The notes beneath the pieces were generated by a model. It ran no database searches. It saw nothing but the letters and a program-made list of their open reading frames with translations, and was not told where the DNA came from. This document shows, in pieces, positions 1 through 64,000 of a DNA stretch of 64,000 bases. Origin of the DNA: Ministeria vibrans ATCC 50519 (Eukaryota; Protista; Filasterea); assembly GCA_943704425.1 (NCBI GenBank), contig CALSCP010000307.1, forward strand, positions 6,318 through 70,317, read 5' to 3'. Position 1 is the stretch's first letter. Every line of letters begins with the position of its first letter. The position numbers were made by a program, and so were the translations under genes.

Positions 1-3000
1 GTATCCACCTACAGTGGCCGTGTTCGTTGCACCGGTGGCTCGCGCGCCCGCTTTTTTGCTCGTTGTCGATCGTGGCATCACCGTCACACATCTGCTCGAA
101 TACATTTTGGCCAAACACCGGCGCGAAGTTGCACCTGCTCGTGTTGGTGTGCTCACCGCCGCTGACGATGTGCGTCTCTGGCTCTTACCTGGACCTGTCG
201 GCCATGTTGTTGGCACCCAGGATCGCCCCGGCAACTTGCTTGCACCCTCTGCGAGCCTGTCAGCGTCAGGAATTGACGACAATGCGCGCGTGTACGTCGA
301 AGTTCGCTCGCACTCGGGGGCCTGGCCGACAAGCATTGTCGATCTGTCGTCATCGTCCTCGTCGTCGTCGCCCTCTGCCCTTGCCATGCCGTCTTCTACT
401 CCCGCCTCCACTGCTGCTGCAACACCATCTACGATTGTTTCTACGACCAGAGCACCTGCGGTCACCCCTGGCTGCACGGGCCTTGCCAATCTCGGCAACA
501 CTTGTTTTCTCAACTCGGCCGTCCAGTCCATTTGCCATGCGCCTCCTTTTGTCACCTACTTTCGTCGCCAATTGCACAGCTACGAGTACAACCTGAACAA
601 TCCGATGGGCATGAACGGTCACATTGCTATGGAGTTTGGCGAGCTCTGCAATTCGCTCTGGAGTGGCAGCCAGGTGTGCGTCACGCCTGCTCGCATGCGC
701 AGCACCATCATTCGCTACGCCTCACAGTTTGCTGGCACCGAGCAGCACGATCCTCAGGAGCTCATGTCTTTCCTGCTTGACGGCCTCCACGAAGATCTCA
801 ACCGTGTGACGGTCAAGCCGTACAAGGAGCTTGCCGACTCGGACGGGCGCCCCGACGATCAGGTCGCCGCAGAGTGGTGGGAGAACCACACGGCACGCAA
901 CCGCTCTATTGTAGTCGACTGTTTCCATGGTCAGTTGCGCTCACGCGTACGCTGCAACGAGTGTGATTTTGAAAACGTCACGTTTGACCCGTTCACCTTC
1001 TTGACGTTGCCCCTCCCTGTTGATCTCGACGTTTTTCTTGAGGCTGTCATTGTGCACTTGCCCGACGACAACACGCGTCCCGTGCCCATGCGCTACAGTG
1101 TACGCTGTGCCTTTCGCGACACTTACGCTCAGTTTTGTGAATCGCTTGCTAAACTCTGCGACCTTTCCGCCTCACACTTGCTCGTCGCCGAGGTGTCTAG
1201 TGCTCGCGTCTTCCGCTACATTTCTCTCGATCGTACTGTCCAGCCCACCTTTGGCTCGCCTTTGTACGTGTACCAATTGCCCTCGGTTGCTGCCGCTCCT
1301 GCGACGGCGGCCTCGGCTGCAACCCAAACCGCTTCTGTGCCTCCCACCGAGCCTGTTCCGGCGGCGGTCAACTGTTCTGTCATTGCCCAGCAGCCTACTG
1401 GGCAAAAGAGCGATCCAGCCGCGGCTATGACGCCGCCATTGCCTGGCGGCGGCGAGAGTGGTGACAACGGTGGGGCGCCCACTGCCGCCTCCGACTTGTT
1501 CGTGACGGTGCCTCGCAAAGGCAACAAGGGACTTTTGCACAACGTGACACACCTATTCAAGTCATCCGCATCGTCCACGGCAACCGCCAATAACACCATC
1601 ACCAACTCTGCTACTGCTCCGAAAGGCGTTGGCTCCACGTCTACCATCATGCAGGGCCATCCACGTATGCCTCGTGCCCCCGTCAGCGACACAATCACAT
1701 GTGTTCATCGTACAGTGTCACGTCAGCCGGCACACTATCTCCATCCTGTACACACCATTCTGTTTGGCCTTCCTATTGTGCTTCACGTCGGCTCATTGCG
1801 CACTCCCGCCGATCTCTACGTCGCAGTCTGGAGCTACGTGCGACGCTTTGTGCGCCCACCCATGCGCACCTCCCCTTCAATGCCCGACACACATCCTTTT
1901 CCTTCCGATGCCTCTGCCTCTGTTCTTACGCAAGTTTACTCCGCCGAGCGACCCCCGTTCATTCTTCGCCTTGTCGACGCAACAGGTTCAAATCAAATAA
2001 CCGGGTTTTATTATTATTATTTTATAATTAATAATAATAATACGTCATCTTTTTATTATACTCAGGTCATCGGTGTGCGGTGTGCAGCTGGGAACGACGC
2101 TGCAATGGATGTGGGTTGTCAGCCCAGGACACAACAAGCGCTCTGAAGCTGACAAGTGGCTTTATTGCAATTGACTGGCACACTCGCGCATTCCACCTGC
2201 GCTACTCGAGTGCCCTTGAGAAGGTAGTCAGTTACTTTTCTCTGGGTTTCTTCTCTTCTTTTCCTCTCACCCACCTTGTTTTTTTTTTGCTTCCCGCTTT
2301 TGTGTGTTTGTTTCTTTTTTTTTCTTCTTATTTGTAGCACACTGTCGATCATGAGCTGGTGGCGATACATCTGAAGGAACAGGGTGAAGCTATCACACTG
2401 AATCAGTGCCTCGATGCGTAAGCGTCTGTTTATTCGTCTGATTTATATATGGTGTGTGCGCGCGTGTGCATTCTGACTCATGCGAGGATAGGTTCATGAA
2501 GGACGAGCAGTTGGGCGAGGACGAAGTGTGGCGCTGTCCCAAATGCGCGGACTTTCGTCGCCCCTTCAAGCAAATGACTCTTTGGAAACTCCCACCTGTG
2601 CTCATCATCCAACTCAAACGGTCGGAACGTGCCACGAGCACTAATATTTTTCATGCGATCCAGTTGCTCAAGTACTGTCTCTGTAGATTTCAATTGGTAC
2701 ATGGTCGATGGGTTAAGGCGCAAAAGAAGATTGCTTTTCCGTCGACGGGACTTGCTCTGGCACATGGCAATGCCGCAGAGAGCACCGAGACGGTGTATGA
2801 CTTGTCTAGTGTGGTGCATCACACCGGTACGCGGCTTATGCAATGTTTGTTATGCAACGCTGCGCTTACAGCCGCCTTTCATTTGTGTCGAGTAGGAATT
2901 ATGGGTGGTGGACATTGCACGACGCAGGCGCGTGTGGACGGCGACTGGAAGATGTTTAACGACTCTCGCGTGATGGACTGCGATCCGCCAGGCCTGACTC

Positions 3001-3236
3001 CCGCCCAGCTTGCACGTCTGAGTTTCGATGGCAATGCAACGCTAACTGACTCGTCGGATTCGACCGAGAGCCTGAGTGCTCTGGCATCGTCGGCCGCCTA
3101 CGTGCTGTGCTACACTGCACACGCGGCCGACATCGATGCGCTCATGCCCGTTCTGGACGACACTGCGGAGGTCCGCAAGGTTCCGACGTCCGATGGTCGG
3201 CGCTCTGCGAACAACTCAAACTGTGTTGTACAATAG
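1..3236 (+). CDS. USP32: Ubiquitin-specific protease (peptidase C19), USP32/USP4-15 type; 5' part lies upstream of the window; multi-exon
   Basis: Cys box GLANLGNTCFLNS, QHDPQEL..FLLDGLHEDLNRV, CxxC pairs (CNEC; WRCPKC), LWKLPPVLIIQLKR, His box HHTG-IMGGGH, WKMFNDS, AYVLCY. C-terminal CVVQ* resembles the CVLQ CaaX end of USP32. Confidence 0.85.
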
Positions 3237-3341
3237 ACACACCACTTGCACGCGTATAACATCACAGACAATGCAATAGGCGCACTTTTTCCGATTTACA
3301 TTGGGCAGTCTTTCATTGTCATTTTGCTTCTGTTCCCTTCC

Positions 3342-5379
3342 TCAAATGCTCATTTCGGCCTTGATCGCCTTGACAAATTCGGCAGTGGTCGCCTTGCCGC
3401 CCAAGTCCTTGGTGAGAACCTACAAAGCGAAACAGAAGAATGTGTGAGAGAATGAGAAATAGAGCGGAGAAAGAGAGTGGAGAAAGAGAGTTGAGAAAGA
3501 GTGGAGAAGAAAAAGAAAGAGAGTGGAGAAGAAAAAGAAAGAGAGTGGAGAAAGAGAGTGAAGAAAGAAAGAGAGTGGAGAAAGAGAGTGGAGAAAGAGA
3601 GTGAAGAAAGAAAGAGAGTGGAGAAAGAGAGTTGAGAAAGAGTGGAGAAGAAAAGAAAGAGAGTGGAGAAGAAAAAGAAAGAGAGTGGAGAAAGAGAGTG
3701 AAGAAAGAAAGAGAGTGGAGAAAGAGAGTTGAGAAAGAGTGGAGAAGAAAAAGAAAGAGAGTGGAGAAAGAGAGCGCTTAGACGTACGTTTCCGTTCTTG
3801 ATGACTCTCTTGAGGGCAAACACAATGTTGTCGGCGTGGGTGCTGAGGTTGAGGTGGCGCAGCATGAGCGTACTGCAGAAGATGGTTGCCGTTGGGTTGG
3901 CAATGCCCTGTCCCTTAATGTCCTGTCCCGAATGACGTGTGCCCGGCTCAAACAGTGCCTGGGGAGGCCAACGAGAGAAAACAGTGAGAAGAAGAATGAA
4001 AACGGAACCAAAGTCAACAAGACGACGTACCGCATCGCGTCCCATGTTCACGCCCGGCACCACGCCCGGCCCGCCAATGAGACCCGCCCCAATGTTGCCA
4101 ATGATGTTTCCGTACAGGTTGGGCGTTACAAGCACATCAAACTGCTGCGGACGCGACACCATTTGCATCGACGCATTGTCGACGATCATCGAGTCGTACG
4201 CGATGTGCGGGTAGAACTCGCTGACGCGCTTGCACGCCGAAAGAAACTCTCCATCCGCTAGTTTCCTGTGAATCCCAACAGTGTGCGTATGAGTGATTCA
4301 GAAACGGACAAAGCAGAGCGGAGGTACGCGGAAAAGTCAAAGTTAACAACAAAAAGAGTGTGAGAGAGTAGTGTGACGGCAATAGAATCAAAACAACGTT
4401 TGAATAGAGACTCAGACAATTGGTGAGAGGGAGAGAGAGTCTGACAACAAAATTGAATCAAAATAGAGTCAGATATAAGAGGGCACAATTAAATCAAAAG
4501 GACCGTTAAATTATATCAAAAAGAGAGATAGAGCAAATGAAACAAAAATATATAATTATAGTCAAACAAAAAGTAAAGGACAATCAAATAGCTTAGAAAT
4601 AAAATACAAGTCCTTACATGATGTTTGCCTTGTGCACCGCCGTAACCTTCTTACGGTTGTTGAGATGGGCATAGTCAAAAGCAAACTTGGCAATGCGCTC
4701 TGAGCTCTCTCTTGTGATCACTTTGAGAGCTTCCACAATGCCAGGCACACTCTATCAACCGGCGACGTTCACTTCACTCGCTTCCTTTCTGTTTCCCTTC
4801 CGCATTACCTCATGTTCGAGACCACTGTACTCACCCTCGGAGTTTTCGCGAATGACAACCAGGTCCACGTTGCGATGGCGCGTCTGGATGGGCAGCGACC
4901 GGCACTTGAGCACACTGGCAAACAGTCCCAGCGCCTGACGGATCTCAAGGTTGGCCGACAACCTACACGTCGATTCACTTCAATGAGTACACTTCGCCAC
5001 ACACCAGCGCACACCCTACCGACTTCCAGCGCCAATGGGAGTGTGGATTTTGCCTGGAAACACAAAACAGGTCAGAAGGAATGAAGAAAAACGAGCAAGA
5101 ATGGGTCGGGCGGCGTCGTTCGCATTGCGGGCGCGCCACATTCTTCCGCCAGCACACGCACAGCAACGCAGCGGACGGCGTGCGCGCAGTGCAGTGGGGG
5201 GGCGTTGCGCGGGCGGTACCTTTGATGCCGACACGGTTTCGCTTCATCGACAGAATCGCATCATTCAGCTGGTACTCAAAGTTGGCCGCGTCGGATCGCA
5301 CATCAATGCGATCAAAGCGAACAGGGGAACGCGCTACGAAGAGCAGCAGATGTACAAGAAGATTCAGTGTGAGAGAAGT

Positions 5380-5425
<46 letters not shown>

Positions 5426-5683
5426 AAAGGAAAGAGAGTTTTGTCTTTGGGTTGCAATGCAATACCGTGTTCGTGGATGTCGCTGACGACGTCCATAAGC
5501 TCGTCGCCAACACCATCGCCGGGGATCATCGTCACGGTGTACACCCCGCCATACGCAGTGGGGCTGGTCGTCTACAGCGCACAGCGCGTCAGGGGCGTGC
5601 GCGCGAGCATTCACTCCTACCGATGTGCTTGACATGGCCCGGCTCACGGCCGGCCCAATCCTTCGAACTGATCGGCTCAACAT
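3342..5683 (-). CDS. Mitochondrial NAD-dependent isocitrate dehydrogenase, regulatory (non-catalytic, beta/gamma or yeast IDH1 type) subunit; multi-exon
   Basis: Arg/Ser-rich presequence [69 protein letters not shown] (Asn rather than the catalytic-subunit Asp), ANPTA, last exon [14 protein letters not shown]. Confidence 0.92.
3455..3775. repeat. Purine-rich minisatellite (units like GAAAGAGAGTGGAGAA) in the last IDH intron
   Basis: Directly visible imperfect tandem repeat between the donor near 3785 and the acceptor near 3421. Confidence 0.85.
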
Positions 5684-6023
5684 TGTTATTCTTAAAAAAA
5701 TGTTTAAAAGAATAATAATGATTAATTTTGTCCAATTTATTCACTTTTGTTGGTTTTATACAGTTTCAACTTCAGCAACGCCAATACCTGTGTCTTCGCG
5801 TGGTGATGGCATCATAATTCATTAATAATAAATGGCCAAATGGGTTGTATTCTTCTTCTTCTTCTTATAAATGGGTTGTATTCTTCTTATTAATACTAAT
5901 TATGAAGTTTCAAAATATTTCAATTGTTTGGGCTCTTCATCATGCAATTTGTTCGTTCTTCTGAAACCCTTCCGACATCCCAACAATTATCATAAAAAAA
6001 CTCCAAACTTAATAATAATAATA

Positions 6024-6056
<33 letters not shown>

Positions 6057-6099
6057 ATTGGTTGTCTTTTCTGTGTACAAAAATAAGAAAAAAACCGGA

Positions 6100-9000
6100 T
6101 CAGACAGCCACGAAGCCGGTGAAATGCACAAAGTGCGAATCGTCAAAGGAGGTGTTGAGAGCACCCACGGCCGAGTCAACGCTGGCAACCATGCGGGGTG
6201 GACCTGTCGAGAACACGCCAATCTTTTGGTTGGGATGCAGGAGTTGCACCTGCTGAAGCACACTGACGAAGTCAGGGCGGCCAAAGTGCGTGACGGCCCG
6301 TGTGCCCGTGAGCACGCTGCGCTCACCCTGCGTCTCCGACGAGGACCGCTCCGCCACGTACAGCATCAGCGTGCGCAAGTCAAACTTCTGCTTGGCCTGC
6401 GTAATAAACACGTGCGCCTCCAGAATGCCGTCCTTGTCTTCTTCCTCCGCCTCGCGAATCACATCGATGAACCACTCAAATTTCTTCTGTGAACGACACA
6501 CCCACAAAAAGTAGACATGCTGCACGACAGAGCGACGCGCCCGCTGCACCAAATCCTTCAAGATGGACGCGTAGGGCGTGACGCCAATGCCTCCGCCAAT
6601 GAGCACGGCCGTCTCGTAACGGTACCACTCCTGGGCACTCTCGCCAAAGGGTCCCTCAATGTAGAGTGGAGGCAGCGCCTGCACTATTTGGTCTGTCTTG
6701 GCCTCGGTTGCACTGTGATGCGCCGTGCGCGTGTCTGGGTACACCTGCGCAAGACGCCGCGTCCACCGACCCACTTGGCGAATGTGCATCTGCAGGTGGT
6801 CTTCATGAGGTGCCGACGTAAGCGTGAACGGGTGGAACTCGCCCCTGCTGATGCCCGCCGTCGCCACACGCACCCACATGCCCGGCTGGTAGACAAACGA
6901 GGCGGGGCGCTCAAAGACGAGACTGATCACGCCGCTCGGCAGATGACGCACTTCAATCACCCGCAGTGCGCGGTGGCGGCGCGAGAGTGTGTACAGCTTG
7001 TCGAGCACATACACAAAGATGGAGGGCGCCAGGAAAAACTGGAAGTAGGGTGCCTGCACCAGCTGGAGCGAGCCATGGAGCACAGTCAAAATGTAAATGA
7101 GGGGCGACAGGTAGCGGTGGGTCAGCGTGAAAAAGTCGTAGGCGTGGCGGCGCATGTAGGGTGTGAGGAAGGCCACAAAGGTGACCACGACAAAGACAAG
7201 GGTGTAGCCAGTGATGCCCGTCATCGTCTGGAACAGCCAGTAGGTGTAGCCAGGCGTCTCGGACGAGTAGTGAAATACGGCTGGCAACAGACACGTCAAG
7301 TCCTCGCTGGGCTGCGTCACAATGCTGTAAAAGTTAACGCAGTGCCCGGCCGTGTGCACCAGCGCCGCACCCACAAAGGTCCAGCCAACGATGCTGTGAA
7401 AGGAGATGGCCTCGTCGAGGGGCAGCAAATGGCGAACGGGCGTCGAGCGCAGCAGTGTGATGGTGTTGCGCGACACAGCGAGCAGAAGCACCGAGAGTGT
7501 GAACATAATGACGGAGGCAGAGCCGCGTGTGGTCGCCACACCAAAGCCAGTGATGCGGCGCAGTCCACGTGACTCGCGCAGATAGCCGTAGTAATGGAAG
7601 CGCTCGACAAAGATGAGAATCACCGCAATGGTGTAGAGCGACAGCCAGAAGACGGAGAGGCGGTTATCGCGCAGCCAAGCTCGCATACGCGTCCAGCGCG
7701 TGGACACGGCAAGAGGCACGGCGTTCAGGTGTGCCACCGACGGCGGTTCTTTGGCGCTCTTGGTGAGCGGTCGATCAATGCCCAGCATGTTGCTGTTCGA
7801 CATGGCGCCCATGTGGTCCGACGAAGGTGGGCCGTCGTGCGCGTTCACTGATTCATTGGACGCGTTCAATTGCGAGCGGCCCTCAAGCAAGTCAATAACC
7901 GCACGCGATTTGGGACGTTGTTGCGATGCCCGCGACGCGACCGCGCGTGCTTGCGCCGCCTCAAACTCCGCCTGTGCTTGGGCCTGTGCGGCAATGACTG
8001 CGGCGGCACTTGATACCGACGTGGACTGACGTCCCGGCTGCGGCACCGACACACTTCCGCGCAGTAGTGTCGGATTGCGCCCTGGCAGGTGTCGATTGGG
8101 ATGCACCGACACAACCGATGTGCGACGACTTGCGACACCAATGGCCGAGACGGGTCGAGCCTCACCGTCGACCAGCTCTGCACCGTCGCCATTGCCATCG
8201 CTACTCGGCGTGGGGCCCGTCGACGAGCCCAGGGCCACTTTGATGCGGTGGAAGGGGGAGCGACCACCCGCACGCGTCGGCTTCATATCAAAGTTGTTGT
8301 TCATGGAAGACATGGCCGGATTGAACTGCATGTCGTCGAGGAGCACCGTGTGTTCAACGCCAAGTAGACGCTCAAAGGCGGCCAGGGTCATGTCCTGCCC
8401 GGCTATTATGCCTGCACGCATGTACAGACGCTTCGCCAGCTCGTCGACGTGATCGCTGCTGAGCAACTCGACGCCGCTCGCCTCAAGGTTTGCGCGCAAC
8501 ATCATCTTGAACGTCTCAAAGTCAATGGTGCCGTCGCCATTAACGTCGTACACACCAAAAAGAAAATTCATCTTTTGTTCGGGTGTGCCGCGCGACATTG
8601 TCGTCAGCATGTCGAGCACCGCACGAAAGGGTACATGATCACGGCCGGGACCCACGAGCATGTCGCACACCTGCTTGGCAAAAGCACCGTCCGGGGGCAG
8701 GTCAAACGCAAAGCAGAACTCAGCGCGAGTGAGTGTCTTGTGCAAAAGAGCGCCCGTGGTGGGACCCAGCGACTCGACAATGCGGTGGATCTCAATGTCC
8801 GGCGTGTCCGTTGTAACCCGGCTGAACGGTTGCGACATGGCGACGCGCAGGAAGCGACGCACTTCGGCTTGACGGTCTTCTCTGGCGACAAGGCGCTTTT
8901 GAACCTGACGGTCCGACAGCGGCTTGTTTGTGTCGATGAGTAGACAGCCGGTGGCGTACGAGTGTTCGGCGGCGCGCAACTGCTCGAGGAAGGCATCGCG

Positions 9001-10084
9001 TCGCGAGACCGCACCAAACATGATGTGCGTGGAGTGATGCATGGGGTCGAGGAAAAGAACGCCGCACGTGTTCACACGTTCGTCGCCACAGGCGTACACT
9101 TGGACAGGATACTCACGCTGGGTCGGATGGATCTTGCGCATAAGAGTAAGCGACGTGGCATCAAACAGTAGTACGCCCGTGGTGCCGTCCGAAATGGCGA
9201 CGTAGCAGGCGGTTGGCTGGGCGTCGCGCGACGACAGATCGATTGCCCCGTGCAACGTCAGGTTGTCAATGGTAAGGACGTCGGGTGCGCTGACGCCGTC
9301 GATGCAGGCGCCAGTGGGAATGAGAGCCGGATCGACGCGTGTCCACCACGACGACCAGAAGGGGTTGTGGAAGACACCAAAGAAGCCCCACTTGTGTCGA
9401 CGCCACGTTGCGGCAAGATACATGCCCAGAGCGTTGAAAAGAATCCACACGCCAATGGCGCCCAGGGCCCACGCTGTCTCCTCGCGACCTTCCGTGTCGT
9501 TGTAAAAATCAAATTCGTGCAGTTCGGTGCACTCTTCCATGTCAGACACCTCGAGCTGCTTTGGTTGGGGGCAAGGATCGCCGTTGACGTGGTGGAAGAC
9601 GTCGTCCTGAATGTCGTCGTGAGCGATGGCCGTGTTGCGACGGATGAGGTCTGCTATCGTCGTGTTGTGGATGATGGCAATCTCTTCGGCGGAAAAGAGT
9701 GAGTTCTTGGTGTTCTCAAACCACCAGCGGTCAGCGTCGCGGATGCGCGAGAACTGATCAATGATGATGGTGGTAAAGAGTTCACCGGGGTCCATGCCTG
9801 TCTCGACAATGCCTCCGGCCCACACGTCAATGTTATCCAGCGACCCATTGTACGCCCGCTCCAGCGCCTCCCACGCGCCATTATTGGGCACGTCCGGCGA
9901 CGGAATCTCACTGAAGTTGGCCTTGCGTGGCAGCCCAAATGCTGAGAGAGAGAGTATTATTATGATACCAAAATAATAATAATAATAATAATAATAATAG
10001 TTATAATACTATAATAGTTATAATACTATTATAATAATAATAATAATAATAATAGTTATAATACTATAATAGTTATAATACTAT

Positions 10085-10141
<57 letters not shown>

Positions 10142-10212
10142 ATAATAGTTATAATACTATAATAGTTATAATACTATAATAGTTATAATACTATTATAAT
10201 AATAACAACAAC

Positions 10213-10251
<39 letters not shown>

Positions 10252-10264
10252 ATACGAAGGAGAG

Positions 10265-10298
<34 letters not shown>

Positions 10299-12068
10299 CA
10301 ATTAATAATAATAACAATAAAATAATAATATTATAAGAATAACATTACGTCTTATAATAATGCACCGACTGGTCAAGTCAAAAACCAAACTATAAATGAT
10401 CAAAACAGAGAGGAAAATAAACAACATGAACGGCTTACCTTCTCGAATGGTCTGGTAGTCGGGGACACCGTGGTCGCGGCCGCGCTGGATGTTGAGGACC
10501 ATAAGGTCGCGACGAGACTGGTCGAGGGGTCCTTGAACAAAGTTGCGCAGGTCCTCGACAATGATACGGTCTTCGCGCTCGCAGATTTGCGACGAGAGAC
10601 CCATTAGCATGTCGGCAAGGCCATGCTCGAGGACAGCCTCGTTAGGCGTGAAGAAGGAGTTACAGGTGCGAAAGGCAATGTTGCCAGCGTCGCCCGTCGC
10701 GTTGGTCGTCGTATGAAAGACGCACTGGTTGTTGCGGCGGTAGCCTCCGGGTGGCACGACGGTGTGGCCAAAGCGCATAGCAGCAACGTGGAAGGGTTGC
10801 GAGATGCCCGGTGACGTCGTCGGGTGGTAGCCCGTGTAGGCAGGCAGGTCCTGGTTGGTGAAGGCGGGCACCCATTCGTAGGCGGTGATGCGCTGCTGAT
10901 GGGCAATGGTCCACTGGCGGGCACGCTGGTAGAGGTCCTCGTCGCTCCAGTCAGGGTGGATGTTGCGCAACCGACGCGCTTGGTAGTTGTGCTCGCGGTA
11001 GAGCAACAGCTCGACGGAGAGCAACATGGGGTTTTCGTTTTGAGCGGCGTTGCCGGTGCGAAAGAAGCGCGCAGGCGAGATTTGGCGATTGACCGTGGGC
11101 GGCGCAGGGTTCTCCATCCCAATGCCAATCGTATTGTACGAGGGGTACTCTTCGCCGTTGATATCTTGCGTGAGCAGCTCGCCGTTGGAGAAGGAGCGGA
11201 TGGCGTCACTGACGGCACGACGATCGCCATAGATGACACCGCCGTCAATATAGGGTGTCAGCGTGTTGAGCTGTTCGCGCGGGTTATTCGGCCCCTGGCC
11301 CGATTGGGCGGCAAAACGCGATCGATGGATGGGCATCCATTTCTCGCCGGTACAGTCGTGGTCAAAGGGTTGGTCACACAGGGGAACTTGAACATTGAAA
11401 TATTCGGTGGGACACACCGGTGGCTGGACCGTCACCAGCTCCATGACGGTGAGCTGGCCAAAGAAGACCATGAGCGCAGTACGATTACGCCACGACCCCA
11501 GACCCGAGGCGCCCTTCATGACCTCCTCCGAGATGAGACGCGGGTTGGGCCGTCCGCGACCGGATGGAATGTAGACGCCGTCATCATAGGCGGCCTTCGC
11601 AACCCGTTCCAGCGGCTGGTCCACAATTCCGAGACTCGGAACACCAATGTTGTTGTACCTACGGTCGCAGCGTGCGAGCAATTAGCAAAACGGCAGGGAG
11701 ACGTTGAGTGGCAGGAGGTGTGATAACAAAAGAATTTGAACTTTTTTTTTTTTTTTTTTTTTTTCCCTCTTTCGGCTCAAATGGAGCAGAAGGGCGCGAC
11801 GATGGCACCAAGGGTACACGGCAGCGTGGTTGGTGTCACAAAGACATCTTGACTGAGCTGGGGAGTTGTCGTACCATCCGCTGTAGGATTGGCGCTCTCT
11901 CGTCGACGCATCAAAGTCAATAAGATAATTTGGGTTCTCGTTGAGAAGCGCCGCGATGTTGCTCAAGCTCGTGTTGGTCACGAGCGGCAGCGTGAGTTGC
12001 GCATGAGCCACGGGCGACAGAAGCGCCGCGGTTGCAATGAGCGTGAACACGATCACCCTGAGGTGCAT
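6100..12068 (-). CDS. DUOX: Dual oxidase: signal peptide, peroxidase-like domain, TM, EF-hand region, ferric reductase TM domain, FAD- and NADPH-binding domains; 3 exons (12068-11875, 11658-10439, 9941-6100), 1751 aa
   Basis: Signal peptide MHLRVIVFTLIATAALL. GWYNN forms across intron 1. Also FFGQ, NENP, AAMRFGH, NIQRGRDHG, DQFSRIRDADRWWFEN, DPCPQP, EF loop DVNGDGTID, heme His pairs (FHSIVG..VHTAGH; THR..VLHG), EFHPFTLTSAP, GPFG, GGGIGVTPYAS, THFGRPDF. Spliced length 5256 nt is a multiple of 3. Confidence 0.96.
9972..10335. repeat. (AAT)n/(AAC)n microsatellites plus AATAGTTATAATACTAT units in DUOX intron 2
   Basis: Directly visible. Confidence 0.9.
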
Positions 12069-12612
12069 ATTCGGCAAGTAATGGAGCGTCCGGAGTCGCG
12101 GAGCGAGAGTACGAGTCACAACTGCGTATGTGGGCAGGTTGCAATGCAACAGTGAAAAGAGTGAAAGACCAAAGACAATTCTCAGCGAACTCCTGATCAG
12201 ACGAGGGTCGCGGTGAGTTTTATTTTGGTTGGGTCGCCGAGTTGACACCAAAGCAAAATAAATAGTGGTGTGAACTGTTCGTAGGACGACCGAAATATGC
12301 AACAGGTTGTGCTGGGAGCCATTGGAAACAAGGGTTTGTAGACATTGAGCGAGAACCGAATGCAAACCGACGCCGTTGCAGAGCTACACAACGCAATGCT
12401 ACACGGCGAGTAAATAGGATTTCGTTTTTGCATTAATCGATCATTCTTTTCAACTTACTCGTGCTTCTCCACCGCGCGTCTTGTGTGAAGTGTGAACCGT
12501 CTTCTTCAAAAACACCCCCCCCCCTNNNNNNNNNNCCCCCCCCCCCCCCCCCCCCGGGAGTTTGCAATAGTGACTGTGTGAGCGGGTGTGCGGTGCGCGC
12601 AAGTGAGAAAGT
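12069..12612. promoter_or_regulatory. Putative bidirectional promoter between DUOX and DUOXA (contains a poly-C tract and a small N gap)
   Basis: 544-bp spacer between divergent start codons at 12068 (-) and 12613 (+). Function is inferred. Confidence 0.55.
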
Positions 12613-14336
12613 ATGTCCAACCTACTTGATCCCTATGCTTCCGACTACTGGTATGCGGAGCCGTGCAACACGCTGTCGGTGTTCAGTCGTGGAGCCCCTT
12701 TGCCCGTGTGGTACTGTCCGCGTCATGCGAGCGTTGGCCTGGTACGAACAATGGGGAAAACGAAAGTGGGGGTTTTTGTTTGTTGTGTGTCTCGCGTCGT
12801 GTCGTGTCGTGAGCGAGTGTGCTGCACTGTGGTGCTTGGTGTGTAGCAGCGCCGCATGGTGCGGCATGCGTGAGAATGGTTCTTCATGAATTGGCTGTTG
12901 GGTTGCACACTCGGCCTGTCCATTTGAGTCACACACCAGTCGCGAGTTCGCAGACCTTTCTCGCGCTCGTACGGCCCAGCACACCCATTGGCCGTCGAGA
13001 CTCGAGTGGATGCCGAAGAGCAGACGCTCGTTGCAGGAGTGGCGTCCTTGGAATCTCCTTGCGTTTGCCTGGAATGTGTGAAAATATGCGTCATCCGCAA
13101 GCGATAGCAACGCTCGTCCTGCCTGTCGCCACTGCACATGCAGTGCGACGATGCTATGCAGCAGGCTTGTCTGTGAAGAATCCGTCGTGTTGTGGCGTCT
13201 GGCTGACTCTTATCCTTGGGAATAAGCTTCTTTTGCTCTCTCTGGTATGAATGAATTATTACTAAATGGGGCGGGGTTTTTTGTTCGCAGGACCTCTGGC
13301 TTCTGGGCATTGGTGTGTCCTTTCTGGTGGTCTATTTATGTTTTCTGTTCATTTTGCCGACATTTCGGTTCTCCAAGGTTTGAAACACGGACGAAATGGG
13401 CATTTGTTATCATAATTGTATGGTGTATTTTTATTCCGCGTACAGCACACACTGCTCATGTATCTTGGCGTCGGCTTGGGTCTCTTTTTGGGCCTCACCA
13501 TCATGTGTACGTGAGAATATCCGTGCGCCACAGTCTGTTTTCTAATCATTATTTTGGGATTTGGATTCCAGTGGGACAATTTGGGTATGGATGGCAGACG
13601 GCTTCCGTAGAGACACTCACTGAGTATTCTGCGTCCAACAAGACCATACGTGCGCGTGTGGGCGTTCACATTGGTCTCACTGGTTTCAACGTTACTCTCA
13701 AAGGTCAGTTTGTAAAAAAAAAAAAAAAAAGTTGAATTTCAATTGACATTTTTTTTCCAAGGAATACCTGTGCGTCAGTACAACGAGACGATTGACTACA
13801 ACGAGCACTTTGATTATGGCCCCGATGCCGGCATTGGTATTGGCTATGCGGCGCCCAATGCGGGTGTTCTGCGCCAAGAGACGCGCGCGGCACACTACCG
13901 GGGTGCGCCTTACCCCATCCTGTACGTCCAAAAGGGAGAGAGAGAGAAGTGCACGTGGCCATGGGTGAGAACTAACGCGTATTTTGGGTTGTAGGTACAT
14001 TGTCGAGTACTTTCACTTTGACGTGCTGTTCATCAGGTGGGGTCGTTACTATCGGCAAGGCGGTTACTACGCCCAGATTTGTCTCTGGACGGCTTTTCCT
14101 CTTTGGTGCGACAGAACGTGAACAGACTTGCATCTCCTTGCCTTACATTGTTTCCTTTGTTTTCCAGGCTCATTGCGTGCTCTATGGTCTTTTTCAATCT
14201 TACCGTCTCGGCCTGGTGTTTTGTCTTAATGGGCGCGCTAATGGTACGGCGCATAGAAACTACGATCAGAGAGACGAGGGAGAAATAACTATAATAATAT
14301 TATTTTATTATTACTATTATTATTAGTTGTGATATG

Positions 14337-14377
<41 letters not shown>

Positions 14378-15982
14378 ATTTGTGACTGTGTGTTATTGTG
14401 AGTCTCTGTTCCACACGGGCTTTTTATTCACTCCTCCCTATAGATTATCGCCTGTGCGGAATGGGCCATTGAGATTGTGAAGCCACGACCAGACTTTATC
14501 ATTCCTTTTCCGGGCGGTGTGCTTCACTTTGAATATTCGTGGTGCTTCTACCTGACGCTGGTGGTGGGCATAGTGTCGCTGCTGATGGGCCTGGTCTTGC
14601 TCTATCTGGTGCACACGGGAGCCGCTGCGCGTCTTTTCTCCTACGCCAATGGCAATCCCATCAGCGAGACGTCCGCCAGCGGCGATGTCTACAAGGCGCC
14701 TCTGGACCGCTCGGCCGATCTGCACATGTCCAATGATGGCAGCATTGCCTTTGCGAGCTCCTCATTGCAGGTCCAGAGTAACTCAGACGTCCAAACACTG
14801 CGGCGCTACACGACCATCGCTAATCGACTCAAGACGCTGGTGGAGTTCCAAGAGCGCATTGCCACCATCAACGTGCTCACGCCGGCGCACGCGGGACTGG
14901 GCAAGAGCAGTATCTACGCTAAACAGCCCAGTCGCGTCGGCTACATGGGTCAGCGTGGCCCGTCCATGGCTAACACTCTGTCGGGCTCCGACGTCCATCA
15001 GCTGAATGTGCCTGTGAGCCGTCTCAGCTCGGCCAGTCAACCCCGGCAGCCCATGTCGTTCCACCCGTACGCGCCTCAGGAATCGCAGAACAGACACTCT
15101 GAGCAGTCCCACGACGCCGACACCGGCTTGGGTCTCTGGCACAATGCGTCGCGTGGCGATGGGCACCGACACCAGGCATCGCCTACGGGCAGCGTCAGTA
15201 GCCTTGACTTGGCTCTTATGAATGGCTCACGCAGCGGTCTGCAGATTGCCATTCCCATGAACACGCTTGCCTCACAGCCTCCCCGTCCACACTACCACGA
15301 CAGCGACGACCAACTCCGCACGACACAGAGTGTTTTGCTGCAGCGACAGCGGGATGCACCACCGCCCCTCGAGATGCATTCAAGTGGGCTGCTCGAGACA
15401 TACGACTCGAGTGCCATGTCCATTGGTAGTGCGGCCGGCGTGCACGGTCTTAAGGCAGCCCAGCTCGCAGCCATGGGTGTGGGTGCGCCGGGCAGGCGCA
15501 AACACTCGTCTAGCAGCAACACAAGCGCCAACCAAAACCACAATGTGTCACCTCGTGGTGGAAAGGTCCACCCGATGCGACTCTCGACGGGCTCCCTCAA
15601 CGAAGGCGGTCCTTTCGTCTCCGACCACAGCTCCGACCGTGTTGCCATGCGACCAGGTGTTGAAGGCGCCCGCCCTCGTGCTGGTCGCTCCTCCTCGTCC
15701 AGTGCCACACCGTCGTTGGCATCGCCGCGCGAGGTGCTTGCCGACGACACAGCACAGTCGCCGCGTCTGCTGCCCGGTCAGATTCCCTCGCCACTTGACG
15801 GTGGCAGCTCGGGCGACACCGACAGTGCTCTCCCTTCCAGTCCGAGCAACTCGCCGCAGGCTGTTTCAGACGAGTCCGGCATTCAACGAGGCGCCAACAG
15901 CGGAAGCGACGATACCATGGCGCCCAACAAAAAGGCTGGCGGCGCAGTGGGGTTTGCTGCGCCTGCCACAGTCGATGTGTGA
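12613..15982 (+). CDS. DUOXA: Dual oxidase maturation factor (DuoxA/NIP family) with a long low-complexity C-terminal tail; multi-exon, 5' exons approximate
   Basis: W..ASVETLTEYSA...[88 protein letters not shown] all match DUOXA signature segments. Confidence 0.9.
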
Positions 15983-16321
15983 TTTTCATTTTTTGTCTTC
16001 TGTTTTGTAAAAATTTGTTCGTGATTGATTACTTCAACACCCCAAAGAAAGAGCTAGGCTAAGTTAGTGTGAGTTACGTGTCTGCGACAATAACATTTAT
16101 AAATATTCTTATTAGGAAAATACATAGAGAATCGAGAGCTGTACTCAATGTCAAAACAAGCCAAATTTAGCCAATACACAAAACAAATTAGCAAGGACGT
16201 CAAAGAGCAGCACAATACTAAATACTTACATCGATAACTAACAATACTCGATCATGAACGAACTATTTAGAACCGGACTATTTTTCGAGTCATTATTTTT
16301 AATTTTTTATTGTATTTTGTC

Positions 16322-16578
16322 ATGGACGGAGAGCAGGGCAAAGAGCCGTTGACGCACGGCGCGACAAAGCCGTTCCCCAAGCACTGGGGCGAGCCACCGA
16401 TGATTCAGACGATGGACTACCGTCCGTACCCCGAGGGATACGGGAATGGTGCGCAATCCACTGAAATGCAAGTTTGCGCTCAACCCGACTGTTTGCATGG
16501 TGTGCAGGATCGGGAACGGTTGCACGGTGGATTCAAGAGAACATTGACAAGGATAAGGCCGCCGACGCTGCAAAATGA
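16322..16578 (+). CDS. Small 65-aa protein of unknown function (FPKHWGEPPMIQTMDYRPYPEGYGNGSGTVARWIQENID)
   Basis: ATG 16322, GT-AG intron 16449-16507, TGA 16576-16578. The 198-nt spliced CDS is in frame and lies in a GC-rich island inside an AT-rich spacer. Confidence 0.7.
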
Positions 16579-16676
16579 AGACGTACCTTCTGTTCGTGAG
16601 AATTCAGAAAAATAATTAGTACTGAATTTTTGGAGGTGGCAAATAGTAGAGTGTTCATTCATTTGGAGGATACGCG

Positions 16677-17528
16677 TTAAATACGCTTCACCAGCTCCTC
16701 GGCCGGCAGTCCTTCAAAGGCAATCTTGTGGATCACGGAGAAGAGGGGGAACTACAGATGCGGGATCAGTGGAGAAGGACACACACACACACACGCACAC
16801 ACACTCAGGGGACAGTACCTCATCCTCATGCTTGGCCTGCTTCAGGATGAGTTGCACTTCCAGACACGCCTCTGTGCCCTGCAGCTTCTGTCCGTTGAGC
16901 AGTTCCTCCTCAATTGCCGCCCAAGGCTTTCCAGTCTACGCCACTCTGATCAGCACGTGCATTGAATCGGGAGTGGGGGTTACTTTAACGAAGGCTTCGG
17001 CGCACTTGCGGTTTCGTCCGCCATTGCACGTTGTAATGAGATCAGCCACACCGCAGCTCTCAAAGAAGATGTCGCTGCCAGATATTTATACAGTATAGAG
17101 GAGGAATAGGGAGAAAGAGAGAGAAGAGAAAGAAACAAAGTTTGTGTGTATGTGCGTGTGAGAGTGTGTGAGAGAGGACAGGAAGGAGAAGAAAAAAAAA
17201 CAAAAACGGGGAAGGAAAAATAAGGGAGGATGAACGAAGCAAAGTGACATAGAGAGGGGAGAAAGATGAAATGTATGGGCAAGCGCAACACATACACACA
17301 CAATATAATATATATATTTATATACTATACGTACCGGTGCTCAAGGGTGTAGTGGAGGCGGACAAACTTGATCATCTCTTGCAGCCCAATGCGGATGATG
17401 GCCGCCTTGGTGTTGTCGCCGTAGCCCAGGCCATCCGAGAAGCCGGCACCCAGCGCAACAATGTTCTTCAGTGCACCGCACAGCTCCACAGGCGCAACCT
17501 ATCATAACAGTGATGTTAACAGTGAGCA

Positions 17529-17563
<35 letters not shown>

Positions 17564-18498
17564 AATCCTAACGCTTTCTGACCTCCGAGACGACGGCAAC
17601 GCGGAAGTACGGGCGCGTAAGCATCTTGAGGTACACGTCGCGCATATCGGCGTCACGGCAGCCAACAGTTGTCTCGCAGAAGTGCTCGTCGGCGACCTCG
17701 TGCGCAATGTTGGCGCCAGACAGCACCGACACTGGGATGCGCAGGTGGTCAGCCAGGATCTGCGACACCAGCTGCAGCCCGTTGCTCGTGTCCACACCCT
17801 GTGGCGCACCGTACATTTTCAATACAGGTGACTGTCTTCCATCCTTGTGGCGCGTACCTTGATGAGAGAGAGCGCATGTGCCGTGGGCTTCACATGTCCT
17901 TCGAGCTGACCGCAGAGTCGCTTCACAAACTGATGAGGCACAACCCACACGAGAATGTCCGCGTCCGCTACCGCCTCAGTCAGCTCGGGCACCGCAACAA
18001 TGTTCTCGGGCAGCTGGCGACCAGGCAGGTACTTGACGTTCTCATGCTACACAAGAGAAGGCACGCAAGCAGTCAGGAGGGCTGTCGGTGTGGTGTAATG
18101 TCATGTCATGTCTTGTCATGTCATGTCGTACGCGAGTGTTGATGATCGTCGATAGCTTCTCGCCATCGACAATTTCCTCATAGACATACATGCGCACCTA
18201 GAAGAACATACGTCGTGCGCGCAGACGTCGGATGAGTGCGGCACACACAGCAAAAACGCGCGTGATAAAAAAGGCGTGATTTGGATTTCCCTTTGGAAAA
18301 ATCGCAATGGAACTCACCTCTCGCTCAAAGGTCTCAGGGTGCTCCAGCGCGTTTGCGCCAATGATTCGGGAGATGGCTGATCCCCTACACAGACGCACAG
18401 ACGCGCCCACGCGCCCGCACATCGTGAGTTTCGGGACGACTGAACTGGGGATGGGCGTACCAATTGCCGCTTCCAATAATGGCCACTCGATACGGCAT
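16677..18498 (-). CDS. GPD1: Glycerol-3-phosphate dehydrogenase [NAD+]; multi-exon
   Basis: [101 protein letters not shown]. Confidence 0.95.
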
Positions 18499-18736
18499 TC
18501 TGATCACTAACTATACTACTATACCGGTTTTGTTCGACACTAACGGTTACGAAAGAAGGAAAATCGGTGAGAGACCAACTGGATTTCGCAGACTGTGCAA
18601 TGGATCATGGACACTCGTCACTCTAACAACACTCTCTGGATCCAAAACTCCAAAATAATAATATAATATTCATTTTCTTTTTATAAGACACTTTGTTGTT
18701 GCCGGCTTCCTGATACGTTTTGAACCATTTCACAGT

Positions 18737-19604
18737 ATGGGAGGCAGCGAGAAGAAGAAGAAGAAGGACAAGGAGCCGAAGACGCCCGAATCGACTCCCA
18801 TGAAGGTGGACAAGGCCGACGACGAGCCCGAGGTGCCCGAGCTTGACTACGAGGTCCTTGTGGGAAGAGTAAGGCGGCCCGTTTGAGCCTGGCGAATGCG
18901 ACACGCTCCATTTTGAGAAATGTTGGCAAATGGGTTTTTTTTGCTCGTGTCCCTCTCCCTCTCGCCTTCCGCGCGCGAAATCAGCGCTGCTTGAGCCGTC
19001 CACGCACGGCGAGGTAGCCACCGGGGGCGTACTGTTGCCGACTTGCTCTGCGCGTCGCTTGCGTCTCCTTAGCAGCGAATCTTTTTCGCTCATCTTTCTT
19101 TTTGTCGTAGGTAAATGCCATTGCGACCCCTCTGGCCAGCAAGAAGCTGACGAAGAAGACTCTGAAGTCGGTGAAGAAGGGTAAGCATGGCCGATGACAG
19201 CGTGTCTTCGTACTCTTGTCTTGGCTCTTACTTTTTTCTCTCGTTCAGCTGCCAAAGCAAAGAGTCTGCGCCGAGGCGTCAAGGAAGTCGTCAAGGCACT
19301 GCGGAAGGGCGAGAAAGGGTACGTCGTGGATGTGCCAGGTGAGTGACGCGCCTTGTCTGACCTTGTGTTCGCCCTCTGCAGGTTTGTTGTGATTGCAGGC
19401 GACATCAGTCCGATCGACGTCATTTCCCATCTGCCTGTGCTCTGCGAAGACTCAAACACCCCCTATGCGTATGTTCCGGCAAAGCAGTACCTGGGTGCGG
19501 CGGGCGGCACCAAGCGGCCCACGTCGTGTGTCATGGTCAAGAAGAGCAAGGAGGTCGACAACTACAGCGAAGTCCGCGACGAAATCAAGGCTCTCACCAC
19601 CTAA
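18737..19604 (+). CDS. NHP2: H/ACA ribonucleoprotein subunit 2 (L7Ae family)
   Basis: NAIATPLASKKLTKK, LRRGVKEVVKALRKGEKG, IAGDISPIDVISHLPVLCED, LGAAGGTKRPTSCVMV. Confidence 0.95.
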
Positions 19605-19978
19605 TGTACTATAAAGAAATCAAACGGAGACTTTTGTTGAAAAACAGAAAGTCAATAGCCATAAGCCACAGCTGTATCGCACTTGTATGTTGTTATTTCT
19701 TTGAGATGACGAGATCTGATAAGTGATTTCGGTTCTGCCGACGATTCCTCATCTGAATCCAAAACAAGGAGTCCTAAGAACGGTGTTTTTTGTTTCTCTC
19801 ACTGGTGAGTGGTGTAAGGTTAAAGATACGACGTCCTACAGTCCTACTCGCTCAGTCACTCACTGGCGTATGTTTTACGAGTTGAGAGGGTTTGACTTTA
19901 ACTGATTAGTGTTAAAACTTAAAATTAATATTATAATATTAAATAAATATTCCGTCTGATTAAATATTTTTTTTCGAT

Positions 19979-22900
19979 ATGGATTTTATCAAAGCCAAGG
20001 CGGCGCTGGCGCCGCACCTGCCACTCCTGCTGAGCTCAACGTCCAACGACGAGTCGCCCACGCCGGGCTACATGTTGCCCGACATTGCCAGTACGTCTCT
20101 CCCGCCCTCTGCGGGCCCCGCCGGCCTTCCTTCTCGCCCCGCAGCCACCACACCTCCCTCGTCATGCCCATCCTTCCTTGACACTCCGCGTCTCGCCTGA
20201 TTTTGTCTGGAAGAGAGCGCAAAACTTTTTTTTTTAATCTCTCATGACTCTCTACAGAACTGACCAATGTGTCCGTCGTGCTGTGCAACGAAGTTGAAAA
20301 CTTCTACATCAAGCGAGTAGACAAGGTGAGTCGGCCTTCCGCCTGCGTTCTCTTCACGCGAAACCACCAAAAAAAAAAGAAAAGAAAAAAAAAACGCAAC
20401 AAACCTTTTTTTTTCTTTATCGTTTGGCCATTCTTTGTCGATGTTTTCCTCCGCCACTGGCTCCTATCCGTGATCATGGTCAAGGATCAATATGCCGTGT
20501 CCAGGGAAAGCGTGCCAGATTGTGCGATTGATCCGCTTTGTCCTTGTTGATAGAATTCATGCAATGTCAAGCTCAAGGCATTGCGCATTCTCAAGTACCT
20601 TGCCGAGCACGGACACTCCTCCGTGAAGAGAGATCTCACCATGCACACCGACGCCATCAGTCAGGCCATGAGTACGGACTACAAGTCTCACACACCACCT
20701 ATTCATTCGGTTGTGACCCCTCCCTCTTATAGAGTTTCGTGGTCCTGGTCATCCTGTTCATGGCGACGGTCCCAACCAGATGGTGCGCACAGCTGCGTCA
20801 GAATTGATGGAGCTCATCAACGACGCCATTTCAGCGGGCCCGCAGCAGCTGAAGTACACGGGCGGCAGCTCGTACGGCCAACAGCAACAGCAGCAACAGC
20901 AGCAGCAGTATCAACATCAACAGGGCGGTGGCTCGCAAGGTCAGGGCCAGCGCAGTATGAGTAGCGCTGGCCCACCGCCCCTTGGCACCGGTCGATACAT
21001 GGAAGGCATTGGGAGCTCGCCTGTGCAACAACGTAAGTGATATTATTGCAATTGATTGAACATGCATCTGATGAGAGTCTCAATAGAGCCTGCGTCGCTG
21101 ATGGATCGTTTCAAATCGGTGATTAACACGGACGGGCGACGACAGTCCTCGCCAGGAGGAGAAATGCATCACCAACACAACGGAGCGTATCAAGGGGGGC
21201 CATGGCGACCCGCAAGCACAGCCAGTCCCACTTCTGCTGGGGGGGGTGGTGCAAGCTACCAGCCCAGCGCATTCCCTGCCCCGTCATCTTACGCCGTCAA
21301 GAGTGAGCCGGTGCCCCTTGACGAAGGGTAATGTTCTGTTTTATATTTTGTTTCCATTCATCGTTCTTCCTCCTCTCATCGCTCCATTTCTGAAACCTGT
21401 TCTCTTTTACTTTTTCACTCATTTTCACTTTCTCGTTTTTTTAATCACCCTTTTTGTCTGTTTTCTTTTTCTCCCTTTTTTTCCTCAGTCACCATCACGA
21501 AGAGCGTCTTGTCAATGAAATCACTGCTCCAGGTGGTGTTAAGGCTGCGCCTCCTCGCGACCAGCTCAACACATTTGTCAAGCGCTGCGCCAGCCTCGAC
21601 TGCAACCACATTGCCCAGCTGCTCATTGACAAACTCAACATGGTACAAGCATATTACTGCTACACGTGCATGCCGACTGGGACTTTGTTCCGCTCACCTT
21701 GTGTTCTTTTGCTCTTTTTTTTGGGTAGGAGGACGGCGGCACGTCCAACTCAGTCAAGACACGCTCACTGTTTGTGGTGGAGGCACTGCTGCGGTCAGAC
21801 ATTGTAGGCATTGAGACATGTCTTTCCAGTATGCGCAACACACTGGAGCGCCTGAGTAGTCTGGGTGCGAGCTCCGGTGCGTCTCAAGCTGTGTGCGACA
21901 AGGCTCTCAAGGTCCAGCTTGCACTCGACCGTGCCATTGAATCATCCGCTCCCTCAGCCTCTCCCGCTGTTCCCGTTGCTTCCACTTCTGCTCCCACACC
22001 TACGGTCGCTCCCACTTCGGCAGGAAACATCTTAGACCTCGATTTTGATGTGTCTTCTGTGGCTCCCGCTGACACCGCTTCGGCCCAGTCGCTTCTTGAA
22101 GGCATGAACCTTAGCACGTCCACTCCCACCGCCACCACCAATGCTGCGTCCGCTCCTCCTTCAGGCTACGACATCGACCGCAGCCTCTTTGATTTGGACG
22201 ACTCCACTCCCGCCACTACTGCTGCTCCCTCAACCGGCAGCATGTTCTCCAACATGAACGTTTCACAACAGAGTCCATCTGCCGCGCCCACCTCTTCAAT
22301 GTTCTCAAACATGACAGTAACTCCCACCACCACCACCACCACCACCACCCTTCCTACCACTGCTCCTCCTGCAACCACCTCCAACATGTTCTCCAACATG
22401 ACGGTTGCACCCGCAAGCGGTGCTGCCGCCCCCTCCTCCAACGGTGGTGGCATGTTCTCCAACATGAATGTGAGTGCCTCGCCTTCCCCAGCAGCTTCCG
22501 CACCGTCGGCCGTCGCCTCTGCCAATTTTGATCTCCTTGCCGGTCTTGACCAATCTAGCGTCTCCTCCTCCTCCAACACCTCTCTTCTCGACCTCATGTC
22601 TGTCTCACGCAGCTCCGTCGCGTCTTCCTCAAATTACTCTTCCCTCATGGGAGTCGCCACGCAGCATCAGCAGCAGCAGAGTCCCATGATGATGCCACCG
22701 CAGCAGCAACAGCAACAGCAACAACACCCAACACAGCAGCGAGTAAGTTAAATTTCACATCTCATCATTTTATCACACAATATTTTTCTCTGTAACTTGT
22801 GTTTCTCCCTATGACTTTGTTTCACTCTATCGCTTTCTCCTCTCCCTCTCAAACTCACACCTCATCATATTATCGCACATTATTTTTCTCTGTAACTTGT

Positions 22901-23195
22901 GTGTCTCCCGATGACTTTGTTTCTCTCTTCCCCACTCTATCGGTTTCTCCTCTCCCTCTTAAACTCACATCTCATCATATTATCACACTTACTCTCTCTA
23001 ACTTTTTGCTAGCCCAAGTACACAGGCGGTATGGGCATGACTACACTCACTCCCACCAGCTCTGCTCGCCCGGCGGCATCCCCCGACACAAAGAGCACCT
23101 CTAGCAGCAACAGCAGTGGTTTTGGTTTCCTTTCCAGCGGCAAGGCCGACTCGTTTTCCTTTGTCGCAGACCAAATGCAGGCCAGCAAAAAGTAG
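19979..23195 (+). CDS. TEPSIN: AP-4 accessory protein tepsin (ENTH and VHS-like domains); multi-exon
   Basis: TSNDESPTPGYMLPDIA, VKLKALRILKYL, FRGPGHPVHGD..NQMVR, YMEGIG, EERLVNEITAPGGVK, C-terminal GFGFL/SFSFV motifs. Confidence 0.85.
22756..22990. repeat. About 2.2 imperfect tandem copies of a ~100-110 bp unit in the last tepsin intron
   Basis: CTCATCAT..TATC..ACA..TATTTTTCTCTGTAACTTGTGT..ATGACTTTGTTTC..CACTCTATCG..TCTCCCTCT.AAACTCACA recurs. Confidence 0.8.
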
Positions 23196-23307
23196 AGAAA
23201 AGAGAGAGAGAGAAGGGAAGAAAGAGAGAACGAGAGAAAGAAAGAAAAAAAGAATGAAAGAGAGAGATAGGCTTCAAACTTTTCAAGTTTTAGTTTGCTA
23301 CATCATA

Positions 23308-23780
23308 CTACACGTTTTTCAACTCACTTTCCATTTCCATACGAGCGTGCATGAGACCCATCACGTCAGTGCCGGGCAGTCGTTCGGCAACGCGCAGCGC
23401 GCTCTCTGCCTCCACACGTCGTCCCAGCCGCATGAGCACACGCCACTGTGCCAACCAAGCGACGCCACACTCGCCATTGTGCTGGTGTACATCCGCCAAT
23501 GACTGCAGTGCTCCTTCCAGGTCACCCGCTCTCTCCTGTACCCGTGCCAGCACAATGCGCATCCCCATATCCCACTTCCAGTGCTTCACACCGCGTGCAA
23601 GCACCTCCAGCGCATCCACTGAGCGCCCTTCGTCCATCAGCGTCTCCCCCAGCCCCGCCACTGCCACACCACTCTCTCCCGCGTGCCTCTCGCTCTCCCC
23701 TCGATACACCTCTTGACGAAACACACTCGACGTGCGCTCGTCCCGTGACCGCTCAGCCTTTCGCAGTCGCTGGGTACTCC

Positions 23781-23829
<49 letters not shown>

Positions 23830-24240
23830 GGTGTAAGTCGGTGTCGAGTAAGCACATATTGGGGTATACGGGTGACGGGCGCAGGCGAGAAGACGGACAC
23901 AGACGATCCCATTTCGTCGTGAATGGTCATGTGGTGCCAACCTTCGGGAACTATGAGGTGATAGAATAAAAAAAAATAAAAACAAAAACAATAAGCTGTT
24001 TTCGTACTGAAAATTACATCCCCTTTCTCTTGAGTGCACTCGAGCGGACGTGGAACATCTGCCGAGCGCAGAAAACGTTCGAGCCAGGAAAGATGACCGC
24101 GTTGCAGCAGACCAGGACATTCAAGAGGTGGGGTGAGCAGTGTGGGTGGGTACATGAACCAGCGCTTTACGCCGGACATGGCAATGTTCATGGCCAGATT
24201 GTGATCGTGAAAGGCAACTGCGTAGCATAGTGTAAAAGTG

Positions 24241-24286
<46 letters not shown>

Positions 24287-24794
24287 GTCAGTGAACTGCA
24301 TACGTACCTCCAGAACGGGGTGCAGCAATCATTATGACGTGCTGCCAGTGGGCAGAGAGGGACTTGAGGGCGGCAGGCACAGTTAGTGTGTCGAGCAACT
24401 CTGATAGGGATATTTCGAGAAATTCGGGCGGTACATACAGCATGAGATCTTCGCCCTGTTCCATGCGATGCATAGCATGACCCAGACGCACTTCCTCGCG
24501 TTCAAGGGCGCCGGTGGAAGAGCCCACTTGCACAAACAGTCGACCATACGTTTGCTTGATCGCAGCCAACGACCATCGGTGCGCTGCGGACGCCGACACC
24601 CACGACGACTCGCGTATTCTAAAGGGCTCCCCTTGCGCCACCAGCGAAGCAAGAACCGCGTCGCCTACATCGCCGTACACCGTCTCAAAGTCGCATGGTC
24701 GAAACGCGCGCTGTCTCGTCCATGTCATGAGCAAGAGCGCAAGCAGCGCAGTTCCTCCTAAGCACGCCCGGCGGCTACACTGGATTCGACGCAT
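23308..24794 (-). CDS. JmjC-domain protein (JMJD8-like) with N-terminal signal/TM segment and C-terminal TPR-like helices
   Basis: Hydrophobic GGTALLALLLMTW, SGVAFHDH...GVKRWFMYPP, PLECTQEKGDVIF-VPEGWHHMT, then LARVQERAGDLEGALQSL / VLMRLGRRVEAESAL. Confidence 0.75.
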
Positions 24795-25119
24795 TGTGTC
24801 ATGTGTAGCAAACGGGAGTTGCGAAGGAATTGAAATGATATTTATTTAATGATTAATGAAAAGTTATTGAAAACAAAAATTAATCACGAAAATGGCAACA
24901 CAAATTGTGTGTGTGTGAAACAACTGCGATCCTAATCACTTTCAACGAATAGTATAATATTAATAATAGGAATATAAATAGAGAATCAAGAGCTGTACTC
25001 AATGTATATAGAAAACAAGGAGCAGCACAATACATATTATTATTGAAGATCTTGAATAACTTGATACATTATTATATTTTTATTTGCCAAGGACGTACGT
25101 ACAATTGACGTATCGTATG

Positions 25120-26524
<1,405 letters not shown>

Positions 26525-26708
26525 TGTGCGCTATGTGTCTCGCGTGTGAGCTGTAACGTGTCGATGTGGCTCAACCTGTCTATTCTGCGATGTGGGCGCC
26601 AGTGAATAATTAATCTAAATTCTAAAATTTTATAATAGTTAGTTACGTTACTTCGCGTCACCTTTGCGTCAGGCACCAGGAGCAACAGATTCCATAGAGT
26701 CGACAGTT

Positions 26709-27174
26709 ATGACGTCTGCTAACCGTGCCTACCTCGAGGACAACGTTTTCCCCTCCCTTTTGCCAGCAATTGCGGAACTTCTCGCTCACGTCAAGTCGCT
26801 TCACGACGGCACCACGTTCCTCCCCAGCCCTCACCCGGTCTCTACAGAGCATCACCCACTCACTGTCGATGAATCCTTCAAGGAGAGTGCGGGGGATGCG
26901 CGCACGCCGGTGAGAAGCACGCGCAGAGTGTTGGTCGCCCTTGACAACGTCTTTTTTCACTCTATTAACGGACACCAATGCTCAGTTGAATACTAATACG
27001 GACACTAGTGCTGCTCCGTCCAATCATCATAAGAGGGGCAGAAACATCGAGTCAGATGCGGTGGCTGAGGATCAGGACGAAGTCATTGTCGTTCCCGCTG
27101 AATTTGACCCTGTCAATTACCTCGCTTTCTTGCTCATGCGCCAAAAACCCCCCAATGCTTCTCTCTCTTTGTGA
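26709..27174 (+). CDS. Small Dpy-30/EFCAB5/IQCK-like dimerisation-docking motif protein
   Basis: YLEDNVFPSLLPAIAELL ... FDPVNYLAFLLMRQKP, the two halves of a Dpy-30-type motif. Confidence 0.55.
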
Positions 27175-27215
27175 CGTTTGTGTAATCATGCTGTACAGTT
27201 CGTATCGTTCATTTG

Positions 27216-27972
27216 TTATTTATAAAACGGATTGATGGAGTGCCGACCGTAGTAATGAAAGTTGATGTCCGCAAAGCGAAAGAGAGCGGGAAGCACCGCC
27301 TGCGTGTAGTCCTTGAAAGGGTAGTCATGTATGTTGGCAGACCACATGACAATCTCGTGGTAGGCGTCAGCAGGACGAGCCGCGTCGTCGACGAGCAGAT
27401 GGTTCCCAAGCGACAGTGAGTGGCGTTGACGTACATGGATTCGCACTGCATGCGCAGCCTGGTACGACACCAACTGCGGCGCTTCGTATACGCCGGGCGA
27501 CTCCCTCGAGACCAAACTAATCTGTAAACATTAAAGTAAGACATGATCGTGTTTGTTTCTTTTCGCAAAATGTTGTTGTTGCGCTACCGATTCCGTGAAA
27601 GGGTTGCGGTTTAGGTATGGTCCGATGCCAACGAGGAACTGCGAGCGAACAAGCTTCGCCGAGACAATTTCGTCCACGGAGAGTGTTTGGGTGACGCAAA
27701 GGCGGTCGCGCACACTCAAGAAGCGCTGAAAGTGCGCCTGAATATGACCGTTGGCGGGCGTCGCGCTCTGCGGCGAATCAGTCTTGTGGGTGGGCCACTC
27801 GTTGCCACACAATGCTTCCAAAACCCCCGGAAGCATTTCGACGGCACGCGCCTCTATATTTCTGATGCGTTCCTGATCCTGCAATGAAAATGTAAGCGAT
27901 AACAACCGCAACGCCAGGCAAACTGGACAGTCAATGCTGTGTCTTCTCTCAGTCTCCTCATCTCGCCTGAGA

Positions 27973-28020
<48 letters not shown>

Positions 28021-28637
28021 GTCACTCTCAGTCTATATCTTGGTCTCTCTCAGTTCTCTCGTCCATCTCAGCTTCTTCATAACCGTTCTCTCTCTCTTGT
28101 CCACCTCGGTCTCTCCCGTCTATCTATGATCTCTCTCAGTCTCCCTCGTCCGTCTCAATCTCTCTCTGCCCGTACCCTTTTGTGTGCTTGGGTCCAGCGC
28201 ATCAGTGACGCGTACCGCTCCATGATGCGCTGCTTCAACGGTGGCTTGTGCACGTAGGAGAAGATGTCGTCGAGCTGAGCGGGGTTCCACACGGGCAGTC
28301 TGGTGCGAACCTCGTCCACAAGGTGGGCGTCGGCGTTGGCAAGCGCCTCCTGCGCCAGCCCCTCTGTCAGCTCGTCAAACTCAGCAAAGTGCTCCATGGT
28401 CGCTTTCGTTCGCTCATCCAAGTCAAACGCCTGTTGCAAAGAGAAAGCTGACCCGCTTGTTCTCACCAGAATGGACAGTGCCTTACCGATGATGCGGAGT
28501 GCATTCGAACGACAGAGGTTGTCAGCAGACGTTTCAAGTTCACACTCACATGTCTCCTCCACAGCATCATGGCACAGCGAAGCGACGTCAACGGTTGTCC
28601 CTGCAAAGCCAAGATCCTCCCTAGAATCAGTCTTCAA
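27216..28637 (-). CDS. Hypothetical protein, multi-exon; start uncertain
   Basis: Three GC-rich coding-like ORF segments (28155-28637, ~27590-27880, 27216-27520) joined by microsatellite-containing introns. No motif recognised. Confidence 0.5.
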
Positions 28638-28769
28638 TAGACACTAGGCCCAATAAACGATGAGAAAATGGTGCGTGTAAGACAAATTGATCAGTGACAT
28701 ATTTGAAAACGTCGTTTCACTCTTTTTTTTTTTCCTTCATATTTTTGACAAGTCTCAAAGAAAGAAGAA

Positions 28770-30971
28770 ATGTCAACGCGGAAACGACGTCGTTTGGGCT
28801 CGCGGGCAACACGTGCGTACTCGGCAACGTGTGGGGGCGAGGCGGAGGCGCAGGAGGAGCTGGCAGACGCCGAATGGATGCCCGATCGCGGTTCGCTGCA
28901 GTTTCGTCTGCGCGAAAAGGGTCAGCTCTGCGACGTGACCGTTGTGGTCGAGGGACAGAATTTCTTGTGCCATCGCATCGTGTTGGCCGGCGCAAGCGAA
29001 TACTTCCAAAAGTCGTTCACAGGCGACTTTGAAGATTCTCAGAAAACGTCGCTTGAACTCAACGACTTGACTGCCGCCACGTTCCACAGCCTCCTGCGCT
29101 TCATGTACACCGGTGCGTGCGACGTCAACTCCGAGACGGTTGCTGAAGTGCTTGCCGCCGCGGACCGGTACGTTGTGCTGCCGCTGCGCGACCTGTGCGG
29201 ACAGTACCTGGCGCGCCACCTCTGCATCGCCAACTGCAACACCGTCTGGTCCATTGCCGAGTCCACCGGCATGACCTCGCTCGTCAAAATGTGCCAGGAG
29301 AAGGCCTTGGAACTGTTTGGTGACCTCATCGTGCACGAGTCCTTCTTCTACATGGACGCAGAGCGTCTCGACTCGCTGTTGCGCAGTGACCAGCTCGATG
29401 CAGACGAAGAGTGCGTCTTCCTCGCCCTTGTCGCCTGGGCACGCTTCCATGACACCACCGCCTCGGGAGAACCCATTCCGTCGGCTGCCGCCTTGGCCGT
29501 CAGTGCCGTCTCCAACGTCAACGCACTTCACCAGGCTGCTGGTCCCGACCTCAATGTCGAACGCCTCCTTGAAGCGCCCATTTTCGACCGACCCGCCTTT
29601 ATGACGCCCACCAAGCCGGCTCTCCTCACTCGCTCCTCGGCTCTCAACACTCACACCTCTTTTAGCCCAAGTACAGCTTCAACCTCAACGGCAGCATTGC
29701 TAGCTTCTGCAGCCGAGCCAGCATCAGTCGAGGCGGACGACGATGTTCCCGTTGCCGGCAGTAACGCATGCAAAAACAACACCCAGCAGGACCAGTTACA
29801 ACAACAACAACAGCAACAACAACAACAGCAGCAACAGCAGCAGCAGCAGCAGTACCAATTCAATGACTCTAACTGTCCGGTGCTACCGGGTGCGCGCCTC
29901 AACGATCTCGATCAATTGTTGCCCCTGTTGCGCTTCCCACTGATGCGCTCAAAGTTTCTCACGCTCGTCGAGCGCTCGTCCACCTTCATGGACTGTCCCA
30001 TTGCCAAGGACCTTCTGCTTGAGGCCTACCGCTACCACGACTGCGGGCGGTGGAACCACGACCTGGCCTCGCCGCGCACCATCCGTCGCATGTATCAGTA
30101 CCAGTGGGTCTATGTGTTGGGCGGCGAAGACGACACCGACAGCAACTTTGCGACGGTGGAGCGTTTGAATCCACTCATTGGTACGTGGGAGCGTGTGGCG
30201 TCGCTAAAGACGGCACGGCATGGGTGTCGTGCTGCGGCCATTGGGCGCGATGTGTATGCGTTTGGGGGCCACAACGGCAAGGAATACCTCAGCTCGGTGG
30301 AGAAACTATCGCTGGGCGGCAGTGGCGCAGCGGAGTGGGCTGAGGTACGGCCAATGCTGGTGCGGCGGCACTCGTGTGCATCCGCCGTGCTCGATGGTCT
30401 GCTGTATGTCGTTGGTGGGGAGACAAATGATGGGCGCTTTGTGACGACAGGCGAGGTGTACTCGCCGCAGGAGAACACCTGGACGGCCATTGCCGACCTG
30501 GGCAAGGAGCGATGTAACTGCGCCGCAGCGGCACTCGATGGCTTTGTCTATGTCATTGGCGGTGAGGACAACACTGACTCGGCCTTGGACGTGGTACAGC
30601 GGTACAATCCGCGCACGAGCCGCTGGGAAGATATGCGGTCGATGCTGGTGCGTCGTGCCTACTCGGCGGCCGCCGTCGTCGATGGCTTCCTGTATGCCAT
30701 TGGCGGCGTCACCGGCAACGGCGACTCGGTGGCCACCGTTGAGCGCTACGACCCGCGTCTCAATACCTGGACCATGGTGGCACCGACCAATGTGTGTCGC
30801 AGTGGCTCTGCCGTCTGCGTGACCAACGGGGAAATTTACCTTTTTGGTGGTTACGACGGCAAGGCCTGTCTCAACTCTGTCGAGCGCTACAACGTCGCCC
30901 AGGACTCCTGGGAGCTCATTGCTTCCATGATGCAGATTCGAAATTTGTGTGGCGCGTGTGCGTGCCGTTAG
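28770..30971 (+). CDS. BTB-BACK-Kelch (Kelch-like) protein, 733 aa, single exon
   Basis: BTB LCDVTVVVEG..FLCHRIVLAGASEYF, BACK EECVFLALVAW..LRFPLM, six Kelch repeats (GG..VERY.P....W). Confidence 0.95.
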   Translation: MSTRKRRRLGSRATRAYSATCGGEAEAQEELADAEWMPDRGSLQFRLREKGQLCDVTVVVEGQNFLCHRIVLAGASEYFQKSFTGDFEDSQKTSLELNDLTAATFHSLLRFMYTGACDVNSETVAEVLAAADRYVVLPLRDLCGQYLARHLCIANCNTVWSIAESTGMTSLVKMCQEKALELFGDLIVHESFFYMDAERLDSLLRSDQLDADEECVFLALVAWARFHDTTASGEPIPSAAALAVSAVSNVNALHQAAGPDLNVERLLEAPIFDRPAFMTPTKPALLTRSSALNTHTSFSPSTASTSTAALLASAAEPASVEADDDVPVAGSNACKNNTQQDQLQQQQQQQQQQQQQQQQQQYQFNDSNCPVLPGARLNDLDQLLPLLRFPLMRSKFLTLVERSSTFMDCPIAKDLLLEAYRYHDCGRWNHDLASPRTIRRMYQYQWVYVLGGEDDTDSNFATVERLNPLIGTWERVASLKTARHGCRAAAIGRDVYAFGGHNGKEYLSSVEKLSLGGSGAAEWAEVRPMLVRRHSCASAVLDGLLYVVGGETNDGRFVTTGEVYSPQENTWTAIADLGKERCNCAAAALDGFVYVIGGEDNTDSALDVVQRYNPRTSRWEDMRSMLVRRAYSAAAVVDGFLYAIGGVTGNGDSVATVERYDPRLNTWTMVAPTNVCRSGSAVCVTNGEIYLFGGYDGKACLNSVERYNVAQDSWELIASMMQIRNLCGACACR

Positions 30972-31349
30972 CCGGGCGAAGTGATAATGTGAGTGAGAAA
31001 CATAAACACAAACAAGATCAATAAAAAAAATAGACAGGAAATTATAGATAATTATATAATCTTAGAAAGTGGTTCTGAGCTGTTTGTGTTGTCGCTTTTC
31101 GTTTGTGATTGAATTGTCTTCTTCTTCTATATTTTTTGAATCTTCGTACGCTTGCTGCGAAAGCGTATAGGTGGGTATATGGGTGCTACATCTTCTTCAC
31201 TTCTTGGGACTACCGGCTAGCCTATGGCGGAAGCATTGTATAACTCTTCATTGTATTATATTGAACCGTTTACTTGATCTTGATTTTCACGTTTTTTTTC
31301 TTCACTTTTTTGAGTTGAATAGTTTTTTATTTTCACTTGTAGACAGGAA

Positions 31350-32749
31350 ATGCTTCACAATCGGCCAAAGTATGGGAATGTCGCGATCGTTTGCGAGCGT
31401 GTACCTGTGACGCTGACACACACACCCAACCACACACACACACTCACCCTTCAGAAATGGCGCAACAGGCATTGATTGGGCGTCGGTCTCTCTGGCGCGG
31501 AAGCACCAGCGGCGAGTGTTCCACCTTGGTGGAGGGTTGCTGCCGAGACACGCAGTGTACATCCGAGAACTCTCGTTGGCCGATGGTGTACGAAAAGCGA
31601 TTCCATGCAAAAATATATTCGTTGACACTCTCTGTTCGCGCGCAGGCGTTGGGTTGCGCCATGTGGGACGGGGGAGTGGTGCTGACGCGCATTGTGTATG
31701 AGAACGCGCAGGTGTTTCGCGGGGCCCGTGTGCTTGAGCTGGGCAGTGGCTGCGGCCTTACCGGCCTGGTGTGTGCGCGCTTTGCCGAGTCCGTCGTGCT
31801 CACCGACTACATTGTCAAAGTGGTGGAGAACCTAGAGTACAATGTTGCACTCAACTCGCGCAACGACGACTCTGATTGCGACAGTGGCAGCGACAGCGAC
31901 GACGATGCCGTCAGCTATCCGTCCAGCGTCGATTCAGTGCCCTTTCGGAAACACATTGCCTCGGTAATACGCGTCGGGCCACTCGACTGGGATCGTGTAG
32001 GCGAAGAGGGCGATGGCGATGCAACGACGACACGACAAGTCGCATGTACAGCAGTCGCCCAGTCAACGCGCACCAGCAGCCAGCCGTGGCAGCACTGTGC
32101 AACCTGCTTCCCGTCAGACCCCGACTGCGGTTGCTGCGTTCCCTGTGCCACCTCATGTCACAGGTACTCCCTCCTTGCTCCTCCTGACACACATACATTG
32201 TGTATCATGTTTTCTCACATACGTCTTCTGCACAGTGGCCACACACTTGGCGAAGTACAGCATAGTCGCTTTCGCTGCGACTGCTACGAGTCTGACGCGT
32301 GCCATCTCAGTGCCCCTCCCAACATCACCCTTGCCCCCCACTCTGCCTCTGTTATCCTTGGTGCCGAGCTCATCTACTCACTCCTGGCCATTGACTCTCT
32401 TGTGCGCACCATCTCTCGCTTTCTCAGCCCCGATGGCATTTTTTACCATCTTCTGTCCCAAGATCGAGACGTAAGGCCACATTTTAATCCGAGGATTACC
32501 AGGAGCAAAACAACCATACCGTGTGTTTGTCTATTTGGGGTTGTTTAGGGTGTGTCGGCGTTTGTGGAGCGTATGAAACAAGAGGGTTTCATCGTGGAGA
32601 GTGCGCTGGTTCCCGGACGATTCACTGAGCACTTGGAGACTCGCAAGTGGCGCCACCAGAGCGACGAGGTGTATCGCCTTTGGTCCTTTCGTACAAGTCC
32701 CGATGCGCCCTTTCCAAGCCCTGAACGTATCCTTTCGAATGAGGACTGA
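31350..32749 (+). CDS. Class I SAM-dependent protein methyltransferase (METTL21/Methyltransf_16 family) with an inserted UBR-type zinc finger; start inferred
   Basis: GCAMWDGGVVL, RVLELGSGCGLTGL, VVLTDY...NLEYNV, LDW, VILGAELIY. A Cys/His-rich insert lies between LDW and VILGAELIY. Confidence 0.82.
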
Positions 32750-32824
32750 CACGATTCATTTTGTAAACAAACGACTTGTACATCAACAATTTACAATAGT
32801 CACTATTCAATAATATCATATTCT

Positions 32825-35146
32825 ATGGGCTTCTTTCGGGACATTCTCGTCTTGAAGTCTAGTGAGTGTACGGCGGAAGTTTTGTGCTGCTCTTTGTTTT
32901 GAATTTAGTTTTGTTTTAACATTAACTGCAGCTCTCGATTTTCTCTTATTTGATATTTCACAATTTTTACTTTGTTCTTGTTTGATTGACGATTACCCTT
33001 GGCTGGTCATGGAGGAATGCCTCCGCGTGCACCGGCACCCTCTGTTCCACGGTGCAGGGAGTGCGTCGGCCGGGGCACTGCTGCGCGACCGTCTCTGGCT
33101 GGACATCCTGGAACAGCTCATGCCTGCGGTACCCCCCCTCCCCCCATGCCGCACACGTCTTGCACCCTGCCCCGGCGTGTCCCCGCTGGCTCCCTGTGCG
33201 TTTGCACGAACCCTTATCCCATTCACAAGTCGTTTTCATTCGTCACCTTTCTTTCACCCACACTCACTCACTCACTCACTCACTCACTCACCCACTCACG
33301 CACACATGCACATGCATGCATTCTTCCAGGTCTACGAAGACATCCACGGGCACCTGTGCCCTGAGAGTGTTCCTCCCATCAACAAGGTACACCGCGCAAA
33401 CACGCACATTTCCATCGCAACTCATAACTGCTCTTTGCCGCCCCTCCTCTGCCCATCTAGCTGTTCCAAGCCTTTGAAAACAACCCTGTCATGGCCGCCT
33501 TTGTGGCCCTCTCGCAGTGGAACCGGCGACAAACGCACGACGAAGAGCTACCGGTATGAAGCGAGAGACTCCCTCTCCGCCCTCACTCCCGCTTGGCTTT
33601 GTGTAGGCCTTTGAATGGGATATTTTCATCCCTCGACGACTCGATCCCACCTCACGATACACAATTGCACAGTACGTTTGTTTTGTTTTGTACAAAAGAA
33701 ACGGAATACTACACATGTGTATGTAATGTGGATTTGTGTGTATGTGTGTGTGTGTGTAGAACGACCATCATTGCACACGGAAATTTCATCAACGCCTCCA
33801 TGGCATACGTTGGGCGCGACATGATCAACGTTGTCAGCAAACTGTCCTTCATCGATGGCGGCGGACTGTCTCCGCCCGCATGGATGGATGTGTACGCGCG
33901 TGCGTTGCTGCTGGGCACCGATCGCACGGTGCCGCCGACACAGTTCTCCATGGATGAGGCTGTTCAGCTGCACGCCGAGACCTTTCCTGGCGATCGCTTC
34001 CGTGTGGGCTTTGATGTCAAGCAAGCACAGCCAGAGTATGTACCATTCTTCTCCTCCCCCTCTCCCTCCGAATTGTACTAATTCTTTACCCTTTTTCCTG
34101 TTTGCGTAGACAAATCGACGAACTTCAGAGCGAACTCTCGGCACATGGAATCCAAGTGCGCCTCATCTCATGGTTTAAAAGCGCACAGCTGCGGCGTATA
34201 ACGCCGCGCGAGGGCACACGACGGTGTCGAGTGTTCCACTTTGCAAACGAGGCAGTGCGTGCGCTGAAGCGAGGAGAGTGGGTGGGAGACGCGGTCTTCT
34301 TCAATGGGGCGTCACTGATCAAGGAGCCGCTGGGAGTGGGGCGGGTGCTAGTGAAGCTCATGGGGGCGCTGACTGGTGGCGGCAGCAGCAGCAGCGGGGG
34401 TCGGAGGCGACGCAGGCGCAGCGGAGACCAGTCGAGCGATGTGTATGGCGATGACGATGGAGAGCAGGAGGAGGAGGAGGAGGAGGAGGAGGAGCAGGAG
34501 GAGCGTTATGGACTCGAGCTGGACAATATGAGCATTACTTCGTCGGTGCAGTCACAGACAGCAACCACGACCAACGCTGACGTTACTGTCACCACCACCG
34601 ATAGCAGCACTCTCTCCGACGTCTCCACTGCTTCCACCGCGACCTCCGCCTCGTCCGCGCGCTCATCCATTTTCGTTGAGCGCTACTCCCTCAACACCCC
34701 TGTAATTGCTGCACTCTCCGCCGCACTGCGCTCTTGGTCCAATGCGAACCCATCGGCCCTGCACCCGCCCGATGTGGGCATATACCTGCAAGAGGCTTCG
34801 CTCGACACGCACGCCTATCGACTCATTGCCGGTACTTTATCGACACGAGTCTTTTTTTTTCTCACTCACTCACTCAAACACCATAAAGACTCATACATGC
34901 ACGACAGACGCTGTTTCTTTCTTTCGCCTTTCTTTCGCACACTTACCTCCCTCTCTTTCTCTCTCTCTTTCTTCTCTTCCTCTGTTTTTTTCTCGGACGG
35001 GTTCGATATGTAGGGGCATGCAACCGTCACGCAGACATCATTACGCTGGGACTCTCGTGGGGCGGCGTCAACGGCCTCGTCGACGCTTCTCTCGTGCCCT
35101 CTCTCTTCTCGTCCACCACTGGCCGTGGCGTTCAGTGGTTTCTTGA
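32825..35146 (+). CDS. Hypothetical multi-exon protein with an acidic/low-complexity insertion; boundaries approximate
   Basis: Successive coding-like exons (WLVMEECLR; VYEDIHGH; TTIIAHGNF..FRVGFDVK; RVFHFAN..VFFNGASL; DVGIYLQE) bounded by GT-AG. Family not recognised. Confidence 0.5.
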
Positions 35147-35362
35147 CGCTCGTGTCCTCACTGGAAACCTCTTTACAGGCTCATCGAAGTAACAGAATAG
35201 TCACGCACATTTATCTTGCACAACACACTTGTTTAGTCAAATGATTTCTCACTTGTACTCTTATACACCAAAATGAATAATATAATGAATTCTGAGTGAA
35301 ACATTGTCACACATCATGAAATCATATATATATATATATATACGCACGCACACACAAACGAA

Positions 35363-37240
<1,878 letters not shown>

Positions 37241-37357
37241 CGGAATGACAATTAAGAAAAATATGATTGTTTCAATTTTTGTTAAATGGGATCTCTCGGA
37301 AATGAGAAGGATGTGTGATTTAATTATTGTAAAAAAAGTTTAACTTTTTTTTTTGAG

Positions 37358-37524
37358 ATGAGTGTCTCTCCCAAGGAGCTCCAGGCATTGCTGCCGCTAC
37401 TATCGTCGCCGGGAAGCAAGCTGGAAGAGATTTCTCAGTTGTTCGACAAAACCTTTTCTCGCTCAGATCACTTTCGTCTCTGTTGTGCATTGGTGCGGAA
37501 ACGAGCGCAACAAACAGTCCCCAC

Positions 37525-37566
<42 letters not shown>

Positions 37567-40381
37567 GTGTGTGTGTGTGCATTATATACATAATATACAT
37601 TATATATAGTATTATGTGTGACTTTGCTCGTCGCGCTAACGATCGTTTTTCACCAGAGCGTGTTGCTTGAGGAAAAGGACATCCTCAGTGGCGACGGAGA
37701 GCGCCTTGTGTCGCTCTTCCTGCTGTACCATGCGTACAGCGACGTGCCCATGCAGAGCAACCCCTTCCTGGCCGTCGTCGTCGCCATGGCTGCGCGTCTG
37801 TCGCCCAGTCTGCTGGGCACCGGCGAATCCTTCATGGTCATTCGTCTGCTTGATCTCATCCGCTTTCCGCCCCAGCCTGCCCTCCGCCTTCACTCCTCCG
37901 TCCTCGATCTCACCCCTGCCGAGGTATCCAGCTCATCGCTCGCCCTCATTTCGTCTCTCTCTTCCATCACAATCACATTCATCTTTTTTTTTTCTGTATC
38001 ACTGTGCAGATTTGTGTCATGGGCGCTCAGCTTCCCATTGCGCTCCCCTCTCAATTCGATGCGATTGTCGCGCTTGTGCATGCTCAAACGGCCAAGCTCC
38101 CTCTCTCATGCTCACGCGATCTGTACACGGTCGTTGCGACACCAACACCGGCACAGGGCACATCGTACACTTTGGACGCAGCAGCGACGCTCGCCAAGGA
38201 TGCGTCAAGCCTCCTCTGCGACACACGCGTTCTCTACTCGTCAGCTCCTCCCCCCATGATCCGGCCAGTGCCCTCGCTCTACCCGTGTGAGCAAGACGAG
38301 ATGCCCTGGCTGCATGTGCCCGCCGTCAATCATGCCATTCAGTGGGACTCCACCATGTGCCTCGACAGCTCCGATCCAAACACCGCTCAAACTCTTCTGA
38401 CCATGGAAAAGGCTTTCAAGACCCCCCTCTCGCCAGCTCAGCAGAGCCAAGTGCTGGCCGAACTCGACCGCAACCCGGCCCTCGTCTATCACATTGGCCT
38501 TACACCAGCCAATCTGCCCTCTCTCGTCCAGCTCAATCGAATGGTCGCCCTTGAGATTCTTCTTCACCTTATCTCCCGCCAGCAAATGACCGAGTAATAA
38601 TTCTTGTTTCGTTCAGGCCACTTGATTCATTCTGTCCTTTGCATATGCATATACATATTAATTATTATAGTATGATGTTCTCTTCACACACTCATGCTCT
38701 TTTTCTCCTCCCTCATGTTCACTCGCGCAACTATTGTTCCCACTCACTCACGCTCACTCACTCACTCACTCTCTCTCTTTCTCTCTGCTTCTCAGGTTCT
38801 TCAGTGCACTGGTGAACATGGAGCCCACACTGCAGTCCATGGAGGTTGTCAGTGGTCTCACCCAGCGCGTCGAGCTTCCTCCCGAACTGCTTCATTTCTA
38901 CATCACAAACTGCATTGCCCACTGTGAATCCACCGATGACAAAGTCCGACAGGCTCGCAAAGTCAAACTTGTACGCACAATATCTACACTCTTTCGTGGC
39001 TTACTCGTTCTCACTGCGTCTGTAGGTGTGTGTGTTTCTTGCGTCGCTCATTCTGCACAAGATCATTCGCGTGCAGGACCTGAGTCCCGAAGTCGAGACT
39101 TTTTGCATTGCGCAGGGCACTCCTGTGACGTACGCTTGTGGTCTTGCGCGGCCCATTGACTCTGCGGTGCATTCCAGCACTCTTTGTCTACCGAGTGTCT
39201 TGGGGTGTTCACGTAACCCTGCGCGTGTCCTGTTGGGTGCACAGGTGTCGCAGTGGATGGACCGCGGAGTGCGGCGTGTGATTGAGCTCACTCTCCAGGA
39301 CGGCCGTCTTCTTCGCTGCACTCCTGACCACCGTGTTTTGCTCAGTGGTGCTGATCAGTGGTGTCCCGCCGGTGCGCTTCAGCCGGGAACGCGCATTCGC
39401 GTCGGACTCGAGGCGCCTTGTGACGATCCCGATTCCGACACTGCCGATTACCTTGCATTTGACTTCAACGGTCACCTTCCCACCGGCAAGGCCGTGCACC
39501 ATCAATCACAGCTGCACCCTCAACAGCATCGACATCAACACCGAGAGCGCTGTCTTGCTCTTGCGCGTCTCCTCGGTGCCGATATCGACGATGTATCGAT
39601 TCTCCGGTCCACTATCGATCGGGCTTGCCTCGAAGCCGATCGCGCTCTTGTGAGCGACAGCAGCAACACCATCGCTCACAGCGACACCCGTAACGCATGG
39701 CAGCCTGCCCTCTCTACCGCGTCCCTCTTCTCGCTACTCAGCGACACCGCCTGTCCCTTGCCCGTTGTCCGTGAGTTCCTTGCCGCTCTCTGTGGCCGCA
39801 TTGCTCTTGTCCCTACCCTCACACCAACTGGGTTCCTTAATGACCAAACCACAGTGCTCGTTCCCCTTCCGCGCACCGTTGCATCCACGACCCTTGTCAA
39901 TCTATTTGCGCGGTGTGGCGTCACGGTGCAGTCGCACAACCAACCTACACCATCGTCGCGAAGTGACACGCCTACCTTCCTCTCCATCGTCGACACGCAC
40001 ACATTTCTCCACTCCATCGGACTACGCTACTGTCTTGCACACTGGCACACCCTGTCTATTGCCATTGCCTACCAGCGCACCCTCACCCGCTCCCCCGACC
40101 TTCCCCTCACCCCCGCCGCCTTCCTCTCCACCACTCTCCCCACATTCTCCCACCCCCAGTCCTCTCCCTCCACTCTCTCTCTTGCCGTCGAATCCGTCCG
40201 CGACATCGGCCAGTGCCTTCCCGTCTACGACCTCTCCGTGCCCTCCGTTGAGTCCTTTGTTGCATCTGGCATTGTCGTGCACAACTGCCTCCAGTTCAGT
40301 CGGATACGAGAAGCTCACAGTCTGCTCAAGTCCCTCCGATCAGGCGCTAATGAGTCTTCCTCATCGACAACTCCAAAATAG
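37358..40381 (+). CDS. CNOT11: CCR4-NOT subunit 11 (DUF2363) precursor containing an intein; multi-exon
   Basis: RLVSLFLLY...SNPFL, PMIRPVP, WLH....IQWDSTMC, AFKTPLSPAQQ..VLAEL..NPALVYHIGLTPANLPSLV, LVNMEPTLQSMEVV..L...VELPPELLHFYITNCI..CE, VKLVCVFLASLI..KII, EVETF|CLQFSRIREA after removal of the intein. Confidence 0.93.
39104..40285 (+). mobile_element. Intein (394 aa) with a degenerate LAGLIDADG homing endonuclease region, inserted in CNOT11
   Basis: Block A CIAQGTPV, block B LTLQDGRLLRCTPDHRVL, block F VYDLSVPSVESFVA, block G GIVVHN followed by +1 Cys. The flanks rejoin into the conserved CNOT11 motif. Confidence 0.93.
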
Positions 40382-40496
40382 TGACGAAATACACATCAAA
40401 AAATACACAGGGCTGGTCAAAAATACAATGACAGCAGAGAGAGAAAAAAGAAAAGAAAAAAAGTGTGTGTTGTTGTGTGTATGCAATTCAAATGCG

Positions 40497-44889
<4,393 letters not shown>

Positions 44890-44998
44890 GCGTCGGATAT
44901 ACGAAAAGTGTCAACCCGATTCGGATACAACAATAATTTTTTGAATGAATATTGAATACTGAATAGATTATCAACAAGAAGAAACCGATTTTTTTTTA

Positions 44999-47596
44999 TT
45001 ATTCTTTGAGGGAAGAACGGCCGGCGCGCAGAATCTCATCGACGTTGAGGAGGTTGCTGGCAATCACGGTGGCAGAGTGGAGAATCTGACGCTTGACGCG
45101 ATAGTTGTCCCACACACCCGTATCGGCGGGGGACATGGCCTCGCCTGTGTCAATGTCCAGACCCACAAGGTTTCCCTCCTGGTACGCCTCCAGCAGCGCC
45201 ACAATCGTGTCTTGCGAGTCGAAGCCGCTGTTTTGAGCAAGAACCTGCACGAAACAAGGGCAGAATCGATAAGAAGGAAAGGGCCGTTCGTCTTGTTTGT
45301 GTCACGACGCGCTTACCTTAGGAATGATGAGAAGGGCATCGGCGAACGCCTGAACACCAAGCTTGGCACGGCCCTTGACGGAATCCTTGGCCTTCATGAG
45401 CTCGGCGTGAGCGGCAATCTCAAAGGCACCGCCGCCGGGAACAAGGTGGCCATCCTCAATAGCATTGACGACGGCACGAAGGCCATCGTGGATGGCGTCC
45501 TTGATCAGCGTCAGAGTGTACTTGTTGGGTCCTACAATACATACAAGTGTGAGTGGCGCAATGAGCGGCAGAACGAAACGCGATGCGCTACCTTGCATGA
45601 GGATGGTGACTGACTTGGGGTTCTTGACGTCCTCGACAAACGTGAACTTGTCTTCGCCCACCACTGTCTCGTACACCAGACCTGCCCAGCCCAGCATCTC
45701 CGGCTTGAGCTCGTCGAACGAGTTGACTGCCTCGCCACCACACGCCAGAGTCAAACTGAAAACAGGGGGAGGGGGGGTTTAAAAAAATATACAGAGCGAA
45801 CGAGTGAGAAAAAATGACAAAATAAACATAATAAAAAAAAATAAAAAAAAAAAAAAACTGCATGATGACAAGTTATACCGTTCCATGTTGCGGCGCTTGG
45901 CACGGCGGAGCGCCAGAATGTTCTCCTTTGCAAGCATATCAAGCGACATTGGGTCAATGCCCTTCTGGTTGATGACCACAAACGACTTGTTCTCATTGCC
46001 CGCGATCGCACAAACCGTCCGCTTGAAATCAATCAGCTGTCGCACTTTGTCGTCCGTAAACTTGCGCTCGGCCTCGATAAACTTCTCTCGTTCGGCCGCA
46101 GATGCATAAGTGAAGCTCGCATTGACCTCGCTACAAAGTAAAACAAAGCATGAGCAAACGTTTAGAGAGAAAGAATAGAGAGCGTGCTTGTGCCAACCTC
46201 TTCTCGTATTCAAGGGAGACATTGCATGTGAGGACGAGGCAGTCCGTCAAGCGCTTGGGCATGTCGGGGTGGCGTGCGCCGTGGTCCAGCACCAAACCGC
46301 GCACCAGCCGCGAGTCCACGTCGCTCTTGCGCTTGATCTCCATTTTCTACACAAACCAATACAATAAGAATGGTCTTTCAAACAGAGTATTTTCTCTCTC
46401 GCTCTCTCTTTCCCTCATATATATAGATACAAAAATGTATTATATAATATAAAATATAACAATTACTATAATATTATATCATTAATGGTGTCTCCGGTGG
46501 TTGTTACCTCGACCATGTGAAGATCAATGGGCTGTCCGTCGCATCTGATGGTGAGCAGCGAGTCAACGACTGCTTCGCACAGCACGTCGGCGAGCTCAGC
46601 GTGCACTTTGGTGCACAGCGACGTGCGCGCCACGTTCAGCAGTGTCTCACGGTCCATGTCCATCTTCACTTTGACGCCGTCCAAAACCTCAAGTGCCTTC
46701 TTCTTGGCAATCTCAAAGCCATCGGCGAGAATGCGTGGATGAAGTCCCTCCGCAACAAACCGATCTGCTTGCTTCAAAAGCTCGCCAATGATCAGCACGT
46801 TCGATGTGGTACCATCGCCCGTCACATCGTCTTGAGCGGTTGAAGCACGCGCAATCAACGAAGCTGTAGGGTGTTGGATTTGCTACGGAGGAACGAATCA
46901 GTCACAAACCAGTGCGACACTCAACTGCCCAATTGCAACAGGAATTGCACATCAACTGTCCCTTATTGCAAACATACCATCTCGTGCAGAAGAATGTTGC
47001 CGTCCTTTGTCATCTTAATATCGCCCGAGCCGGAGACAAGCCTAAGCGAGAGAAGAAAAAAAAAACCAATCATCAGTGTAGATCAGAACGAGTGATCCTC
47101 CCAGTCGCTGTGCTCCCTCCCCTCTCCCCTCCCCGTCTTCCATGGCCACCAAATATCGACCAGGGCGACGCATACACGCAGAGCGCATCGCACAGGGCGA
47201 AAACGACAGAGAAACGTCAAAAAAAAAGTCTGTGGCAACCAACGCAACAAGACACGAAAAAAAGGGCCTTTTCGCGCTGGATTCCGACGCCGTTGACGAG
47301 CATTATGACAGGCGGAAGCGCCGGCGTGCTTGAAAGTGTCTATGGAATTTTCCACACGTGTGGAAAAGTCATCTTTTTTTCAATGGGCTGAGTGAGACGC
47401 GCCAGTGGATGGGGGGCGACGGCGAGCATGCCGACGGCCAGAAGGGTGCACATGCAGCCAGTGCAGGGGGGGAATGGGTCGCAGTAGAGAGTGGCGGCGT
47501 CAGCGGCAACGAACAGCGGACGTTTCAAACAAAACATCAAAAGATGACTCGCCAACAGTCATCAGGTGGTGCGCGCCGCATGCCGGCACACGCGAT

Positions 47597-47628
<32 letters not shown>

Positions 47629-47795
47629 AGAGGCATCCTCTTGGGTGCTCCCACTTACATTTTCATGCTGCCTTTGGGACCCAGGTTAGTTTTGAGCACA
47701 TCTCGCAGACCCTGTGCAGCGCCCACGTTGATCGAGAGCGCTTGAGCCGCACGTGCAACCTCAGCGTTGGGGTTCAACTGTTGGACAGCAGACAT
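44999..47795 (-). CDS. CCT6: T-complex protein 1 subunit zeta; multi-exon
   Basis: [81 protein letters not shown]. Confidence 0.97.
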
Positions 47796-47892
47796 ATCGA
47801 AACAGGTGAATAATAATTGATTTTTTTTTAATTTTTAATAATGATCATGATTGTTTATTAATCAATCATTTTTGCTCCTTTGAGACTTGGCA

Positions 47893-50800
47893 ATGGCGGA
47901 ACCTCCTGTGGGAGACCCTTCCAACATTGACGATGGTACTGCCCGTGTCGTCTCGCGAGTTGATGGTGTTTGTTTGTGTTTGTTTTTTATATTATATGTG
48001 TGTGTGTGTCTTCTCTGCTTTGCTTTTTTGACAGCTTTCCCTTTCCATCGGCTGTCAAACAGACGTCGCAGAATCAGCACTGCTGGTCCGTCCGAAGCCA
48101 AGCGACACGTACCGGCTGCTGTGGGATCCCGAGATCCCTCGCGAGCCCAAACGCCCTCGAAAGCTCTTTAGAATACGCGGCGTATCGCCCCACAACGGAC
48201 AGGTACATGCCGAGAGAGAAAAAAAAAAGAAGGAAAAAAACAAGTTGCTTCTGATGCGTCTTGCTCGCTCCCCTGCGCTCGCCAGGTGGCTGTACCGCAC
48301 GATCCACGAAGCCGGCCGACTGGTCTTCGGGCTCCGTTGGACCTGCGCATTGTGGTGTACTCGTACAGCGAGCACTCGATGGGTCCGCCGCCCAAGAAGG
48401 AGCTGCTCATCACCGGACTTGCCCCCGACATCTCCGCCGATTTCCTCCACGCCCTGTGCTCCGACCACGGCAGCCTCTCCTCGTCGAGCGGCGTCAAGCT
48501 GGGGAAGCGCAGAGGCACCGGCGAACGACTCGGTATTGCGCTGGTTCGCTTCAGTCGGTCGCGAGACGCTCGTCGCGCCGCCGAGAAACTCGATCAGTCT
48601 GTGATGATGGGTCACCGCGTGACGGTGCGCGTTGACCCGGCCGCCCAGCTCTTTTCACGACTTTGTTCCGACCCTTCGGCGTCCATTGATGACCTAGAAA
48701 AGGAATGCGAGTCCATTGTGGGCGTTGGTGCACGTCCAACTGTTGGTGATGTGGCCACCACCGATCTGTATGGTCGTGCTGTAGTTCCCAAACGAAAGGC
48801 TGCCCCTCCCGTCTTCGTCCCTCCTGGTGCTGCTGCCAACACCGCTACTGCTATTGCTGCTGCTGCTGCTGCCGCCACCGCCGTCACTGTGAGTGGGGGA
48901 AACGGCATGACGTCCGCCCATAATGTTCCGCCACCGCCACCCGAACCTGAAGAGGGCGAGCTCATTCTCGACAGCACCGACTTTGCCGCTGCCTCTTCAT
49001 CGCCACCCCCACCACCACCGCCACCTGAACAGCCGCCCCCTCCTCCACGCAGTGCTCTCAACGACGACACTCCTCCTCCACCACCCCCACCCCCTGACCA
49101 CCCACCGGCCTCAGCTGCGCATCCTCCTCCACCACCACCCTCCTCCATGCCTCTCACCTCGAGCACATCCACTCTGCTCGCATCCAAACCCGATCCATCT
49201 CCATTCACCTTTGTACCGCCCTCTGCTGCCACAGCTGCTGCCACAGCCGCTGCAGCCGCTGCAGCTGCCGCAGCCATTACCACTGGTGCCTCCGCCGCAG
49301 GGGGACCAGGCGCTCTTGCGCCTCCTTTGTTGTTGCTACCGCCCGTTGAAGGACCCGTCTATCCACCCTACCTTGTTGAGATCACATCGCCTCTGCCACT
49401 CACGGTGCGTGCCTCTATGGTCGCCGAGCACTGTCTCAAGAATCACGTGTACCCCAAGAACATTGTGTGCCAAAAGGACGGCACATGTCGCATACACTTT
49501 GACGACGCAGACACACGCAATGTTGCTGTGCGCCTTATCGACAGTACCGTCATTGCCGGTGTCATTCTCGATGTACAGGCGACCGACGATCCCGTGTTGC
49601 TGCAGCGCTTCAATGCGGCTGCCGCGTACCGCGAACAACAGCGTCGTCTCAAGGAGATTCAGGAGGAACAAGAGCGAGTGGCGCGTGAAGCACGTGAAGA
49701 GTACGAGCGCACTCTTCACGGCGAACGTGACATGTCCATCTCGCCGTCGTCGTCGCGCGCTCCGTCGCCTGCGCCACCACTGGTTGACGACTGTGAGATA
49801 GACCCCGATAGCGAGGCAGTGCCCTTCCTAGAGTCCAAGGCGCACCGCAGTGCGCGGCGTACGCTTGACGACGACGACTCGGCCAACGAGAGCGACGAAG
49901 ATGAAGCGTCGCTGCTGCCCTCGACACAGGATCTTACTGATGCCATTGTGGACCGACTCAAGGCGGATCTCTTGCGTGCTGTCAAACTCGACGCACAGCG
50001 CAAGGTCATTGAAAAGACAGTCACGTCGGAGATTGTCTCTTGGCGCGAACGTCGTCAAACGGACCACCATCGTCCGTCGTCGTCGTCGTCGTCGTCGTCC
50101 ACCATGCCCCACCGGAGCAGCCGCGACCATGATCGAGATCGTGATCGTGACCGACACCACGACCGCGATCGTGACCGACACTACGACCGCGATCGCGACC
50201 TTGCTGAGCGTGATCGACGTCGGTCGCCGCGACACGATGACAAGGATAAGGAGGCGTCTGGTGCGAGTGTGCCGTCTACCGACTTTCGCATCAAGGTGTG
50301 TCGTGATGCACCTGTGGTGCGCACGGGGGCGCGCATGTGGCAAGGGTACGGGGCCAAGCCGGCAGGGAGTACCGCAAGCGATGCCGCAGCTGCCGCTGCC
50401 GTTGCCGCTGCCCTCTCGTCCCTGCCACCTGGCTCGGTGGCGTGGCGGGCGGCCCAGCTGGAGCAGAAACGTCTGGAGGAGGAGCGTCTGAAGCGTCTGG
50501 AGCGAGAGCAACAGCGACGCATTGAAAACGACCAGAAGATGCATCAGCAGCTGTTGGAGGAACTGGATGCTCGCCGAGGCTGGGGTAAGCCTCGGACGCA
50601 AGCGAGTGCGGCGCGCACATCGGCCGTCAAGAAGATGCGCGACAAGAGTCGCAACAACGCTGAGGAAGGTGGCAGCAGCGGTAGTAGTAGGAAGAAGCAG
50701 CATCGGCAGCCGAAGGAGCGTGCCAAGGCAAAGCGACGACACTATGACGACGACGAGGACGACGAGAGCGACAGTGATAGTGACAATGCGACGAGCGACA

Positions 50801-52420
50801 GCAGCGACGAGAGTGACGACGACGACGACAACGTCAATGTCGGCTCAGTCGTGCGTGCCATGAACAACAAAACGGTGCGCGACCAGGGACTCGACGAAGA
50901 CGACCAGTGGATCGACTTTGGCGACATGGCCGGCAGCAAATCGAAGAAGCATCGTAAGCGCGAGGCGGAGCGAGCCAAGCGCAAACAACCGAAGAAGAGA
51001 CGCCGACTGCAGTCTGGCTCGGACGACGAAGATGACATGTCGATGGCGCCACTGGACGACAATGTCCACGACCAGTGGTCTGCCACGCCCGCCGTTGCGG
51101 CCACATCCAAAAAGGGGCGTGGAAGCAAGCGCAAGAATGAGGAGGCGGCGCGGAATAGCACTGCAACAAAGCGTGCTCGCACCGCACCCGAGCTGTTTTC
51201 GGGTCTTCAAGTGCCCAAGGTGGTGGGCGATGCAACGGTGCACGCCAACCTGCGCTCCCTTGAAGATGCGGATGTGCTACTGGATGCGGAGGATGCATGG
51301 TTAATGTCGTGTGCGCTCAATGAGCGGGAGGCGGCGTCGGCCGACCAGGGCACGGGCGAGCGGGTGTATGCTCAATTGAGTGAGGCATGGCTGGAGCAGG
51401 CGACCAAGTCGGGCTTTGACGATGACGTGGCCCACCCAATGGGATGTGCCCGCAGCCAAGGCGTGTATCGGGTGTCAGACGACGAGAAGGCCCGACGACG
51501 CTGGATCAACGCGATTGGTGTGGTGGCAGATGTGCGAGCACGCACTGCCGAGGGTGCTGGCGGTGTCACGGCAACCGCGGCGGCTGGCGACGTGAGTGGA
51601 AGTGGCGGAGCCGGTGGATCGAGCAGTGGAGCGGGAGGGGCAGGCGGTACGGGTGAGAGCACGAGTGCGACTGAGCAAGCGCAGCATCATCTCATGGCGG
51701 AAGCGCAAGCAATGGTAGTGAGCATGGGTGGCTCGGCACATGACGAGGCAGCCGTGGCAGTGGCTGCAGCGACGCTAGCTAAAAACGCTCAGCAGTCGAT
51801 GGGGGCGTCGTTGTCGCGTGCGGCACGAGCCAACCAGCGCGCGCAGCACATGCCATTGTTTGGCGGGGACACAACCGCCATGCTGCGGTCACGCCAGAAG
51901 CTACTTCGGTTCCATGCGTCGCCCATTCACAACTGGGGACTGTTTACGCTGACCCCCATTGAGGCCAACGACATGGTCGTGGAGTATGTGGGCGAGCAGG
52001 TGCGCGCACACATTGCCGACATGCGCGAGGAGCGCTACGATCAGCAAGGCATTGGCAGCAGCTACCTCTTTCGCCAAGACGACAAGCACGTCATTGATGC
52101 GACCAAGCGTGGCAACATTGCGCGATTCATGAATCACAGCTGCGATGTAAGGCCCTGATATGTGTTTTTTTTTTTGTTTCAATCACTTTGTTTCTCTCTC
52201 TCTCAAACTCTCGACCTATCCTTTTCTTATTTATTTATTTCTCTAGCCCAACTGTCGAGCGGATGTGGTCCACGTAGACGGCCAGAAGAAGATTATTGTG
52301 TACTCACGACGGCCCATTGCGTCGGGTGAAGAGATCACATATGACTACAAGTTTCCCATCGAAGACGTTAAGATCCCATGTCACTGTCGCTCCCCCATTT
52401 GTCGCGGATCCCTCAACTAA
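47893..52420 (+). CDS. SET1: Histone H3K4 methyltransferase Set1/SETD1 (RRM, N-SET, SET, post-SET)
   Basis: [99 protein letters not shown]....CRGSLN*. Confidence 0.94.
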
Positions 52421-52623
52421 CAGAGAGGATGTGTCAGAGGGGTACAAAATGACACAGAGCAACCAAAAATGTAACATAAAATTCAAGATTTTCATTTAAT
52501 TATTGTCTCATTTACAGTCGGTGAGAAGACAACATTTTTATGTTCACAAACAGACAAACAACACGAAAGAAGAATACGAGAGCATTATCAGAAAGACGCA
52601 GAGAGAGAGAGGAAGAATCTAAA

Positions 52624-53107
52624 CTATGATTCAGTGAAAGAGCTTAGGGGAACAGCCGACGCAGTCACAGCCACATCAGCATCGACAGTTGTTGTCGACG
52701 GTGGTGGCGGAGAAGGATCGGTTGCAACAGCACTTGCAGGAGGCTCTGGAGTGTGAGTTGGTGGGAGAGTGTTCGGTGAAGGGCCCAGTGAGCTACTGGT
52801 GCTGGGAGCACTTCCGTTGCCGCCCACTGTGCTTGTGCTGCTGCTGCTGAGTGTGCCCCCCAGTCCCATCAACTCGTCGTACTTCTCATGCTAAAACAAA
52901 AGAAGAATTATTTTGCGGGTCCGACTTTTTTTCTTTTCTTTTTTTTCTGTTTTTGTGTGTTTTACGCCGAGCTTTGAAAGTTGCCAGAGTGAACGATCGC
53001 GGGACACACAGACAAAGAGCGGGTCTTTCTTGAGAAGGGCAACACACACTCGCTTCCAGTCTGAGCCATACACTCCCAGGTTGCGACGACGAAGTGCGCT
53101 CCACACC

Positions 53108-53188
<81 letters not shown>

Positions 53189-53269
53189 TAAGTGAGTTAG
53201 TGAAAGACAAAGAGATTGTGTTTGTATAAAAATATGTGTGTGTGTATGTGTGTGTGTCTGTCTTTGTCT

Positions 53270-53300
<31 letters not shown>

Positions 53301-54194
53301 ACTGGTGAAAGTTGAGAGGAGAGAAAGGCAAAAGGAACAAGAGCAAGAGGATTGTTCGGAGTGTGCTCGGCCATGAGACGCACCAAAAGCACTGTTGGAC
53401 GAGAAGAGGGATTAGTTTCGAAAAAAGGATAGGTGTAGTGATGGATGTTACTTTGGAGGTCGGTGAGATCGAGAGCAAGTGCGTGTGCGTGGAGCTGTAC
53501 AAGGTCGAGGGTGGCAAGAGCAGGCGAACGCAGCAACAGCGTCCCATCATCCCCCTCGTCCATGGGCACGCTGTCGCTCTCGGACGCATCTGCTGCTGCT
53601 GCTTGTGCTCGTGCGTGCGCTTGTGCGTGTGCCGCAGCCGCTGCTGCAGCGGCAGCGGCCGCGGCCTGTGCGGCTGCGACTGCAGCTGCAGTGCCGTTGC
53701 GAGCAACGGTGGCTGTGCCGGGCAGGCGAGTCGTGATGGGTGCTGTCTCGCGCTTGCGTGCTTCGCTGGGCGTCACAATGTTCGCCAGGAGTGTGTTGAG
53801 CTGCTGTGTTGCCAGTGTGCGTGCTGTGGCAGTCACGTACCACACATGACTGTTGGCAGGATCTCGCTGCACACGTGCACACCACACACATTAATTTCAA
53901 TTTGACATGAGTATATTATTTGTGTGCTCTTACGAGAAAGATTGGATTGGTGTTGGAGCTGTTGGTCAGACTAGACATGACGGCGCGACGACAGTCTTGA
54001 GCATAAGGAGTGCCATCGCGTTTGCGGAGATGGCCCCAGTGCGGGAGGACATTCTCGCAGACGTGCTCGGCTGGCGCAGAGCCACCACGGCATATGATAA
54101 TGTGGATAATGAGCGCTTGTAGTTGGGTGAGTTCCGGTGAAGAAGTGCTGCCAGAGGAAATGGCAGACGTGCTGTGGTAGGAGCGCGAGGACGA

Positions 54195-54236
<42 letters not shown>

Positions 54237-55160
54237 GGCGGTGGTGGTGGTGGTGGTGGAGTGTGCTCTGGTCGCCGTGAAGTACGACGACGGCGCAGCA
54301 CGACCCCCTGCCACCGGACCCTCGTCGCTGTCGTTGTCGCTCATGTCGTCGTCCGGCAGCTTGCTCAGGTCCGTGTCGAGCACTTCGAGAACAGTGCAGA
54401 ATCGCCAAAAGTGCTCTTCGTCACACGCCTCAAACAGGCGATGCCGCTGGTTCTGGCCCCGCAGGGTGCGCTCAATGGCAGTTCTAAGAATACATGCCCG
54501 TGCATTGGCGGCGTGAGCGGTTCAAACGCCCAATGACAGATTCAAAGGAAACACAAAAGGAGAATGTTTTTTTTTTCAGGTTTGGCATTTTTTTAAAAAT
54601 CCTGACGACAAAAAAGATATCAAACGAAAAAAAAATATAAAAAGTGAAATGAGTGTAGATGTGAAGGAAAACACTCTGATCAGGCACGAATAAGGCGTAC
54701 AAAGGCGTGTGAAGTTGGTGCACGGTGAGATCCTACCTGATTTTCGTGTGGTACGGAACGCGATCGCGTTGGCGAATTTCCTGCCACCGTCTCGCGACAA
54801 AATCATGGATCTCGTCGATGTGGACGCGCTTTCCGCCGTGCTTGGCGACCGCCTGCGTCATGGCCACTGTTGCGCGAAGAGACAGGAGATGGATCAGCCC
54901 AGCTCGACTCACACGAGAAAAATGGGGAAAAAAAAAAAAAAAGGCGTCGAGTGGTACGAAGTCACCAAGGGGAAGTCTGGGGGGGGTTTGCGGGGCAGAG
55001 TAGCAGGGGAGGGTCCTGGGGCGTGATCGGAAGTGTCGACGGGGCGGGCGAGGGGCGCGGTATACCTTGAATATCGGTCAAGTCGTCGCGGTTGAGGTAG
55101 GCACTCAGCGGATGGAGGCCTCCGCGGGGCCCATCGTCGAACCCGTCCGCCTGCACACAC
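52624..55160 (-). CDS. Hypothetical protein with three related winged-helix-like repeats; 5' end not resolved
   Basis: Three segments share LTx[LI]Q...Wxx[LI]RxR[DN]xxxY and are separated by polyA/T/S linkers. Introns are GT-AG. Confidence 0.55.
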
Positions 55161-55733
55161 GCCGTTAGTCCCTTGCAATGTAATAACGCCAACTCCGCAG
55201 TCTCTGCAAGTGTCCATCGTCCGCTTTTCCCTTCCGACGTTACTTTTTTTTTTCTCTCTCTCTCTCTCTTTTTGTTGGACGTCCTGTCAAAAACTCATGA
55301 AAGTCGAGAAAGAGCGCAGCGCGGCGGAGGACATTGGGATGGCACTCGCAAAGCAGATCTTACGTCGAGCACGGCCTTCAGATGCCCGCAATGCCAAGAG
55401 GGACGCACAGAGGTATTTTTCAAATACCAAAACGATAGGGACGCTCCTGAGTAAGGAGTTTGCAGTGCCGACGCCGGGATGCTGCGACGCACTGTCCCCT
55501 TACGGAATCGCCCCATAGTATGTTTGTAGAAGAAAGTGTTTTTATATTAATTTTACTTTTTTTTTTTTTTTTTTTTNNNNNNNNNNGAGACGGCCGCAGT
55601 AGCAGTAGGCGTCGAGAGGCAGCCGGGCAAAGAGAAGGAGGAGACTCTTGATCAAGAAATGAGAGTTCAGTCACTCACGTTTCACTTTGACTGAAAAGTT
55701 TTTTTTTGTCTCTCTTGTTCGTTTGTAAAAAAA

Positions 55734-58700
55734 ATGCTTCGGGTCGCACTGTGGCGCTCGACTGGGCCCAGTCGGTGTGTGGCGGGGTGGGTTCGTCGGC
55801 GTCTGACGAGCGCACAGGCGTCAGAAGGCGCGGGGGCGGCCGGGGCGAGTGAGAGTGGCGGCAGCATGCGCACGGAATTCCGCACGCATCGATTTGGCGG
55901 GCGCTACACTCTCTTGACGGACATGTGGCTGCGAAACTCGCTGGCCATTGAGAACCTTGTGCCCCCGACGGCGAGCGAGGCGGCCGCAGCGGCCCCTAAG
56001 GCGCCAGAGACGGACGACAAGACGCGCGGCGATGCGACGACGGCGCACGAGAAGAATCCCTTGAAGATTGAACGCTTCCAGGTCGGACGCAAGGCTGGTT
56101 TTGTCGAGACCATCGCTCCTGGCCAGATTCGCGACGAACACGTACGAATTCAGCAACAATTCGACTTTATTTAATTTTGGCTCTCACTTTCTCTCACTCA
56201 CTCTCTCTCTCTCTCTTTTTTTCTTGTCGTCTCAGGCGTTGCGCACGACGATCACAGAGTACTTTGACACAGTAGAAAAGCTGAACGACCTGACAGGGCG
56301 AGGAATGCTCGATAAGACTCAGCTGGCACAAATGGCCCGACTGCCCCGATGGATTCGTCGCGCCATCTCCAACGACAAGACCGACTTTGAGCTGCACCAG
56401 CGTCTGTCGTACCTCATCTCCAACGTCGAGTTTCCACTGATGGTCTCGTCGACGCAGCGACTCGCTCTCATGGGCGAGCTCCGCATGCAAATGGTCCGTC
56501 ACGGCATTTCGCCGTCGCGCACGCAGTACCACAAGTTTCTCAACTTCTACTTGCGCTACGGCAGCGAAAAGGTGGCCAATCTGATACAGGAAGAAATGCG
56601 CCAAGCCGGCATGCGAGTCTCAATTGCATTCTACACGATGAAGCTGTCGCGACTGTTGCATCGCCGCCACTTCGACGCCTTTGACCGTGTCCTCGAGACG
56701 GCCATGGATGACCCCACCATCGACAAGGACCCACGCTTCTATGCTGTCGTTGCCGCACGCCACCTTGCCTCCAAGAATTATGCCGAATTCAATCGTATTG
56801 TCGACATGCTCGGTGAAGAAGGGTAAGGAGGACGAAATATTCACAATGATAATAAAAACATTAATTTACTGTGTGTGCATGTGTGTGGTTTTTGCCTCCT
56901 CCCCTTAGGCGCATTCCGCACTGGTTTGTCACCGTTGCGTCCAAGACGCTTCCTGACGCCGCAGTGCGTGAGGAAGGAGTCATTGAGGCCGTTTTGGCGT
57001 CGATGGAACGATACAATGTGAAACCCAACGACGTAGGCCACGCACACAATACGTTGACAGAGGACATAAATGTGTTTTTGACATTGGTATTCGTCTTTTT
57101 TTTAGTTTGTTCTAGGGTCTGTGCTTCGAGCGGCATTCTTGCGAGAGGACCCTGATTTTGCGCAAACGATGGTGGAGCGGATGCAGGCGGAGCACGGTGT
57201 GAAGATGAACGTAGTACTGCACACACAGCTGATGAAGGTGTATGCGCGGTGCGGGTGGATCAACAAGGCGGCGATGGAGGGCGAGATGCTCATGTCGGGC
57301 CGCTATGAGTTGACCGAAATGGCCGTGCAGGAGCTGATGTGTCTGTATTCGCGCGAGGGGATGATTGCCAATGCGGAGACGCTCGTGTCGCGTGTGCAGA
57401 ACTCATTGCGCGCCGAGGGCAACAGGCCGGGTGTGGCGATGCCGCTGCGCCTCATGACATCTTTCATGCAGATGTACGTGTGGCAGGGGATGCCGGACAA
57501 GGCGCTGCGCGTGTACGACGCTGTCCTTGAGCAAGGGTCCAAGCCCGACACGGTCATGCAGACACAGCTGCTTCTTGCCCTTGTCAATGCCCACCGTTTT
57601 GATGACGCCGAGCGCGTCATTGCCAGCATTGTGCGCAGCACTTCTGAGCGCTTTGCTCGCGTCAAGACACTCACGCCCAACGACTGGGACCCCAACGACT
57701 TTCTCTACAAGAACGAACGCAAGGAGACATTTGAGCCGCAGCTCATCCGTCTCATGATCCAAGTAACAACCCCTTGTTCTTGTCTGAGAATAAGTGTACC
57801 TCTTACTGTTGTGTACATTCTTTTTTATATATTAATTTAGACGTATGCAGCCAAAGGGCAGTGCGAGAAGGTGCGCCAGCTAATTCCGCATCTGCAGACG
57901 ATTGGTGAGGAGGGGAGCATGCCTCGACAGATTGGGGCTGCAGGTTTGAGTATCGTGGCGCTGGTGGGGGCATCCAAGGCGGATTCAGCCACGACGCGTC
58001 TTGCCATCGAGACCATTGATGAGCTGTGCATTGCTGCCACTGCCATGGATCCGACTCTCCAGTCCACGCGCGCCTTTTTGGTCCGCGCTATGTATTTGTC
58101 TGGCCGCGAGAAGGCCCTTCCGGTTATGGTAAGTGTATGTGTGCGTACGTGTGTGTCTCTGTATCACTTTGTGTCTCTGTATCACTTTGTTTCTTTTTCT
58201 CTTATCTCTCTCCATCAATTTTTTTTCTATCTATCTGTACGTGTGTGTGTGTGGAAGAGATTTGCGTCTTTAAACTTTTTTTTTTAAAAAAAAACAAAAA
58301 AAAACACGTCCCTCTTCTGTGTATAGTCACTTCGCCAGTGTCGTGAGATCATTACAGGGCTGTCGATTGTGCTGTCGCGGACGAGCGCGCGTGATGAACG
58401 GGGTTTGGCGGACGGATGTTTTGCACTGCAGCACGAACTGCGTCCGACCGTGATGCGAGCCGTGGCGCAAGAGCGGATACACTGGAAGATACCTGATCTG
58501 GTCAAGGAGATGATCGAAATCAGCAAGCAGGTCGACGCAGAGATGATGCCGCAGTACAAGTCGGGCTTTATGCGCATCCTCCTCAACGAGGCCCGCCATC
58601 CGTACGCCGCCCTTGAGCTCTACCGATCCGTCTACGACATTTCCTACCACAACTCGGCCCACCCCGCGTACGCCCGCCACAAGGCCCGCTGGCCTATCAG

Positions 58701-59204
58701 TCCCTATTTTGTCGCCAACATCAAGAGCGCAGTCCACCGCATCCTCCTCAAAGAGGGCCGCATCGTGGTAAGTACTCACACTCAAACACTCAATGCGCAC
58801 ACTGACCTACCGGCGCGCGCTTTTCCGTTCTGTTCAGCCGGGCAGTGAGTGTGCTGATGCGCTGACGTTTGTCCAGTCAAAACTGCAACTGCGCCTCACC
58901 TACCCCACCAACTATTTCTCTATTGCCGCTCTCTTCATTGACTTTGGCTGGAAAACCAACCTCAGAGAACTCCACAACCGGTTTTCTAGCGCAGTCCAGG
59001 AGAACGTCAAAGTAAACGATACAGTCAGAGAGATAGTCGGAGATTGAACTTATGCCCTTTTCCACATAGGACACGGATGTTCTTTCTGACATGTATGACA
59101 AAATCGATGCGAAGATCCAGGACGTGTTTCGGGGCGCTGACTTTTCCCGTCCCCACTGCGGCTTCCGCGGAAAGCACTTCCCTCGTCCCCGTCCCCATTT
59201 TTAA
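55734..59204 (+). CDS. Pentatricopeptide-repeat (PPR) protein, probably mitochondrial; multi-exon
   Basis: Arg-rich presequence MLRVALWRS. PPR-like units LHTQLMKVYARCGWINKA, LMTSFMQMYVWQGMPDKALRVYDAVLEQGSKPD, TQLLLALVNAHRFDDA. Confidence 0.8.
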
Positions 59205-59259
59205 TTTGATACAGTTAGTTGTTATTAGTTATTACAATAGTATTATTACTTTTTTTTTA

Positions 59260-60677
59260 ATGAAGCTCTCTGTTCTTCTTGTGTGTGCCCTCACTGCCGC
59301 GGCTGTTGCCGACCGCGCAGCCCCCGTCTACACGGTGGACCTGGATGCGCCCGACAAGGACCACTGGGCCTTCGTCTCCGCCTACACTGCCGACATGGTT
59401 GCCGCCAAGGCTCTCCTCGCCAGCATTGTGCCCGCCAAAGTACTCCCTCTCGTTGAAATGGTCGCCGCCCAAGCCGACAAGATTCTTGAGGCGCCGTATG
59501 CCGACGAGATGCGCGGAGTGGGTACACACACACACACACACACACACATTGCGTTTTTCTGTATTGTTGGCGGTTGACGCACTGACCGCTCCTCTTCTCC
59601 CGCTTGCTGCAGCTGCTGCCACCCAGAACCAGATGAATCTCGGTGATGTTGTCCTGATGAACCTTATCTGTACGCACAGCGGGCGGGCAGTCGTCTCGTT
59701 TATCGCTGACAGACGTTTGACGTAGACGACTTGACGGCGAGCTGTACGTCAATCGTGGCGGACAACAACGGCACGATCTATCACGCGCGTAACTTGGATT
59801 ATTCGCTCACTGATGTTTTGAAGAACATGACGATTGAAGTTCACTTCCAGCGCGGTGGAAAGGTAAAGTTGAGGGTGATGAAATAAACGTGAGCACTCTC
59901 CCTCACTCTCTCTTTCTCTCTTTCTTTCTGCTCAAGACGGAATATTACGGAACGACGTACGCAGGATACGTTGGACTGTTGACGGGAATGCGACCGGGAG
60001 CCTTTTCGGTCTCGGTCGACGAGCGTGACAAGGGATCGCCGTGGGAGAATGCCCTTGAGATGCTGCTCAATCGTCAGGCGAAGCCACTCTCCTTCATGAT
60101 CCGCGACCATCTTGCCGATCCGACGGCGACCTTTGCCAAGGCAGTCACAGCGTATCAGCATACGCCTCTGATTGCGCCCGTCTACATCATTGTGGGTGGC
60201 GTGGCAGCCGGTGAGGGTGCCATCATCACGCGCGACCGTCTCTTTGCGCTTGACGTGTGGCGCATTGCTCTGCCCGACAACTGGTGGCGCCTCGAGACAA
60301 ACTATGTACTGTTTGATGGAGTTGAGAGAGAGGGTGTATATATATATAATATTATAATATATGTGTGTGTGTGTATGTGTCACTCATTCTGTTCGTTCCC
60401 ACCTCCTCTATAGGATCACTGGGTGGCTCCTCCCTCCAAAGACGATCGTCGTGATCCAGGTAAGGACATAAAATGAGACGTCGACTCTTCTGACACATTT
60501 CTCCTTTCGTTCACTCTTGCAGCCAATGCGAGCATGAAAAAATTGGGACGGGACAATGTCAGTCCCGCGACGCTGTTTGACGTGCTGTCGATCCCTCCTG
60601 TGCTTGCTCCCGGTACCACCTACACCACAACCATGTCAGCTTCCCATGGTTACTTCAACACGACAGTTCGTGCCTGA
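59260..60677 (+). CDS. N-acylethanolamine acid amidase / acid ceramidase family Ntn-hydrolase
   Basis: Signal peptide, YTVDLD.P....W, PYADEMRG, CTSIVA....IYHARNLDY, GYVGLLTG.RPGAFSVSVDER, PVYIIVGG...GEGAIITR, LETNYDHW. Confidence 0.92.
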
Positions 60678-60745
60678 AATCAAATAATCAATCAATCAAA
60701 TAAATCAATCAATCAAATAAATCAATCAATCAAATAAATCAATGA
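60678..60745. repeat. Short AATC/AAAT tandem repeat in the spacer after NAAA
   Basis: AATCAATCAATCAAATA repeated about three times. Confidence 0.75.
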
Positions 60746-60790
60746 TCAATTACTTCAATTAAATTGGTCCAAAAAGTGTATTTCACGAGA

Positions 60791-61007
60791 ATGACGACCA
60801 TGAACGAGTCGGAGCGACGCATGTGGATTGCTATGGAACTCGCTCACGAAGCGTTGGACTGCGGCGAAGTCCCAGTCGGGTGTATTCTTGTCGACGAACG
60901 GACGGGCGAAATTGTCGCCAAAGGACGCAACAAAACGAACGAGTCGTTCAACGTATGCCGTCTACGCGCAGCGCCTTGCCTGCTCACCACGCGTCCTGTT
61001 GTTTTTC

Positions 61008-61063
<56 letters not shown>

Positions 61064-61347
61064 CGGTGAATGACGAAAGGCCACTCGACACGCTGAATTT
61101 GAAGCGATTGCGGAAGTGACGGCCGCACGGGCACCCGCGACGGTGGACTGGGGTCACATTGTGCTCTATGTGACTGTGGAGCCATGCATCATGTGTGCGG
61201 GGGCTCTGAGATTACTTGGTATGTCCACTGTCGAACCCCAACTGATTCAATCCTGCTCATTCTCGCTTTCTTTCTCTCTCTCTCTATGACTTTGTCTCTC
61301 TTGATCACACACACACTCTCTCTCTCTTTCTCTCTTTATCACTTTGT

Positions 61348-61441
<94 letters not shown>

Positions 61442-61581
61442 CTTTGTTTCTTTCACCTCTCACTCGCTCTCTTCACGTCGCAATAACAGGAATCAAAGAG
61501 GTTATATTTGGGTGCCGTAACGACAGATTTGGTGGCTGTGGCTCAGTGTTGGATGTGAACAATTGGGGCACTGTTGAGTAC

Positions 61582-61654
<73 letters not shown>

Positions 61655-61968
61655 CAGAGCGAAGTCATTTTGACACATTTGTGGATTCAGTTGCGATGTG
61701 ACGCCCAGTCGACCGTTTGCTGCTTCATCGGGGATTCTTGAACGCGAAGCTATTCAACTCCTTCGCCGGTTTTATTCGAAAACCAACTTACGTGGTGAGT
61801 GAGTGTGAGAGAGAGCGAGACACAGTGTGTTGAGTCTGTGTGTGAGTAGCGCCTGAGGATAAGCGACGAAGGAAAGAAGGGCGCGAAGAGGCTCGTCGAG
61901 CACCTGAGGAGACCCCTGAAGAGAACGGTCCGGAGGTCAGTTCTGCTCAGGATCAGGAGAAATCATGA
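60791..61968 (+). CDS. ADAT2: tRNA-specific adenosine-34 deaminase catalytic subunit
   Basis: GEVPVGCILV, GRNKTNESFN-ATRHAEFEAI, LYVTVEPCIMCAGAL, FGCRNDRFGGCGSVL. Confidence 0.93.
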
Positions 61969-62284
61969 ACACTCGTGTCGAGTTGACACATTGTACAACA
62001 CCCTTACATACATATATACACACACGTAAATTGACTGTGTTCTACCAATATTGCAAGCGCTTGGACGTCGATGTGATGTGAGAGCGAGCTGATCGTTTAC
62101 ACACTCTTACACTCTCAAATATCATCAGATCGATCATTACAATTCGACTGATTTATTCGCTTGCTTCCACACAGACACACACCAATCACTGAGTTACTCT
62201 ATTCACTCTCCTTCTCATTGGCTAGCTCCCTGGCGTTCAAATACCAACCAGCCAGCTTTGTCAACTGCTTCAAGTTGCTGTGCG

Positions 62285-63177
<893 letters not shown>

Positions 63178-63550
63178 ACTACATCACTCTCTTTCAAACT
63201 AAACCGTGTTTTGACGCGTCACATTCCCTCTCGAGTTGAGTTTCGAGTTTAGTGTTAATATTTGACAGGTACTGTGCGCAGATAACATACATTAGTTCGA
63301 AATTAGCTGAGCGCAATGTGTAATTTTTTGATTGTGGAACTATGTATTTTTCACCCACGCTCTGTTTAGTTTTGATTTTAATCGTTTTTGATTCGATTTT
63401 ACTTTTTATAACTTGACATGGCGATAAATTTCACACTTCATAAGACTATAGTCCCAAGTTCCAACTTCAAAGATTGGAAACTATAGAATAATTAGAATTA
63501 TTAGAATATTTCCTGAACTCTTCAACCGCCAACACCCCCCTCTAACCACA

Positions 63551-64000
63551 ATGAGCTCACTTGTCAAGGACGATGCGGAATGGGTCAACATCCAGATGCG
63601 CGTCTTCACAGCATGGATGAACGAGGTGAAGCGCAAGAGCCGTTGCGCGCGCCAGTCTCACCCGCCTCTCCCGCCTCTCCCGCGCCACGCAGGTCCTCAA
63701 GGAGCGCCCCCCGTTCAAGATCAGCAACTTTGACACGGATCTCAAGGACGGCGTGCTCCTGATCAACATCATGGAGGTGCGCAAGAGCCCTTTGTTTGTT
63801 TGCGCCGTCCGTCGCCCCTCGCTCTCTCTCTCCTCACCCCCTCCCGCCCTCATTCTCGCTAGATTCTCACCGACGCCAAGATCAAGCACAACCCCAAGCC
63901 TAAAATCCAGGTAGGCGCCCCGCGCGTGTCCTGTACGTTCCCCCACAGACGCTAATTCTTTTTTTTGTGTTTGTGGGTTTCTGTTGTTTTTTTTTTTTTT
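63551..64000 (+). CDS. Actin-binding CH1-domain protein (filamin/gelation-factor-like), 5' partial
   Basis: DAEWVNIQMRVFTAWMNE-VLK, ISNFDTDLKDGVLLINIME-IL, KHNPKPK. Confidence 0.8.

Follow-up and report, generated by a model that had tools for sequence, protein, structure and literature searches.

Nuclear inteins are rare in eukaryotes, and until 2023 about 15 host families were known, nearly all of them enzymes or Prp8. In holozoans, nuclear inteins have been described in Prp8 of Salpingoeca rosetta and, in Capsaspora owczarzaki, at Prp8 sites B and E and in an RNA polymerase subunit; the same survey records none in Metazoa (PMC5784728). Prp8 and RNA polymerase are classic hosts, and none of these holozoan hosts is a CCR4-NOT subunit (PMC5784728). 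The metamonad Anaeramoeba carries 45-103 nuclear inteins per genome; their hosts include cytoskeletal and chromatin proteins, the sites are non-allelic and the inteins form clusters shared with giant-virus inteins (PMC10710043).

Here, we describe an element in the gene for CNOT11, a scaffold subunit of the CCR4-NOT complex. Sequence features, a modelled fold and alignments of host and element together make it likely that the nuclear gene harbours a genuine class-1 intein, with a decayed endonuclease, that would splice itself out of the protein. The window (the whole 64,000-nucleotide stretch of DNA that was analysed) contains the following features of the gene and its insert.

37358..37492, plus strand: CNOT11 exon 1, with ATG start, 45 codons and GT donor; N-termini of CNOT11 homologues are 37-48% identical
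37657..37923, plus strand: CNOT11 exon 2, 89 codons, with AG acceptor and GT donor, phase 0; matched by CNOT11 homologues
38010..38593, plus strand: CNOT11 exon 3, 194 codons and 2 nt; the C-terminal MIF4G-like 'antenna' domain begins here
38796..38970, plus strand: CNOT11 exon 4, 1 nt and 58 codons, splice sites placed from the sequence; median 55% identity to homologues
39026..39103, plus strand: N-extein part of exon 5, 26 codons, ending ...QDLSPEVETF; 69% identity to CNOT11 homologues
39104..40285, plus strand: class-1 intein, 394 codons, stop-free, Cys1 ... His393-Asn394
39104..39418, plus strand: N-terminal HINT half, with block A Cys1 at 39104-39106 and block B T73-P-D-H76 at 39320-39331
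39518..40138, plus strand: degenerate homing-endonuclease-like central domain, an alpha/beta domain spanning residues 139-344 in the model
39554-39592, plus strand: LAGLIDADG-like motif 1 (LALARLLGADIDD), LLGADIDD, with the Asp kept at the canonical position
39764-39805, plus strand: LAGLIDADG-like motif 2 (VVREFLAALCGRIA), FLAALCGRIA, lacking an acidic residue at the catalytic position
40166..40285, plus strand: C-terminal HINT half, with block F VYDLSV at 40223-40240 and block G His393-Asn394 at 40280-40285
40286..40381, plus strand: C-extein and stop codon, with Cys+1 at 40286-40288, CLQFSRIREAHSLL..., 31 codons; 53-63% identity to the C-terminal CNOT11 motif

The CNOT11 gene consists of five exons on the plus strand, separated by GT..AG introns of 164, 86, 202 and 55 nt. 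Exons and exteins were compared with homologues separately, and exon nucleotides were pooled for codon counts alone. Each searched singly, all five exons match CNOT11 homologues at 37-69% identity, and exon 3 has a median identity of 43% to 120 of them. The Pfam CNOT11 profile (PF10155) matches the N-terminal flank in exon 5 at 26.7 bits (cut-off 25.9), and the FSRIREA motif of CNOT11 is found downstream of the intein. A metagenome scan with exon 3 returned a single CNOT11 transcript (L005, tblastn E 1e-24), which is intein-free. The CNOT11 domain of L005 is itself ~84% identical to stramenopile and plant proteins. The original prediction had placed an in-frame insert of 394 codons in the last CNOT11 exon, and that reading was borne out: the translation is stop-free and the exon is a single 451-codon open frame (39026-40381), intein included, in a window where the mean stop-free run is 35 codons.

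The insertion site falls in the host's best conserved motif. The intein splits EVETF|CLQFSRIREA in frame, and its flanks fit EV[QE]AF|C[IV]EFSRIREA, a motif that 108 of the 120 best CNOT11 homologues (of 2231 hits, within 281-894 aa) carry without a break. Human CNOT11 structures are likewise continuous at this position, in agreement with the earlier proposal that the insert divides a conserved C-terminal motif. Cys+1 is the native Cys of FC[IV]EFSRIREA (same 108/120 homologues). The site corresponds to human F477|C478, on the face of the CNOT11 'antenna' domain that binds partners, and places the insert between helices of HEAT 5. It falls one residue past the counterpart of human Ala476 and 13 residues ahead of that of Phe491; both residues are required in human CNOT11 for GGNBP2 binding.

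All residues of the class-1 set named in the original prediction (Cys1, TxxH, blocks F and G, His-Asn and Cys+1) were located. The translation of the insert begins CIAQGTPV, has CTPDH at residues 72-76, reads VYDLSV...VVHN towards its C-terminus and ends VYDLSVPSVESFVASGIVVHN, after which TGC encodes Cys+1. An alignment of 38 sequences shows no variation at C1, T73 or H76, and the catalytic positions are all present, at columns invariant or nearly invariant across relatives. Profile searches agree with the assignment: the insert reaches 38.7 bits with Pfam Intein_splicing, whose cut-off is 35.8, and 25.9 bits with TIGR01443 (intein_Cterm; cut-off 15.6) over residues 373-394. Among the sequence matches in the PDB are the inteins of Mtu RecA, Pho RadA and DnaE. 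In the AlphaFold model (pLDDT 87.8, pTM 0.89), a HINT domain is accompanied by a homing-endonuclease-like middle domain; several low-complexity loops (residues 111-140 and 181-200) are modelled with low confidence. The N-terminal HINT half is formed of beta-strands with pLDDT >90 and superimposes on the Mtu RecA intein with an rmsd of 1.6 A over 101 columns, and rmsd values for the modelled HINT part against the RecA, DnaB and DnaE mini-inteins range from 1.6 to 2.6 A.

Among solved structures, the Mtu RecA intein is nearest in sequence (E 1.6e-7, ~30% identity, with blocks B and F/G aligned) and likewise in HINT fold. It differs in being bacterial and in having a recombinase as host, and the similarity is limited to the ~140-residue HINT core. 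Closer in overall architecture are the endonuclease-bearing inteins PI-SceI/VMA1, PI-PfuI, TliVMA and PhoVMA, in which HINT is likewise split by a LAGLIDADG-type domain between C1 and HN|C (Foldseek E 6e-9 to 2e-7). TliVMA, PI-PfuI and PI-SceI give the best Foldseek matches of the model. Identity to this group is 11-14% and whole-chain TM-scores are 0.26-0.35, low values that arise because the two domains sit differently. The CNOT11 intein departs from the PI-SceI group in that motif 2 has no acidic residue, no Pfam endonuclease is matched, and the host is a scaffold and not an ATPase or polymerase. Animal Hedgehog/Hog Hint domains share the HINT fold and an N-terminal Cys nucleophile. Such domains are C-terminal in their proteins and cleave at their own N-terminus alone, without the HN pair and the +1 nucleophile. 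Hedgehog is a weak Foldseek match of our model (1at0, E 9.5e-4); both junctions of the CNOT11 element are of the intein type, and its exteins continue one conserved host domain. A Hedgehog-type Hint domain was ruled out by the HN|C junction, by host sequence continuing beyond it and by a match to Pfam Intein_splicing and not to Hint.

The description of the insert as an intein stood, but a degenerate LAGLIDADG endonuclease domain within its 394 residues had been overlooked. The central domain aligns end to end with that of a relative (P0004) whose equivalent domain matches LAGLIDADG_3 at 5.7e-15, and no Pfam endonuclease family matches residues 105-360 of the CNOT11 intein at E<=10. Active LAGLIDADG enzymes need a catalytic Asp or Glu in both motifs. 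Motif 2, which in active enzymes reads ...GGDG, has Ile where P0004 has the Asp of GGDG, so the two-motif arrangement is absent here. Since motif 1 retains its Asp, the case for loss of the endonuclease is carried by motif 2 and the absent profile match. The endonuclease is thus probably inactive, with homing activity lost and the element no longer mobile. The GC content, GC3 (0.63, compared with 0.66 in host exons) and codon preference of the intein equal those of the host gene and its neighbours. This match speaks for a long residence, and recent horizontal arrival was rejected on the same grounds. Combined with the missing acidic residue in motif 2, host-like composition suggests that the intein is probably old and immobile, yet splicing-competent.

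A search of 1.84 billion representative proteins recovered 1106 relatives at E<=1e-3 (best 2e-37), with homology to inteins extending over the whole 394-codon insert. Fourteen relatives are full-length, and 13 of these have C1...HN|C, the exception (P0065) ending HK|S. Their hosts are tensin-like, Pumilio, PX-kinase, kinesin, FHA-kinase, Cbl, COX11, CNOT4-like and D5-type primase proteins; further relatives lie in a MYST acetyltransferase (P0009) and in family-B DNA polymerases (P0005 and P0006). Relatives in eukaryotic nuclear genes are all on metagenome contigs, at least three of them from one organism. The contigs that carry the family come from JGI samples 3300056625, 3300056626, 3300056825 and 3300056827, Logan SRR26425195 and ENA ERZ25067493, and a family profile was built from 15 inteins. 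In the tree, the window intein groups with nuclear-host inteins with moderate support (SH-aLRT 92-93) and long branches. Cys1/Cys+1 chemistry is common to the whole family, whatever the host. A single-protein scan of IMG/VR found no relative, so the evidence for a link to giant viruses comes from the domains of the host proteins P0004, P0005, P0006 and P0086. Judged by its host domains, the family is seated in many non-enzymatic eukaryotic nuclear genes and in giant-virus-like replication genes; in the literature searched, we found no earlier description of this family and its presence in eukaryotic regulatory genes.

This distribution mirrors the Anaeramoeba pattern, with tensin-like, Cbl, Pumilio, kinesin, MYST, CNOT4-like and CNOT11 hosts alongside D5 primase and PolB. 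The organisms differ, Anaeramoeba being a metamonad and the present genome carrying DUOX/DUOXA and BTB-Kelch genes. The published fragment of the Capsaspora RNA polymerase intein (...DGRDLVCTPEHL; PMC5784728) resembles the family's block B, DGRLLRCTPDH. The original prediction had also held that eukaryotic hosts are mostly enzyme active-site regions. That generalisation no longer applies, as the Anaeramoeba inteins of 2023 had already broken it (PMC10710043) and the present family has non-enzymatic hosts. The window holds no second intein, and the flanks of related loci hold none beyond the genes that brought those loci in. Between the window's organism and the JGI organism, the inteins are the sole shared similarity.

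CNOT11 appears to be a new intein host, a conclusion supported within the databases and literature searched. No publication naming an intein together with CNOT11 was found in the literature searched. Neither CCR4 nor CNOT is mentioned in the 2018 eukaryote survey and its supplements (PMC5784728), and the main text of the 2023 Anaeramoeba paper (PMC10710043) makes no mention of CNOT or CCR4. The 150 best intein relatives (of 1106) include no CNOT11 exteins, and the 120 best CNOT11 homologues (of 2231) include no intein domain, in line with the novelty originally claimed. The CNOT11 intein adds a host without catalytic activity, at a site on the very face through which GGNBP2 and other partners are brought to the CCR4-NOT deadenylase. 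It supports the view that inteins can persist beyond active sites, at any position too conserved for sloppy deletion. In practical terms, gene predictors are likely to mis-model intein-bearing genes such as this one, and the element would provide a new splicing module of the Cys1/Cys+1 type, flanked naturally by F(-1) and C(+1).

We propose that CNOT11 would be transcribed, freed of its four spliceosomal introns and translated into an 838-residue precursor. Cys1 would undergo an N-S acyl shift aided by Thr73 and His76 of block B, the N-extein would pass to Cys+1, Asn394 would cyclise with the aid of His393, and an S-N shift would restore a normal F-C peptide bond. The predicted product is a 444-residue CNOT11 in which the last HEAT repeat of the 'antenna' domain would be whole after splicing only. 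The middle of the intein would be a decayed LAGLIDADG homing endonuclease. The element would be kept through vertical transmission, since any deletion that was not exact would ruin the host's best conserved motif. The family as a whole has spread into a wide range of nuclear genes in some eukaryotes and also occurs in giant-virus-like replication genes.

Three other accounts of the insert were weighed against this one. One denies that it is part of the protein and takes it for an unusual RNA intron, an assembly chimera or a contaminant. The scaffolded draft sequence of the window has a run of N at about 43531-44463, 3 kb downstream of the gene, but the stretch from 37200 to 40700 is contiguous and has no N. 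The junctions (...ACTTTT|TGCATT and ...CACAAC|TGCCTC) are neither GT..AG nor AT..AC, and use of any in-frame GT..AG pair nearby would leave the conserved motif with residues missing or extra; with no 5' GT and no 3' AG at the junctions, RNA splicing cannot restore the CNOT11 motif and an RNA intron was rejected. Additionally, the insert keeps the exact phase of the exteins, has end-to-end intein homology (best E 2e-37) and shares the composition of its host, all of which leaves this account highly improbable. A second possibility is that the element was once an intein but is now splicing-dead and remains in the finished protein, or is capable of cleavage only; its CNOT11 host could be a redundant or degenerating paralogue. 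The host copy is far more divergent than homologues are among themselves (43-55% identity in a domain ~79% identical among reference homologues), so a relaxed or paralogous copy is conceivable, and the low-complexity loops of the intein are long. Against this, none of the five exons has a broken frame and their splice sites are canonical, the extein motif flanking the intein is the best conserved part of the host copy (69% identity), and the catalytic residues are all intact despite the long residence suggested by composition. A permanent 394-residue insert within HEAT 5 would also destroy the partner-binding surface. We regard a dead remnant as quite improbable.

The remaining account accepts splicing and makes it conditional: cysteine chemistry would tie maturation of the CNOT11 antenna to redox state or metals and thereby switch partner recruitment by CCR4-NOT. 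The intein has twelve cysteines besides Cys1 and Cys+1, so disulfide or metal trapping is chemically possible. The site is near the Ala476/Phe491 equivalents, and an unspliced precursor would have no working antenna while retaining the parts that bind CNOT10 and CNOT1. Regulated inteins are known in prokaryotes and have been proposed for Prp8. Nonetheless, Cys1/Cys+1 is the family default irrespective of host, and no CxxC or other regulatory or known sensor motif was found in the intein; the redox- or metal-sensitive switch of the original prediction thus gained no support. The decayed endonuclease and disordered loops resemble the neutral decay of a selfish element, and the insertion site already accounts for persistence of the intein without a switch. 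Conditional splicing is accordingly unlikely, and to read a 'switch' into an element that is 'hard to lose' is speculative.

The neighbourhood of the gene bears on the source of the DNA. The window encodes a full DUOX (peroxidase, EF-hands and NOX; E 4e-180 to mouse DUOX1), adjoined by a divergently transcribed DUOXA-like gene. The DUOX search gave distant animal matches only, at <=44% identity and with no self-match, and DUOX has, per the literature, never been found in Cnidaria or choanoflagellates. Judged from these two genes, the DUOX/DUOXA pair points to a probable animal or close relative. A bolder version, in which the genome is metazoan and one intein family has undergone an undescribed radiation across genes of signalling and RNA regulation in holozoans (CNOT11, CNOT4-like, Pumilio, Cbl, tensin-like, MYST and kinesin), is tentative and somewhat doubtful. 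The window has ~52% GC and introns of 55-200 nt, which are more typical of unicellular holozoans and count against a metazoan source. Older DUOX surveys, moreover, predate most protist genomes. If an animal source were true, the rule that animals have no inteins would fall. The absence of animal inteins underlies the proposal of intein inhibitors as selective antimicrobials. Whether inteins have spread within genomes a second time, as in Anaeramoeba, can now be tested directly, here among organisms whose signalling genes are of holozoan type. An exact look-up of the window's BTB-Kelch protein yielded no record. Neither the Rfam nor the tRNA scan of the window gave a match, and Pfam scans of 30 further window ORFs returned widespread families only. 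The BTB-Kelch gene of the window consists of a single exon.

The element sits in the last exon of a CNOT11 gene, whose five exons were read from the DNA:

37358-37492, forward strand, CNOT11 exon 1
37657-37923, forward strand, CNOT11 exon 2
38010-38593, forward strand, CNOT11 exon 3, with a tblastn match to L005, an intein-free CNOT11 transcript
38796-38970, forward strand, CNOT11 exon 4
39026-40381, forward strand, CNOT11 exon 5, a single 451-codon open frame holding the intein
39104-40285, forward strand, intein, 394 residues

All four introns (164, 86, 202, and 55 nt) are GT..AG, with 41–47% GC versus 50–63% in the exons. The predicted precursor is 838 residues long; removing the insert leaves 444. 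Searches were run exon by exon; neither exons nor exteins were joined for search or fold, and pooled exon nucleotides served solely for codon counting. Every piece of the model matches CNOT11 homologues at 37–69% identity (blastp, n = 120 homologues). The best-conserved stretch, at 69%, is the 26 residues directly before the intein, which score 26.7 bits against Pfam CNOT11 (cut-off 25.9). L005 (JGI contig Ga0073954_11680306), a transcript-like 1.9 kb sequence and the sole metagenome relative of exon 3 (E 1e-24, tblastn), encodes a complete intein-free 511-residue CNOT11 with a C-terminal domain ~84% identical to stramenopile/plant proteins, and was used as the empty-site reference. The C-terminal domain encoded in the window is 43–55% identical to stramenopile and plant references, which are ~79% identical among themselves; on this sequence comparison the window CNOT11 is unusually divergent. 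Simple repeats occur upstream of the gene ((GA)n, 36236-36351), in intron 1 ((GTCT)10, 37525-37564), and directly downstream ((AC)37, 41027-41101, in the region of a minus-strand neighbour gene).

The original prediction had read the insert as an in-frame class-1 intein, and both parts of that call were borne out. The 394 residues are free of stops, begin CIAQGTPV, carry CTPDH at residues 72–76, end VYDLSVPSVESFVASGIVVHN, and are followed immediately by a TGC codon; together these supply C1, T73/H76, the terminal HN, and Cys+1. Pfam Intein_splicing scores 38.7 bits (gathering score 35.8) and TIGR01443, for the intein C-terminal region, 25.9 (cut-off 15.6); TIGR01445, for the N-terminal region, falls slightly under its cut-off. 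Sequence matches in the PDB (phmmer) are the Mtu RecA, Pho RadA, DnaE, DnaX, and DnaB inteins, aligned at blocks B and F/G. HMMER over 1.84 billion representative proteins returned 1106 matches at E<=1e-3, 198 of them at E<=1e-10 (best 2.3e-37). In a full 394-residue alignment with 14 relatives, C1...HN|C is kept in 13 (the other, P0065 in a Pumilio host, has HK|S), and C1, G67, T73, and H76 are invariant across a 38-sequence alignment. An AlphaFold2 model built from the latter (pLDDT 87.8, pTM 0.89) places residues 1–100 and 358–393 in beta-strands with an alpha/beta domain between them. Its top Foldseek matches in the PDB are endonuclease-bearing inteins (TliVMA at 6e-9, then PI-PfuI and PI-SceI), and Foldseek fits its HINT part to the Mtu RecA mini-intein with an rmsd of 1.6 A. 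With a complete residue set and the right predicted fold, this is, as judged from sequence and model, a class-1 intein.

Residues ~139–344 align with the central domains of relatives, and that of P0004, in a D5-type primase-helicase, matches Pfam LAGLIDADG_3 at 5.7e-15. The window's central domain alone matched no Pfam endonuclease family even at E<=10. Motif 1 (LALARLLGADIDD, residues 151–163) keeps its Asp at the canonical position; in motif 2 (VVREFLAALCGRIA, residues 221–234), Ile replaces the Asp of P0004's GGDG, an acid also gone in most nuclear-host relatives. Loops 111–140 and 181–200 have low-complexity sequence, rich in His/Gln or in Pro/Ser/Thr, and model confidence there is low. 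We infer that the endonuclease domain has decayed and that the intein would no longer be able to home.

The junction flanks read ...SPEVETF | CLQFSRIREAHSLL. Among the best 120 of 2231 CNOT11 homologues (stramenopiles, plants, an insect, and others), the motif EV[QE]AF C[IV]E FSRIREA is uninterrupted in 108, and none of the 120 carries an intein Pfam domain; the insert does split a conserved C-terminal motif, as had been proposed. Since homologues carry the motif's Cys natively, Cys+1 is a host residue. To place the site in the human protein, an alignment between reference CNOT11 and chain 8bfi_C was read together with the residue labels of Mauxion et al. (PMC9902336). Ala476 and Phe491 map at one offset, 55, which puts the site between human Phe477 and Cys478. 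The human C-terminal domain (323–510) forms five HEAT repeats, a MIF4G-like "antenna" that recruits GGNBP2 and is dispensable for joining the complex; the GGNBP2 interaction was probed there with mutants A476E and F491D (PMC9902336). The insertion thus breaks the final HEAT repeat, within a partner-binding surface. The CNOT10- and CNOT1-binding regions lie upstream and are untouched. An unspliced precursor could join CCR4-NOT, but its antenna would become whole only once splicing had occurred.

In our assessment, the element is probably a class-1 intein that can still splice, has a dead endonuclease, is passed on vertically, and is held in place by the site where it inserted. Removal as an RNA intron, or an assembly artefact, is the least credible alternative. 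The DNA junctions (ACTTTT|TGCATT and CACAAC|TGCCTC) have no GT/AG or AT/AC at or <=3 nt from them, and use of any in-frame GT..AG pair up to 40 nt away would cost or add conserved-motif residues. The 394-codon open run compares with a mean of 35 codons in the window, and 37200-40700 is free of N. The nearest assembly gap is an N run at ~43531-44463 (roughly 930 bases), which makes the window a scaffolded draft and accounts for an apparent low-GC stretch and long 'ORFs' on both strands there. Poly(A) (43484-43530) and (CT)54 (44464-44571) border this gap.

Recent arrival was also rejected, as composition resembles that of the host exons and neighbouring genes: GC is 0.60 in the intein and 0.57 in host exons, GC3 0.63 and 0.66, and the codon-preference score -1.19 and -1.16 (neighbours -1.03 to -1.18). 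A remnant that has lost splicing, in a copy of the gene under relaxed constraint, would sit with the divergence of this CNOT11, and the complete splicing residues sit with a working intein; we regard the remnant as improbable. Nothing observed points specifically to a conditional redox or metal switch, which is unlikely too, if slightly less so.

The intein's relatives come from JGI, ENA, and Logan contigs (loci L001-L004 and L006-L010, metagenome or SRA sequences).

Intein relatives and their hosts, named by Pfam domains
P0001, nuclear-type, RNF113/Cwc24-like CCCH+RING protein
P0007, nuclear-type, tensin-like PTP-C2-SH2 protein
P0008, nuclear-type, PPP phosphatase
P0009, nuclear-type, MYST acetyltransferase
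P0012, P0065, P0073, P0116, nuclear-type, Pumilio
P0037, nuclear-type, PX-kinase
P0051, nuclear-type, kinesin with PH domain
P0069, nuclear-type, FHA-kinase
P0083, nuclear-type, Cbl
P0084, nuclear-type, COX11
P0106, nuclear-type, RING+RRM of CNOT4 type (a second CCR4-NOT subunit)
P0004, P0086, giant-virus-like, D5-type primase-helicase
P0005, P0006, giant-virus-like, family-B DNA polymerase

The four Pumilio inteins are allelic, because all share the NVIEK|C junction. P0007, P0009, and P0051 lie on gene-dense 116–378 kb contigs of one JGI sample set (3300056625, 3300056626, 3300056825, 3300056827) and therefore represent one eukaryote with at least three inteins of the family; this eukaryote is intron-poor. 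In a quick maximum-likelihood tree of 15 full-length inteins, all with long branches, the window intein groups with nuclear-host inteins (SH-aLRT 92–93), apart from the primase inteins. A single-protein query found no close relative in IMG/VR, and the 64-kb window holds no second intein. Across CNOT4-like, Pumilio, Cbl, tensin-like, MYST, kinesin, COX11, and RNF113-like hosts, these sequences are distributed as though inteins had radiated through nuclear genes.

Neither the mechanism nor the type of element is new. Nuclear hosts in a 2018 survey of eukaryotic inteins are Prp8, VMA1, RNA polymerases, ThrRS, GLT, CHS, and eIF5B; it records one choanoflagellate and three Capsaspora inteins but no metazoan one, and neither CCR4 nor CNOT occurs in its text and supplements (PMC5784728). 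Anaeramoeba genomes carry 45–103 inteins each, with cytoskeletal and chromatin proteins newly among the hosts and with non-allelic spread and viral links, and the main text of that 2023 paper likewise mentions neither CNOT nor CCR4 (PMC10710043). In the literature searched, no paper pairs "intein" with "CNOT11", and no CNOT11 exteins occur among the best 150 of the 1106 relatives. Within this scope the proposal of CNOT11 as a new intein host holds. Apparently unreported so far are the host itself, the site (a protein–protein interface in a scaffold without enzymatic activity), and the way the family has spread through regulatory genes of holozoan type.

Window GC is ~52% and introns are 55–200 nt. 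Pfam also identifies neighbouring USP-type ubiquitin hydrolase, isocitrate/isopropylmalate dehydrogenase family (Iso_dh), Methyltransf_16, WSC-domain, NatB auxiliary subunit, and PPR genes, alongside the following:

6100-11681, reverse strand, complete DUOX (animal haem peroxidase, EF-hands, ferric reductase/FAD/NAD domains)
~14477-15982, forward strand, DUOXA-like (Pfam DuoxA 28.5 bits, cut-off 23.3)
28770-30971, forward strand, BTB-BACK-Kelch (KLHL-type), complete, 733 residues, single exon
48286-52158, forward strand, SET1-like (Set1/COMPASS-type methyltransferase), 1290-codon frame, N-terminal RRM, C-terminal SET

The DUOX and DUOXA-like genes are adjacent and divergently transcribed. DUOX and DUOXA are paired likewise in vertebrates. 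The DUOX frame matches mouse DUOX1 across the peroxidase, EF-hand, and NOX parts (E 4e-180), and its best database match is from a bivalve (44% identity); published work reports no DUOX from Cnidaria or choanoflagellates (PMC5372347). The DUOX and DUOXA-like pair is the strongest hint to the source, which would be an animal or something closely related to animals, with an animal proper less likely than not; the GC and intron lengths given above would suit a unicellular holozoan too. The single-exon BTB-BACK-Kelch gene, which contrasts with the several short introns of the genome's other genes, could be a retrogene. The SET1-like frame has the highest GC in the window (0.61–0.62).
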